Part shown: positions 1 through 64,000 of the stretch, piece by piece
How the letters are laid out: each line of letters opens with the position of its first letter
Position numbering within the stretch: the first letter of the stretch is position 1
Source: Aquabacterium sp.
GTDB lineage: Bacteria; Pseudomonadota; Gammaproteobacteria; Burkholderiales; Burkholderiaceae_C
Length of the DNA stretch: 64,000 bases
Assembly (NCBI RefSeq): GCF_028689755.1
Contig: NZ_JAQVCO010000001.1
Reading direction: 5' to 3' (one strand)
The notes under the pieces: model-generated
The model's input: the letters and a program-made list of their open reading frames with translations, nothing else
Databases searched by the model: none
Told to the model about the DNA's origin: nothing
Program-made: the position numbers and the translations under genes

Positions 1-34
1 ATTCAAGGCTCGGCGTGCCGGCCCGAAGCACGCT

Positions 35-1807
35 TTACACGGTCTGCAGCTTGACCTGGGCGTGCTCGTTGATCCCCATGGCGCCAAAGAACAGGGCGAT
101 CAGGCGATGCGGGTTGTTGAAGATCACGAAGCGGTTTTCGCCGCGGCGTGCCAGCACCCAGTTGAGCAGGTCGCCTGCCGCAATGAAGTCGACACGCAGC
201 AGGTGCTGGCAGTCCACTTCCAGGGAGACGCTGGCGCCCAATTGGCTGTCCAGTTGGGTCAGGGTGGCGCTGATGTCGCCCACCAGTTGACCCGACAGGT
301 TCAATGCCGCCACCTGTACAAACTCGACTTCGTTGTGGAACTGGGACTCAACGAAGCTGGTGACCACCTTGGAGACGTGCGTCAGGGGGCGCGTCTGCGG
401 GCTCTGACCATCATGGCTCAGGCGCACCTTGCACACGGTGGGCTCCCACGACGGTGGTGATTGCTCGTAGGTCACACAGTAGTCGATGGCCACCTCGTCG
501 AACTGGATGGGGTTGTTGCACATCCTCAGTACATCGAGGTGCAGCATCCAGTACGCCGGGTCCACGCTGCGGCTGCCGGTGGGGGCGAGATCCCCCAGGA
601 CATTTTGCAAGGTGTCGGAACCGATCCAGTGCAGCTCGATGGGCTCACGCGCCCATTGGCGCAGCAGTTGCCCCAGATTGTCCGCGCCTTCGGGCGTGAG
701 GTTCTTGACCTGGCTCCAGTCCATCACCCACGGGCGAGGCAGTTGCAGGATCTCGGTGCGCAGTTGCGCTACCGCTTCGCTGTCGATCTCTTCGGGTGCA
801 ATCCAGCCGTGAGTCGGCTCGGCGGCGGGGGGCGAAGCGACGTTCTCAGAGGCCTCTGCGCTGTGAGGTGCTTGGGGTGCACTGGCCTGGGCTGCCGCCT
901 TCTGCTGTGCCAGGAACCGTGCCACCTTGTCTGGCAAGGAGTACCACTGGGGCGCCGACAAGCCAAATTTCTGCGCGAACGTGACCGCCAGGTTGTCAAA
1001 CGGTTGGGGCAGGTCGAGGGCGCGATAGAAATCGAACAGCGCCATCCAGGTCTCGGTGTGGTCGAAGCGGGCGGCCCCCGGCTGGATCAGATCGAGCAGG
1101 CAGCGTTCGCACTGGTCGAAGTCGGCGTTGGCAAAGGCGATGACCGCCTCGTCCAGCTCCGGGTCGTGGACCATTTCGGCCACCTGGAGATCCAGCTGCG
1201 GCATGAAGGCGCTGGCAGCGAGCGGCGGGGCAGCAGGTGCCGCGCTGGCTGTCGCTGCGGCAGTGCGAGGCTCGTTCGCAGCGGCTGCCGCCGTGCCCAC
1301 CGGAGAAGGCACCAGGTCCAGTGCCATGGCGATGTCGGTGGACAGTCCGGCCGCCTGGGTGGGACGCTCTGTCGCAGCCTGTGCGCCCTGTTGACCGAAG
1401 TCCAGAGGCAGGGTGGGCACATGGGCGGGCGGGCGTGTGCCGCTGCGGGAGCTGTTGCTGCCCACCATCTGCTGCTCGATCGCGTCGATCTTGTCCTTGA
1501 CCGCCATGTCGGAGGGCGCACCGTTGGTGTGCGGGCGGGAATCCGGGTCGAGGTTGGAAGGGGTGTTGAGCGCCATCGCGGCATCGGCGCTCAGGCCTTC
1601 GCGGCGGATCTTGCGCAGCATGTCGAACTCGCGCTTGCGCACGAAATCGTTGCGCCGCTTGCGCTCGATCATGGCCTTGATTTCAGACTTGGCGTACTCG
1701 CTCTCGCCTGCATCGGCCTCTTGCGTTTCCAGCGATGACCACTCGGTCGTCGGGTTGGCGACAAAGCGCACCACCTTGCGGAAAAAACCACCGGTTTCCT
1801 TGCTCAT
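35..1807 (-). CDS. Uncharacterised protein with C-terminal STAS (anti-anti-sigma/MlaB-like) domain, a probable second STAS-like domain and a central TPR-like helical region
   Basis: 590-aa ORF. C-terminus LNLSGQLVGD...LEVDCQHLLRVDFIAAGDLLNW...NPHRLIALFFGAMGI has the STAS pattern; an internal segment (PWVMDWSQVKNLTPEGADNLGQLL) looks like a second STAS. Function unknown. Confidence 0.7.
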   Translation of the reverse strand: MSKETGGFFRKVVRFVANPTTEWSSLETQEADAGESEYAKSEIKAMIERKRRNDFVRKREFDMLRKIRREGLSADAAMALNTPSNLDPDSRPHTNGAPSDMAVKDKIDAIEQQMVGSNSSRSGTRPPAHVPTLPLDFGQQGAQAATERPTQAAGLSTDIAMALDLVPSPVGTAAAAANEPRTAAATASAAPAAPPLAASAFMPQLDLQVAEMVHDPELDEAVIAFANADFDQCERCLLDLIQPGAARFDHTETWMALFDFYRALDLPQPFDNLAVTFAQKFGLSAPQWYSLPDKVARFLAQQKAAAQASAPQAPHSAEASENVASPPAAEPTHGWIAPEEIDSEAVAQLRTEILQLPRPWVMDWSQVKNLTPEGADNLGQLLRQWAREPIELHWIGSDTLQNVLGDLAPTGSRSVDPAYWMLHLDVLRMCNNPIQFDEVAIDYCVTYEQSPPSWEPTVCKVRLSHDGQSPQTRPLTHVSKVVTSFVESQFHNEVEFVQVAALNLSGQLVGDISATLTQLDSQLGASVSLEVDCQHLLRVDFIAAGDLLNWVLARRGENRFVIFNNPHRLIALFFGAMGINEHAQVKLQTV

Positions 1808-1852
1808 GATGCGAGTATGCCCTTCTTGCTCAAAACCGGAGTCCTTCCTTGA

Positions 1853-2431
1853 TCAGTCGCCGAACATCTTTTGCTTGAGTTCGCGACGTTGTTGCGCTTC
1901 CAGCGACAAAGTGGCGGTCGGGCGGGCCAGGAGTCGTCCCAGGCCGATGGGCTCGCCGGTTTCGTCGCAGAAACCGTACTCGCCTGATTCGATGCGGGAA
2001 ATCGACTGGGAAATCTTCTTGAGCAGCTTGCGTTCGCGATCGCGGGTGCGCAATTCGAGCGCGTGCTCTTCTTCGATGGTGGCGCGGTCTGCCGGGTCCG
2101 GCACGATCGAGGTGTCTTCGCGCAGGTGCTCCGTGGTTTCGCCGGCGTTGGACAGCAAATCGGCCTTTTGCGCTTCCAGGATGGTGCGGAAGAACTCGAG
2201 TTGCTTGTCGCTCATGTACTCCGACTCGGGCATGGCCAGCAACTCGGCTTGGGTGAGGTCACGACCAGCTTTGTTCTTCCAGGCGTTGGCGAGTTTGGGG
2301 TCAACCTTGGTGGCGTTAGTGGGCATGTTCTCTGATGGACTGATGGGCGACGACGAGCGTCTTGGTGCCACGGGCGTGGCCGCGGCTTTGACCGCAGTCG
2401 TCAAGGCAGGCGAGGTGGATGTCTTTTTCAC
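1853..2431 (-). CDS. dksA: RNA polymerase-binding transcription factor DksA (Zn-finger-degenerate type)
   Basis: Coiled-coil tip motif DPADRAT, RDRERKLLKKI and C-terminal GEYGFCDETGEPIGLGRLLARPTATLSLEAQ; GTG start preceded by GGAGG. Confidence 0.95.
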   Translation of the reverse strand: MKKTSTSPALTTAVKAAATPVAPRRSSSPISPSENMPTNATKVDPKLANAWKNKAGRDLTQAELLAMPESEYMSDKQLEFFRTILEAQKADLLSNAGETTEHLREDTSIVPDPADRATIEEEHALELRTRDRERKLLKKISQSISRIESGEYGFCDETGEPIGLGRLLARPTATLSLEAQQRRELKQKMFGD

Positions 2432-2571
2432 TGGATCCTCCTTCCATGCTCCTGTGCGTGCGCCGGCTGTGGCCGGAGCTGTTGCGCAGGGCGGTGGTGT
2501 TGCACCTTCGCCTTGACGTTGGTTCGGTGCGCGATTTCCCGTCGGGACAGTTCCAGACAGGGAGCGCGCGG

Positions 2572-2577
2572 ATTGTA
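2572..2577 (-). promoter_or_regulatory. Putative sigma70 -10 element (TACAAT) for dksA, followed by a GC-rich discriminator
   Basis: Minus strand reads TACAAT-CCGCGCGC in the cobW-dksA gap; no clear -35. Confidence 0.45.
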
Positions 2578-2629
2578 GCCATGCTTGGAGACAGTTTTCA
2601 CCAGACTATCCCTCAAGTGTGCGCAGACG

Positions 2630-3688
<1,059 letters not shown>

Positions 3689-3802
3689 GAGCGCAGTGTA
3701 GTCTTGACGCCCCAGATACAGGGGCAGGAATGCGGGCGTGTTCGGCGGAATTCTGCCGACCATGGGGTATTCTTGCAGCATATCAACCACGACACCCTCC
3801 CT

Positions 3803-4708
3803 GTGTCCGATTCCCCCCCTAGTCGCCCGCCGCGAGGCGACCGCCCCCATGGCTCTGCCCATCGGCGCAAAGATGACCATCGCAGCCTGTTTGTCCGCCT
3901 GGTCGAGTTCATCTCGCCCGGGCCCGACACCACGGCCGAATTGATTGAAACGCTGGCCGATGCCGAGCACCGCGAGCTGATCGAGCCCGAATCGCGGGTG
4001 ATGCTGGAAGGCGTCATCCGGATGGCAGGCATGACCGTGGCCGACGTGATGGTGCCCGTGCGCCGCATGGACATGCTCGACATCGACGCGCCGTACGAAA
4101 CCCTGCTCGCGCAGGTCATCGAGGATGGCCACTCTCGCTTTCCCGTGTACGAAGGTGAGCGTGACAACATCATCGGCGTGTTGATGTCCAAGGATCTGCT
4201 CAAGTTGCAGCGCTCGCCAGGCCTGAATCTGCGCACCTTGCTGCGACCGGCGGTGTTCGTGCCCGAGTCCAAGGGGCTCAACGAGTTGCTGCGCGAGTTC
4301 CGCTCCAATCGCAGCCACTTGGCCATGGCGATCGACGAGTTCGGCATGACCTCGGGGCTGGTCACGATCGAGGACGTGCTCGAAGAGATCGTGGGCGAGA
4401 TCGAGGACGAGTTCGACGAAGAGGATCGCCAGTCGAGCATCTTCACCCTGGCGGACGGCAGCCAGCGGGTGGCGGGCGATGCCCTGATCGATGCCGTCAA
4501 CGAGGTGTTCCAGACGCAACTGCCGGATGACGAGTTCGAGACCATCGGCGGTCTGGTCGCCCACGAGTTGGGCCGGGTGCCCCGTCGCGGCGAGTCGGTG
4601 GACGTGGGTGGTCTGCGGTTTGTCGTGATGCTGGCGCGTGGCGGTGCGGTGCGCTGGTTCAAGGTCACACGGGCGCCTGACATGGCCCCGGTGGCCGAGG
4701 CTGGATGA
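3803..4708 (+). CDS. corC: CorC/HlyC family CBS-domain Mg2+/Co2+ transporter-associated protein
   Basis: Tandem CBS domains (HSRFPVYEGERDNIIG; DEFGMTSGLVTIEDVLEEIVGEIEDEFD) plus CorC_HlyC tail; directly upstream of lnt; GTG start at 3803 inferred. Confidence 0.9.
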   Translation: MSDSPPSRPPRGDRPHGSAHRRKDDHRSLFVRLVEFISPGPDTTAELIETLADAEHRELIEPESRVMLEGVIRMAGMTVADVMVPVRRMDMLDIDAPYETLLAQVIEDGHSRFPVYEGERDNIIGVLMSKDLLKLQRSPGLNLRTLLRPAVFVPESKGLNELLREFRSNRSHLAMAIDEFGMTSGLVTIEDVLEEIVGEIEDEFDEEDRQSSIFTLADGSQRVAGDALIDAVNEVFQTQLPDDEFETIGGLVAHELGRVPRRGESVDVGGLRFVVMLARGGAVRWFKVTRAPDMAPVAEAG

Positions 4709-6303
4709 GCGCCGCGATCGGGCGGGGGGCTCACCCCTGGTTGCGCGGTCTGATCGGGGGTGCCTTGCATGCGCTGTCCCTGTCTCCCGGGGCAGAGAGC
4801 GTTGCTGCGGGTGCACCGGTGTTGCTGCAAACTGCGGCCCTGTTGATCTTGCTGGCCGGACTGCCGCGCCAGTCCTCGCCTCGCGGGGCGGCCGTGCTGT
4901 GCTGGGTGTATGGCACGGTGTGGCTGGTGGGCGCCACCGGCTGGATGTTTGTCAGCCTGTACCGCTACGGTGGCTTGCCCGCGTGGATGGCAGTGGTGGC
5001 CGTGGGCCTGCTGTGTGCGGCCCTGTCGCTCTACATGGCTGCGGCGGGCTGGGTCTGGGGGCGCTGGCGCACCGGCGTGGCCTGGCGGGATGCCGGCCTG
5101 TTCGGAGCGGTGTGGCTGTTGGCCGAACTGGCGCGGGCCCTGATCTTCACGGGCTTTCCATGGGGGGCGAGCGGCTACGGTCTGCTGGCGACGCCGCTAC
5201 AGCACCTGGCGCCCTGGGTGGGGGTGTATGGCATGGGCTGGGTCTGGGCCACGCTGTGCGCCTGGGTGTGGTGGTCCCTGGGGTCTGTTTCTACGTCTGC
5301 CCCAGCGAAATCCTCGGGCCGGGTGGCGCGGCTGTGGCCCGCCGTGGTGGTGGCGCTGCTGCTGACGCTGGGTGCCGTGTGGGACGGTGCCCGCTTCACC
5401 CGCGTGGTGGCGCAGCCCTTGCAGGTCACCTTGCTGCAGGGCAACGTGCCACAGGATGAGAAATTCAGCCCTTCGCGGCAGGTCGAGATGCTGGTCTGGC
5501 ACGGCCGCCAACTGCTCGCAGCCCCGGGCGACCTGGTGGTGGCGCCCGAAACCGCCATTCCCCTGTTGCCGTCGCAACTGCCCGAGGGCTATTGGGGCCA
5601 ACTTCAGGCCGCGTTCGCGCAAGAGGGTCGCCATGCCCTGATCGGGGTGCCCCTGGGAGATTTCGACGTGGGCTACACCAACTCGGTGGCGGGCTTGTCG
5701 TCGCAGTCGGCGAGCCTGCAGGGGCAGATGTACCGCTATGACAAACACCATCTGGTGCCGTTCGGCGAATTCATCCCCACGGGGTTTCGGTGGTTCGTCC
5801 GCATGATGAACATTCCCTTGGGAGATTTCTCTCGTGGACCGCTGGCGGCCGCGTCGTTTGATGTGAAGGGGCAGCGAGTGGCCCCCACCATCTGCTACGA
5901 GGATCTGTTCGGCGAGGAAATTGCAGCGCGTTTCGTGCAAGCGGACCAGGCGCCCACCATTTTGGCCAATGTCAGCAACCTCGCCTGGTTTGGCGAGTCG
6001 GTCGCCATTCACCAGCATTTGCAGATTGCCCGCCTGCGCTCGCTCGAATTCCAGGTGCCCACCATCCGCTCCACCAATACCGGCGCCACCGTCGTGATCG
6101 ATCACCAAGGCGAGGTGACCGCACGCCTCGCACCCAACACCCGCGGCAGCCTGCAGGCCGAGGTGCAGGGCATGAGCGGCGTCACACCTTATGCGTGGTG
6201 GGCGGGGCGTTGGGGGCTGTGGCCCCTGATCGGCTTCGGTGCGCTGTGGGTGTGCGCCACGGCAATCTGGGGCCAACGGCGCTCTGACCGCGTCGGCATT
6301 TAA
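4705..6303 (+). CDS. lnt: Apolipoprotein N-acyltransferase
   Basis: Multiple TM segments, FTGFPW motif, nitrilase-fold triad E (APETA), K (YDKHHLVPFGE), C (ICYED); 4-nt overlap with corC. Confidence 0.95.
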   Translation: MSAAIGRGAHPWLRGLIGGALHALSLSPGAESVAAGAPVLLQTAALLILLAGLPRQSSPRGAAVLCWVYGTVWLVGATGWMFVSLYRYGGLPAWMAVVAVGLLCAALSLYMAAAGWVWGRWRTGVAWRDAGLFGAVWLLAELARALIFTGFPWGASGYGLLATPLQHLAPWVGVYGMGWVWATLCAWVWWSLGSVSTSAPAKSSGRVARLWPAVVVALLLTLGAVWDGARFTRVVAQPLQVTLLQGNVPQDEKFSPSRQVEMLVWHGRQLLAAPGDLVVAPETAIPLLPSQLPEGYWGQLQAAFAQEGRHALIGVPLGDFDVGYTNSVAGLSSQSASLQGQMYRYDKHHLVPFGEFIPTGFRWFVRMMNIPLGDFSRGPLAAASFDVKGQRVAPTICYEDLFGEEIAARFVQADQAPTILANVSNLAWFGESVAIHQHLQIARLRSLEFQVPTIRSTNTGATVVIDHQGEVTARLAPNTRGSLQAEVQGMSGVTPYAWWAGRWGLWPLIGFGALWVCATAIWGQRRSDRVGI

Positions 6304-6309
6304 TAGAAT
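6304..6309 (+). promoter_or_regulatory. Putative -10 element (TAGAAT) for glyQS
   Basis: TAGAAT immediately after the lnt stop codon, ~110 nt upstream of glyQ ATG. Confidence 0.4.
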
Positions 6310-6420
6310 CGGGTATTTGCGTTGAGCCTGTTCGCAGAGCAGGGCGCAAGGCCACACATCCATGACACCCCTGGTGACGCTGCCACCCCTGCGGCGCGGC
6401 GCACCCAACAAGGCAACAAC

Positions 6421-7338
6421 ATGCTGACTTTCCAGCAATTGATTCTGCGTTTGCAAAGCTACTGGGACGCCCAGGGCTGCACCCTCCTGCAACCCTACGA
6501 CATGGAAGTGGGCGCCGGAACCAGCCACACCGCCACCTTCTTGCGCGCTTTGGGCCCGGAGCCCTGGAAAGCCGCTTATGTGCAGCCCAGCCGCCGCCCC
6601 AAGGACGGCCGCTACGGCGAGAACCCCAACCGCCTGCAGCACTACTACCAGTACCAGGTCGTCCTCAAACCGGCACCGGCCAACATCCTGGAGCTGTATC
6701 TGGGCTCGCTGGAGGCCTTGGGTTTCGATCTGAAACAGAACGACATCCGCTTTGTGGAAGACGACTGGGAGAACCCCACGCTGGGTGCCTGGGGTCTGGG
6801 CTGGGAAGTCTGGCTCAACGGCATGGAAGTGACGCAGTTCACCTATTTCCAGCAGGTCGGCGGCATCGACTGCAAGCCCATCACCGGCGAGATCACCTAC
6901 GGTCTGGAGCGCCTGGCCATGTACCTGCAGGGCAAGGAGAGCGTGTACGACCTGGAGTACTCGCCGGGCGTGAAGTACGGCGATGTCTTCCACCAGAACG
7001 AGGTGGAGCAGTCCACCTACAACTTCGAGCACAGCGATGTCGAGTTCCTGCTGCCGGCCTTCAACAGCCATGAAAAGCAGGCCAAGTACCTGATGGAGCA
7101 GCAGCTTGCCCTGCCGGCCTACGAGCAGGTGCTCAAGGCCGCGCACACCTTCAACCTGCTGGATGCCCGTGGCGCGATCTCGGTGACCGAGCGTGCCGCC
7201 TACATCGGCCGCATCCGCAATCTGGCCCGCGCTGTGGCGGCCAGCTACCTCGACAGCCGCGCCCGCCTGGGCTTCCCGATGGCCCCCAAGGCCTGGGCTG
7301 ACGAAGTCATTGAACAACTGAACAAGAAAGCAGCCTGA
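6421..7338 (+). CDS. glyQ: Glycine--tRNA ligase alpha subunit
   Basis: [53 protein letters not shown]; start moved to ATG 6421. Confidence 0.98.
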
Positions 7339-7340
7339 GC

Positions 7341-9512
7341 ATGAGCACCGCCAACCTCCTGGTTGAACTGTTTGTAGAAGAGCTGCCCCCCAAAGCACTC
7401 AAGAAGCTGGGCGAATCTTTCGCCACTGTATTGGCCGACAGCCTCAAGGCACAGGGCCTGGCCACGGCCGATGCCGTGGTGACGCCGTTTGCGTCGCCGC
7501 GCCGCTTGGCCGTGCATGTGACGTCGGTGGCCCCCAAGGCCGCCGATCAGGCCGTGCAGCAAAAGTTGATGCCTGTGTCCGTGGCGCTGGACGCCAACGG
7601 CCAGGCCACGCCGGCCTTGCTCAAGAAGCTCTCGGCCCTGGGCCTGGGCGTCGAGGTGGTTCCGCAGCTCAAGCGCGCCCCGGATGGCAAGGCCGAGGCT
7701 TTGTTCCTGGACAGCATCAAGCCCGGTGCCGCGCTGGCCGAGGGCCTGCAAAAGGCCCTGGAAGAGAGCTTGGCCAAGCTGCCCATCCCCAAGGTCATGA
7801 CTTACCAGCTGGAGCAAGGGGAGGGCGCCGACTTCCAGCCGGGCTGGACCAGCGTGAACTTCGTGCGTCCGGCCCATGGTCTGGTTGCGCTGCATGGCGA
7901 ACAGGAAGTGCCCTTGTCTGTGCTGGGCTTGAAGTCGGGGCGCGCCACGCAGGGCCATCGTTTTGAAGCCCGTGTCAGCCCGGTCATCCTGAAGACGGCC
8001 GATACCTACGCCGAGCAACTGCAACACGAAGGGGCCGTGATCGCCAGCTTTGCGGAGCGTCGTGCCGAGATCGTGCGACAGCTGAACGCGGCGGCGGCCA
8101 AGGCCGGCAGCGGCCTGCACCCGATCGAGGACGAGGCGCTGCTGGACGAGGTCACAGCCCTGGTCGAGCGCCCGAACGTGCTGACCGGTCGTTTCGAAGA
8201 GGCCTTCCTGGACGTGCCTCAGGAATGCCTGATTCTGACGATGAAGGCCAACCAGAAGTACTTCCCGCTGTTGGACGCCTCGGGCAAGCTGACCAACCAG
8301 TTCCTGATCGTCAGCAACATCAGCCCGCAAGACCCCAGCGCGGTGGTGGGTGGCAACGAGCGCGTGGTGCGCCCGCGCCTGGCCGATGCCAAGTTCTTCT
8401 TCGATCAAGACCGCAAGAAGACCCTGGAATCCCGCGTGCCCGGCCTGAACAAGGTCGTCTACCACGGCAAGCTGGGCACCCAGGGCGAGCGCGCCGAGCG
8501 CGTGCGCGCCATTGCCCACGCCATCGTCAACCAGCTGCGCCTGGGCACTCTGCCGTACACGGTCGACGACAAGGACCACTTCGATGTGCTCGACAGCAAG
8601 GCCCAACAGGCCGCATTGCTGGCCAAGACCGATCTGCTGACCGACATGGTCGGCGAGTTCCCTGAGCTGCAGGGCATCATGGGGGGCTACTACGCCCGCC
8701 ACGAAGGCCTGCGCGACGGCGTGGCCATTGCCATCGAAGACCACTACAAGCCCCGCTTTGCCGGCGACAGCCTGCCGCGCAACCACACCGGCACCGTGGT
8801 GGCCCTGGCCGACAAGCTCGAAACCCTGGTCGGTCTGTTCGGCATTGGCCAGTTGCCCACGGGCGACAAGGATCCGTTCGCGCTGCGCCGCCATGCGCTG
8901 GGTGTGATCCGCATCCTGATCGAAAAGAACCTGCCGCTCGACCTGCCCGCCGTGATCGAAGCGGTGCTGCCGGCCTTCGGTGAGCTGATCAGCAACCCGG
9001 CTGAGCACCTGTTGGTGTTCTTCTCCGACCGCCTGGCCGTGTCGCTGCGCGAGCAAGGCTACAGCGCGCAGGAAGTCGATGCCGTGCTGGCGCTGCAACC
9101 GGCCCGCCTGGGCGAGGTGCCGCGTCGCCTGGCTGCCGTGCGCGCGTTTGCCGCGCTGCCCGAATCCACCGCGCTGGCTGCGGCCAACAAGCGCGTGGGC
9201 AACATCCTCAAGAAGGCGGATGCCGCGGTGGAAGCCAAGGTCGATGCGGCCCTGCTGAAGGAGGCGGCCGAGCAGGCGCTGTATGCGGCACTGCAGACCG
9301 TGGCGCCTGCGGCCCAGACCGCGTTCGAGCAGGGCGACTACACGGCGTCCCTGCAGGCTCTGGCAGCCTTGCGCACGCCGGTGGACGCCTTCTTCGACAG
9401 CGTCATGGTCAATGCGGACGACGCGGCCCTCAAGGCCAATCGCCTGGGCTTGCTGGCCAGTTTGCATCAGGCCATGAACCAGGTCGCCGATCTTTCCAGA
9501 CTGGCGGTTTGA
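7341..9512 (+). CDS. glyS: Glycine--tRNA ligase beta subunit
   Basis: LLVELFVEELPPK, NERVVRPRLADAKFF, EFPELQGIMG, DPFALRR; follows glyQ by 2 nt. Confidence 0.98.
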   Translation: MSTANLLVELFVEELPPKALKKLGESFATVLADSLKAQGLATADAVVTPFASPRRLAVHVTSVAPKAADQAVQQKLMPVSVALDANGQATPALLKKLSALGLGVEVVPQLKRAPDGKAEALFLDSIKPGAALAEGLQKALEESLAKLPIPKVMTYQLEQGEGADFQPGWTSVNFVRPAHGLVALHGEQEVPLSVLGLKSGRATQGHRFEARVSPVILKTADTYAEQLQHEGAVIASFAERRAEIVRQLNAAAAKAGSGLHPIEDEALLDEVTALVERPNVLTGRFEEAFLDVPQECLILTMKANQKYFPLLDASGKLTNQFLIVSNISPQDPSAVVGGNERVVRPRLADAKFFFDQDRKKTLESRVPGLNKVVYHGKLGTQGERAERVRAIAHAIVNQLRLGTLPYTVDDKDHFDVLDSKAQQAALLAKTDLLTDMVGEFPELQGIMGGYYARHEGLRDGVAIAIEDHYKPRFAGDSLPRNHTGTVVALADKLETLVGLFGIGQLPTGDKDPFALRRHALGVIRILIEKNLPLDLPAVIEAVLPAFGELISNPAEHLLVFFSDRLAVSLREQGYSAQEVDAVLALQPARLGEVPRRLAAVRAFAALPESTALAAANKRVGNILKKADAAVEAKVDAALLKEAAEQALYAALQTVAPAAQTAFEQGDYTASLQALAALRTPVDAFFDSVMVNADDAALKANRLGLLASLHQAMNQVADLSRLAV

Positions 9513-9549
9513 TCTGAGCGGTCGCAGTCACCATCACCCCGGAGAGGCC

Positions 9550-10158
9550 ATGAAGCTTGTCATCCTCGACCGTGACGGCACGATCAACCACGAACGGGAG
9601 GACTACATCAAGTCGCCCGAGGAGTGGGTGCCTTTGCCCGGGGCTCTGGAGGCCATTGCGCGGCTGAACCATGCCGGCTGGCATGTGGTCGTGGCCACCA
9701 ACCAGTCCGGCATTGGCCGGGGTTTGTTCGACATGGTGGCGCTCAACGCCATGCATGCCAAGATGAACCAGATGCTGGCCAAGGTCGGGGGGCGTGTGGA
9801 GGCGGTGTTCTTCTGTCCGCACACGCCTGAGGATCACTGCACCTGCCGCAAACCCATGCCCGGTCTGTTTCAGATGATTGGCCAGCGTTTCGGCCGCAGC
9901 CTCGATGGGGTGCCCATGGTGGGGGACCTGCCCCGGGATGTGTTGGCGGCGCAGTCGGTGGGGTGCGAGCCCCATCTGGTGCGCACAGGCCAGGCGGCCA
10001 CCATGCCCGAAGCGGAATTGCAGGCCCTGCGCCAACAGGTCTCGGGCTTGACCATTCACCCCAACCTGTCTGCCTTTGCCGACTACCTCATCTTGCGGGA
10101 GCAGCGGGTCCAGGGTGAAGACAGCCCCGTGTCCACGCACACCGGAGAGATCAGTTGA
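9550..10158 (+). CDS. gmhB: D-glycero-beta-D-manno-heptose 1,7-bisphosphate 7-phosphatase
   Basis: HAD motif LDRDGTIN, TNQSGI, CPH...CTCRKP, MVGD. Confidence 0.92.
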   Translation: MKLVILDRDGTINHEREDYIKSPEEWVPLPGALEAIARLNHAGWHVVVATNQSGIGRGLFDMVALNAMHAKMNQMLAKVGGRVEAVFFCPHTPEDHCTCRKPMPGLFQMIGQRFGRSLDGVPMVGDLPRDVLAAQSVGCEPHLVRTGQAATMPEAELQALRQQVSGLTIHPNLSAFADYLILREQRVQGEDSPVSTHTGEIS

Positions 10159-11033
10159 CCCCCGGTCACCCCGCTCAACTGGGTTTGTGGGGTGACGGTG
10201 AGCCCCATGACCGGGCCGAAGACGCGGTGCCGCCTGGGGCATCCGGGCCTGTGCGAGAACAACTCGCGGTGGCGCAGTTCCGCCATCCGCAGGCCGAGCG
10301 TGAAATCGTCCTGGGCAAGGCGGTGGTGGCGTATGCCGTGCAGCGTGCCCGCCGGCGCAGCATCGGCATGGTGGTCGGGGTCGAAGGCCTGACGGTCCGG
10401 GCGCCACGCTGGGTGGCCTGGGCTGACATCGAAACGGCCTTGCGTGCCAAGGAACGCTGGATCTGCAAGAAGCTGGGTGAGCAGCGCGAGCGGGCGCATC
10501 GCCAGCAGGCCGCTCGCATCGACTGGTGCGAGGGGGCGAGCGTGCCCTTTCTGGGTGAGTCCCTCGTCGTGGTGCTGGAGCCGGGCTTGAAGGCCCCCAT
10601 CCTGCGAGACGGGCATGCAGCGCAAACAGGTTTGCCTGGTGTGGCGCAGCGGGCCCTGCATGTGGGCTTGCCGCAAGAAACTCCGCCGGAGAAGATCCGC
10701 GACACGGTGCTGGCATGGATGCGGCACCACGCGCGGGCCCATTTCAGTGCGCGGGTGCAGCACTACGCAGAGCAATTGCAGGTGCGCGTCACCCGCATCT
10801 CCTTGTCATCGGCACGCACGCGCTGGGGCAGCGCCAGTGCCGATGGCTCCATTCGCCTGCACTGGCGCCTCGTCCACTTCAGTCCGGCCATCATCGACTA
10901 CGTGGTCGCACACGAACTGGCCCACCTGCACGAGATGAACCACAGCCCGCGCTTCTGGTCCGTGGTGCGCTCCGTCATGCCTGACTACGAAGGCGTGCGC
11001 GAGCAGTTGCGCCACGTCGTCATGCCAGAGTGA
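10155..11033 (+). CDS. M48-like/YgjP (DUF45) zinc metallopeptidase-family protein
   Basis: RARRRSIG, RWGSAS, DYVVAHELAHLHEMNHSPRFW (HExxH); TTG start overlapping the gmhB stop. Confidence 0.85.
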   Translation: MTPGHPAQLGLWGDGEPHDRAEDAVPPGASGPVREQLAVAQFRHPQAEREIVLGKAVVAYAVQRARRRSIGMVVGVEGLTVRAPRWVAWADIETALRAKERWICKKLGEQRERAHRQQAARIDWCEGASVPFLGESLVVVLEPGLKAPILRDGHAAQTGLPGVAQRALHVGLPQETPPEKIRDTVLAWMRHHARAHFSARVQHYAEQLQVRVTRISLSSARTRWGSASADGSIRLHWRLVHFSPAIIDYVVAHELAHLHEMNHSPRFWSVVRSVMPDYEGVREQLRHVVMPE

Positions 11034-11039
11034 GTGGGC

Positions 11040-12116
11040 TCAGACGGCTTCGAAGCGCCAGACGCCCTGAGTGTCCTGCTCGCGCCGCAACTGGCCCAGA
11101 TGCCAGAGGTGGTTGAGGTGAGCCACCGCTTCGCCCATCGCGAACGTGGTCTGGTGCAAGTCCAGGCTGCGCTGGAACAGGATGGGCAGCATGTCGGCAG
11201 CTGAGCAGGGCTGGCTGCGGCACGCCGTCAGCACGTCATGCAGACGGTCGCGGTGGTGGTCTTTGAGCTGCTGGATGCGGGTGTGGATGCCGGTAAAGGG
11301 CAAGCCATGTGAGGGCAGGGCCAGGGTGTCGGCGGGTAAGGCCGTCATGCGCTCCAGGGAGGCCAGGAACAGGCCCAGCGCATCGGCCTCGGGCTCCATG
11401 TCGGTCACGCTCACGTTGGTGGAGATGCGCGGCAGCAGCATGTCGCCGGAGATCAGCAGGCCATCACGCTCGTTGTACAGCGCCATGTGCTCCGGCGCAT
11501 GGCCGTAGCCGGCCAGGCATTGCCAGCTGCGCTCGCCCATCTGCACGTGCATGCCGTCCATCAGGCGGCGGTAGACGTAGGGCACGCTCGGCACCATCGA
11601 GGCGTAATAGCCGCCGCGCTCACGGATCTTGGCCATGCCTTCGGGGTGACTGAGGCCATGACTTTCAAAATAGTCGGCCGCCCGGTCGCCGCCGTAGCCG
11701 GTGGTCTCGCGGCAGGCGAGGGTGGCCGCCAGATGGTCGGCGGCGCTCATCCACAAGCGCGCAGGCTGCGCACCGCTGAAGTTGTCGATCAACCACTGCG
11801 CGTTGCCCACGTGGTCCGGGTGCATGTGGGTGACCAGCATGCGGCTGAGTGGCTTGGCCGCCAGCGGACCGGCCCAGAGGGTTTGCCACAGCGTGCGGAT
11901 CGCCTCGGTCGCCACGCCCGCGTCCACCACGGTCCAGCTGGGCTGTCCTTCATGGGCATCGTCGAGCGCCCACAGGTTGATGTGGTTCAGCGCAAAGGGC
12001 AAAGGCATGCGCACCCAATGCAAGCCGGGCCGCAGGGTGAGGAGGCCACCCGGAGCGGGCAGGGTGTCGCCCCACGGGTGGCTCATGGGCGGAAAGTCGA
12101 TCGCAGAAGCAGCCAT
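11040..12116 (-). CDS. Metallo-beta-lactamase fold hydrolase
   Basis: THMHPDHVG (HxHxDH), GHAPEH, ISGD motifs; start uncertain (12116 or 12086). Confidence 0.88.
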   Translation of the reverse strand: MAASAIDFPPMSHPWGDTLPAPGGLLTLRPGLHWVRMPLPFALNHINLWALDDAHEGQPSWTVVDAGVATEAIRTLWQTLWAGPLAAKPLSRMLVTHMHPDHVGNAQWLIDNFSGAQPARLWMSAADHLAATLACRETTGYGGDRAADYFESHGLSHPEGMAKIRERGGYYASMVPSVPYVYRRLMDGMHVQMGERSWQCLAGYGHAPEHMALYNERDGLLISGDMLLPRISTNVSVTDMEPEADALGLFLASLERMTALPADTLALPSHGLPFTGIHTRIQQLKDHHRDRLHDVLTACRSQPCSAADMLPILFQRSLDLHQTTFAMGEAVAHLNHLWHLGQLRREQDTQGVWRFEAV

Positions 12117-12239
12117 CAGGAATGTCGGCAAGTGGGTGGAGGGCAGGACTTCGATTGTGAGGGCAGTGTTTGCCCCGGATGTCCGATAAATGGGCGAGGG
12201 TGTGATGCATTCCCATGCCGGCATGTCTACACTGTCGCC

Positions 12240-12920
12240 ATGAGCCTTGACCATCTTTTTGACAGCAACCGTGCCTGGGCACGCGATGTGGAACAACGCA
12301 CGCCGGGCTTCTTCTCCCGCCTGCAGCAGCAGCAGTCACCCGAGTACCTGTGGATCGGCTGCAGTGACAGCCGTGTCCCGGCCAACGAAATTTGCGGCGT
12401 GCTGCCCGGCGAAATGTTCGTCCACCGCAACGTTGCGAACGTGGTGGCGCACTCCGACCTCAACTGCCTGTCGGTGATGCAGTTCGCCATCGACATGCTC
12501 AAGGTCAAGCACATCATGGTCGTCGGCCATTACGGCTGCGGGGGCGTGCGTGCGGCCATGGACGATCTGCGCATCGGCATCGTCGACAACTGGATTCGCC
12601 ACGTCAAGGATGTCCGCAACAGCCACCTGGATTGGCTGAACACGGTGCCCGAAGGCCCCCTGCGCTACGACGCGCTGTGCGAGCTCAACGTGTTGCAGCA
12701 ATGCTTCAATGTGTGCCAGACCACCATGGTGGAAGACGCCTGGGCGCGCGGCCAGGAAATCGTGGTGCACGGTTGGGTCTATGGCATCCAGAACGGACTG
12801 ATCAATGACCTGCGCATGTCGGTCAAGAGCAGCGCCGACGTCGTGCCCGCTTACGAAAAAGCCGTGGCGCAAGTGCGTGAACGCTACGCCACGGACGTGG
12901 CCGCCCTGTTACCCCAGTGA
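12240..12920 (+). CDS. can: Beta-class carbonic anhydrase
   Basis: [25 protein letters not shown]; start set at ATG 12240. Confidence 0.96.
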
Positions 12921-14842
12921 GGTTGTCGATGGACCGCAACGCCATGTTTCCCCAACAGCTGACCGACTCGCGCGTGTTCGAGATCGCGCGGGCCTTGCTG
13001 GATGGGTTTGATCGCCACTACAAGATCTTCAGTGAAACCAGCGCGCAGTCCAAACGACGCTTTGAAGAAGCCGACTGGCACGGGCAGCAGACCGCGCAGC
13101 GCGTCCGCATCGAGTTCTACGACCTGCGGGTCAAGGAAGCGGTCGAGCGGCTGGACAACGATTTCGGGGCCAGCACCCTCCCCATGGAGGTCTGGCACCA
13201 GATCAAGCTGTTCTACATCGGCCTGCTCACCGGTCACCGCCAGCCCGAGCTGGCCGAAACCTTCTTCAACTCGGTGACCATCAAGATCCTCGATCGCAAG
13301 TACTACCGCAACGATTTCATCTTCGTGCGGCCGGCGGTGTCCACCGAGTACATCGACGACGACGAGGCCGATGGTTACGGGACGTTCCGCGCCTACTACC
13401 CGACACGCGAGAACCTGCTGAGCATGCTCAAGCAGATTGTGGTCAATTACGAGCTGAGCGTGCCGTTCGATGACCTCGAGCGCGACATCCAGCTCGTGTA
13501 CGAGTCGCTCATCGAGCAGATCGGGCATGTTCGCCTGCGCACCAATTTCCAGATCCAGGTGCTGTCCTCGCTGTTCTACCGCAACAAAGGCGCGTACATC
13601 GTGGGCAAGATGGTCAATGGTTTTCGCAGCCTGCCGTTTGCCATCCCCATCCTGCACAACTCCAAGAGTCGCCTCTACATCGACGCGGCCCTCTTTGGCG
13701 AGGACGACCTGCTGGCCCTGTTCAGCTTCGCGCGGGCTTATTTCATGGTCCACATGCCCGTGCCCTCGGCCTATGTGCAGTTTCTGCGTTCGCTGATGCC
13801 GCGCAAGCCGCGCGCCGAGCTGTACAACGCCATTGGCCTGCAAAAGCACGGCAAGAACCTGTTCTACCGCGACTTCCTGTTCCACCTGCGCCATTCCGGC
13901 GACAAGTTCCGCATTGCGCCTGGCATCAAGGGCATGGTGATGCTGGTGTTCGACCTGCCGTCCTATCCCTTTGTTTTCAAGGTGATCAAGGACTACTTCC
14001 CGCCCCAGAAGGAAATCACGCGCGAGGGCATCAAGGGCAAGTACCAGCTCGTCAAGCAGCACGACCGTGTCGGGCGCATGGCCGACTCGCTCGAATTCAC
14101 CAACGTGGCCTTTCCGCTCCACCGCTTCGACGCAGAGCTGTTCGACGAGCTCAAGAAGTTCGCCCCCAGCGTGATGGAGGTCGATGACGAAGAGCAGACG
14201 CTGGTCATCAAGCACCTCTACATCGAGCGGCGCATGATTCCGCTCAACATCTACATCCGCGAGGCCGAAGGCGAGTCCCTGGAGCATGCGGTCATCGAGT
14301 ACGGCAACGCCCTCAAGGACCTGGTGGCGGCCAACATCTTCCCGGGCGACATGTTGTGGAAGAACTTCGGCGTGACCCGCAATGGCAAGGTCGTGTTCTA
14401 CGACTATGACGAGATCGAATACGTCACCGACTGCAACTTCCGCAAGGTGCCCACGCCTCGCAACGAGGAAGAGGAAATGTCAGGCGAGATCTGGTATTCG
14501 GTGGGGCCGCGCGACGTGTTTCCCGAGACGTTCGGGCCCTTCCTGCTGGGCGATCCACGGGTGCGCAGCATCTTCATGAAGCATCACGCCGACCTGCTGG
14601 AGCCGGAGTTCTGGCAGCAGCACCAGCAACGCATCCGCGAAGGCTATGTGCACGACGTGTTTCCCTACGACCGAGGGCGCCGTTTCATTCATCGGATTCA
14701 GGATCAGAAGGCCCTCACCGAGCCCTCTGCCGAGGTGGCGCCGGTCGAAGAGCCCGTGCAGGTGCCACCCTTGGGCAGCGCCGTGCATGACCAAGGCACC
14801 TTGTCCGGCTTCCAGTCCGGTGGGACCAGCAGCGCGGACTGA
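12917..14842 (+). CDS. aceK: Isocitrate dehydrogenase kinase/phosphatase
   Basis: [61 protein letters not shown]; start may be GTG 12917 or a later ATG. Confidence 0.96.
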
Positions 14843-14899
14843 GCAGACTGAGCGGACACCGTTGGCGCACAGGGGTGGCCAACGGGCGTCAGAAGCGTC

Positions 14900-15730
14900 T
14901 TACCAGAGCTGCCACCAGGGCTTGGCCTCACCCTTGAGCGCGTCGCCGCTGAGGTAGGCGCTGTCGGGGAAGCTCTGCTTGAGCACGCGAACGGCATCGT
15001 CACGCAACTGGACCAGGCCCAGCTGATCGTAAGCGCGGGACATGATGTACAGCGCCTCTTCGATTGCGGGCGATTGCGGGTAGTCCTTGATCGCCTGTTG
15101 TGCCCGGTTGGCCGCAGCCAGATAGGCGCCGCGACGCAGGTAGTAGCGTGCCACGTGCACTTCACCCGCGGCCAGCGAGTTGACCACGTGGTTCATGCGC
15201 AGGCGCGCGTCTTCCGCGTACTTCGACTCGGGGAAGCGATCGACCACCTGCTTGAACGACTCGTAGGCATCGCGCGAGGCCTGCTGGTCACGCTCGGACA
15301 GGTCCTGGCGTGCCAGGCGGCCGAACAGCCCCAGGTCTTCGTTGAAGTTGATCAGACCCTGCAGGTAGTAGGCATAGTCCATCGCCGGACTGGTGGGGTG
15401 CAGGCGGATGAAGCGCTCCAGCTTGGCCAGCGCCAGTGCCTTTTCACCGCTGCGGTAGTAGGCATAGGCCAGGTCCAGCTGCGCCTGCTGCGCCAGCAGT
15501 GTGCCGGAGGCTCGGGCTTCCACCTTCTCCAGCATCTTGACGGCGGTCTCGAAATTGCCGTCCGCCTGCTCTTCCTTGGCGTCTGCGTACAATTTGTCGG
15601 AGTTGATGTTGGCGTACTCGTCCTGTGGCGCGGTACCGCAAGCCGCCAGGGCGGCGCTCAAAGCCAGTGCCAGCAGGCCGGTGCGTTGGCCGGTCCAGAA
15701 GCGCGAGGATGGGTTCTTCAGCAGTTTCAC
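14900..15730 (-). CDS. bamD: Outer membrane protein assembly lipoprotein BamD
   Basis: Lipobox LAAC, TPR repeats, RFPESKYAEDARLR, ARYYLRRGAYLAAANRA; divergent from rluD as is typical; start uncertain (GTG 15730 chosen for signal-peptide length). Confidence 0.93.
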   Translation of the reverse strand: MKLLKNPSSRFWTGQRTGLLALALSAALAACGTAPQDEYANINSDKLYADAKEEQADGNFETAVKMLEKVEARASGTLLAQQAQLDLAYAYYRSGEKALALAKLERFIRLHPTSPAMDYAYYLQGLINFNEDLGLFGRLARQDLSERDQQASRDAYESFKQVVDRFPESKYAEDARLRMNHVVNSLAAGEVHVARYYLRRGAYLAAANRAQQAIKDYPQSPAIEEALYIMSRAYDQLGLVQLRDDAVRVLKQSFPDSAYLSGDALKGEAKPWWQLW

Positions 15731-15841
15731 GTTGAGTTTCTTGCGGATGAGTCCGCTCACAGTCACGCCATACGGCGCCACAATGCGCAGTATAGAAGCC
15801 CTGCGCCCCTAGTTTGCGCTCACCCCTGTTTTGATTGCCAT

Positions 15842-16993
15842 ATGGCCCGACCTCCTCGTTCTGCCGCTGCCCCTTCTTCCTCCGTTTCCGAGTCGGTCTC
15901 GCCGGATGCCAGCCTTTCGGCGCCCCTGCCAGACGATGACTGGGGCGACGACGAATCGGGCGAAGACCTGGGTGTGATCGCGGCAGCGACGTCCCGGCCC
16001 GAGCCGGAGCAGCGCACGCTGGAGGTGCCGCTCTCGGCACAAGGTCAGCGTCTGGATGCGTTCCTGGCCGCTTGCGTGCCCGAGTATTCGCGCAGCCACC
16101 TCAAGACCTTGATCGACGCCGGGTGTGTGCAGGTCAATGGTCAGCCGGCCACATCGCCGTCGCGCAAGGTGCTGCTGGGCCAGGTGCTGAACGTGCTGCT
16201 CAAGCCCACTGCGATGAGCCAGGCCTTTGTGCCCGAGCCGATGGACCTTGATGTGGTGTTCGAGGACGAGCACCTCATGGTGATCAACAAGCCGGCAGGT
16301 CTGGTGGTGCACCCGGCCGCAGGCAATTGGAGCGGCACCCTGATGAACGGCCTGCTGGCCCATCACGCCGCGGCGGTCGAACTCCCACGCGCCGGCATCG
16401 TGCACCGACTCGACAAGGACACCAGTGGGCTCATGGTGGTCGGCAAGTCGCTGGTGGCCATCACCGCGCTCAGCCGCGCCATTGCCGCGCGCGAGGTCAG
16501 TCGCCAGTATCTGGCACTGGTGCAAGGCGTGGTGCCCGAGGCCTTCACGGTCGAGTCGTCGATCGGGCGCGACCCCGTCACCCGCGTGCGCATGGCCGTG
16601 GTGCCGGCGGGCAAGGCGGCACGCACCGACGTGAAACGCCTGTTGTCGGGCGAGTGGGCGCCCGATCAAAGCGGCGTGAAGGCCGATGACCGTCGTCCTG
16701 CGCGTGCCTACAGCGGTGTCCTGTGCACCTTGCACACGGGCCGTACCCACCAGATCCGGGTGCACCTGAGCAGCCGTCGCCACCCGCTGGTCGCGGACAC
16801 CTTGTATGGTGGCCTGCCAGCCCTGGGCATGACACGCCAGGCGCTGCATGCCGCGCGCCTGTCGTTCGTCCACCCGATCACCGGCAAAAACCTGCGTTTT
16901 GAGGCCCCTTTGCCAGACGACATGGCCCAGGCCTGGGCGCTGCTGGAGGCCTCTGCGCAAGAGGCTGCACAAAATTCGGCTTCTGGTGCATAA
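15842..16993 (+). CDS. rluD: 23S rRNA pseudouridine synthase RluD (RluA family)
   Basis: S4-like RLDAFLA, INKPAGLVVHP, GIVHRLDKDTSG, TGRTHQIRVH, QALHA; start set at ATG 15842. Confidence 0.93.
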   Translation: MARPPRSAAAPSSSVSESVSPDASLSAPLPDDDWGDDESGEDLGVIAAATSRPEPEQRTLEVPLSAQGQRLDAFLAACVPEYSRSHLKTLIDAGCVQVNGQPATSPSRKVLLGQVLNVLLKPTAMSQAFVPEPMDLDVVFEDEHLMVINKPAGLVVHPAAGNWSGTLMNGLLAHHAAAVELPRAGIVHRLDKDTSGLMVVGKSLVAITALSRAIAAREVSRQYLALVQGVVPEAFTVESSIGRDPVTRVRMAVVPAGKAARTDVKRLLSGEWAPDQSGVKADDRRPARAYSGVLCTLHTGRTHQIRVHLSSRRHPLVADTLYGGLPALGMTRQALHAARLSFVHPITGKNLRFEAPLPDDMAQAWALLEASAQEAAQNSASGA

Positions 16994-17007
16994 TGCAAAT
17001 CCAGATG

Positions 17008-17229
17008 CAGGGCGAAAAGCCCTGACACCAGTGGCTTTGAGAAAAGCGCGACTGACTGGCCAGTAACTTGAAATGCTGCTGGCCATCGCCTCTGACGAGG
17101 CCCCCGTTCAGACTGATGCCCGTGTGCTGGCCCGATTTGGCAGTGCGCCAGGCTTGAAACGAATATCCCTCTGCGCCGGCCCACCAGCTGGTGTTTGAAT
17201 TGGTTGGCGCCGCTCCAGGAGCGGGTGCC
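17008..17229 (+). ncRNA. Candidate structured RNA (5' leader of scpB-rluB or independent sRNA), family unassigned
   Basis: Helices found by eye: CAGGGC/GCCCTG (17008-17024); ACACCAG/CTGGTGT (17025-31 with 17188-94); GCTTT-GAGA-AAAGC (17034-47); TGGCCAG/CTGGCCA with TTGAAAT loop (17057-85); GCCTC-TGAC-GAGGC (17088-101); 10-bp hairpin at 17206-29. CATAAT at 16989-94 upstream. Confidence 0.5.
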
Positions 17230-17239
17230 GTACACCTTC

Positions 17240-18022
17240 ATGATTGAAGAGATGGAAGTCCTCAATCCTCCGGATGCCGAGCGCATCCTGGAAGCCGCAC
17301 TACTGTGTGCCAGTCAGCCCATGACGGTGCGGGACATGCGTCAGCTGTTTGACAACGCCGTGTCGGCCGACGCGGTGCGCAGCATGCTGAACGCCTTGTC
17401 GTCGCAGTGGGAGGGGCGCGGGGTGGAGTTGCGCGAACTGGCGTCCGGCTGGCGGTTTCAAACCCGTGCCGACGTGCAGGCGCACCTCGACCGTCTCCAT
17501 CCCGAAAAACCGCCCAAGTACACGCGGGCCACCTTGGAAACCCTGGCCATCATTGCCTACAAACAACCCGTCACGCGGGGTGACATCGAAGACATCCGCG
17601 GTGTGACCGTCAGCGCCAACATCATCAAACAGCTCGAAGACCGGGGCTGGGTCGAAGTCATTGGTCACCGCGATGCACCAGGCCGCCCGGCCTTGTTCGC
17701 CACCACCCGTCATTTCCTGGACGATCTCGGGCTGGCGTCCCTGTCCCAGCTGCCTACCCTGGAAGGCTTGCCGGTCAGCCAGGGTCTGTTGCCCGGTCTG
17801 GACGATGTCGGCGCCGAGGCCCCCTCTGATGAGGCGGGCCCCAGCGTCGAGCAGGCGTCCATCCTTGAATCCGAATCGGACGCTGCCCCAGCGCCCCACG
17901 ACACTGCTTCGGCAGACCCCATTGCTGATGCGCAGACCGACGTGGTCGGCGTGTCCATGACATCTCCTGATGCGTCTGAATCGCCAGGCCCTGATGTCGC
18001 CTCTTTTCCTACCGCATCATGA
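17240..18022 (+). CDS. scpB: SMC-Scp complex subunit ScpB with acidic C-terminal tail
   Basis: [59 protein letters not shown]; start uncertain (GTG 17225, ATG 17240 or ATG 17252). Confidence 0.93.
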
Positions 18023-20094
18023 CCACCGAAAACGTGCCCATGCAAGATCCTCAAGAACAGTCCCTGGTCACCGAAGAGGTGGTCAAGCCCAAACGCGTGC
18101 GTCGCACCAAGGCGGCCGAGCCCGTCGAGGCGGTCTCGCCTGCGGCCGCTGAAGTCAGCGAGGCCGCACCGGAGGCCAAGCCCAAGCGTGCGCCCCGCAA
18201 GAAAGTCGCCGAGGCTTTGCCCGACGATGCCGTGGCCGCAGCGCCGCAGGCGCCTGAGGCCGCCGAGGTGGCTGCTGATGTGGCTGCTGATGTGGCTGCT
18301 GATGTGGCTGCTGATGTGGCGCCGGCCGCCAAGCCCAAGCGCGCCCCGCGCAAGAAGGCCGTCGAGGCGGTGAACGACGTCGCACCTGCGCCCGTGGTTG
18401 ACACGGTGGTCGCATCGCAGGACGTGGCGGCGGTCGCTGCGCCCGTGAGCGTGACGCAAGAAGGTGAGCAGGCCGAGCGCGCGCCGGTGGCCGCCGCGTC
18501 TGAAGGCGAAGGCGCACCCCGCGGTGAGCGTGGGCGTCGCGATCGCGGTGATCGTGGTGATCGTGGTGATCGTGGTGATCGCCGCGGACCTCGCGCTGAC
18601 CGTCCGCCGCGCGAAGAGCGTCGCCCACAGGCAGCTGCTGGCGAGCGTGATGAAGCCGCGCCCGAAGCGATGGAAGAGGGCGGGGCTCCGATGGGTTCGC
18701 GCCGTGCCGTCATCGCCGCCGAGCAGGCCACCGAGGTGTTCGCCGAGCTCCTGTCGGGTGACTTTGACAAAGAGCGTGAAGAGGCCGAAGAAGCCGCTGC
18801 CGAAGAAGGTGGCGTCTACAAGCGCGTTCTGCTGCCCGAGCCCGATGCCCCCAAGCTGCAGAAGGTGCTGGCGCAAGCCGGCGTCGGTTCGCGCCGCGAC
18901 ATCGAGCAGATGATCGAAGACGGCCGCATCGAGGTGAACGACCAGGTGGCTCACATCGGTCAGCGCATCTCCTTTGGTGACCGCATCAAGGTCGCCGGTC
19001 GCCCGATCAAGGTACGCATTGCGCCGCCCGCTGCCCGCATCCTGGCCTATCACAAGCCCACGGGCGAAGTCGTCACACACGATGATCCGCAGGGTCGCCC
19101 CACGGTGTTCCGTCGTTTGCCGCGCCTGCACAACGGCAAGTGGATGTCGGTCGGTCGCCTTGACCTGAATACCGAAGGCTTGCTGCTGTTCACCAACTCC
19201 GGTGAGCTGGCCAACCAGTTGATGCACCCGCGCTTTGGCGTGGAGCGCGAGTACGCCGTGCGCGTGCTGGGCTCCCTGGGCGAGGATGCGCGCAACAAGC
19301 TGTTGACCGGCGTCGAGATCGACGGCCAGACGGCCTCCTTCCTGTCCATCAGCAACGGTGGCGGCGAGGGCGTGAACCAGTGGTATCGCGTGGTCATCAC
19401 CGAAGGCCGCAACCGCGAAGTGCGCAAGCTGTTCGACGCCGTGGGCCTGACGGTCAACCGTCTGATCCGCGTGCGTTATGGCGCCATCGTCCTGCCGCGC
19501 GGTCTCAAGCGTGGCGTGTGGGTGGAGCTGGGCGAGTCCGACGTGCGTGCCGTCAAGTCGCTGGCCGGCATGGACCGCCAGCCTGAGGCGGGTCAGGGTG
19601 GTCGCGGTGGCCGTGGGCCCAAGCCCCTGCCCGTCAAGGCGCGTCCGGCACCCGTCGGTGGCCCAAGCCAAGGTCAAGGCCAGGCCCCCCAAGGCCGTGG
19701 TGGTCAGCCAGGGCAGGGCGGTCGTCCGCAAGGCAAGCCCTTCAATGAACCCGGCGCCTTCGGCAACAAGAACCGTCAAGAGCGTGAGCGCCAACCCGCC
19801 CCGCGCCACGATGGGGATGACGACGAGCACTTCGCCCGGATCCCGAACCCCCTGGAGCAGACTTTTGACCGTCGCTTCGTCAAGGGCTCTCAGCGCATCA
19901 CGGCAGGTTTTGGTCGTCCCGATCAGAATCACGGCAAGGGAACGGGCGAGCCGCAAAAGGGCCCCCGTCAGCCTGACCCGCTGCAAACCTCCGTGGGCTA
20001 CATCGGCGCCGATGCCTTCTTTGGCAAACCCGGTGGCGGTGGTGGCGGCCGTCGCGGTGGCGGCGGCGGCGGTGGTGGTCGCGGTCGTCGCTGA
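18019..20094 (+). CDS. rluB: 23S rRNA pseudouridine synthase RluB (RsuA family) with long N- and C-terminal low-complexity extensions
   Basis: S4 domain [44 protein letters not shown]; follows scpB with ATGA overlap. Confidence 0.9.
18268..18321 (+). repeat. In-frame 12-bp tandem repeat (GTGGCTGCTGAT)x4 plus partial copy, encoding (VAAD)4
   Basis: Four perfect copies at 18268, 18280, 18292 and 18304. Confidence 0.95.
18541..18585 (+). repeat. In-frame 9-bp tandem repeat GATCGYGGT x4 plus partial copy, encoding (DRG)4
   Basis: GATCGCGGT GATCGTGGT GATCGTGGT GATCGTGGT GATCGC. Confidence 0.9.
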
Positions 20095-20154
20095 CCCCAT
20101 CCCCGCACACACGAAAACAACTTTCACAGACAGAGCCTGGTCATGTGCGCACAG

Positions 20155-20160
20155 TAGAAT
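20155..20160 (+). promoter_or_regulatory. Putative -10 element (TAGAAT) for ndk
   Basis: TAGAAT ~40 nt upstream of ndk ATG, which has an AGGAG RBS. Confidence 0.45.
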
Positions 20161-20198
20161 GTGCGGTTTTGTCCAGCTCACTGAATCAGGAGAATTCC

Positions 20199-20624
20199 AT
20201 GGCTATTGAACGTACCCTCTCGATCATCAAACCCGACGCCGTTGCCAAGAACGTCATCGGCCAAATCGTCAGCCGCTTTGAAGGCGCTGGCCTGAAGGTT
20301 GCCGCTGCCAAGCTGGTGCAACTGTCGCGCGCTGAAGCCGAACAGTTCTACGCTGTGCACGCTGCCCGTCCTTTCTTCAAGGACCTGGTTGAGTTCATGA
20401 TCTCGGGCCCCGTGTTCGTGCAAGTGCTCGAAGGCGAAGGCGCGATCCTGAAGAACCGCGACCTGATGGGCGCCACCGACCCGAAGAAGGCCGAAAAAGG
20501 CACCATCCGCGCTGACTTCGCTGACAGCATCGATGCCAACGCCGTTCACGGTTCCGACGCTGCCGAAACGGCCGCCGTCGAAATCGCTTTCTTCTTCCCC
20601 GCTCTGAACGTCTACAGCCGCTGA
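20199..20624 (+). CDS. ndk: Nucleoside diphosphate kinase
   Basis: [30 protein letters not shown]. Confidence 0.98.
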
Positions 20625-20654
20625 GCTGTCGACCTCGCTGAGAGTTGAAGAAGT

Positions 20655-21797
20655 ATGAGCGCCGTCAACCTGCTGGATTTCGACCTGGAAGGGTTGACTG
20701 CGTTCTGCGAACAACTGGGTGAAAAGCGCTTTCGCGCCACCCAGCTGTTTCGCTGGATCCATCAAAAAGGCGCGACCGATTTCGACCAGATGTCGGATCT
20801 CGCCAAATCGCTGCGCAGCAAGCTCAAGGGTGTGGCCACCCTGCAAGACTTGTCGGTGATCAGCGAACACGTCTCATCCGACGGCACCATCAAGTGGCTG
20901 TTCGATGTGGGCGCAGGCAACGCCGTCGAGAGCGTTTACATCCCCGAGTCCGATCGCGGCACGCTGTGCGTGTCCTCGCAGGCCGGCTGTGCGGTGGGAT
21001 GTCGCTTCTGCTCGACCGGTCATCAAGGCTTCAGCCGCAATCTCACCACCGGTGAAATCGTCGCCCAGCTCTGGCATGCCGAGCATGCGCTGCGCAAGCG
21101 CCTGGGCACCACCGAGCGTGTCATCAGCAACGTCGTGATGATGGGCATGGGCGAGCCGCTGCAGAACTACAACGCATTGGTCCCGGCCCTGAAGGTGATG
21201 CTGGACGACCATGGTTATGGTCTGTCGCGTCGCCGTGTGACGGTGTCGACCTCGGGCGTGGTGCCCATGATCGAGCGCCTCCAGAACGACTGTCCGGTGG
21301 CCTTGGCTGTGTCCCTGCATGCGCCCAACGATGCGCTGCGCGACGAACTGGTGCCGCTCAACCGCAAATACCCCATCGATGAATTGCTCACCGCCTGTCA
21401 GGCTTACCTGACCGCCGCGCCGCGCGATTTCATTACCTTTGAATACTGCATGCTCGATGGTGTCAACGACACCGACGAGCACGCCCGCCAGTTGATTGCC
21501 CTGGTCAAGGGGCGCATCAACTGCAAGTTCAACCTGATCCCGTTCAATCCCTTCCCGGCATCGGGTCTGCTGCGCTCCAACAACGAGCGTGTGCAAGCCT
21601 TCGCGCGCATCCTCGTCGATGCCGGCATCGTGACCACCGTGCGCAAGACCCGTGGCGACGACATTGACGCCGCTTGCGGCCAACTGGCCGGCGAGGTGCA
21701 AGACCGTACCCGTGCGGCGGCACGCATGTTGCGTCAACCCGTGGCCGTGAAGGTCGCGTTGCCCAAAGCGGGTGAGCGCAACCGCCACACGCATTGA
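20655..21797 (+). CDS. rlmN: Dual-specificity 23S rRNA/tRNA A2503 methyltransferase RlmN
   Basis: Radical [30 protein letters not shown]. Confidence 0.97.
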
Positions 21798-21858
21798 GTG
21801 CGGGTCAGCAGCGTCTGACACCACACTACACTGGCGCTTTTGACATGGAGATTGCCGC

Positions 21859-22680
21859 ATGAGGACGTTTCGCTCGTTGCTGACCGGTTTGGGGATCGCA
21901 GGCCTGCTGGTGGGCACACTGAATCTGGCCGGCTGTGGGGCCACCATGCCGACGGCGACCGCTGGCAGCCAGGGCGACATCGCCACCGCCTCCGACGAAA
22001 GTGAAGTCCGCAAACGTGCGCGCATCCGCATGGAGCTGGCCGCCACGTATTTCAGCCAGGGGCAGTTCACAACGGCCCTCGATGAGCTCAAGCAGGCCGA
22101 GGCCATCGACCCGTCCTTGCCGGACACGTACGAGATGCGCGCCCTGATCTACGACGCGATGGGCGACACCGCACGGACCGAAGCGAATTACCGCGTGGCG
22201 CTGGATCGCAACCCCAACAACGGCAGCGTGCTGCACAACTACGCCTGGTATCTTTGCCGCCAGGGCCAGTACCCGGCGGCCGACGCCATGTTCGAGCGTG
22301 CCTCCAATCAGCCTCAAACGGTGGCCACCAGCAAGACCTTGCTGGCCCGCGGCGTTTGCCAGGTGCGCGCAGGGCTGTATCCCGAGGCGCAGAAGACCTT
22401 GGCACGCTCGTATGAAATAGACCCCACCAATCCGGCGACGGCCTTCAATCTCGCGTCCGTCTTGCATCGCCGGGGTGAACTGGAGCGCGCGCGCTTCTAC
22501 ATTGCGCGCGTAAACAGCCGCGACGATCAGATCACGGCCGACTCACTGTGGCTGGCCACCCGCATCGAGCATCGCATCGGCAACCGCGACGGCGTGCGCG
22601 AGTTTGGTGATCAGCTGCGTCGCCGCTTCCCCGCCTCACGTGAAACCAACCTGCTCGAGTTGGGACGATTTGATGACTGA
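21859..22680 (+). CDS. pilW: Type IV pilus biogenesis/stability TPR lipoprotein PilW (PilF)
   Basis: Lipobox LAGC, RARIRMELAATY, NNYAWYLC TPRs; conserved position between rlmN and rodZ. Confidence 0.88.
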   Translation: MRTFRSLLTGLGIAGLLVGTLNLAGCGATMPTATAGSQGDIATASDESEVRKRARIRMELAATYFSQGQFTTALDELKQAEAIDPSLPDTYEMRALIYDAMGDTARTEANYRVALDRNPNNGSVLHNYAWYLCRQGQYPAADAMFERASNQPQTVATSKTLLARGVCQVRAGLYPEAQKTLARSYEIDPTNPATAFNLASVLHRRGELERARFYIARVNSRDDQITADSLWLATRIEHRIGNRDGVREFGDQLRRRFPASRETNLLELGRFDD

Positions 22681-23671
22681 CAGTGCTCCCCTCAACCTTG
22701 TGATGCCAGATGCGGGTGCTCGCCATGCCGGTGAGTTGCTGCGTCGGGCGCGCGAGGCGCAGGGCCTCACCCTGGATCACCTCGCGACCCAGATCAAGGT
22801 GTCACCGCTCAAGCTGGAGGCGCTGGAGCAGGGGCGTTATGACAGCCTGGGTGACAGCAACTTCACACGGGCGCTCGCCATGACCGTGTGCCGCACCTTG
22901 CGCATCGACGCCACCGAGATCCTGTCCGGCCTGCCGGCGGCGCGTCTGCACTCACTCAATCAAGGCAAGTCCCCGATCAACGCCCCCTTCCGCGACCATG
23001 GCAGTGTGCCGGCCTTGTTTGACCGTGGGCATCGGCTCAATCTGAAGGTCTTGCTGGCGCCGCAATGGTTGGTGCCGCTGGGTTTGCTGGTGGCTGCGGC
23101 CATCATCTATGCCTTGCCCGACAGGTTGGCGTGGCCCTCCTGGATGGGTGACGCCGACTCCCATGCCGAGGCCCCCATGCCGTCCCTCGACGAGGATACG
23201 GCGTTGGCACCTTCGTCCATTCAGGTTGCGGCCGACCCGGCAGTGCCGGTGGCGCTGCCAGAGTCGACCAGCGCGGTCGGTTTGGCCGAGTCGACGTCGA
23301 TGGCGCCCGCCAGTGCTGTGGCCCCGGCCAGCGTCGTTGCCAGCGAGGTGCTGACGCCCGCCGTCACTCAGCCGGCCCCTGTTCTGCCATCGCCCGCACC
23401 TTCGGCCGTGGCCATGGCGGCACCCACCGTTGGCGTCGCACCCGTGCGCATGGTGTTGACCGACAATTCCTGGATTGAAGTGGTGGACGCCTCGGGCTCG
23501 AAATTGTTCTCACGGATTGCCCGCGCCGGCGAAGCCGTGGAACTGCAGGGCCTGGCACCGTTCCGTTTGCGCATTGGCAATGCCAGCGCTGTGCAGGTCA
23601 GCTTCAAGGGCCAGCCGGTGCCCCTGACCGACGTCACACGCAACAATACCGCACGTGTCGAGTTGAAATGA
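22673..23671 (+). CDS. rodZ: RodZ-like cytoskeleton protein (HTH, TM helix, DUF4115)
   Basis: N-terminal HTH ([13 protein letters not shown]...LEALEQG), TM segment, Pro/Ala linker, C-terminal SWIEVVDA...IGNASAV; start set at ATG 22673. Confidence 0.85.
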
Positions 23672-24939
23672 CCCTGGAAAACTTCTCCCTCATTGATGTC
23701 TCTCGCCCCGCTGCCCGGCGTTCTCGGCAGGCGAGGGTGGTGTGGGGCTCCCGCGTGGTCACGATCGGGGGCGACGCCCCCGTGCGCGTGCAGTCCATGA
23801 CCAACACCGACACGGTCGATGTCATCGGCACCGCCATCCAGGTCAAGGAATTGGCGGTGGCTGGCTCCGAACTGGTCCGCATCACGGTCAACACACCGGA
23901 AGCGGCGGCCGCCGTGCCGCACATCCGCGACCAACTCGACCGCATGGGCATCGACGTGCCTTTGGTGGGCGACTTCCACTACAACGGGCACCGCCTCCTC
24001 ACCGAGGTGCCGGCCTGTGCCGAGGCCTTGTCCAAGTACCGCATCAACCCAGGCAACGTGGGCAAGGGCGAGAAGGGCGACAAGCAGTTTGCCCAGATGA
24101 TCGACGTGGCCCTGCGCCACGACAAGACCGTGCGCATCGGCGTCAACTGGGGCAGCCTCGATCAGGAACTGCTCGCGGCCATGATGGACGAGAACGCCCG
24201 CAGCGCCCAGCCTTGGGACGCCCAGCAGGTCATGTACCAGGCGCTGATCAGCTCGGCCCTGCAGTCGGCCCAGGCCGCGCAGGAGCTGGGCATGAAGCCC
24301 GAACAGATCATCCTGTCCTGCAAGGTCAGTGGCGTGCAGGACCTCATCAGCGTTTACCGTGGCCTGGCCGCCCGTTGCGACTACCCCCTGCACCTCGGCT
24401 TGACCGAAGCCGGCATGGGCACCAAGGGCACCGTGGCCTCGGCCACCGCCTTGTCCATCCTGTTACAAGAGGGCATTGGCGACACGATCCGCGTGTCGCT
24501 CACGCCGCAACCCGGCGAGGCCCGCACCCAAGAGGTCGTGGTCGCACTTGAAATTTTGCAGGCCTTGGGGCTGCGCACCTTTGTGCCCAGCGTCACCGCC
24601 TGCCCCGGCTGCGGCCGCACCACCAGCACCACCTTCCAGGAACTGGCCAAGCAGATCGACGACTTCCTGCGCGCGCAGATGCCGGTCTGGCGCAGCCAGT
24701 ACCCCGGCGTCGAGAACCTCAAGGTGGCGGTCATGGGCTGCATCGTCAACGGCCCGGGCGAGAGCAAGCATGCCGACATCGGCATCAGCCTGCCCGGCAC
24801 CGGCGAAGCTCCCGCAGCCCCGGTGTTCATTGACGGCGAAAAAGCCCTCACCCTGCGTGGCGAGCGCATCGCCGAAGAGTTCCAGCAACTCGTCCAGACC
24901 TACATTGATCGCCGTTTTGGCGGGGCCGCACAGGCCTGA
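23668..24939 (+). CDS. ispG: (E)-4-hydroxy-3-methylbut-2-enyl-diphosphate synthase
   Basis: [42 protein letters not shown]. Confidence 0.98.
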
Positions 24940-24972
24940 TCCCTTTCAAGAAAACAAGAAACTGACGCTCTC

Positions 24973-26277
24973 ATGGCAGAAAAGCTGACCGCCATCAAAG
25001 GCATGAACGACATCCTGCCGCCGGAATCGGCGCGCTGGGAATGGCTCGAAGACAAGGTGCGACAACTGATGTGCCGCTACGGCTATCTGAACATGCGCAC
25101 GCCCATCGTCGAGCCCACCGCCTTGTTCGTGCGTGGCCTGGGCGAAGTCACCGACATCGTCGAAAAGGAGATGTACTCCTTTGAAGACAGCCTCAATGGC
25201 GACAAGCTGACCCTGCGCCCCGAAGGCACCGCCGGCTCGGTGCGCGCCATCAACGAGCACAATTTTCTGTACGAAGGCGGCAAGCGCCTGTACTACATCG
25301 GCCCCATGTTCCGCCACGAGCGCCCGCAAAAAGGACGCTATCGCCAGTTCCATCAGGTGGGTGCCGAGGTGCTGGGTTTCGCCGGTCCGGACGTGGACGC
25401 CGAGCTCATCCTGATGACCGCCGCCCTGTGGCGCGACCTGGGCCTGACCATCGGTCAGGACGTGAGCCTGCAGATCAACAGCCTGGGCCAGCCCGATGAG
25501 CGCAAGGCCCACCGTGCGGCCTTGATCACTTACCTCGAAGCCAACGCAGACCAGCTGGACGAAGAGGCGCGTCGCCGCTTGCACAGCAACCCGCTGCGCA
25601 TTTTGGACACCAAGAACCCGGCCATGCAGGCCCTGGTGGAAGCCGCGCCCAAGTTGATCGACTTCCTGGGCGACGAATCGCTGGCCCATTTCGGTGCCGT
25701 GAAGTTCGCCCTGGAGGCGGCTGGCGTTCCCTACCAGGTCAACACCCGTCTGGTGCGTGGCATGGACTACTACAACCTCACCGTGTTCGAGTGGGTGACC
25801 GACAAACTCGGCGCCCAGGGCACGGTGTGCGGCGGTGGTCGCTACGATGGCCTGGTCGAACAATTGGGCGGCAAGCCCGCGCCGGCCGTGGGGTGGGGCT
25901 TGGGCATGGAGCGGCTGCTCCTGCTCCTGCAGGAGATCGGTGTCGAGGCCCCCTCGACCGCCCCCGACGCCTTCGCCATGGTTTTCGCTGGCACCCCCAT
26001 GCCCGTCGTGCTGGCCACGCTCGAAGCCTTGCGTGCGCAAGGCGTCTGCGTGCAACTGCATCCCGCCGGCAAGGATGGCCCTGCCAGTCCCAAGTCACAG
26101 TTCAAGAAAGCCGATGCCAGCGGCGCGCGCTTTGCCCTGGTCTTTGGTCCGGACGAAGTGGCCCAAGGTCTGGTGGCCGTCAAGCCTTTGCGTGACGGTG
26201 GCGAGCAGACCTCCCTCAAGCTGGCCGATGCGGCGGACTGGGCGCGCACGCTCCTGACGCCGGCGATGGCCTCCTGA
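24973..26277 (+). CDS. hisS: Histidine--tRNA ligase
   Basis: [52 protein letters not shown]. Confidence 0.98.
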
Positions 26278-26324
26278 CCGTCATAATCGACGGCTTACAC
26301 CTACAACCCCTCACTTCGGCAAAC

Positions 26325-27011
26325 ATGGCGACCTACGACAACGAACAGCAAGAACAGCTGGAGCAGTTCAAGCACTTCTGGAAGCAGTACGGCAACCTGA
26401 TCACCTGGGTGCTGGTGCTGGTGCTGGGTGCCTACGCCGCCTGGACCGGTTACCAGTACTGGCAGCAAAAGCGCGGCCAGGCCGCTGCCGGCCTGTACGA
26501 AGAGATGGACCGCGCCGTGACCGGCGGCAACGCCGACAAGGCTGCCCAGGCCTTCGCTGACCTCAAAAAGGACTATGCCGGCACCACCTTTGCCGCTCAA
26601 GGTGCTTTGCTGGCCGCCAAGGTGGCGCTTGATCAGCAAAAGACCGACGAGGCCAAAGCCGCTCTGCAATGGGCTGTGGATGAAGGCAAGAACCCTGATT
26701 TGGTGGCGATTGCCCGCCTGAGACTGTCGGGTGTCCAGATGGACGCCAAGGCCTATGACGAAGCCCTGCAGACCCTCTCGGTGGCGGTGCCGGCTGAGTT
26801 CGCGCCTCTGGCCGATGACCGTCGGGGTGACATCCTGTCCGCTCAAGGCAAGAAGGACGAGGCCGTCAAGGCTTACCGCGCCGCCTGGGACACCATGCCC
26901 CCGGAAGTCGAGTACCGTCGCTTCATCGAAGGCAAACTGACGGCCTTGGGCCAGGCTCCGGTGCCTGCTGCCGCACAGACGTCCTCGGCCGCAGCCTCCT
27001 CTGCTCCGTGA
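26325..27011 (+). CDS. yfgM: YfgM family TPR membrane chaperone (ancillary SecYEG subunit)
   Basis: EQLEQFKHFWKQYGN, single TM helix then TPR-like helices; located between hisS and bamB. Confidence 0.88.
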   Translation: MATYDNEQQEQLEQFKHFWKQYGNLITWVLVLVLGAYAAWTGYQYWQQKRGQAAAGLYEEMDRAVTGGNADKAAQAFADLKKDYAGTTFAAQGALLAAKVALDQQKTDEAKAALQWAVDEGKNPDLVAIARLRLSGVQMDAKAYDEALQTLSVAVPAEFAPLADDRRGDILSAQGKKDEAVKAYRAAWDTMPPEVEYRRFIEGKLTALGQAPVPAAAQTSSAAASSAP

Positions 27012-27033
27012 CTCCTCACCCGAGAGTGACCTC

Positions 27034-28191
27034 ATGACATTTACGCGTTTCATCCCGGTGGCCTTGTCTCAGCGTGCCACGCGCCTGCTTGGCGGAGCGC
27101 TGAGCGCCCTGGCCCTGGCCACCTTGGCCGCTTGTGGCTCCAGCAAGCCTTCGCCGGCACCGCTGGAATCTCTCAAGCCCGAAGCCAGCCTCACCACGGT
27201 GTGGTCGCAGCGCTTGGACTCGGTCAGTGGGGCGTTGACCCTGGCCAGCAGCCAAGGCGTCATCACCACCGCCAGCACCGATGGCGAAATTGCTGCGTTT
27301 GACGGCGCCACGGGCGCGTTGCGCTGGCGCGCTCAGGCCAAGGGCGATTTGTCTGCAGCGGTGGGCAGCGATGGCCGCCACGCCGCTGTCGTGACCACCG
27401 ACAACGAACTGCAGGTGTTCGATCAGGGCAAGTGGGTCTGGACCGAGCGCCTGCCCGGCCGTGTCATCACCGCCCCCCTGGTGGCAGGCGAGCGCGTCTT
27501 TGTGCAGGCCGTCGACCGCAGCGTGCGTGGCTACGATGCCCTCGATGGCCGCTGGCTGTGGCAGTATCAACGCCCGGGCGGCGAGCCCCTGGCCCTGGCC
27601 ACCTCGGGTGCCCTGGGCGCCTTCCGCGACACCTTGCTGGTGGGGCAGGGCTCACGCCTCGTCGGGCTCGACCCGCTCAAGGGCACCGTCCGCTTCGATG
27701 TCAACGTGGGCACCCCACGTGGCACCAACGAAGTCGAGCGCCTGGCCGATCTGGTTGGCCCGATGGCCCGCGCCGATGACGAAGTCTGCGTGCGTGCATT
27801 TCAGTTGTCGGTGGCGTGTCTGGAATTGAACCGTGGCAGCCTGCGCTGGTCGCGCCCTCAAGCAGGTGCTCAGGCGGTGGCTGCCAACGAGCGTCTGGTG
27901 GTGGGGGCTGATGGCGCTGACCGACTGACCGCCTGGAAAACCGAGAATGGCGATGTCCTGTGGCGTGCCGATCGTTTCACACACCGTGGCCTGAGTGCGC
28001 CCGCCATCATCGGTGAGCGCGTGGCGGTGGTCGATGCCGAGGGCTACCTTCACCTGCTGTCGTCCACCGATGGCCGCACGCTGGCCCGCATCGAGCTCGA
28101 CAGCGCGGCCGCAGCCGCCCCCCTGGTGGCCAATCAGCTCTTGTACGTGACCACACGCAAGGGCACCCTGTACGCCTTGCGTGCCAATTGA
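27034..28191 (+). CDS. bamB: Outer membrane protein assembly lipoprotein BamB
   Basis: Lipobox LAAC, PQQ-like propeller repeats, GTNEVERLADL; upstream of der. Confidence 0.92.
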   Translation: MTFTRFIPVALSQRATRLLGGALSALALATLAACGSSKPSPAPLESLKPEASLTTVWSQRLDSVSGALTLASSQGVITTASTDGEIAAFDGATGALRWRAQAKGDLSAAVGSDGRHAAVVTTDNELQVFDQGKWVWTERLPGRVITAPLVAGERVFVQAVDRSVRGYDALDGRWLWQYQRPGGEPLALATSGALGAFRDTLLVGQGSRLVGLDPLKGTVRFDVNVGTPRGTNEVERLADLVGPMARADDEVCVRAFQLSVACLELNRGSLRWSRPQAGAQAVAANERLVVGADGADRLTAWKTENGDVLWRADRFTHRGLSAPAIIGERVAVVDAEGYLHLLSSTDGRTLARIELDSAAAAAPLVANQLLYVTTRKGTLYALRAN

Positions 28192-28213
28192 TTTTTTTGC
28201 TGACTGAGAATTC

Positions 28214-29551
28214 ATGAAACCTGTCATTGCGCTGGTCGGACGACCCAACGTCGGCAAGTCGACGTTGTTCAATCGCCTGACCAAGAGCCGCGATGCCATC
28301 GTGGCCGACTTTGCTGGCCTGACCCGCGACCGTCACTATGGTGAGGGCCGCATGGGCTCGCACGAGTACATCGTCGTCGACACCGGCGGCTTCGAGCCTG
28401 ACTGCGTGTCGGGCATCGTCAAGGAAATGGCCAAGCAGACCCGCCAGGCCGTGGCCGAGGCCGATGTCGTCATCTTCGTGGTGGATGCCCGCAATGGCCT
28501 GTCCGCTCAGGACCACGACATTGCCCGCTATCTGCGCACCACCAACAAGAAGGTGCTGCTGGCTGCCAACAAGTCCGAAGGGATGAAAGAGGGCGTGCAA
28601 CTGGCCGAGTTCTATGAGCTGGGCATGGGTGAGCCCATCCCGGTCTCCTCGGCACACGGTCAAGGGATCCGCTCCCTGCTGGACGAGGCCCTCGCCGAGT
28701 TCATCGAAGAGGAGGACGAAGACGAAGAGGCGCTGGACGATCCGGAGCGTCCCATCCGCCTGGCCGTCGCCGGTCGCCCCAATGTGGGCAAGTCCACCCT
28801 GATCAACACCTGGCTGGGCGAAGAGCGTCTGGTAGCCTTTGACATGCCCGGCACCACGCGCGACGCCATCAGCGTGCCGTTCGAGCGCGAAGGTCAGAAG
28901 TTCGAGCTCATCGACACGGCCGGTTTGCGCCGCAAGGGCAAGGTTTTCGAGGCCATCGAGAAGTTCTCGGTGGTCAAGACCCTGCAGGCCATCTCCGATG
29001 CCAACGTGGTGCTGCTGCTGATCGACGCCACCCAGGGCGTCACCGAGCAGGACGCCCACATTGCCGGCTTTGTGCTTGAAGCGGGCCGTGCCGTCGTCAT
29101 CGCCGTCAACAAATGGGATGCGGTCGACAGCTATCAGCGCGAACTGCTGATGCGCTCCATCGAGCACCGCCTGTCCTTCCTCAAGTTCGCACCAGTGCTG
29201 CACATCTCGGCCATCAAGCGGCAGGGCCTGGGCCCGCTGTGGAAGTCCATTGCTGCGGCCTGGCGCTCCGCCGCCTGCAAGATGCCGACGCCGGTGCTCA
29301 CGCGCCTGCTGCAGGAAGCCGTGCAGTTCCAGCAACCCAAGAAGGCCGGCGCCTTCCGACCCAAGTTGCGCTACGCCCACCAGGGCGGGCAGAACCCGCC
29401 GGTCATCGTGGTCCATGGCAATTCGCTGGAGCACGTCACCGACGCCTACAAGCGCTTCCTCGAAGGGCGTTTCCGCGAGCACTTCAAGCTCACGGGCACC
29501 CCTTTGCGCATCGAAATGAAATCATCCTCGAACCCCTTCATCGGGGAGTGA
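28214..29551 (+). CDS. der: Ribosome biogenesis GTPase Der (EngA)
   Basis: Two GRPNVGKS G-domains, DTGG/DTAG, KH-like C-terminus. Confidence 0.98.
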
Positions 29552-29654
29552 GGCGCAACACCACTGTCTCAGACCAGACACCGCGTCAACCCAAGGGATC
29601 GGGGGGACTGTGTTAAGGTCTGATCTCCCACCATCTTTCAACACGGAACATATC

Positions 29655-29894
29655 GTGAGCAACAAAGGCCAACTCCTGCAAGACCCTTTCCTGAACCTGC
29701 TGCGTCGTGAACACGTGCCAGTCTCCATCTATCTGGTCAACGGCATCAAGCTGCAAGGTCACATCGAGTCTTTCGATCAGTACGTGGTCTTGCTGCGCAA
29801 CACCGTCACGCAGATGGTTTACAAGCACGCCATCTCGACGGTTGTGCCCGGTCGCGCCGTGAACTTCCACGCTGGCGACACGCCTGAGGCCTGA
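29655..29894 (+). CDS. hfq: RNA chaperone Hfq
   Basis: [34 protein letters not shown]; GTG start at 29655. Confidence 0.98.
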
Positions 29895-29950
29895 TCCGTC
29901 TTGCCACGGTTCCCGGACCCCTCCAACCTGCCTAGCCCAGTCCTGACGCC

Positions 29951-31201
29951 TTGACACCTTCTTCGTCTGCGCCGAACCCGTCCAATGACCCACGGGTTGT
30001 GCTGGTGGGGGTCGATTTCGGCCCCGGTTCTTCTTTTGATCCCACCCTTGACGAGCTGGCCTTGCTGGCCGAATCGGCTGGTGATCAACCTGTTGCGAAG
30101 GTCACGGCCAAGCGCCGTGCACCCGATGCTGCCTTGTTTGTCGGCTCAGGCAAAGCCGACGAGATCAAAGAACTCGTCCAGCTGTACCAGGCGCATGGCG
30201 TGCTCTTTGACCAGGCCTTGTCGCCCGCGCAGCAGCGCAATCTGGAGCGACACCTGGGCGTCGAGGTGCTGGACCGTACCGGCCTGATCCTCGAGATTTT
30301 CGGTGCGCGTGCGCGCAGCCACGAAGGCAAGTTGCAAGTTGAACTGGCCCGGCTGCAGTACCTGTCGACGCGTCTGGTGCGTCGCTGGTCCCACCTGGAG
30401 CGGCAGCGTGGTGGCGTCGGTCACCGCGGTGGCCCGGGCGAAACCCAGATCGAGCTGGACCGCCGCATGATCGACCAGAAGATCAAGTCGCTCAAGCTGC
30501 AACTGGCCAAGGTCAAGCGTCAGCGCAACACCCAGCGGCGCTCGCGCGAGCGCACCGACACCTTTCGCATCTCGCTGGTGGGTTACACCAACGCCGGCAA
30601 GTCGACGCTGTTCAATGCGCTGACCAAGGCCGGCACCTATGCGGCCGATCAGCTGTTCGCCACACTCGACACCACCACGCGCCAGATGTTCCTGGCCCAG
30701 GCGCAGCGCAGTGTGACGCTGTCCGACACGGTCGGCTTCATCCGCGATCTGCCGCACACCCTGGTCGAATCGTTCAAGGCCACCTTGCAGGAAGCGGCCG
30801 AGGCCGATGTCCTGCTGCATGTGGTGGACGCGGCCAGCCCGGTCGTGCTGGAGCAGATCGACGAGGTGCTGCGCGTGCTCGACAGCATCGACGCCGGCCA
30901 GTTGCCCCAGGTGCTGGTCTTCAACAAATGCGATTGCCTGCCTGAGCACCAGCGTCCGCTGCACCAGCGCGATGTGTACGAGCTGCCCTCAGGGCGACGG
31001 TGCCATCGGGTATTTGTCAGCGCGCTCAAGGGCGAGGGGCTGGGCGTGCTGCGCGAGGTGTTGGCCGACGCCGCATTGCATGGTCTGCAAGGGGGGCTTG
31101 ATGCCCCGCCTCAGCGAGATCCGCGTTTCGACATGCACAATGCATCCCATGAGCCGGTGCCCGATGCGGCACCTCCAGAAATTCCTACTGACCGATCATG
31201 A
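29951..31201 (+). CDS. hflX: Ribosome rescue GTPase HflX
   Basis: LSPAQQRNLE, EGKLQVELA, GPGETQIELDRR, GYTNAGKSTL, SDTVGFI. Confidence 0.97.
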   Translation: MTPSSSAPNPSNDPRVVLVGVDFGPGSSFDPTLDELALLAESAGDQPVAKVTAKRRAPDAALFVGSGKADEIKELVQLYQAHGVLFDQALSPAQQRNLERHLGVEVLDRTGLILEIFGARARSHEGKLQVELARLQYLSTRLVRRWSHLERQRGGVGHRGGPGETQIELDRRMIDQKIKSLKLQLAKVKRQRNTQRRSRERTDTFRISLVGYTNAGKSTLFNALTKAGTYAADQLFATLDTTTRQMFLAQAQRSVTLSDTVGFIRDLPHTLVESFKATLQEAAEADVLLHVVDAASPVVLEQIDEVLRVLDSIDAGQLPQVLVFNKCDCLPEHQRPLHQRDVYELPSGRRCHRVFVSALKGEGLGVLREVLADAALHGLQGGLDAPPQRDPRFDMHNASHEPVPDAAPPEIPTDRS

Positions 31202-32547
31202 ACATGCCATCTCTGGATGAGGGCCGAGGCCCCGCACCACACCGTCACTGGGTGATGAATGCCGTGTCCCTGGCAGCCAGTCTGCTCGCGGGGGCCGGAC
31301 GCCGTGTCACCTGGTTGACGGCCAACGCTGTCAAGCAGGCCATCCCGGGCGTGGCCGGTGGCCAGGCCAGTTACAACGGCCGCCAGGATGGCCCACCCGA
31401 TCTGGATGAGCTCTGGCGCGACTTCAACCGCAAGCTCAGCGGTGTGTTCACCGGCAACAAGGGTGAAGGCAACGGGGGCAAGGGCGGTGGTGGTTTCACG
31501 CCCGACCCCAAAGGCGCCAGCATTGGTGCCGGGCTCATCGCCGGTCTGATCGCCTTGGTATGGGCCGGAAGCGGCTTCTTCATCGTGCAGGAAGGTCAGC
31601 AGGCCGTCGTGATGTCCTTCGGGCGTTTCAGCCACAAGGTGGATGCCGGTTTCCAGTGGCGCGCCCCTTATCCCTTCCAGTCGCACGAAATCGTCAACCT
31701 CACGCAACTGCGCTCCATTGATGTGGGCAGCAGCACGGTGTTGCAGGCCACGGCTTTGCGTGATTCGTCCATGCTCACGCGTGACGAGAACATCGTCGAC
31801 ATCCGCTTCACGGTGCAATACCGTCTGGCCGATGCCCGTGACTACCTGTTCGAAAACCGCAGCTCTGACGAAGCCGTGCAGCAGGCCGCAGAGTCGGCCG
31901 TGCGAGAAATCGTCGGCAACAGCACCATGGACTCGGTGCTCTACGAGCAGCGCGATGCCATCGCGACCGAACTGGTCAAGTCCATCCAGGCCCAGCTTAA
32001 CAAGCTCAAGGCCGGTGTGACGGTGGTCAACGTCAACGTGCAGAGCGTTCAGGCCCCCGAGCAGGTGCAGGCGGCGTTTGACGATGCCTTCAAGGCCGGT
32101 GCTGACCGCGAACGTTTGAAGAACGAAGGCCAGGCCTACGCCAACGACGTCATTCCCAAGGCACAGGGTACCGCGGCGCGTCTGCGTGAAGAGGCTGCCG
32201 GTTATGCCGCCCGCGTTGTCGCGCAGGCTGAGGGTGATGCCGAGCGCTTCAAGTCCGTGTTGAACGAGTACAAGAAAGCCCCGGGCGTGACGCGTGATCG
32301 TCTCTACACCGACACCATGGCGCAGGTCTACAGCAACGTCACCAAGGTGATGGTGGACAGCCGCCAGGGCTCCAACTTGCTGTATCTGCCGCTGGACAAG
32401 ATCATGCAGATGTCGGGCGCCAATGGTGGTGCGCCGGCTCCGGCTGCAGTCGCCTCCGAACCCGTTGCCACCTCCAACCCTGCTGCGGCATCTGCAGATG
32501 CCCGCTCGCGTGATGGCTTGCGCAGTCGCGATCGCGACGTGCGCTGA
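31198..32547 (+). CDS. hflK: FtsH protease modulator HflK
   Basis: GPPDLDELWRDFN, SPFH domain, MLTRDENIV; start uncertain. Confidence 0.95.
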   Translation: MNMPSLDEGRGPAPHRHWVMNAVSLAASLLAGAGRRVTWLTANAVKQAIPGVAGGQASYNGRQDGPPDLDELWRDFNRKLSGVFTGNKGEGNGGKGGGGFTPDPKGASIGAGLIAGLIALVWAGSGFFIVQEGQQAVVMSFGRFSHKVDAGFQWRAPYPFQSHEIVNLTQLRSIDVGSSTVLQATALRDSSMLTRDENIVDIRFTVQYRLADARDYLFENRSSDEAVQQAAESAVREIVGNSTMDSVLYEQRDAIATELVKSIQAQLNKLKAGVTVVNVNVQSVQAPEQVQAAFDDAFKAGADRERLKNEGQAYANDVIPKAQGTAARLREEAAGYAARVVAQAEGDAERFKSVLNEYKKAPGVTRDRLYTDTMAQVYSNVTKVMVDSRQGSNLLYLPLDKIMQMSGANGGAPAPAAVASEPVATSNPAAASADARSRDGLRSRDRDVR

Positions 32548-32579
32548 GCGCACCCCACCAGACAGGCAAGGAAACTGAC

Positions 32580-33461
32580 ATGAACCGTATTGGCATCATC
32601 CTGGTCGGCGCGTTGCTGGCCCTCATCCTCGCGGCCTCCACGCTGTTTGTGGTCGATCAACGGCAGTTTGCCGTGGTCTACGCACTCGGCGAAATCAAGG
32701 AAGTCATCAGCGAACCCGGCCTCAAGGTCAAAATGCCAGCCCCGTTGCAGAACGTGGTGTTCCTGGATCGCCGCATCCAGACCCTCGACAGCACGGAGTC
32801 GCGCCCCATCTTCACGGCTGAAAAGAAGAGCCTGGTGATCGACTGGCTGGTCAAGTGGCGCATCACCGAACCCCGCCAGTTCATCCGCAACAACGGCGTG
32901 GACATACGCAATGCCGAGAACCGTCTGACCCCCATCGTGCAGGCCGCCCTGAACGAAGAGGTGACCAAGCGCACGGTCGGCGCCATGCTGTCGGCCGAGC
33001 GTGAGAAGGTCATGCAGGGCGTGATCCGTCGTTTGGGTGACGACGCCAAGTCGTTCGGCATCGAGATCGTCGACGTGCGCATCAAGCGCGTGGACTTCGT
33101 GGCCAACATCACCGAATCGGTCTATCGCCGCATGGAGTCCGAGCGCAAGCGCGTTGCCAACGAGCTGCGCTCCACCGGTGGCGCCGAAGGCGAAAAGATC
33201 CGCGCCGACGCAGACCGTCAGCGTGAAATCATCGTCGCCGAGGCCTATCGCGATGCCCAGAAGATCAAGGGTGAGGGCGATGCCAAGGCGTCCGCACTGT
33301 ATGCCGAGGCCTTCGGCAAGGATCCGCAGTTCGCGCAGTTCTACCGCAGCCTCGAGGCCTACCGCGGCAGCTTCCGCAGCAAGTCGGACGTGATGGTGAT
33401 TGACCAGAACAACGAGTTCTTCAAGGCCATGCGCGGTAATGGCGCCGGCGCGGCGCGCTGA
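32580..33461 (+). CDS. hflC: FtsH protease modulator HflC
   Basis: N-terminal TM helix, SPFH domain, RMESERKRVANELRSTG, FYRSLEAY. Confidence 0.96.
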   Translation: MNRIGIILVGALLALILAASTLFVVDQRQFAVVYALGEIKEVISEPGLKVKMPAPLQNVVFLDRRIQTLDSTESRPIFTAEKKSLVIDWLVKWRITEPRQFIRNNGVDIRNAENRLTPIVQAALNEEVTKRTVGAMLSAEREKVMQGVIRRLGDDAKSFGIEIVDVRIKRVDFVANITESVYRRMESERKRVANELRSTGGAEGEKIRADADRQREIIVAEAYRDAQKIKGEGDAKASALYAEAFGKDPQFAQFYRSLEAYRGSFRSKSDVMVIDQNNEFFKAMRGNGAGAAR

Positions 33462-33475
33462 TGGCCGTGCGTTGA

Positions 33476-33670
33476 ATGCTGGACGCATTCTGGATCGCAC
33501 TGGCCCTGCTGCTGGTGCTGGAAGGTCTGATGCCCGCCATCCATCCCCAGGGATGGCGGCGCATGTTCACCCAGTTGCTGCAACTGGACGATCAACAGAT
33601 CCGCAAGGTCGGACTGCTGAGCATGGTGCTCGGACTGGTGTTGTTGTGGGGGCTTCAGGCACTGTCCTGA
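33476..33670 (+). CDS. DUF2065 (YjeT-like) small membrane protein
   Basis: ALALLLVLEGLMP...P..WRRMF...IRKVG; conserved position after hflC. Confidence 0.85.
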   Translation: MLDAFWIALALLLVLEGLMPAIHPQGWRRMFTQLLQLDDQQIRKVGLLSMVLGLVLLWGLQALS

Positions 33671-33725
33671 GGCGTCCCTCACGGGAATGATCAACTTGGG
33701 CTGTCCAAGTTTCATCAGACACCGG

Positions 33726-33731
33726 TAGAAT
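33726..33731 (+). promoter_or_regulatory. Putative -10 element (TAGAAT) for hisZ-purA
   Basis: TAGAAT 29 nt upstream of hisZ ATG; weak -35 overlapped by an inverted repeat. Confidence 0.45.
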
Positions 33732-33760
33732 CTCGTTTTTAACCCCCCACACGTTTTCTT

Positions 33761-34954
33761 ATGTCGTCTGCTTGGCTGTTGCCAGAGCACATCGCTGACG
33801 TTTTGCCTGCGCAGGCGCGTCGCGTGGAAGAGCTGCGTCGGGTCTGGCTCGATGTGGCTCGTTGCTACGGGTATGAACTCGTGATGCCTCCCATGCTGGA
33901 GCACCTGGAGTCCCTGCTGTCCGGAACCGGACATGCTCTGGGCCTCAAGACCTTCAAGCTGGTCGATCAACTCAGCGGCCGTACCCTGGGCCTGCGGGCC
34001 GATACCACGCCCCAGGTGGCACGCATCGACGCGCACCTGCTCAATCGCGAGGGTGTGACCCGCCTGTGCTATTGCGGTCCGGTGTTGCACACCCGCCCGG
34101 AAGGCCCACACGCCACGCGCGAGCAGCTGCAACTGGGTGCCGAGATCTATGGTCATGCCGGCCTGGAAGCCGACCTCGAAGCCGCCGAACTGGCGCTCGA
34201 AGGTTTGCAGGTGTCCGCGCTCCAGGGGCTGGTTGTCGACTTTGCCGACGTTCGGCTGGTGCAAGGCGTTCTGGCAGGACTGGGGGTCACGAATCTGGAG
34301 CCCGCGCTGCACGATGCCTTGGTCGAGGCCCTGACCAACAAGGACGTCGCCACCTTGCGTGAGCTGGCCGGGCAGGGCGCTTTGCGTCAGGCTCCTGATG
34401 CGGCCAAGGTGCTGGTCAGCCTGACCACCTTGTTCGGCGGTACCGAGGTCTTGGCGCGTGCCCGTGCGTTGCTGCCGGCTCATGAACTGATTCACCAGGC
34501 CCTGGCCGACCTGGGCTGGCTGGCCGAGCACCTGCAGACGTCCCACCCGGATGTCAGCATCGGCTTTGACCTCTCCGATTTCAGTGGCTACGCCTACTAC
34601 AGCGGCATTCGCTTCGCGGTGTACGGCGCAGGCCACGCCAACGCGCTGGTGCGCGGTGGGCGGTACGACGAAGTCGGTGCCGTGTTCGGCCGGCGTCGTC
34701 CGGCCGCCGGTTTCAGCCTGGATCTGAAGATCCTCGTTGACCTGCTGGCCAGCCACCAGGAGCAGGCCGCCCACACGGCCGTCTGCGCCCCCTGGGGCAG
34801 TGATCCTGCTTTGCGGCAGGCCATCCGCGAACTGAGAGGGCAGGGCCACACTGTGGTGTGCGTGCTGCCCGGACATGAACACGACGTCCAGGAATTTGAT
34901 TGCGATCGCGAACTCGCGCTCGTCGATGGACGCTGGTCGGTGCGCGCGCTCTGA
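33761..34954 (+). CDS. hisZ: ATP phosphoribosyltransferase regulatory subunit
   Basis: [43 protein letters not shown]; hisZ-purA synteny. Confidence 0.93.
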
Positions 34955-36349
<1,395 letters not shown>

Positions 36350-36395
36350 AGCACGGCTGCCACGATTCACACCGCCACCCGCCAAAGGAATCCCC

Positions 36396-36917
36396 ATGCT
36401 CACCGACGACGGCAAACATCTGTATGTCTCCTGGGAGGAGTACCACCAACTGATCGAGCGCCTGGCCTTGAAGGTGCATGCGTCGGGTTGGGAGTTTGAT
36501 CAGATCCTCTGCCTCGCCCGTGGTGGTTTGCGCCCCGGCGACATGATTTCGCGCATTTTCAATGTGCCACTGGGCATCATGTCCACCAGCTCCTACCGTG
36601 ACGATGGCGGCACCTTGCAGGGGCGCCTGGACATGGCGAAGTACATCACCATGCCCAAAGGTGAACTGGCTGGCCGGGTGCTGCTGATCGATGACCTGGC
36701 TGACTCCGGTGTGACCTTGCGTGCGGTGGTCGACCGCCTGCGCGCCATGCCGGCCATCACCGAGCTGCGCTCGGCGGTCATCTGGGTGAAGGGGGTATCG
36801 ACCTACACGCCTGACTACCATGTGGAGTCGCTGCCCACCAGCCCCTGGATTCACCAGCCTTTTGAAGAGTACGACACGCTGCGCCCCGAGGCCCTGCTCA
36901 AGCGCTACAAGGTTTGA
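36396..36917 (+). CDS. Type I phosphoribosyltransferase (Gpt/Hpt-like)
   Basis: PRPP-binding VLLIDDLADSGVTL, LARGGL; start set at ATG 36396. Confidence 0.88.
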   Translation: MLTDDGKHLYVSWEEYHQLIERLALKVHASGWEFDQILCLARGGLRPGDMISRIFNVPLGIMSTSSYRDDGGTLQGRLDMAKYITMPKGELAGRVLLIDDLADSGVTLRAVVDRLRAMPAITELRSAVIWVKGVSTYTPDYHVESLPTSPWIHQPFEEYDTLRPEALLKRYKV

Positions 36918-36957
36918 GCAAGTGTTTCTCGCCTTCAACAGCGTGAAAGCCAACAGC

Positions 36958-36984
36958 AAGCAGCCTTCGGGCTGCTTTTCTTTT
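36958..36984 (+). terminator. Rho-independent terminator after purA-PRTase
   Basis: AAGCAGCC-TTCG-GGCTGCTT followed by TTCTTTT. Confidence 0.85.
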
Positions 36985-37080
36985 GGGCCTAGCGCCAAGA
37001 GACGGGGGCCAGCCGACAGGTCAGGTCAGCCCAAGGCGGGAGCCGTGACAGAGCGTGGGGGAGTTTTAGTCAGGCAAAAG

Positions 37081-37114
37081 AAAAAGCCGCTTGATCGAAG
37101 ATCAAGCGGCTTTT
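37081..37114 (-). terminator. Terminator of tRNA-Leu copy 1 (potentially bidirectional)
   Basis: AAAAAGCCGCTTGATC-GAA-GATCAAGCGGCTTTT, with an A-tract on one side and a T-tract on the other. Confidence 0.85.
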
Positions 37115-37118
37115 CAAT

Positions 37119-37203
<85 letters not shown>

Positions 37204-37252
37204 AGGTACTTTTTTGACTTGGCTTCGTTGCCGTCGCCGTGTCGAGAACGTA

Positions 37253-37282
37253 AATATAGCATTTATTTGGCGCTTGTGTCCA
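37253..37282 (-). promoter_or_regulatory. Putative sigma70 promoter for tRNA-Leu copy 1
   Basis: Minus strand TGGACA-N18-TATATT with extended -10 TG. Confidence 0.5.
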
Positions 37283-37492
37283 ATGGCGGCGGTTGGGCAT
37301 CACGATGTCAGCTTTGTGCAACAACGGCATCAGATGCATGGGCCGTGTCGTCCAGGGGTGCATGGTGTACTCTGTGACTGTGTACAGCATGTTGCGTTGG
37401 CCCCTCGCTCACCACTCATCGCCCGGTGCGATCGATGTGTTGCGCAACTGCGTGTCGGGTGTGCTGTGCCGCTGCATCTGCAGCGCGCAAAC

Positions 37493-37526
37493 AAAAAGCC
37501 GCTTGACACAAGGTCAAGCGGCTTTT
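37493..37526 (-). terminator. Terminator of tRNA-Leu copy 2 (potentially bidirectional)
   Basis: AAAAAGCCGCTTGAC-ACAAG-GTCAAGCGGCTTTT. Confidence 0.85.
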
Positions 37527-37530
37527 CAAT

Positions 37531-37615
<85 letters not shown>

Positions 37616-37678
37616 AGGTACTTTTTACGCTGTAGTCGCTGCAACAAATATGTTGTTGCGTCATCAGCGAAGAATTAA

Positions 37679-37708
37679 ATTCTAGCATCAAAATAAGACC
37701 CATGACAA
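37679..37708 (-). promoter_or_regulatory. Putative sigma70 promoter for tRNA-Leu copy 2
   Basis: Minus strand TTGTCA-N18-TAGAAT with extended -10 TG; the -35 overlaps the first rnr ATG. Confidence 0.55.
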
Positions 37709-40038
37709 CATCTGCACCACAAATTTTGGACCTCATGAGTGAAATCGTCGGCACGGTACAAGGTCACCGCGACGGGCATGGGTTCGTTCAGGCCGATGAT
37801 GGGGACGCCAGCGTCTTCTTGCCCCCGCAGGAGATGCGCTCGGTCATGCACCGGGACCGGGTGAAGGTGCGTGTGGTCCGTTTCGACCGCCGCGGCCGGC
37901 CAGAAGGCCTGGTGTTGGACATCATCGAGCGCCGCAAAACCCCGATCATCGGTCGGCTGTTGCAAGAAGGCGGCGCCTGGCTGGTGGCGCCTGAAGACCG
38001 CCGCTTTGGTCAGGACATTCTGATCTCGCCCAAGGGCACGGCCAATGCCGAGCCAGGGCAGGTGGTGGCCGTTGAGCTGACCGAAGCCCCGTCCTTGCTG
38101 GCCAAGCCGGTGGGGCGTGTCGTGGAGGTGCTGGGAGGCATCGACGACCCGGGGATGGAGATCGAGATCGCGGTGCGCAAGTACGAGGTGCCGCACCGCT
38201 TCAGCGACGCCACGCTGGCGCAAGCTGCCAAGCTGCCCGAGAAGGTGCGCGCCACCGACAAGAAGCAACGCATTGACCTGACGGATGTGTCCATGGTGAC
38301 CATCGACGGTGAGGATGCGCGCGACTTCGACGATGCGGTGTACTGCGAGCCGGCCACCATCGGTCGCGCCAAGGCGCCCAACGGCTGGCGTCTGCTCGTG
38401 GCGATCGCCGACGTGAGTCACTATGTCAAGCCGGGTGAGCATCTGGACCTGGATGCATACGAGCGCGCCACCTCGGTGTACTTTCCGCGCCGCGTGATTC
38501 CCATGCTGCCCGAGAAGCTCTCCAACGGCCTGTGTTCACTGAACCCGGATGTCGAACGTCTGTCGATGGTGTGCGACATGCTGGTCACCGCCGATGGCGA
38601 TGTGCATGCCTACCAGTTCTTCCCGGCCGTGATCCGCTCTCACGCCCGCCTGACCTACACAGAAGTGGCCGCGATCCTGGGCAACACCCGGGGACCGGAG
38701 GCCCTGCGTCGGCCCGAGTTGCTGCCGCATCTCTTGCACCTCCACGAGGTGTACCGTGCGCTGTTGAAGTCGCGCTCCGGTCGGGGGGCGGTCGACTTTG
38801 ACACCACCGAGACCCAGATCGTCTGTGACGACAACGGCCGCATTGCCAAGATCGTGCCGCGCGTGCGCACCGATGCGCACCGCTTGATTGAAGAGTGCAT
38901 GCTGGCCGCCAACGTGTGCTCGGCCGACTTCATCACGCGTGCCAAGCATCCATCCTTGTTCCGTGTCCACGAGGGGCCGACGCCTGAAAAACGGCAGTTG
39001 CTGAGAAACTATCTGAAGGCCTTGGGTCTGGGTTTGTCCTTGGGTGAGGAGCCGCAGCCGGGGGATTACCAGGCGATCGCGCAGGCGGTGAAAGACCGGC
39101 CTGACGTCACGCAGATCCACACCATGATGCTGCGATCCATGCAGCAGGCCATCTACACCCCGACCAACAGCGGTCACTTCGGCCTGGCTTACGAGGCTTA
39201 CACCCACTTCACCAGCCCCATTCGCCGCTATCCCGATTTGCTGGTGCACCGCGTGATCAAGGCCTTGCTGGGTCGGGGGCGCTACGACCTGAAGTTGCCA
39301 GCCGTGCAGCATCAGGTTGGCAATGTGAAGCGCAAGCCTGGCGGTGCGCGGGGTGCGCTCAGCAAGGGCCTGCCAGCGGCGCCGACCAAGGCGGTCGCTC
39401 GCCTCAAGCTGCCGCCGGCCGAGGCGGCCGCTTGGGAGACCGTTGGTATCCATTGCAGCGCCAACGAGCGGCGTGCCGACGAGGCGTCCCGCGACGTGGA
39501 AGCCTGGCTCAAGTGCATGTTCATGCGTGAGCGTCTGGGCGAAGAGTACGGTGGCACGGTGAGTGCCGTGACCAGTTTCGGTTTGTTCGTGCAGCTGGAT
39601 GGGCTGTATGTGGAGGGACTCATCCACATCACCGAGCTGGGTGGCGAGTACTACCGGTTTGACGAAACACGTCAGGAGCTTCGCGGCGAGCGCACCGGAA
39701 CGCGCTATGTCGTCGGTTCTCGCGTGCGCGTGCAAGTCAGTCGGGTTGACCTCGATACCCGCAAGATCGACTTCCGTCTGGTGCGTGAGGCTGGCGAGGA
39801 GCGGCCTGCTGCAGCGTCCGGGCGCAAGCGCAATCGCGGCTCGGACAAGGACTGGGTCGAGCCCGGCGCGGCGCAGGAGGCGCTGGCCGAGGTGCGGCAG
39901 GCCGATCTCGAGGTCAAGCGTGCCACCAAGGCGGCGCGGGGATCTGGCAAGGGGCGCGCCCGGGTGTCGGTGGCGGCCACGGTGTCGGGCAAGACCGGCA
40001 AAGCCAGTGCAAGCAAGGGTTCACGCGGCAAGCGCTGA
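37702..40038 (+). CDS. rnr: Ribonuclease R
   Basis: CSD (GHRDGHGF), RNB catalytic TIDGEDARDFDDA, HFTSPIRRYPDL, S1 domain, basic tail; start may be the later ATG (MSEIVG). Confidence 0.96.
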   Translation: MTTSAPQILDLMSEIVGTVQGHRDGHGFVQADDGDASVFLPPQEMRSVMHRDRVKVRVVRFDRRGRPEGLVLDIIERRKTPIIGRLLQEGGAWLVAPEDRRFGQDILISPKGTANAEPGQVVAVELTEAPSLLAKPVGRVVEVLGGIDDPGMEIEIAVRKYEVPHRFSDATLAQAAKLPEKVRATDKKQRIDLTDVSMVTIDGEDARDFDDAVYCEPATIGRAKAPNGWRLLVAIADVSHYVKPGEHLDLDAYERATSVYFPRRVIPMLPEKLSNGLCSLNPDVERLSMVCDMLVTADGDVHAYQFFPAVIRSHARLTYTEVAAILGNTRGPEALRRPELLPHLLHLHEVYRALLKSRSGRGAVDFDTTETQIVCDDNGRIAKIVPRVRTDAHRLIEECMLAANVCSADFITRAKHPSLFRVHEGPTPEKRQLLRNYLKALGLGLSLGEEPQPGDYQAIAQAVKDRPDVTQIHTMMLRSMQQAIYTPTNSGHFGLAYEAYTHFTSPIRRYPDLLVHRVIKALLGRGRYDLKLPAVQHQVGNVKRKPGGARGALSKGLPAAPTKAVARLKLPPAEAAAWETVGIHCSANERRADEASRDVEAWLKCMFMRERLGEEYGGTVSAVTSFGLFVQLDGLYVEGLIHITELGGEYYRFDETRQELRGERTGTRYVVGSRVRVQVSRVDLDTRKIDFRLVREAGEERPAAASGRKRNRGSDKDWVEPGAAQEALAEVRQADLEVKRATKAARGSGKGRARVSVAATVSGKTGKASASKGSRGKR

Positions 40039-40045
40039 GGGGGTC

Positions 40046-40074
40046 TGGATGGTTTGCTGGTTTCGTGCTAGAAT
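40046..40074 (+). promoter_or_regulatory. Putative rpsB-tsf promoter
   Basis: TGGATG-N17-TAGAAT with extended -10 TG; an alternative GATAAT lies at 40108-40113. Confidence 0.5.
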
Positions 40075-40111
40075 GCCAGAGTTTGCCCGAATCCCCGGGT
40101 AGATTTTGATA

Positions 40112-40204
40112 ATCACGAAATCGGCAATCCAAGGTGTTGCAGCCGGCTCGCAAGAGTAGGCTGCGATCGCTGTCGATTTCCAGATCCAACCTCTGGAGCA
40201 ATTC
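40112..40204 (+). ncRNA. rpsB 5' leader (S2 autoregulatory element, t44-like)
   Basis: Outer stem GAAATCGGCA (40117-26)/TGTCGATTTC (40171-80) enclosing GCAGCC..CTC-GCAA-GAG..GGCTGC; position and architecture match the known rpsB leader. Confidence 0.7.
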
Positions 40205-40957
40205 ATGTCCGTATCCATGCGCGAAATGCTGGAAGCCGGTGTCCACTTCGGTCACCAAACCCGCTTCTGGAACCCCAAGATGGCCCCGTACATCTTCGGC
40301 CATCGCAACAAGATTCACATCATCAACCTTGAGAAGACGCAGCCCGCCTTCGAAGAGGCCCTGAAGTTCATCAAGCAGCTGTCGGCTCGCCGTGGCACCG
40401 TGATGATGGTTGGCACCAAGCGTCAATCGCGCGACACCATCGCTCTGGAAGCCGCACGCGCTGACGTGCCTTTCGTCAACCAGCGCTGGTTGGGCGGCAT
40501 GCTGACCAACTTCAAGACCGTCAAGGGTTCTTTGAAGAAGCTCAAGGACATGCAGGCTGTGGTCGAAACCGGCCTGGACAACCTGAAGAAGAAGGAAGGC
40601 CTGCTGTTCCAACGTGACCTGGCCAAGCTGGAAAAAGACATCGGCGGCATCCAGGACATGGCTGTGTTGCCTGACGCCATCTTCGTGATCGACGTCGGCT
40701 ATCACAAGATTGCCATCGCAGAAGCCAAGAAGCTGGGCATTCCCGTCATCGGCGTGGTTGACACCAACCACTCGCCCGAAGGCATCGACTACGTCATTCC
40801 CGGTAACGACGACTCCTCCAAGGCTGTGGCGCTGTACGCCAAGGCCGTGGCTGACGCCATCCTGGAAGGCAAGGCCAACGCCGTGAACGAAGTCGTGGCC
40901 GCTGCTGCCGCCAATGCTGGCGATGACGAGTTTGTGGAAGTCAACGAAGCCGTTTAA
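40205..40957 (+). CDS. rpsB: 30S ribosomal protein S2
   Basis: [38 protein letters not shown]. Confidence 0.99.
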
Positions 40958-40976
40958 GGCTCCTTGATTTCGCAAG

Positions 40977-41004
40977 AAGGGGCTGACAATCAGCCCCTTT
41001 TTTT
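40977..41004 (+). terminator. Intrinsic terminator between rpsB and tsf
   Basis: AAGGGGCTGA-CAA-TCAGCCCCTT-TTTTT. Confidence 0.85.
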
Positions 41005-41061
41005 AACAAAATTTTTCTGCGACGGCGCTTTGCCCGCTCGCAAACCAAACGGAGAAAGCTA

Positions 41062-41958
41062 ATGGCTGCAATCACCGCCAGCATGGTCGCCGAACTGCGC
41101 GCCAAGACCGATGCTCCCATGATGGAGTGCAAGAAAGCTCTGACCGAGGCCGATGGCGATTTCGCCAAGGCGGAAGAGATCCTGCGCGTCAAGCTGGGCA
41201 GCAAGGCCTCCAAGGCCGCCTCGCGCGTGACCGCCGAAGGCGTGGTGTCCGCTTATGTCGATGGCTCGACCGGCGCTTTGGTGGAAATCAACTGCGAAAC
41301 CGACTTCGTGTCGAAGAACGATTCGTTCCTCGCTTTCGGCAAGTCGGTGGCCGAGTTGATCGCCAAGAACAACCCCGCTGACGTCGCTGCCATTGGCGAG
41401 CTGCCGTTGTCGCAAGACGGCTTCGGCCCGACCGTGGAAGAAGTCCGCAAGGGCCTGATCGGCAAGATCGGCGAGAACATGGCCATCCGCCGCTTCAAGC
41501 GTTACGCTGACGGTGGCAAGCTGGCCGCCTACCTGCACGGCGCCCGCATCGGTGTGGTCGTCGAATTTGAAGGCGACGACGTGGCTGCCAAGGACGTCGC
41601 CATGCACGTGGCCGCCATGAAGCCTGTGTCGCTGTCGTCGGCTGACGTGCCGGCTGCGCTGATCGAAACCGAGCGCAGCGTGGCCACGGCCAAGGCGGCC
41701 GAGGCCGGCAAGCCTGCTGACATCGCTGCCAAGATGATCGAAGGCGCCGTTCAGAAGTACCTGAAGGAAGTCTCCCTGTTCAACCAGGTCTTCGTGAAGG
41801 CCGCTGACGGCAAGCAAACCGTTGAGCAATACCTGAAGGCGACCAACACGACGGTCAAGTCGTTCACCATGTTCGTGGTGGGCGAGGGCATCGAGAAGAA
41901 GCAGGACGACTTCGCAGCCGAAGTGGCGGCCACGATGGCCGCAGCCAAGGGTCAGTAA
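41062..41958 (+). CDS. tsf: Elongation factor Ts
   Basis: [36 protein letters not shown]. Confidence 0.99.
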
Positions 41959-41970
41959 CCCGAAGCAAAA

Positions 41971-41993
41971 CAAGGGGGCTTCTGGCCCCCTTG
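41971..41993 (+). terminator. Probable terminator hairpin after tsf
   Basis: CAAGGGGGC-TTCTG-GCCCCCTTG; weak U tail. Confidence 0.6.
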
Positions 41994-42148
41994 TGCTATG
42001 TGCCCCGTCCACGACCGGGCGAGGCAAGCTGCCGGAGGGGGAACCTTCGCGCCAGCACCCATTCAAAAAGCCTGACAAGGCTGGCGATGACTGAAACTTG
42101 CGATAACCTTCAGTCTCGCTTCTCACGTAGACCACCAAGGACATCTGC

Positions 42149-42859
42149 ATGCCCGCCTACAAGCGCATCCTCTTGAAACTTTCCGGTGAAGCCCTGATGG
42201 GTGACGATGCCTACGGCATCAACCGGGCGACCATTGTGCGCATGGTCAAGGAAATCCAGGAGGTCACCGCCCTGGGCGTGCAGGTGGCCGTGGTCATCGG
42301 TGGTGGCAACATTTTCCGCGGCGTCGCGGGCGGCTCGGTCGGCATGGACCGCGCCACGGCTGACTACATGGGCATGCTGGCCACGGTGATGAACTCCCTG
42401 GCTTTGGCTGACACCATGCGTCAGGAGGGCATGACCGCTCGCGTGATGTCGGCCATCAGCATCGACCAGGTGGTCGAGCCTTACGTGCGTCCCAAGGCCT
42501 TGCAGTACCTCGAAGAGGGCAAGGTGGTGGTGTTCGCTGCGGGCACGGGCAATCCCTTCTTCACGACCGATACGGCCGCCGCGTTGCGCGGTGCCGAAAT
42601 CGGCGCGGAGGTCATGCTCAAGGCCACCAAGGTCGATGGCGTCTACACCGCCGACCCCAAGAAAGACCCTTCGGCCACGCGTTATGCCAGCATCACGTTC
42701 GATGAGGCCCTGATCAAGAACCTGCAGGTGCTGGACGCGACCGCCTTCGCCCTGTGCCGTGACCAGAACCTGCCATTGAAGGTGTTTTCGATTTTCAAAC
42801 CCGGCGCGCTCAAGCGCGTGGTGTTGGGTGAAGACGAAGGGACGCTGGTTCACGTTTGA
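42149..42859 (+). CDS. pyrH: UMP kinase
   Basis: [36 protein letters not shown]. Confidence 0.98.
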
Positions 42860-42923
42860 TCCGGCCCTTCCTTCCCCATTTTTCAAGCGTCAGTCGGCCC
42901 TAGGCCTTCGTACGGAGCTTCCC

Positions 42924-43484
42924 ATGAGCATTGCAGAGATCAAAAAGACCGCCGAGCAGAAAATGCTCAAGTCCATCGAGGCTTTCAAAGTCGAGTTGTC
43001 CAAGATTCGCACCGGCCGTGCCCACCCTGGCATCCTGGATCAGGTGCAGGTCGAGTACTACGGCTCGCTGGTGCCCATTAGCCAGGTGGCCAACGTGACG
43101 CTGCAAGATGCGCGCACCATCAGTGTTCAGCCTTGGGAAAAGGGCATGGGCGCCAAAATCGAGAAGGCCATCCGCGAATCGGACCTGGGGCTGAATCCGG
43201 CCAGCCAGGGTGACCTGATTCGTGTGCCGATGCCAGCACTCACCGAAGAGCGCCGCAAGGAGTTGACCAAGGTGGTGAAGTCTGCGGGCGAAGACACCAA
43301 GATTGCCGTGCGCAATCTGCGTCGTGATGCCAACGAGCATGCCAAGCGCTTGCTCAAGGACAAGGAAATCACGGAAGACGACGACCGTCGTTCGCAAGAC
43401 GAGATCCAGAAGCTGACCGACAAGACGATCGTTGAGATCGACAAGCTGGTGCAAGCCAAGGAAGCCGAAGTGCTGGCCGTTTGA
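42924..43484 (+). CDS. frr: Ribosome recycling factor
   Basis: [29 protein letters not shown]; start set at ATG 42924 with GGAG RBS. Confidence 0.98.
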
Positions 43485-43517
43485 GGCGGCGCGCTTTGCC
43501 ATAATGGCGACCACGTC

Positions 43518-43546
43518 CGAGGCGGTCTGACCGCCTCGTTCTGTTT
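43518..43546 (+). terminator. Probable intrinsic terminator between frr and uppS
   Basis: CGAGGCGG-TCTGA-CCGCCTCG then TTCTGTTT. Confidence 0.6.
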
Positions 43547-43602
43547 GCGGACATGCGGGCTGCCATGGCGGCCCGCTCTCACATTCCCGGATTCATTCTT
43601 CG

Positions 43603-44385
43603 ATGGCTGCTCTCCCTTCGTCTACATCCTTGGCCATCCCGCGTCATGTCGCCATCGTGATGGACGGCAATGGACGCTGGGCGCGCAAGCGCTTCATGCC
43701 GCGCGGCCTGGGTCACAAGGCTGGCGTCGATGCGCTGGTCGAGGTGGTGCGGGCGGCGGCCAACCGAGGTGTCGGTTTCCTGACGGTGTTTGCGTTCTCG
43801 TCGGAGAACTGGAAACGCCCCGAGGAGGAGGTGTCCGGCCTGATGAGTTTGCTGTTGGTGGCGCTGTCCAAGCACATGGGCAAACTGAAAGCCGATGGCG
43901 TTCGGATCCGCGTCGCGGGTGACCTTGACCAGGTGTCCGACAAGGTGCGGTCGGCCTTGCTGGAGTCCGAGGCGTCCACGGCCGGGAATGACCGCCTGGT
44001 GTTGACCGTGGCGTTCAACTACGGTGGCCGTTGGGACATCGTGCAGGCCTGCCAGCGGGCGATGGCTGCGGGCGTGGCGCCGGAGGCGCTGGATGAAGCC
44101 ACCTTGTCCGGTTTCATGACGATGAGTTATGCACCGGACCCGGACCTGCTGATTCGCACCGGCGGTGAGGTGCGCTTGTCCAACTTTTTGTTGTGGCAAA
44201 GCGCCTACTCGGAACTGTATTTCACCGACTGCCTGTGGCCGGACTTTGATGGCGCTGAACTGGACCGCGCCATCGAGAGCTATGGCGAGCGAGAGCGTCG
44301 CTTTGGTGACGTGGGCGCGTCGGGTGAGGGGGAGGGCGCTGTCGGCGGTCTCGACGATGTGCTGGCCGAACGGGAAGGACTCTGA
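43603..44385 (+). CDS. uppS: Undecaprenyl diphosphate synthase
   Basis: HVAIVMDGNGRWA, FSSENWKRP, NYGGRWDI, IRTGGEVRLSNFLLWQ. Confidence 0.97.
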   Translation: MAALPSSTSLAIPRHVAIVMDGNGRWARKRFMPRGLGHKAGVDALVEVVRAAANRGVGFLTVFAFSSENWKRPEEEVSGLMSLLLVALSKHMGKLKADGVRIRVAGDLDQVSDKVRSALLESEASTAGNDRLVLTVAFNYGGRWDIVQACQRAMAAGVAPEALDEATLSGFMTMSYAPDPDLLIRTGGEVRLSNFLLWQSAYSELYFTDCLWPDFDGAELDRAIESYGERERRFGDVGASGEGEGAVGGLDDVLAEREGL

Positions 44386-44387
44386 AC

Positions 44388-45314
44388 ATGCTCAAGCAAC
44401 GCGTCATCACGGCCTTGATTCTGGCGGCCATCTTGCTGGCCAGTCTGTCCAGTGAGGCCAACTGGCCATTTTCTGCGCTGACCCTGGTGTTCATTTCGGC
44501 GGCGGGCTGGGAGTGGTCTCGCCTCAATGAGGCGCCGGGTGTGCGGGCCTGGCTCACGGGTGCCGCCGTGGCGGGCGGCTGTGTGTACGCCGCGCAGGTG
44601 GTGGGCTTGCCGGTCTGGGCGCAGGCCGTGGTCGACAACGGTTTGAACGTGCATCCGCATGTCCACGGACTGGGGCTGCCGCTGGCAGGCTTTCACGTCG
44701 CCACGGGCGTGTGGGCATTTGCCACCCTCGTCTGGGTGTTGGGCGGCGCGGCCGTGTTGCGCTATGGCAGCACCCATTGGCGCCAGGTGCCGGAGTTCTG
44801 GCGTCGCCTCCTGGGCTTGGCCTTGCTTGTCATGGCTTGGCTGGCCCTGGTGGAAAGCAAGGCGCAAGGCTTGAATTTCCTCCTGTCGGTGCTGTGCCTG
44901 GTCTGGGCCGCTGACATCGGCGCCTACTTTGGTGGCAAGGCCTTTGGTCGTCGCAAGCTGGCCCCCAGCATCAGCCCTGGCAAGAGCTGGGAGGGTGTCT
45001 GGAGCGGGATGGTGGCGGTGTGCGTGCTGGCCGCACTGTGGATCTGGGCCGATGCCAATCTCGGCGTGGACTCGCCGAGTCTGTACAGCCGCTTGTGGAT
45101 GGGGTTGGGTCCGCTGGGGATGTTGTTGGCCCTTGCATTTCTGGTCGCCGTGAGCGTGGTCGGTGATCTGTTCGAGTCCCTCGTCAAGCGGCAGGCCGGT
45201 GTGAAGGACAGCAGCCAGTTGTTGCCCGGGCATGGCGGTGTGCTCGATCGCATCGATGCCCTCTTGCCTACCTTGCCCTTGACCCTGGCTGTGTTGACCT
45301 TGTGCCATGCTTGA
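44388..45314 (+). CDS. cdsA: Phosphatidate cytidylyltransferase
   Basis: MLKQRVITAL, WAADIGAYFGGK, SPGKSWEG, KDSSQLLPGHGGVLDRIDA. Confidence 0.96.
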   Translation: MLKQRVITALILAAILLASLSSEANWPFSALTLVFISAAGWEWSRLNEAPGVRAWLTGAAVAGGCVYAAQVVGLPVWAQAVVDNGLNVHPHVHGLGLPLAGFHVATGVWAFATLVWVLGGAAVLRYGSTHWRQVPEFWRRLLGLALLVMAWLALVESKAQGLNFLLSVLCLVWAADIGAYFGGKAFGRRKLAPSISPGKSWEGVWSGMVAVCVLAALWIWADANLGVDSPSLYSRLWMGLGPLGMLLALAFLVAVSVVGDLFESLVKRQAGVKDSSQLLPGHGGVLDRIDALLPTLPLTLAVLTLCHA

Positions 45315-46515
45315 TACTCCGTTTTCTTCCCGTCGCCAGCGTGTCTGCATCCTGGGTGCCACCGGTTCGATCGGCACCAACACGCTTGATGTGCTGTCAC
45401 GCCATCCCGAGCAGTTCGAGGTGTGGGCGCTGACGGGGGCCTCCCGCGTCGATGAGCTGATGGCGCAGTGCCGCCAATGGCAGCCGCGCTACGCCGTGAT
45501 GCCCGATGAGACGGTGGCCCAACGCCTGCGTGCGCTGATCGCCGACGCAGGCTTGCGCACCGAGGTGCTCAGCGGGGCACAGGCCCTGATCGATGTGGCG
45601 TCGCATTCCGAGGTGGATGTGGTGATGGGCGCCATCGTTGGCGCCGCCGGCTTGCCACCTTGTCTGGCTGCTGCACGGGCCGGCAAGCGTCTGTTGCTGG
45701 CCAACAAGGAGGCGCTGGTGGTGGGCGGTGCCTTGTTCATGCGCGCGGTGGAGGAGGGCGGGGCGACGCTCTTGCCCATCGACAGTGAACACTCGGCCAT
45801 TTTTCAGTGCCTGCCCGAAGATCCCGCAGATTGGGCTGCGCGCATCGACCACATCGTGTTGACCGCGTCAGGCGGGCCTTTCCGGCAGCGTGACCCCGCC
45901 ACGTTTGGCGACATCACCCCCGAGCAGGCGTGCGCCCACCCCAACTGGGTCATGGGTCGCAAGATCTCGGTCGACTCGGCGACGATGATGAACAAGGCGC
46001 TGGAGGTGATTGAGGCCCGCTGGTTGTTCAACCTGCAGCCAGACCAGATCCGCGTGGTGCTGCACCCGCAAAGCATCATCCATTCGATGGTGGTGTGCCG
46101 TGACCGCTCGGTGCTGGCGCAACTGGGGACACCCGACATGCGCGTGCCGATTGCCTATGGCCTGTCGTGGCCGCAGCGCATCGAGTCGGGTGCCGACCTG
46201 CTGGACTTCACGCGCCTGAATGCCCTCACGTTCGAAGAGGCCGATGCACAGCGCTATCCTGGGCTGCAATTGGCCTGGGAGACACTCAAGGGCGAGGCGG
46301 GCAGCACCTGTGTGCTCAACGCGGCCAACGAGATCGCCGTGGAGGCCTTTCTGGCCCGTCGCATCCGTTTTGATCAGATCCACCGGGTTGTGGTCCAGTC
46401 CCTGTCGGACTGCCGGATTGAGCACTCGGCCACCGAGACGGTGGAAGGTTTGCTGGACCTCGACGGGCAGGCGCGCCGTGTGGCCTCGTCGGTCGTGGCG
46501 GGGCTGGCGGTTTGA
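45307..46515 (+). CDS. dxr: 1-deoxy-D-xylulose-5-phosphate reductoisomerase
   Basis: LGATGSIG, LANKE, PIDSEHSAIFQ, HPNWVMGRKISVDSATMMNK. Confidence 0.98.
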   Translation: MLDTPFSSRRQRVCILGATGSIGTNTLDVLSRHPEQFEVWALTGASRVDELMAQCRQWQPRYAVMPDETVAQRLRALIADAGLRTEVLSGAQALIDVASHSEVDVVMGAIVGAAGLPPCLAAARAGKRLLLANKEALVVGGALFMRAVEEGGATLLPIDSEHSAIFQCLPEDPADWAARIDHIVLTASGGPFRQRDPATFGDITPEQACAHPNWVMGRKISVDSATMMNKALEVIEARWLFNLQPDQIRVVLHPQSIIHSMVVCRDRSVLAQLGTPDMRVPIAYGLSWPQRIESGADLLDFTRLNALTFEEADAQRYPGLQLAWETLKGEAGSTCVLNAANEIAVEAFLARRIRFDQIHRVVVQSLSDCRIEHSATETVEGLLDLDGQARRVASSVVAGLAV

Positions 46516-46558
46516 CGCGGGCGCCAAGCATGTCGACACGCAGCGGTGACGCAGGAGA

Positions 46559-47965
46559 ATGACGATGTTGATGACGGTGCTGTCTTTTCTGGTGACGATC
46601 GGTGTGCTGGTGGTGATCCACGAGTACGGTCACTATCGGGCGGCGGTGGCCTGCAACGTCAAGGTGCTGCGGTTCTCCGTGGGCTTTGGCCAGGTCTTGT
46701 GGCGGCGTCAGCGGGGTGAAACCGAATTCGTGATCTCGGCGCTGCTCCTGGGCGGTTACGTCAAGATGCTGGACGAGCGCGAGGGCCCTGTGGATGCGTC
46801 CGAGCAACATCGCGCCTTCAACCGCAAGCCCTTGCGCCAGCGTGCCTTCGTTGTGGCCGCAGGCCCGCTGGCCAACCTGTTGCTGGCGGTGGTGCTGTAT
46901 GCCGGCGTGAACTGGGCGGGCGTGCAGGAGTTGCGCCCCTGGCTGGCGCAACCGCGCGCGGGCACCTTGGCGGCCGAAGCCGGCTTGCAGTCGCGGGACG
47001 AGGTGGTGGGCCTGGAAGTGCTCCAGGCTGGCGCGGACGCCGACCAGGCGAGCCAGCATGTCGTGCGTTCCATGACGGATTTGCAGTGGCTGTTCATCCA
47101 GTCTGCGCTGGCCGGTCAGGATGTGCGCCTGCAGCTGGAGTCGCGCGCGCAGCCCTCGGGGCCGGTGATCGAGCGTCGCAGTGTGGTGCTGGCCTTGAGC
47201 CGCATTCCCGCCGCCGAGGTGGATGGACGCTTGCTGGACCGTGTGGGCTTGAGTGGCCCGTACGCAGAGCCCTTGATTGCCGAGGTGTTGCCGGGTGGCC
47301 CTGCAGAGAAGGCCGGCCTGCGCGCCGGTGACCGCGTCTTGCAGGTCAACGGCGAGCCGCCTGCAGACGCCGGACAGCTGCGTCAAATGATCCGTGACAG
47401 TCAGGCCAATGGCGAGGCGCGCGCGCTGTCATTGCTGATCGAGCGGGCAGGCCAGACCCTGACATTGAATCTGTTGCCGGTGATGACCGACGTGCAGGGG
47501 CAGCGTGTGCCCCGCATCGAGGCCGCCCTGGGCAGCATGCCGGCCACGGTCGAGGTCAGCTATGGCCTGGTGGAGGGTTTGACCAAGGCCGCCACCAAGA
47601 CCTGGGACGTCTCGGTGATGAGCCTGAGCATGCTCGGCAAGATGTTGATGGGTGAGGCTTCCTTGCAAAACCTCAGTGGCCCGTTGACGATCGCCGACTA
47701 CGCGGGGCGTTCCGCGCAGATGGGTTGGGTCTACTACATTGGCTTCCTGGCCCTGGTCAGTGTGAGCCTGGGCGTGCTCAACTTGCTGCCGCTGCCCGTC
47801 CTCGATGGCGGGCACCTCATGTATTATCTTTTCGAAGGCGTCACGGGCCGGCCAGTTTCCGAAATCTGGCTGGAACGACTGCAGCGGGGTGGCGTGGCCA
47901 TCATGCTCGCAATGATGTCATTGGCCCTCTACAACGACTTGGCGCGTCTCTTTGGCGCGCACTGA
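46559..47965 (+). CDS. rseP: RIP metalloprotease RseP
   Basis: IHEYGH, LGGYVKM, AGPLAN, PDZ domains, NLLPLPVLDGG. Confidence 0.96.
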   Translation: MTMLMTVLSFLVTIGVLVVIHEYGHYRAAVACNVKVLRFSVGFGQVLWRRQRGETEFVISALLLGGYVKMLDEREGPVDASEQHRAFNRKPLRQRAFVVAAGPLANLLLAVVLYAGVNWAGVQELRPWLAQPRAGTLAAEAGLQSRDEVVGLEVLQAGADADQASQHVVRSMTDLQWLFIQSALAGQDVRLQLESRAQPSGPVIERRSVVLALSRIPAAEVDGRLLDRVGLSGPYAEPLIAEVLPGGPAEKAGLRAGDRVLQVNGEPPADAGQLRQMIRDSQANGEARALSLLIERAGQTLTLNLLPVMTDVQGQRVPRIEAALGSMPATVEVSYGLVEGLTKAATKTWDVSVMSLSMLGKMLMGEASLQNLSGPLTIADYAGRSAQMGWVYYIGFLALVSVSLGVLNLLPLPVLDGGHLMYYLFEGVTGRPVSEIWLERLQRGGVAIMLAMMSLALYNDLARLFGAH

Positions 47966-47975
47966 GTTTTCCTGC

Positions 47976-50276
47976 ATGCAAAGCCCTTTCATGACTGCTG
48001 TGCGGTTCAAACCGACCCTGCTCGCCGCCCTCCTGGCGACATCCCTGTTTCACGCCGCCTGGGCGGTTGAACCATTTGTGCTGAAGGACATTCGTGTCGA
48101 GGGCCTGCAGCGCGCAGACGCCGGCACGGTGTTCGCCTCGCTGCCTTTCCGTGTCGGTGACACCTACACCGACGACAAGGGGTCCGCAGGTTTGCGCGCC
48201 TTGTTCGCCACCGGCCTGTTCAAGGATGTCCGCATCCAGGTCGACGGCAATGTCGTCGTCGTCGTCGTCGAAGAGCGTCCCGTGATTTCGCGCGTCGAAT
48301 TTGTCGGCACCAAAGAGTTCGACAAGGACATCCTGGTCAAGGCGCTCAAGGACATCGGTATCGGCGAGGGCCAGCCCTTTGACCGCGCCCTGGCCGACCG
48401 CGCCGAGCAGGAACTCAAGCGCCAGTACCTCACCCGCAGTCTGTATGGCGTGGAAGTGATTTCCACCATCACGCCTACCGAGCGCAACCGCGTCAACGTG
48501 ACCTTCACGGTCACCGAAGGCGAGGTCACCAAGATCAAGAGCATCCGCATCACGGGCAATCAGGCTTTCTCTGAAAGCACCCTGATTTCGCAGATGGACC
48601 TGACCAAGGGGGGCTGGCTGACCTGGTACACCAAGTCCGACCAGTACGCGCGCGCCAAGCTGAACGCCGACCTGGAAACGATCAAGGCCTACTACCTGAA
48701 CCGGGGCTACCTGGAGTTCAAGATCGAGTCGGCACAGGTGATCATTTCGCCCGACAAGCAGGACATCTCGATCGCGATCAGCGTGAACGAAGGCCCCCGC
48801 TATGTGGTGACCGGCGTGCGCCTGGAAGGCGAGTACCTGGGCAAGGAAACCGAGTTCCGCAAGCTGGTGACCATCGAGCCGGGCGAGGCCTATCGCGCCG
48901 ATGCCGTGGCCGCCACCACCAGGGCCTTCACCGACCGCTTTGCGGCCTTTGGTTACGCCTTTGCCCGTGTCGAGTTCCGGCCGGAACTGGACCGTGCCAA
49001 GGGGCAGGCAGTGGCCGTGCTGGTGGCGCAGCCCCAGCGTCGCGTCTACGTGCGCCGCGTGAACGTGGCAGGCAACTCCCGCACGCGTGACGAAGTGATT
49101 CGCCGCGAATTCCGCCAGTTTGAGGCGGCCTGGTACGACGGTCAGAAGATCAAGCTGTCGCGTGACCGGGTTGACCGTCTGGGCTACTTCAAGGCTGTGG
49201 ACATTGAAACCGTGGAAGTGCCGGGCACCGCCGACCAGGTGGACCTGACCATTTCGGTCGAAGAAAAGCCCACCGGCAACCTGATGCTGGGCGCGGGCTT
49301 TTCGAGCGCCGAAAAGTTCACGCTGACGGCGTCTGTCAAGCAGGACAACGTGTTCGGGACCGGTAACTACCTGGGCATTGACCTGAACACCAGCAAGTAC
49401 AACCGCACCATCGTGATCAGCACGGTGGACCCGTACTTCACCGACGATGGCGTGTCGCGCTCGTTTGACTTGTACTACCGCACGTCGCGTCCGCTGAGTA
49501 CACAAGGTGGCAATGATTACAAGATTGTGACGCCCGGTGGTGCCGTGCGGTTCGGCGTGCCGTTCACCGAGTACGACACCGTGTTCTTCGGGGCTGGCGT
49601 GGAGCAGACTACGCTCAAGGGGGATGTGCCGCTCAGTTATCAGCTGTTCCGTGAGACCTTTGGCGAAACCAGTCTGTCGGTCCCCTTGACTGTGGGATGG
49701 TCGCGAGATGCGCGTGACAGCCTGATCGCACCGACCCGTGGCCGCTACCAGCGACTGAACCTGGAGCTGGGTGTGGCAGGGGACACCCGTTATCTGCGTG
49801 GTGACTACCAGTTCCAGCAGTTCATTCCCCTGTCCAACCGCTTCACGTTGGGTCTCAATGCGGAGATCGGTTACGGAAAGGGCCTGTCCGGCAAGCCGTA
49901 CCCGCTCTTCAAGAATTTCTATGGTGGTGGCCTGGGCACCGTTCGAGGTTTCGAGCAGAACTCGCTGGGCACGCCTGATGCGTCAGGTTCATATATTGGC
50001 GGCAATCGTCGCGCGAACGTCAATGCCGAGTTGTATGTGCCGTTTCCCGGCGCCGGCAACGACCGCACGCTGCGCCTGTTCGGCTATATGGACGCAGGTA
50101 ATGTTTGGATTGAGCGTGAGTCCATGAGCTTCAGTGATGTGCGTGCCTCCGTCGGGGTGGGCATCAGCTGGGTCTCTCCGGTGGGCCCGCTCAAGCTGAG
50201 TTACGGCAAACCTTTCCGCTTCCAGGACCAAGATAAAATCCAACGTCTTCAGTTCCAGATCGGGACGGCATTCTGA
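47976..50276 (+). CDS. bamA: Outer membrane protein assembly factor BamA
   Basis: POTRA domains (DIRVEGLQR), VRGFEQNSLG loop, C-terminal FQIGTAF; start uncertain (47976 or 47991). Confidence 0.97.
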   Translation: MQSPFMTAVRFKPTLLAALLATSLFHAAWAVEPFVLKDIRVEGLQRADAGTVFASLPFRVGDTYTDDKGSAGLRALFATGLFKDVRIQVDGNVVVVVVEERPVISRVEFVGTKEFDKDILVKALKDIGIGEGQPFDRALADRAEQELKRQYLTRSLYGVEVISTITPTERNRVNVTFTVTEGEVTKIKSIRITGNQAFSESTLISQMDLTKGGWLTWYTKSDQYARAKLNADLETIKAYYLNRGYLEFKIESAQVIISPDKQDISIAISVNEGPRYVVTGVRLEGEYLGKETEFRKLVTIEPGEAYRADAVAATTRAFTDRFAAFGYAFARVEFRPELDRAKGQAVAVLVAQPQRRVYVRRVNVAGNSRTRDEVIRREFRQFEAAWYDGQKIKLSRDRVDRLGYFKAVDIETVEVPGTADQVDLTISVEEKPTGNLMLGAGFSSAEKFTLTASVKQDNVFGTGNYLGIDLNTSKYNRTIVISTVDPYFTDDGVSRSFDLYYRTSRPLSTQGGNDYKIVTPGGAVRFGVPFTEYDTVFFGAGVEQTTLKGDVPLSYQLFRETFGETSLSVPLTVGWSRDARDSLIAPTRGRYQRLNLELGVAGDTRYLRGDYQFQQFIPLSNRFTLGLNAEIGYGKGLSGKPYPLFKNFYGGGLGTVRGFEQNSLGTPDASGSYIGGNRRANVNAELYVPFPGAGNDRTLRLFGYMDAGNVWIERESMSFSDVRASVGVGISWVSPVGPLKLSYGKPFRFQDQDKIQRLQFQIGTAF

Positions 50277-50278
50277 CC

Positions 50279-50791
50279 ATGACTTCGCACCTCAAGAACC
50301 TTCTGGTGGCCAGCCTGCTGTGTGGCTCGGCTCTGCTTGCGCATGGCCAGGAGCTCAAAATTGGTTACGTCAACCTCGACCGGGTGCTGCGTGATGCATC
50401 TCCGGCCAAGGCGGCACAGGCCAAGCTGGAAGGCGAGTTCACCCGGCGCGAGAAAGACCTGACCGATACGGCGTCGCGGCTCAAAAGCGCCACGGAGCGC
50501 TTCGAAAAGGACGCCCCCACGCTGGGTGAGTCCGAGCGCAGCCGTCGCCAGCGCGACCTGGTGGAGCAGGACCGGGAGTTGCAGCGCAAGCGCCGCGAGT
50601 TTCAGGAGGACCTGAACCAGCGCAAGAACGAAGAGCTGGCTGCGGTGCTGGACCGTGCGCAGCGCGTCGTCAAGCAAATCTTTGATCAGGAGAAGTACGA
50701 TCTGATCTTGCAGGAAGCGGTGTTTTTCAGCCCTCGCGTCGACATCACCGACAAGGTCATCAAGGCCATGAACGGCGGATCGGGCAAGTGA
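50279..50791 (+). CDS. skp: Periplasmic chaperone Skp (OmpH)
   Basis: Signal peptide, [25 protein letters not shown]; located between bamA and lpxD. Confidence 0.93.
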
Positions 50792-51831
50792 CCGCGATGT
50801 CCGTGCATGTGACGCTCGGCCAGTTGGTGGCCGAGCTGGGCGGCACCTTGATCGGTGACCCGGGCACCGTGATCCAGCAGATCGGCCCCCTGGACAGCGA
50901 CGCGTCGCACGCCATCGCCTTCCTGTCGAACCCGAAGTATCGTGCGCAGCTGACCACGACCAAGGCCGCTTGTGTCATTGTCAGCCCGGCGGTTCAGGAT
51001 GAGGCCACGGCGCGCGGGGCGGTCATCGTCACCGACGATCCTTACCTGTACTTCGCGCGCCTGACGCAGTGGTGGGCGCAGCAGGTGCGACCGCGTCCGG
51101 CAGCCGGCATCCACCCCTCGGCCGTGGTGGACCCGACCGCGGTGATCGGCCCCGACGTCACCATCGGCCCCCTGGCCGTGATCGAGGCCGGCGCCATCGT
51201 CGAAGCTGGTGCCCAGGTCGGCGCGCAATGCTTTGTGGGCGCGCGGGCCCGCGTTGGCGAACACACCCGCCTGGCGCCGCAGGTGACGCTGGGTTTTGAC
51301 TGTGTGGTCGGCGCGCGTTGCATTTTGCACAGCGGCGTGGTGATTGGCGCCGACGGCTTCGGCTTCGCTCCCAACCAGGGCCGCTGGGAAAAGATCGAGC
51401 AACTCGGTGCGGTGCGCATTGGCGATGACGTGGAGCTGGGTGCGAACACCTGTGTGGACCGTGGCGCGCTGGATGACACCGTGATCGAAAACGGCGTCAA
51501 GCTCGACAACCTGGTTCAAATTGCCCACAACGTCCACATTGGCGAGCATGCGGCCATGGCCGGTTGTGTCGGCGTGGCTGGCAGCGCCCGCATCGGCAAG
51601 CATTGCACCGTGGGCGGTGCGGGCATGATCCTGGGACACCTCACATTGGCGGACAATGTGCATGTGTCATCCGGCACCCTGATTTCTCGCTCTGTGCTCA
51701 AGCCTGGCTTGTACAGTGGCGCCTTCCCCTTTGACGAGAACGCATCGTGGGAGAAGAATGCAGCGACCCTGCGTCAACTCCATGCCTTGCGTGACCGTAT
51801 CCGAACCCTAGAAAAGCAAGTGAAAAGCTGA
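50788..51831 (+). CDS. lpxD: UDP-3-O-(3-hydroxyacyl)glucosamine N-acyltransferase
   Basis: FLSNPKY, DPYLYFA, hexapeptide repeats, [19 protein letters not shown]. Confidence 0.97.
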
Positions 51832-52268
51832 TGGACATCCATAAGATTCTTCAAAAGCTCCCGCACCGCTACCCCTTCCTGTTGGTGGACCGTGTGCTGG
51901 AAGTCGAAAAGAACGTTCGCATTCGTGCCTTGAAGAACGTGACGATCAACGAGCCTTTCTTCCAGGGCCACTTCCCCACCCGCCCGGTGATGCCTGGCGT
52001 GTTGATGCTGGAAGCGCTGGCGCAGACGGCCGCGTTGCTCGCTTTCGAGACCCAAGGTGAAGGCGTGGACGAGAACTCCGTCTATTACTTTGTGGGCATC
52101 GACGGTGCGCGTTTCAAGCGCCCGGTGGAGCCGGGTGACCAGCTCTTCCTGGATGTGCAGATGGACCGCAACAAGGGCGGCATCTACAAGTTCAATGCTC
52201 AGGCCCTGGTGGGTGAGGAGCTGGCGGTGTCGGCACAACTGATGTGCACCGTGCGCAAGGTGTCCTGA
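51831..52268 (+). CDS. fabZ: 3-hydroxyacyl-ACP dehydratase
   Basis: [32 protein letters not shown]. Confidence 0.98.
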
Positions 52269-52275
52269 GGCGCAG

Positions 52276-53064
52276 ATGGCGAACATCCATCCCAGCGCCA
52301 TCGTCGACCCCGCAGCGCAACTGGCCGACTCGGTCACGGTGGGCCCCTTTACCACGATCGGGCCGAACGTCCGCATTGGTGAAGGCTGCAGCATCGGTGC
52401 GCACTGCGTGATCGAGGGACACACCACGATTGGCCGCGACAACAAGATTTTCCAGTTCGCCTCCTTGGGGGCCGACCCGCAAGACAAGAAGTACAAGGGT
52501 GAGCCCACCCAGTTGATCATTGGCGACCGCAACACCATCCGCGAGTTCACCACCTTCAACACGGGCACCGTTCAGGATAAGGGTGTCACGCAGATCGGCG
52601 ATGACAACTGGATCATGGCCTATGTGCATGTGGCCCATGACTGTGTCATCGGTGACCACAATGTGATCGCCAACTCGGTGCAGTTTGCCGGCCACGTGAC
52701 CGTGGGCAGCTACACCTTGATCGGTGGCATCAGCGGCATCCACCAGTTTGTGCGCATTGGTGACTTTGCCATGCTGGGCTTTCAGACCCGCTTGTCGCAA
52801 GACCTGCCACCGTTTGTCGTGGCGGCGGGCAACCCCGCCGAAGCGCAGAACGTGCACCAGGAAGGCCCACGTCGCCGCGGCTTTTCGCCTGAGCGTCTGA
52901 CCATGCTCAAGCAGATGTACCGAGCGCTGTATCGCAAGGGCTTGACGCTGGAGGCCGCCAAGGCCGAGATCGACCAGTTGCGCGGTCAGGCGCCGGACGC
53001 GGATGCCGACATCGACAAGATGCTGGCTTTCCTGGCAGGTGCCGAACGCGGCATCGTGCGCTGA
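52276..53064 (+). CDS. lpxA: Acyl-ACP--UDP-N-acetylglucosamine O-acyltransferase
   Basis: [25 protein letters not shown], hexapeptide repeats. Confidence 0.98.
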
Positions 53065-53067
53065 GCG

Positions 53068-54219
53068 ATGGCCTCTCTTGATCCGCGCGTGGCCATGGTG
53101 GCCGGCGAAACCTCGGGCGATCTGCTGTCTGGTTTGCTGCTGGGCGGCTTGAAGGCGCGCTGGCCGGGTCTGTCTTCCTGCGGCATTGGTGGCCCCCGCA
53201 TGGCCGAGCATGGGTTTGAGGCCTGGTGGCCTTACCAGAAGCTGGCGGTGCATGGTTTCAACATGGAGGTGCTGCGGCGCTTTCGTGAAATCTGGACCAT
53301 CCGCCGTGACCTGGGTGACCGCCTGCTGGCGGATCGTCCCGATGTGTTTGTCGGGGTCGATGCGCCGGACTTCAATCTGGGTCTGGAGGCCCGCCTGAAG
53401 GCCGAGGGCATCAAGACGGTGCATTTCGTCAGCCCCTCCATCTGGGCCTGGCGCGGCGGGCGCATCCACAAGATCCATCGCTCGGTGGACCACATGCTGT
53501 GCCTGTTCCCCTTTGAGCCCAAGCTGTACCACGATCACGGCATCGCGGCGACGTTCGTCGGGCACCCGCTGGCGGACACCATTCCGCTGGAAGTGCCGCG
53601 TGCCCAGGCCCGCGCCAGCCTGGGCCTGGATGAGCAGACGCCGGTGGTCGCCATCTTGCCGGGCAGCCGTCGCGGTGAGGTGCTGCACAACACGCCGGCT
53701 TTCTTGCAGACCGTGGCACTGCTGAGCCGGCAACGGCCGGATTTGCGCTTTGTGCTGCCGGTGGTGCCAGGCTTGCGCGACATGGTGGAGCCCATGGTGC
53801 GCGAGCACGCGCCTGACGCCCCGTTGACGCTGCTCGATGGCCGCTCGCATGAAGCCTTGGCGGCCTGTGATGTCACCTTGATCGCCAGCGGCACCGCCAC
53901 GCTGGAGGCGGCACTGTTCAAGCGTCCCATGGTGATCGCCTACAAGATCAGTGGTTTGAGCTGGCAGATCATGAAGCGCATGGCCTATCTGCCATGGGTG
54001 GGCCTGCCCAACATCTTGCTGTCGGACTCGGTGGTGCCCGAGCGCCTGCAGGATGAGGCCAATCCCGCCCAACTCGCGGCCGATGTGCTGGCGTGGCTGG
54101 ACCAGCCCGCGCGTGCAGCCACTGTGCAGCAGCGCTTCCTTGAACTTCACCACCAGCTGAAACAGGATACGGCTCGCGCCGCCAGTGATGCCATCGCCCA
54201 AGTCCTCGAAACGCGCTGA
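53068..54219 (+). CDS. lpxB: Lipid-A-disaccharide synthase
   Basis: [41 protein letters not shown]. Confidence 0.97.
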
Positions 54220-54874
54220 CCTTGCCAAGGCCACAGAAGCGCCTTTTCAGCTCGACCTGCTTTGGCCGGTGGATGCCGTGGGCCTGATGGCCGGCGTGGA
54301 CGAGGCCGGGCGTGGCCCCCTGGCGGGGCCGGTGGTGGCGGCAGCGGTGATCCTGGATGACCAACAGCCAATCACGGGGCTGGCGGATTCGAAGAAACTC
54401 ACGGCCCGTCGCCGCGACAGCCTGTACGACGAAATCCGCGCCAAGGCCCTGTGCTGCTGCATTGCCGAAGCCAGCGTCGAGGAGATCGATGCGCTGAATA
54501 TCTTGCAGGCCACGATGCTGGCCATGCGGCGCGCGGTGGAGGGCCTGCGGCTCAAACCCGCCATGGTGCTGGTGGATGGCAACCGCATCCCGGTGTTGAA
54601 CGTGCCCGCGCAAGCCATCGTCAAGGGCGATGCCAAGGTGCAGGCGATTTCTGCCGCATCCATTCTGGCCAAGGTACACCGTGACCGCCTGTGCACGCAA
54701 TTGCACGAGGCGTATCCGCAGTACGGGTTTGAGGTTCACAAGGGCTATCCCACCGCGGCTCATTTGACCGCGCTGCGCGAGCACGGTGCCACACCGGCAC
54801 ACCGACGCACCTTCGGACCCGTCAAGTTGGCATTGGCCAGCGCCGCCGACCCATTGGCCGCGCTGGCGCGTTGA
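54185..54874 (+). CDS. rnhB: Ribonuclease HII
   Basis: [36 protein letters not shown]. Confidence 0.97.
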
Positions 54875-54890
54875 CCTGCATTTTGTTGCC

Positions 54891-55745
54891 ATGACCGATT
54901 CTTTCCTTCAACGTCCCGCGCGCCTGCGCAGCACCCAGTTGGTCACCTCGCGTGACAACCCGCTGGTGCAGCGCTTGCGTCGTCTCAGCCAGGACCCGGT
55001 GGCCTACCGCAAACAAGGCGAGGTCTGGCTGGAGGGCGATCACCTGTGCGAAGCCTGCCTACAGCGCGGCATTGAAGTGGGCTTGGCCGTGGTGGCCGAG
55101 AGCGCCTGGTTGGGTGAACATGGTGTGGCAGCCGGTGGCGACGCACAGGCGGTGCGTCTGAGTGCCCTGGCGCGACAGGCCGAGAAGGTCGTGGTGGTGC
55201 CTGAGGCCTTGTGGAAGACCTTCACCGGCCTGGAATCCCCTGCGCGGATCGGCTTTGTGTTGACCCGCCCCGCGGCCGATGCGGCCGAGAGTGCATTGCG
55301 TGCTGGTGTGCCCACCGTGGTGCTGGATCGGGTGCAGGATGCCGGCAATGTGGGCAGCATCTTGCGCAGTGCGTCGGCCATGGGCGTGGCACAGGTGGTG
55401 GCGCTCAAGGGGACGGCCGGCTTGTGGTCGCCCAAGGTGCTGCGTGCGGGCATGGGCGCGCATTTCGCCTTGCATCTGGTGGAACAGGTCTTGCCAGAGG
55501 CCTTGTCTGAGCTGAAGGTGCCCCTGGTGGCCACGAGTTCCCACACCGAGCATCAATTGCCGACCGTGGCCCTGCCTGAGCCTTGCGCCTGGGTCATGGG
55601 GCATGAAGGGCAGGGGGTGGGCGAGGCCGTCATGAGCCAGTGCGCCTTGAAGGTGGCCATTCCCCAACCCGGTGGGGAGGAGTCGCTCAACGTGGCGGCC
55701 GCCGCAGCCGTCTGCCTGTATGAGTCGATGCGACGGCGTCTGTGA
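54891..55745 (+). CDS. TrmH/SpoU family RNA methyltransferase
   Basis: LDRVQDAGNVGSILR, SPKVLRAGMGAHF, MGHEGQG, ESLNVAAA; start set at ATG 54891. Confidence 0.92.
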   Translation: MTDSFLQRPARLRSTQLVTSRDNPLVQRLRRLSQDPVAYRKQGEVWLEGDHLCEACLQRGIEVGLAVVAESAWLGEHGVAAGGDAQAVRLSALARQAEKVVVVPEALWKTFTGLESPARIGFVLTRPAADAAESALRAGVPTVVLDRVQDAGNVGSILRSASAMGVAQVVALKGTAGLWSPKVLRAGMGAHFALHLVEQVLPEALSELKVPLVATSSHTEHQLPTVALPEPCAWVMGHEGQGVGEAVMSQCALKVAIPQPGGEESLNVAAAAAVCLYESMRRRL

Positions 55746-55896
55746 ACCCGTGGTGTCGAGCCAGACTCGATGCCATGTGTGCGGCATGGGTTTGATGGGC
55801 GAACGTTCTCGGCGGTCGCCCTACAATGTGGTGAAAACTGACACACCCTCTGCGTGACGCCATCGGGCGCGTCGGCATGGTGAACATGGAGGATGC

Positions 55897-56592
55897 ATGG
55901 ACCGTTCAATGAAACCCCTGGATGTGGTGTACGGCTCGGCTGCGGCCGGTGACCGTCAGCGCGTGCTGCGCAACACCTATGCGCTCTTGGCCTTGTCGAT
56001 GCTGCCCACGGTGCTCGGCGCCTGGCTCGGTGTGGTCATGGGCTTCAGCTTTTTCGCGGGCAGCCCCTTCATTGGCCTGATGGTCTTCATGGGGGTGGCC
56101 TTCGGGTTTTTCTTTGCCATCGAGAAGTTCAAGAACTCTGGCTTGGGCGTCGTGCTGCTGCTGGGCTTCACCTTTTTCATGGGCCTGATGCTCTCTCGCA
56201 TGCTGGGCCATGTGCTGGGGCTGTCCAATGGCGCGTCGCTGATCGCCACGGCGTTTGGCGGCACGGCCTTGGTGTTCGGTGGCATGGCCACCCTGGCATC
56301 GACCATGAAGCGCGACGTGTCCAGCCTGGGCAAGTGGCTGTTCGTGGGCTTGATGGTCATGATCGTGGCCGCCGTGGCCAACATCTGGTTGCAGATGCCC
56401 GCGCTCTATCTGGCTCTGTCGGCCATGGGCGTGGTGATTTTCTCGGCCTTCATCCTGTATGACCTCAAGCGCATCATTGATGGTGGCGAAACCAATTACG
56501 TGACGGCGACCCTGTCGGTGTACCTCAGTGTGTACAACCTGTTTTCGTCGCTGTTGCACCTGCTCACGGCCCTGGGGGGCGGTGACGACTGA
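55897..56592 (+). CDS. yccA: Bax inhibitor-1/YccA family membrane protein
   Basis: RVLRNTYALL, seven hydrophobic segments, GGETNYV.AT..YL..YNLF. Confidence 0.9.
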   Translation: MDRSMKPLDVVYGSAAAGDRQRVLRNTYALLALSMLPTVLGAWLGVVMGFSFFAGSPFIGLMVFMGVAFGFFFAIEKFKNSGLGVVLLLGFTFFMGLMLSRMLGHVLGLSNGASLIATAFGGTALVFGGMATLASTMKRDVSSLGKWLFVGLMVMIVAAVANIWLQMPALYLALSAMGVVIFSAFILYDLKRIIDGGETNYVTATLSVYLSVYNLFSSLLHLLTALGGGDD

Positions 56593-56702
56593 GTCGCGTC
56601 ACCCTCGCTTGAATGAGCCCGCCCTGGCTTGGAGCCCTGGCGGGCTTGTTTTTGGGCGATTGGATACCATGTGGGGTAGAACATTCCCACGCAGGAGATC
56701 TC

Positions 56703-57140
56703 ATGAGCGAGTCTGTCGAACTGGTCTGTCCGCACTGTCAGGCCATCAACCGCGTCCCGGCGGCACGCCTGGGCGACGCGCCGCAATGCGGTCAGTGCCA
56801 CCAGCCGGTTTTGCCGCCACACCCGGTTGAGCTCACCCAGCCCAGCTTCGAGCGCTTCATCACGCGCAATCAACTGCCTGTGCTGGTCGATTTCTGGGCG
56901 CCCTGGTGTGGGCCGTGCAAGATGTTTGCCCCGGTGTTTGCCCAGATGGCAGGCACGTATGCCAGTCGTGTGCGCTTTGCCAAGGTCAACACCGAGGTGG
57001 AGCAGGGCATTGCCGCCACCTACCAGATCCGCAGCATCCCCACTCTGGCTTTGTTCAAGCAGGGCAAGGAAGTGGACCGGGTGTCCGGCGCATTGCCGCC
57101 GGCCCAGTTACAGGCCTGGCTGGCGCGTCACGGACTTTGA
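56703..57140 (+). CDS. trxC: Thioredoxin 2 (Zn-finger thioredoxin)
   Basis: N-terminal CPHC...CGQC and active site WCGPC; AGGAG RBS before ATG 56703. Confidence 0.93.
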   Translation: MSESVELVCPHCQAINRVPAARLGDAPQCGQCHQPVLPPHPVELTQPSFERFITRNQLPVLVDFWAPWCGPCKMFAPVFAQMAGTYASRVRFAKVNTEVEQGIAATYQIRSIPTLALFKQGKEVDRVSGALPPAQLQAWLARHGL

Positions 57141-57149
57141 TCCCCGGGG

Positions 57150-58586
57150 TCAGTACTGGTCGCCTTCGCCGAGGTAGGTGCCGGGGGCCAGGTTCTCGAA
57201 GCGGGTGTTGGACTTCAGGAAAGCCAGGTGCAGGCTGCCCACCGGGCCGTTACGCTGCTTGCCGATGATGATCTCGGCGATGCCAGGCACCTTGGATTCC
57301 TTGTTGTAGTACTCGTCGCGGTAGATGAACATGATCACGTCCGCATCCTGTTCGATGGCGCCCGATTCCCGCAGGTCGGACATCATGGGACGCTTGTCTG
57401 GTCGTGTTTCCACCGAGCGGTTGAGCTGGGACAGGGCGATCACCGGGCACTGCAGCTCCTTCGCCAGGGCTTTCAGACCCCGCGAGATTTCACCGATCAC
57501 GGTGGCGCGGTTTTCTTCATTGCCGCCCGAGCCGCTCATCAGCTGCAGGTAGTCGACGATGATCAGGCCCAGGGTGCCGCCAAACTGGCGGGCCAGACGC
57601 CGCGCCCGCGCGCGCAACTCGTTGGGTGACAGACCGGGCGTCTCGTCGATGAAGACGTTGGCGGTCCGCAGCTTCTCCACCGTTTCACTCAGGCGGCCCC
57701 ATTCGTCGTCGGTGAGGCGGCCGGTGCGCAGGTTCTGCTGGTTGATGCGGCCAATCGAGCCGACCATCCGCAGCGCCAGTTGCGAGGCGCCCATTTCCAT
57801 GGAGAACACCGCGACGGGCAAGCCCTCGTTGACTGCCACGTTCTCGCCAATGTTCAGCGCGAAAGCGGTTTTACCCATCGACGGGCGGGCGGCCAGGATG
57901 ATCAGGTCGCCCTTTTGCAGCCCGGCGGTCATCTTGTCCATGTCGATGAAGCCGGTGCGCACGCCGGTCACGTCCTCGGCGCCGTTGTCGGCCAGTTCGG
58001 TGACGCGGTCCAGCAGATCGACCACCAGCCCGTCCATCGAGAAGAAGCCTTGCTTGTTGCGGCTGCCTTCCTCGCCGATCTTCATGATCTTGGCTTCGGC
58101 CTCGTCCAGCATGTCGGAGACGCTTCTGCCCTGAGGGTTGAAGGCGTTTGTGGCGATCTCGTTGCTGGCCGTGACCAGTTTGCGCAGCACGGCACGCTCG
58201 CGCACGATCTCGGCGTAGCGGCGCATGTTGGCCGCGCTGGGCACCGACTGCGCCAAGGCGTTCAGATAGCCCAGGCCGCCCACTTCCGCGCCCTTGCCCT
58301 GCATCTGCAACTGCTCGAACACCGTGATCACGTCGGCCGGCTTGGAGGCACTGACCAGTTGCTCGATCGCCTTGAAGATCAACTGGTGCTCATGGCGGTA
58401 GAAGTCGCCATCGTGCAGCAGGTCGGAGGCACGGTCCCAGGCACTGTTGTCCAGCAGCAAGCCACCCAGCACGCTCTGCTCGGCCTCGATGGAGTGCGGA
58501 GGAACGCGGAGCTTGGCGACTTCGTCACTGCTGAGTGAGTCGGTCACATCTCGGGCGGAGAAGGGTGTGGGGAATGCGGCGGCCAT
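57150..58586 (-). CDS. dnaB: Replicative DNA helicase
   Basis: PPHSIEAEQSVLG, ARPSMGKT, DYLQL, SQLNR, DLRESGAIEQDAD; no intein. Confidence 0.98.
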   Translation of the reverse strand: MAAAFPTPFSARDVTDSLSSDEVAKLRVPPHSIEAEQSVLGGLLLDNSAWDRASDLLHDGDFYRHEHQLIFKAIEQLVSASKPADVITVFEQLQMQGKGAEVGGLGYLNALAQSVPSAANMRRYAEIVRERAVLRKLVTASNEIATNAFNPQGRSVSDMLDEAEAKIMKIGEEGSRNKQGFFSMDGLVVDLLDRVTELADNGAEDVTGVRTGFIDMDKMTAGLQKGDLIILAARPSMGKTAFALNIGENVAVNEGLPVAVFSMEMGASQLALRMVGSIGRINQQNLRTGRLTDDEWGRLSETVEKLRTANVFIDETPGLSPNELRARARRLARQFGGTLGLIIVDYLQLMSGSGGNEENRATVIGEISRGLKALAKELQCPVIALSQLNRSVETRPDKRPMMSDLRESGAIEQDADVIMFIYRDEYYNKESKVPGIAEIIIGKQRNGPVGSLHLAFLKSNTRFENLAPGTYLGEGDQY

Positions 58587-58619
58587 GGCTCAATGATAAA
58601 AGCGGAGCGGTGCTCAGCC

Positions 58620-58640
58620 TGTGGACAAGTCTGTGGGCAG
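58620..58640. promoter_or_regulatory. Two DnaA-box-like 9-mers upstream of dnaB
   Basis: TGTGGACAA (58620-28, one mismatch to TGTGGATAA) and degenerate TGTGGGCAG (58632-40), same orientation, 3 bp apart. Confidence 0.4.
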
Positions 58641-58681
58641 CCTTGGGAAATGCTGGGGACTTTGCGGGATAAGTCCGGGCC

Positions 58682-58714
58682 ACAAACAACAAAGCCGGCG
58701 GTGAGGCCGGCTTT
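58682..58714 (-). terminator. Terminator of the rpsF-priB-rpsR-rplI operon
   Basis: Minus strand AAAGCCGGC-CTCACC-GCCGGCTTT followed by GTTGTTTGT. Confidence 0.7.
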
Positions 58715-58774
58715 GGGTGAAACCGGCCGAAACCGGATTCAGGCGATGGTGTGAATCGCGTGAAAGGTGAAACC

Positions 58775-59227
58775 TTAAGCGGCTTCGCCAACCACGGCGA
58801 CGGTCACGTCCACAACCACGTCGGTGTGCAGGGACACCGACACAGCGTGCTCGCCCGTGGTCTTCAGGGGACCGTGGGGCAGGCGGATCTGGTGCTTGGC
58901 CACTTCGAAGCCGGCAGCCTTCAGGCCATCAGCGATGTCGTGGTTGGTCACGGAACCGAACAGGCGGCCGTCAACGCCAGCCTTTTGGCTCACGGTGATG
59001 GTCTTGCCGTTCAGCTTCTCACCAACTGCTTGCGCAGCGGCCAGCTTCTCGGCTTGAGCCTTTTCCAGCTCGGCACGACGGGCTTCGAATTCGGCGATGG
59101 CCTTTTCGGTGGCACGACGAGCTTGACGGGTCGGGATCAGGAAGTTACGGGCGTAGCCGTCCTTGACCTTGACCACATCACCCAGGTTGCCCAGGTTGGC
59201 GACTTTTTCGAGGAGGATGATTTGCAT
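58775..59227 (-). CDS. rplI: 50S ribosomal protein L9
   Basis: [40 protein letters not shown]. Confidence 0.99.
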
Positions 59228-59239
59228 GACGAGGACTCC

Positions 59240-59533
59240 TTAGACGCGGTGCTGGTCGCTGTACGGCAGCAGAGCCAGGAAGCGAGCACGCTTGATGGCG
59301 TTGGTCAGCTGACGTTGGTAGATCGCGCGGGTGCCGGTCAGGCGTGCGGGGATGATCTTGCCGTTTTCAGCGATGAAGTCGCGCAGCGTGTCAACGTCCT
59401 TGTAGTCGATCTGTTCGACGTTGGCGACGGTGAAGCGGCAGAAGCGCTTGCGGCGGAACAGCAGGGATTGCGTGTTGCGCTTGCCCTTGCGGTCTTTGGA
59501 GAACTTGCCGTTCTTGGAGCGTGGAGCAGCCAT
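59240..59533 (-). CDS. rpsR: 30S ribosomal protein S18
   Basis: [38 protein letters not shown]. Confidence 0.99.
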
Positions 59534-59563
59534 GAGAACCTCTCAGTATCCGATTGGATGTGT

Positions 59564-59854
59564 TTAAACGATGTCGTTGAGTTCGGTGATGTGCAGAAGC
59601 ACGCCACGTCCGGTGCGCGGAGCCCCGAGAAAACCAGCCAACCCGAAGGTCAAGCCAATTTCTTGCCGATTCAGCTTCTCGGCCATGGGGCCAAGGGCAA
59701 CTGCCTTGATGTCCAGCTTGACCTTGCGGTTTTGCTGGGCCTCGGTCACCTCGGATTCGTGCTGTAGCACAAGGTCGAGGGCGGGCAGGCCGGCGGGGGT
59801 GTATCTCAGCGCTTTGCGTTCAATGATCTGTGCAGACAGCAGGACGCGGTTCAT
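59564..59854 (-). CDS. priB: Primosomal replication protein N
   Basis: MNRVLLSA, LRYTPAGLP, LQHES; located between rpsF and rpsR. Confidence 0.92.
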   Translation of the reverse strand: MNRVLLSAQIIERKALRYTPAGLPALDLVLQHESEVTEAQQNRKVKLDIKAVALGPMAEKLNRQEIGLTFGLAGFLGAPRTGRGVLLHITELNDIV

Positions 59855-59907
59855 GCAGTCAATCGGTGAACGGGTGGACGCGGTGCCTGGACGCCTTGCG
59901 GCATCAA

Positions 59908-60273
59908 TCAGGCAGCGGCTTGGTCCTGCTGGGCCTTGCGGGCCTCTTCACGCTCAACTTGCTTCATCATCACGGAAGGAGCGGTCTCAGCCTTGTCCTT
60001 CAGCACGGTCAGGTGACGCAGCACGGCGTCATTGAACTTGAAGCCGGTTTCGATTTCAGCCAGGGTGTCCTTGCTGATTTCGACGTTTAGGCACAGGTAG
60101 TGAGCCTTGGCGAGCTTGTTGATCTGGTAAGCCAGTTGACGGCGGCCCCAGTCTTCAACACGGTGAACCTGGCCACCGGTGGTGGTGATCAGGGTCTTGT
60201 AGCGCTCGAGCATGGCCGGCACTTGTTCGCTTTGATCCGGGTGGATCAGCACGATGATTTCGTAGTGACGCAT
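59908..60273 (-). CDS. rpsF: 30S ribosomal protein S6
   Basis: [37 protein letters not shown]. Confidence 0.99.
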
Positions 60274-60340
60274 GGAAACTCCTTGTGGATTCCAGTTGAT
60301 GGAAGCCGTCGCGAAGCGTCAAACCCGCAAACGGCAAGGG
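60274..60340 (-). ncRNA. Probable S6:S18 autoregulatory leader of rpsF
   Basis: Minus strand CCTTG can pair with CAAGG of the AAGGAG SD, with a CCA (CCR-type) motif just before it, resembling the known rpsF leader. Confidence 0.55.
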
Positions 60341-60385
60341 CTGCCCCTGGCTTTGAATCCCTGGGCAACATTCAGGTAACCCGCG

Positions 60386-60394
60386 ATTATAGCA
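60386..60394 (-). promoter_or_regulatory. Extended -10 promoter (TGcTATAAT) of the rpsF operon
   Basis: Perfect TGN-TATAAT on the minus strand followed by GC-rich CGCGGG discriminator. Confidence 0.7.
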
Positions 60395-60479
60395 ATGAAA
60401 ACGCCACCCGTGGGTGGCGTGCGTGTGAGTCAGCTCAAATGGCGCCTCCCAAGGGGAAGCGCCTTCGTGGATTCAAGGC

Positions 60480-62885
<2,406 letters not shown>

Positions 62886-63124
62886 AGAAAAGCTCCAGGA
62901 TGGTGAAAAAATCTGGCGTTGCCTTGTCCGATGTCGCAAAGAGGCCTGGAGTTCTATTTGTATGGCCTGGGTGCGAAAGAGCTGGGGCGGGGCATCAATG
63001 TGCGACATTGTACGGTCAGGCCTATGATCCGGCTTTGTCTGTTTCCAATTCCAGGGCTCGCAACTCGGTGGTGACCTTGAGGTGTGTTTCGCACCCCCGT
63101 CACTGTTCAGTGCCCCACCAATTC

Positions 63125-63943
63125 ATGTCCGACCGCACCGTTTTCTTCATCTCCGATGGCACCGGCATCACCGCCGAAACCATGGGCAACTCCATCCTGG
63201 CGCAGTTCGCCATCAAGCCGCGTCACATCCGTCGGCCCTTCATCGATTCGGTGGACAAGGCCTACCAGGTGGTGCGCGAGATCAATGCCACCGGTGTGCG
63301 CGAGGGCAAGCGTCCCATTGTGTTCATCACCATGGCCAACGACGACGTGATGCCCATCCTCAAGACCTGCGAGGGCAAGGTGTTCGACGTGATCCAGACC
63401 TTCGTGATCCCGCTCGAAGAAGAGTTCAACATGAAGTCCAACCACCGGGTGGGGCGTTTCAGTGATCCGAGCCAGGACCGGGGGTACAACGATCGCATCG
63501 AGGCGATCAACTTTGCCCTGGAGCACGACGACGGTCAGTCGGCGCGCAGCCTGGACACCGCCGATGTGGTGCTGGTGGGGGTGAGCCGTTGCGGCAAGAC
63601 GCCCACGTCGCTCTACCTGGCCATGCAGCATGGGGTCAAGGCCGCCAACGTGCCCCTCATTCCCGAAGACTTTGACCGCGGCTTTCTGCCGACGATGCTC
63701 AAGCCCTACAAGAAGAAGTGCTTCGGTTTGACCATCGACCCGCAGCGCTTGAGCCAGATCCGCAACGAGCGGCGCCCGAACAGCAAATATGCCAGCCTGG
63801 AAAACTGCCGGTTCGAGGTGAACCAGGCCGAGGCGATGATGCGCCGCGAGGGCATTGACTGGCTGTCGTCCACCCACAAGTCCATTGAAGAAATTGCGAC
63901 CACTATTTTGCGTGACATCCGTCCAGATCGGTTGATGTACTGA
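63125..63943 (+). CDS. ppsR: PEP synthase regulatory kinase/phosphotransferase (DUF299)
   Basis: FFISDGTGITAE, RIEAINFALEHDDG, GVSRCGKTPTSLYLA; divergent from ppsA; start set at ATG 63125. Confidence 0.95.
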   Translation: MSDRTVFFISDGTGITAETMGNSILAQFAIKPRHIRRPFIDSVDKAYQVVREINATGVREGKRPIVFITMANDDVMPILKTCEGKVFDVIQTFVIPLEEEFNMKSNHRVGRFSDPSQDRGYNDRIEAINFALEHDDGQSARSLDTADVVLVGVSRCGKTPTSLYLAMQHGVKAANVPLIPEDFDRGFLPTMLKPYKKKCFGLTIDPQRLSQIRNERRPNSKYASLENCRFEVNQAEAMMRREGIDWLSSTHKSIEEIATTILRDIRPDRLMY

Positions 63944-64000
63944 TGAACCAAGCTAACAAACCACCGGTGTCGGACACGACCCTGCCATCCCCCGTCGTCG

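Follow-up and report, generated by a model that had tools for sequence, protein, structure and literature searches.

The 5' UTR element of the RNase E mRNA (rne leader, RF00040) and similar autoregulatory leaders consist of consecutive hairpins located downstream of a promoter and upstream of the start codon of a housekeeping gene. They extend over several hundred nt and combine some conserved hairpins with others that vary. The spacer between rluD and scpB in Aquabacterium, which is analysed here, is alike in all these respects. However, it shows no sequence or covariance-model similarity to RF00040, feedback by the encoded proteins is not in evidence, and its conservation covers part of one genus only.

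Stem-loops of the ompA type at the 5' end protect the mRNA that carries them. Likewise, the first hairpin of the spacer (HP1) is stable and located a few nt from the predicted 5' end. Attenuators with intrinsic terminators and sRNAs derived from 5' UTRs are resembled by the fourth hairpin (HP4), which in sister species is followed by CCCUUUUUU about 110 nt past the promoter and has the look of a leaky terminator. In contrast to those systems, HP4 of the genome studied here has a short stem and no U-tract, and an antiterminator was not found. Riboswitches resemble the spacer in being part of a 5' leader and in having several helices and a GNRA loop, but the spacer is single copy and has no conserved core, no conserved junction and no Rfam match. 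A literature search returned nothing on the rluD/scpB locus. The region is best described as a real feature under selection, consisting of a conserved promoter and an unclassified, fast-evolving structured 5' leader.

The rluD-scpB locus and its relatives

The window is a stretch of 64,000 nt of an Aquabacterium genome whose nearest named records are Aquabacterium MAGs. It carries bamD on the minus strand (14900-15781) and a rluD-like gene on the plus strand (~15974-16993) with S4 and PseudoU_synth_2 domains and RluD as the best NCBIfam match. The ORF listed for the latter (15074-16993) is over-extended; the enzyme core begins near residue 325. On the other side of the spacer follow scpB (17252-18022, plus strand) and, overlapping it by ATGA, rluB (18019-20094, plus strand), with ndk and rlmN located downstream of rluB. 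The Pfam and NCBIfam domains of rluD, scpB and rluB agree with the flanking genes named in a preliminary description of the locus.

Junctions of rluD and scpB were gathered from at least 36 Aquabacterium genomes and from some 80 genomes that belong to further genera of this family, among them Roseateles, Rubrivivax, Methylibium, Piscinibacter, Rhodoferax, Hydrogenophaga, Polaromonas and Comamonas. The window and its closest genomes (L111, L112 and L002) are referred to as clade A (4 sequences), and the sister Aquabacterium subclade used in the structure comparison as clade B. A metagenome scan retrieved L133 as the sole close relative.

The spacer has no ORF of its own and lies between the promoter and the co-oriented scpB start. 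Across its relatives no conserved small ORF was found in any frame. A leader peptide was rejected, as a 41-codon ORF (17073-17198) and the other frames are broken or shifted in close relatives. According to nhmmer neither the 5' module (HP1-HP4) nor the whole spacer has a second copy in the genome. The spacer is hence single copy, and a repeat, a mobile element or a regulon motif was rejected.

A conserved promoter at the end of rluD

The promoter scan identified one sigma-70-like site as the sole one in the region. It consists of a -35-like hexamer TGCACA (16966-16971, plus strand) and, after 17 nt and thus within the 16-18 nt spacing of sigma-70 hexamers, a -10 hexamer CATAAT (16989-16994, plus strand) which overlaps the rluD stop codon TAA (16991-16993). 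The complete site (16966-16994) shows 9 of 12 matches to a sigma-70 site, with 0.1 sites expected in shuffled sequences. By the standard distance of -10 and +1, transcription is predicted to start about 7 nt past the -10 hexamer at 17000-17003 (plus strand), and a CAGAU/CAGAUA motif common to clades A and B begins at this very place.

Other Aquabacterium loci have YGCCACA/TGCACA-like sequences at the -35 position. All 17 Aquabacterium loci extracted first contain the element TGGTGCATAATG, which is kept, non-coding, even where the rluD stop is located 30-70 nt upstream. Among distinct orthologous loci, 106 of 110 exhibit TACAAT, CATAAT, TATAGT or TATAAT, compared with 4 among 220 equally long control windows. 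TATAGT stands in place of CATAAT in some Aquabacterium subclades, TACAAT in most other genera. The position of the hexamer relative to the rluD stop region (after, on or inside it) varies with the genus, and its distance to scpB is ~120-330 nt in nearly all loci. It falls within the coding tail of rluD in 42 loci, 35 of which read it in frame as Tyr-Asn (TAC-AAT). Since AAT accounts for only 31% of the Asn codons in rluD bodies, the constraint acts on the DNA and not on the protein. Whether coding or not, the -10 element is conserved at the orthologous place. In relatives whose rluD stop leaves enough room, a separate hairpin resembling a terminator stands ahead of the promoter. Recurrent TTGAnn motifs were considered as a second, internal promoter and rejected, with no -10 element at the right spacing.

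The preliminary description had taken CATAAT for a -10 hexamer, an assumption which is supported by these counts. As far as it can be predicted from sequence, scpB-rluB has its own promoter which is conserved across the family, and this is our firmest result.

Selection on the spacer

Compared with L111, L112 and L002 the identity of the spacer is 0.93, 0.84 and 0.80, respectively. The corresponding values are 0.77-0.78, 0.55-0.56 and 0.58-0.67 for third codon positions of rluD and scpB, and 0.87, 0.72 and 0.63 for the bamD-rluD spacer. Judged by these identities the spacer is under purifying selection. The conservation runs for about 250 nt past the promoter, and positions 17002-17061, which comprise HP1, HP2 and linkers, are almost invariant in clade A, loops and linkers included. 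A genus-wide alignment of the spacer is incoherent, and only two Aquabacterium subclades can be aligned with each other. BLAST with the spacer matched one of 36 members of the genus.

Predicted secondary structure of the spacer

The stems listed in the preliminary description are all present at the positions given there, as is CATAAT: CAGGGC/GAAAA/GCCCTG (17008-24), GCTTT/GAGA/AAAGC (17034-47), TGGCCAG../..CTGGCCA (17057-85) and GCCTC/TGAC/GAGGC (17088-101), together with ACACCAG (17025-31) and CTGGTGT (17188-94) of a proposed closing helix and the strands CGTTCAG (17105-11) and CTTGAAACG (17153-61) of a loose arm. The MFE and the centroid structure of RNAfold both recover local hairpins, eight in a row (HP1-8), all on the plus strand.

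HP1 (17007-17026; CAGGGC-GAAAA-GCCCUG) is proximal to the 5' end and found in both structures. Most Aquabacterium leaders have some hairpin at this place, with differing sequences. HP2 (17029-17054, RNAfold) consists of an outer stem CAGU/ACUG and of GGCUUU-GAGA-AAAGC(G)C with a GNRA loop. It is the hairpin best conserved in sequence, being invariant in clade A and represented by GGCUUUU-GAGA-AAAAGCC at the same place in clade B. Its loop is GAGA in both clades and GCGA in L122. HP3 (17057-17085, RNAfold) has the form UGGCCAGUA.../...UGCUGGCCA and varies towards its apex. Its 5 basal bp show no variation, the apical stem and loop of L112 and L002 differ and include changes of A-U to G-U, and clade B shows a different hairpin at this position.

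HP4 (17088-17101, RNAfold; GCCUC-UGAC-GAGGC) is followed by a C/U-rich tail (17102-17111). In the window this tail reads CCCCCGUUCAG and no terminator is called, while the clade B form ACCUC..GAGGU with its following U-run is called terminator-like. Loop lengths of HP4 differ among the sequences. HP5 (17105-17161, RNAfold) is a long imperfect arm with a core at 17118-32/17139-53, and the loose arm of the preliminary description corresponds to its base. In clade A, one-sided changes affect 5 of the 13 core pairs and two-sided changes none, whereby pairing is mostly kept (G-U/G-C, U-G/U-A; 88.5% of cells paired).

HP6 (17173-17194; GCGCCGGC-CCACCA-GCUGGUGU) is derived from the centroid fold and has 93.8% of its cells paired in clade A. 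HP7 (17205-17230, RNAfold; UGGCGCCGCUC-CAG-GAGCGGGUGCCG) shows one-sided changes in five pairs and a two-sided change in one, with 90.9% of the clade A cells paired. HP8 (17236-17249; CUUCA-UGAU-UGAAG) is small, was read from the sequence and abuts the start codon. Its five pairs are all invariant in clade A, and just 3 bp are left in clade B.

By conservation the start of scpB is the ATG at 17252. The surrounding 19-nt block TGATTGAAGAGATGGAAGT (17242-17260, plus strand) recurs with 100% identity in 15 further Aquabacterium genomes. An ATG at 17240 is specific to the window genome, the aligned codon of its relatives being ACG, AAG, TCG or CCG, and L112 has an in-frame TAG four codons upstream of the ATT aligned with 17243-45 of the window. 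A canonical Shine-Dalgarno sequence at normal spacing was not found at the scpB start. Pairing of CCAUCGCCUCU with GAAGAGAUGG, which would occlude the start site, was rejected, as it is kept neither in L002 nor in clade B.

Compensatory changes

Three of the six pairs of HP1 differ in both bases between subclades (CG/UA, AU/CG, and CG/UA including UG intermediates), and the hairpin occurs in versions such as CAGGGC/GCCCUG, UCGGGU/ACCCGA and GGAGG/CCUCC. On an alignment made without fitting to structure the covariation score of HP1 is 0.389 compared with 0.19 +/- 0.05 in shuffled alignments, and none of 500 shuffles reaches this value.

HP4 recurs as RCCUC-loop-GAGGY-CCC in 15 sequences covering most Aquabacterium subclades, about 94-139 nt after the -10 hexamer (~100-105 in most). 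In 19 sequences registered by hand, with a register picked by eye which biases the count, the first pair is GC in 13, AU in 5 and GU in one, and the fourth pair is UA in 14, CG in 4 and UG in one with zero mismatches. The covariation of both hairpins represents few evolutionary events, in HP1 very few. The notion that HP1 and HP4 keep their pairing by compensatory changes across Aquabacterium subclades is supported by these substitutions.

Within clade A, 94.6% of the pair cells are standard pairs, most stems are invariant and only two pairs changed on both sides. HP3 and HP5-HP7 show mainly one-sided changes compatible with wobble pairing, HP2 no variation. The covariation in orthologous regions which the preliminary description had called for is no better here than in shuffled controls, 33 of 500 shuffles matching the percentage of paired cells and 245 of 500 the number of double changes. 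The only matches of a covariance model of clade A are the leaders of clade B, located at the orthologous position (E ~1e-7 to 7e-5).

A group of genera similar to Piscinibacter and Rhizobacter has leaders which share conserved blocks and hairpins, and RNAalifold pairs UCCUU at their 5' end with GAGGA upstream of scpB. The scpB leader thus seems to be structured and functional throughout the family, with solutions specific to the genus.

A probable leader of the scpB-rluB operon

With CATAAT being the -10 hexamer of a conserved promoter, the spacer is most likely the 5' leader of scpB-rluB. A cis-acting leader of this operon was one of two options in the preliminary description, and it is favoured by the conserved promoter, the purifying selection and the co-oriented scpB. 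The other option, an independent, trans-acting sRNA, appears less probable: a promoter is present, but no Rho-independent terminator was found in the window, and a weak terminator-like HP4 is seen in clade B relatives only. We consider it probable, on balance, that the spacer comprises the promoter and the 5' untranslated leader of the operon, built from eight local hairpins with no closed junction.

A sigma-70-type promoter over the rluD stop would start the mRNA near 17001, and the leader of ~250 nt would fold into eight successive local hairpins. Located about 7 nt from the 5' end, HP1 may shield the mRNA from decay that depends on this end. HP4 and its pyrimidine-rich tail could be the vestige of a weak intrinsic terminator or of a pause site. 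As the U-tract of HP4 is lost in the window and no terminator is called, read-through is to be expected. HP7 and HP8 abut the scpB start, from which we infer a control of translation initiation: both hairpins would probably limit translation of ScpB at a start without Shine-Dalgarno sequence. Translation of rluB may then be coupled to that of scpB by the ATGA overlap. The near-invariant loops and linkers at 17002-17061 suggest a constraint beyond hairpin stability, for which a plain stabilising leader offers no explanation.

Alternatively, HP1-HP4 (~105 nt) might form a separate module, namely an sRNA derived from the 5' UTR or a regulated attenuator, leaving the remainder as the scpB leader proper. 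This part is the best conserved one (0.81-0.94 identity) and is detectable by the covariance model in two clades. Its HP4 keeps a nearly constant distance of ~100 nt to the promoter in most subclades and is followed by an A/U-rich single-stranded patch in many species. In clade B it is followed by CCCUUUUUU and called terminator-like. However, the window has no terminator, its tail being CCCCCGUUCAGAC. The HP4 stem comprises just 5-6 bp, and a CCC spacer separates stem and U-run. Moreover, neither a conserved antiterminator pairing nor a paralogue or second target site in the genome was found, and genera of the Comamonadaceae with leaders of 120 nt are too short for such a module. We therefore regard it as unlikely.

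Fold strength compared with chance

The MFE of the spacer is -97.5 kcal/mol compared with -87.0 +/- 5.1 kcal/mol in dinucleotide shuffles (z = -2.04, plus strand), a value reached or surpassed by 8 of the 200 shuffles. The minus strand has a z of -1.30. For random pieces of 240 nt from the same genome z averages -0.37 (sd 1.1) and is -2 or below in 8%. The statement in the preliminary description that the gap is packed with helices is hence true as such, but unexceptional in a GC-rich genome: with this many shuffles and random pieces folding equally well, the fold surpasses chance only modestly. In all four sequences of clade A the plus strand folds better (z of -2.0 to -2.3 versus -0.7 to -1.45 for the minus strand), while 44 Aquabacterium spacers have a mean z of -1.37 which is equal on both strands.

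These values, together with the lack of significant covariation within clade A, would fit a conservation that concerns only the DNA (promoter, operator-like inverted repeats, 3' end of rluD), with the hairpins being chance products of a high GC content and without RNA function. Against this stand the better fold of the plus strand throughout clade A and the conservation of about 250 nt beyond the promoter. Furthermore, the inverted repeat of HP1 changes its sequence with complementarity kept, and HP4 shows G-C to A-U and U-A to C-G changes. Sequence change with kept complementarity points to pairing at the RNA level rather than to a protein-binding site, and we hold a pure DNA-level explanation to be rather improbable.

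Comparison with known RNA classes

The preliminary description recognised no family in the spacer, in line with our Rfam 15 scans. At the gathering threshold only two tRNAs pass in the whole window, both of them elsewhere, a permissive scan of 16800-17400 yielded unrelated families with a best E of 1.8, and 20 orthologous loci gave zero matches. ARAGORN detected no tRNA- or tmRNA-like gene in 16800-17400.

The proposal of a riboswitch-like multibranch junction with GNRA and T-loop contacts finds no support in the comparison. Its closing helix (17025-31/17188-94) has four broken cells in the relatives, three (of 7 pairs) in L002 and one in L112, without compensatory change, and the centroid fold places its 3' strand CTGGTGT into the local HP6 (17173-94). 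The UUGAAAU loop of the 17057-85 stem, which had been called T-loop-like, is the most variable stretch among the closest relatives, and the T-loop idea is thus left without comparative support. As closing helix and loop are not conserved and no invariant core extends beyond the genus, such a junction is unsupported. A core shared across genera was not found, with one BLAST match in 36 and a covariance model that reaches only clade B; the spacer being unalignable beyond two Aquabacterium subclades, a conserved core of the ligand-binding type is missing.

A riboswitch or a protein-binding leader with a specific tertiary fold, responding to a metabolite, ScpB, RluB or RluD, could still account for several features, namely that loops and linkers and not stems alone are near-invariant at 17002-17061 in clade A, that the GNRA loop of HP2 is GAGA in clades A and B and GCGA in L122, and that the scpB start is unusually conserved without a normal Shine-Dalgarno sequence. 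However, neither the window locus nor the 20 orthologous loci match Rfam, the closing helix is unconserved, the T-loop-like loop is hypervariable, and the spacer cannot be aligned genus-wide, unlike riboswitch cores. Being single copy, it also has no regulon. Mimicry of rRNA as feedback by RluD or RluB was rejected as well. The 23S rRNA is absent from the assembly, and the comparison, made with E. coli 23S segments only, gave chance 6-9-mers and no similarity to a target helix. A riboswitch or protein-binding leader therefore appears very unlikely.

That the hairpins mainly serve as 3' UTR or terminator region of rluD transcripts, which must enter the region with the rluD stop overlapping the promoter and could be halted or stabilised by hairpins of the HP4 type, is highly improbable, since relatives with space have a separate terminator-like hairpin between rluD stop and promoter, the conserved hairpins keep their distance to the promoter and not to the rluD stop, and a terminator is absent from the window.

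Implications for scpB-rluB expression

If the reading as promoter and 5' leader of the operon is true, scpB-rluB would have an independent promoter that is maintained throughout a large family (Comamonadaceae and Sphaerotilaceae sensu lato). Its location within the last rluD codons in some members would make it a clear case of a promoter constraining codon choice. The long leader behind it would be under selection despite the turnover of its sequence inside a single genus. The present evidence points to no new riboswitch class, and an annotation of the region as 5' UTR would be right. Regulation of the expression of condensin (ScpB) and RluB thereby becomes testable in these bacteria.

A further-reading idea has a small but real chance of being correct. 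Each genus would possess its own fast-evolving leader behind the family-wide promoter, and HP1-HP4 of Aquabacterium, with the CCUC/GAGG hairpin at its invariant position, would be a true regulatory device (regulated terminator or pause site, protein-binding site or sRNA derived from the 5' UTR) that ties the expression of a condensin subunit and of an enzyme of ribosome biogenesis to some cellular signal. In that case the leader would represent an unrecognised class of cis-regulatory leaders.

Gene extents and RNA genes

The mechanically called rluD ORF (639 aa, window positions 15074-16993) is ~300 codons too long and overlaps bamD on the opposite strand (14900-15781, minus); the true rluD start lies near 15974. 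The product of rluB (18019-20094, 691 aa) matches the S4 domain and catalytic core only at about residues 278-519, while long additional N- and C-terminal arms lie outside this core. The N-terminal arm reaches a DNA identity of only 0.72-0.85 to close relatives, with many gaps.

Two tRNA genes of 82 nt each are located on the minus strand at 37122-37203 and 37534-37615. They lie 412 nt apart with identical Rfam scores and are probably a tandem duplicate. Searching the 53-contig assembly to which the window belongs (G000) with a probe for the conserved domain V of 23S rRNA gave no match. Hence the rRNA operon is apparently absent from this assembly.

The scpB start and leaders in other genera

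The start context of scpB is unusual (17240-17260). The conserved ATG is located at 17252, and no Shine-Dalgarno sequence is found at normal spacing before it in this region; GAAGAG directly adjoins the ATG. Fifteen other Aquabacterium genomes have exactly the same 19 nt at the scpB start, TGATTGAAGAGATGGAAGT. The in-frame I-E/D-E/A codons 5' of the ATG vary in a protein-like manner. Translation may thus begin at an ATT/ATC instead of ATG 17252.

The leaders, i.e. the stretch between the promoter and the scpB start, have conserved blocks in common in Piscinibacter/Rhizobacter-like species (rluD/scpB junction loci L089, L107, L052, L088 and L108; upstream of scpB, ~2260-2500). Among these blocks is a hairpin, CGCG-AGAAG-CGCG, the stem of which shows covariation with GAUGC/GCAUC. 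For the same leaders RNAalifold predicts a long-range pairing of UCCUU at the 5' end with GAGGA upstream of the start codon. Across genera, the hexamers TTTGAA, GATTTG, GTTTGA, TGATGC and CCTGAT are enriched in the scpB leaders of 107 loci, with TTTGAA in 24 sequences (1.7 expected) and TGATGC in 23 (3.9 expected), counts that are inflated by relatedness of the sequences. The enriched hexamers may mark A/U-rich single-stranded patches, e.g. RNase E or Hfq sites.

The scpB promoter at the rluD end

In species where the rluD stop and the scpB promoter lie apart, a terminator-like hairpin is found immediately 3' of the stop and 5' of the promoter, as at junction loci L018 (1154-1177) and L023 (1431-1454).

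Rhodoferax, Hydrogenophaga, Comamonas, Polaromonas and genera related to them carry the -10 of the scpB promoter, TACAAT, within the rluD C-terminal codons ..G-L-R-Y-N... This embedded -10 lies in the last ~40 nt of rluD at the Comamonadaceae loci L046-L106 and L137-L201, its window counterpart being at 16989-16994. The rare codon AAT is retained in the rluD end of these loci, which argues that codon choice there is constrained by the scpB promoter.
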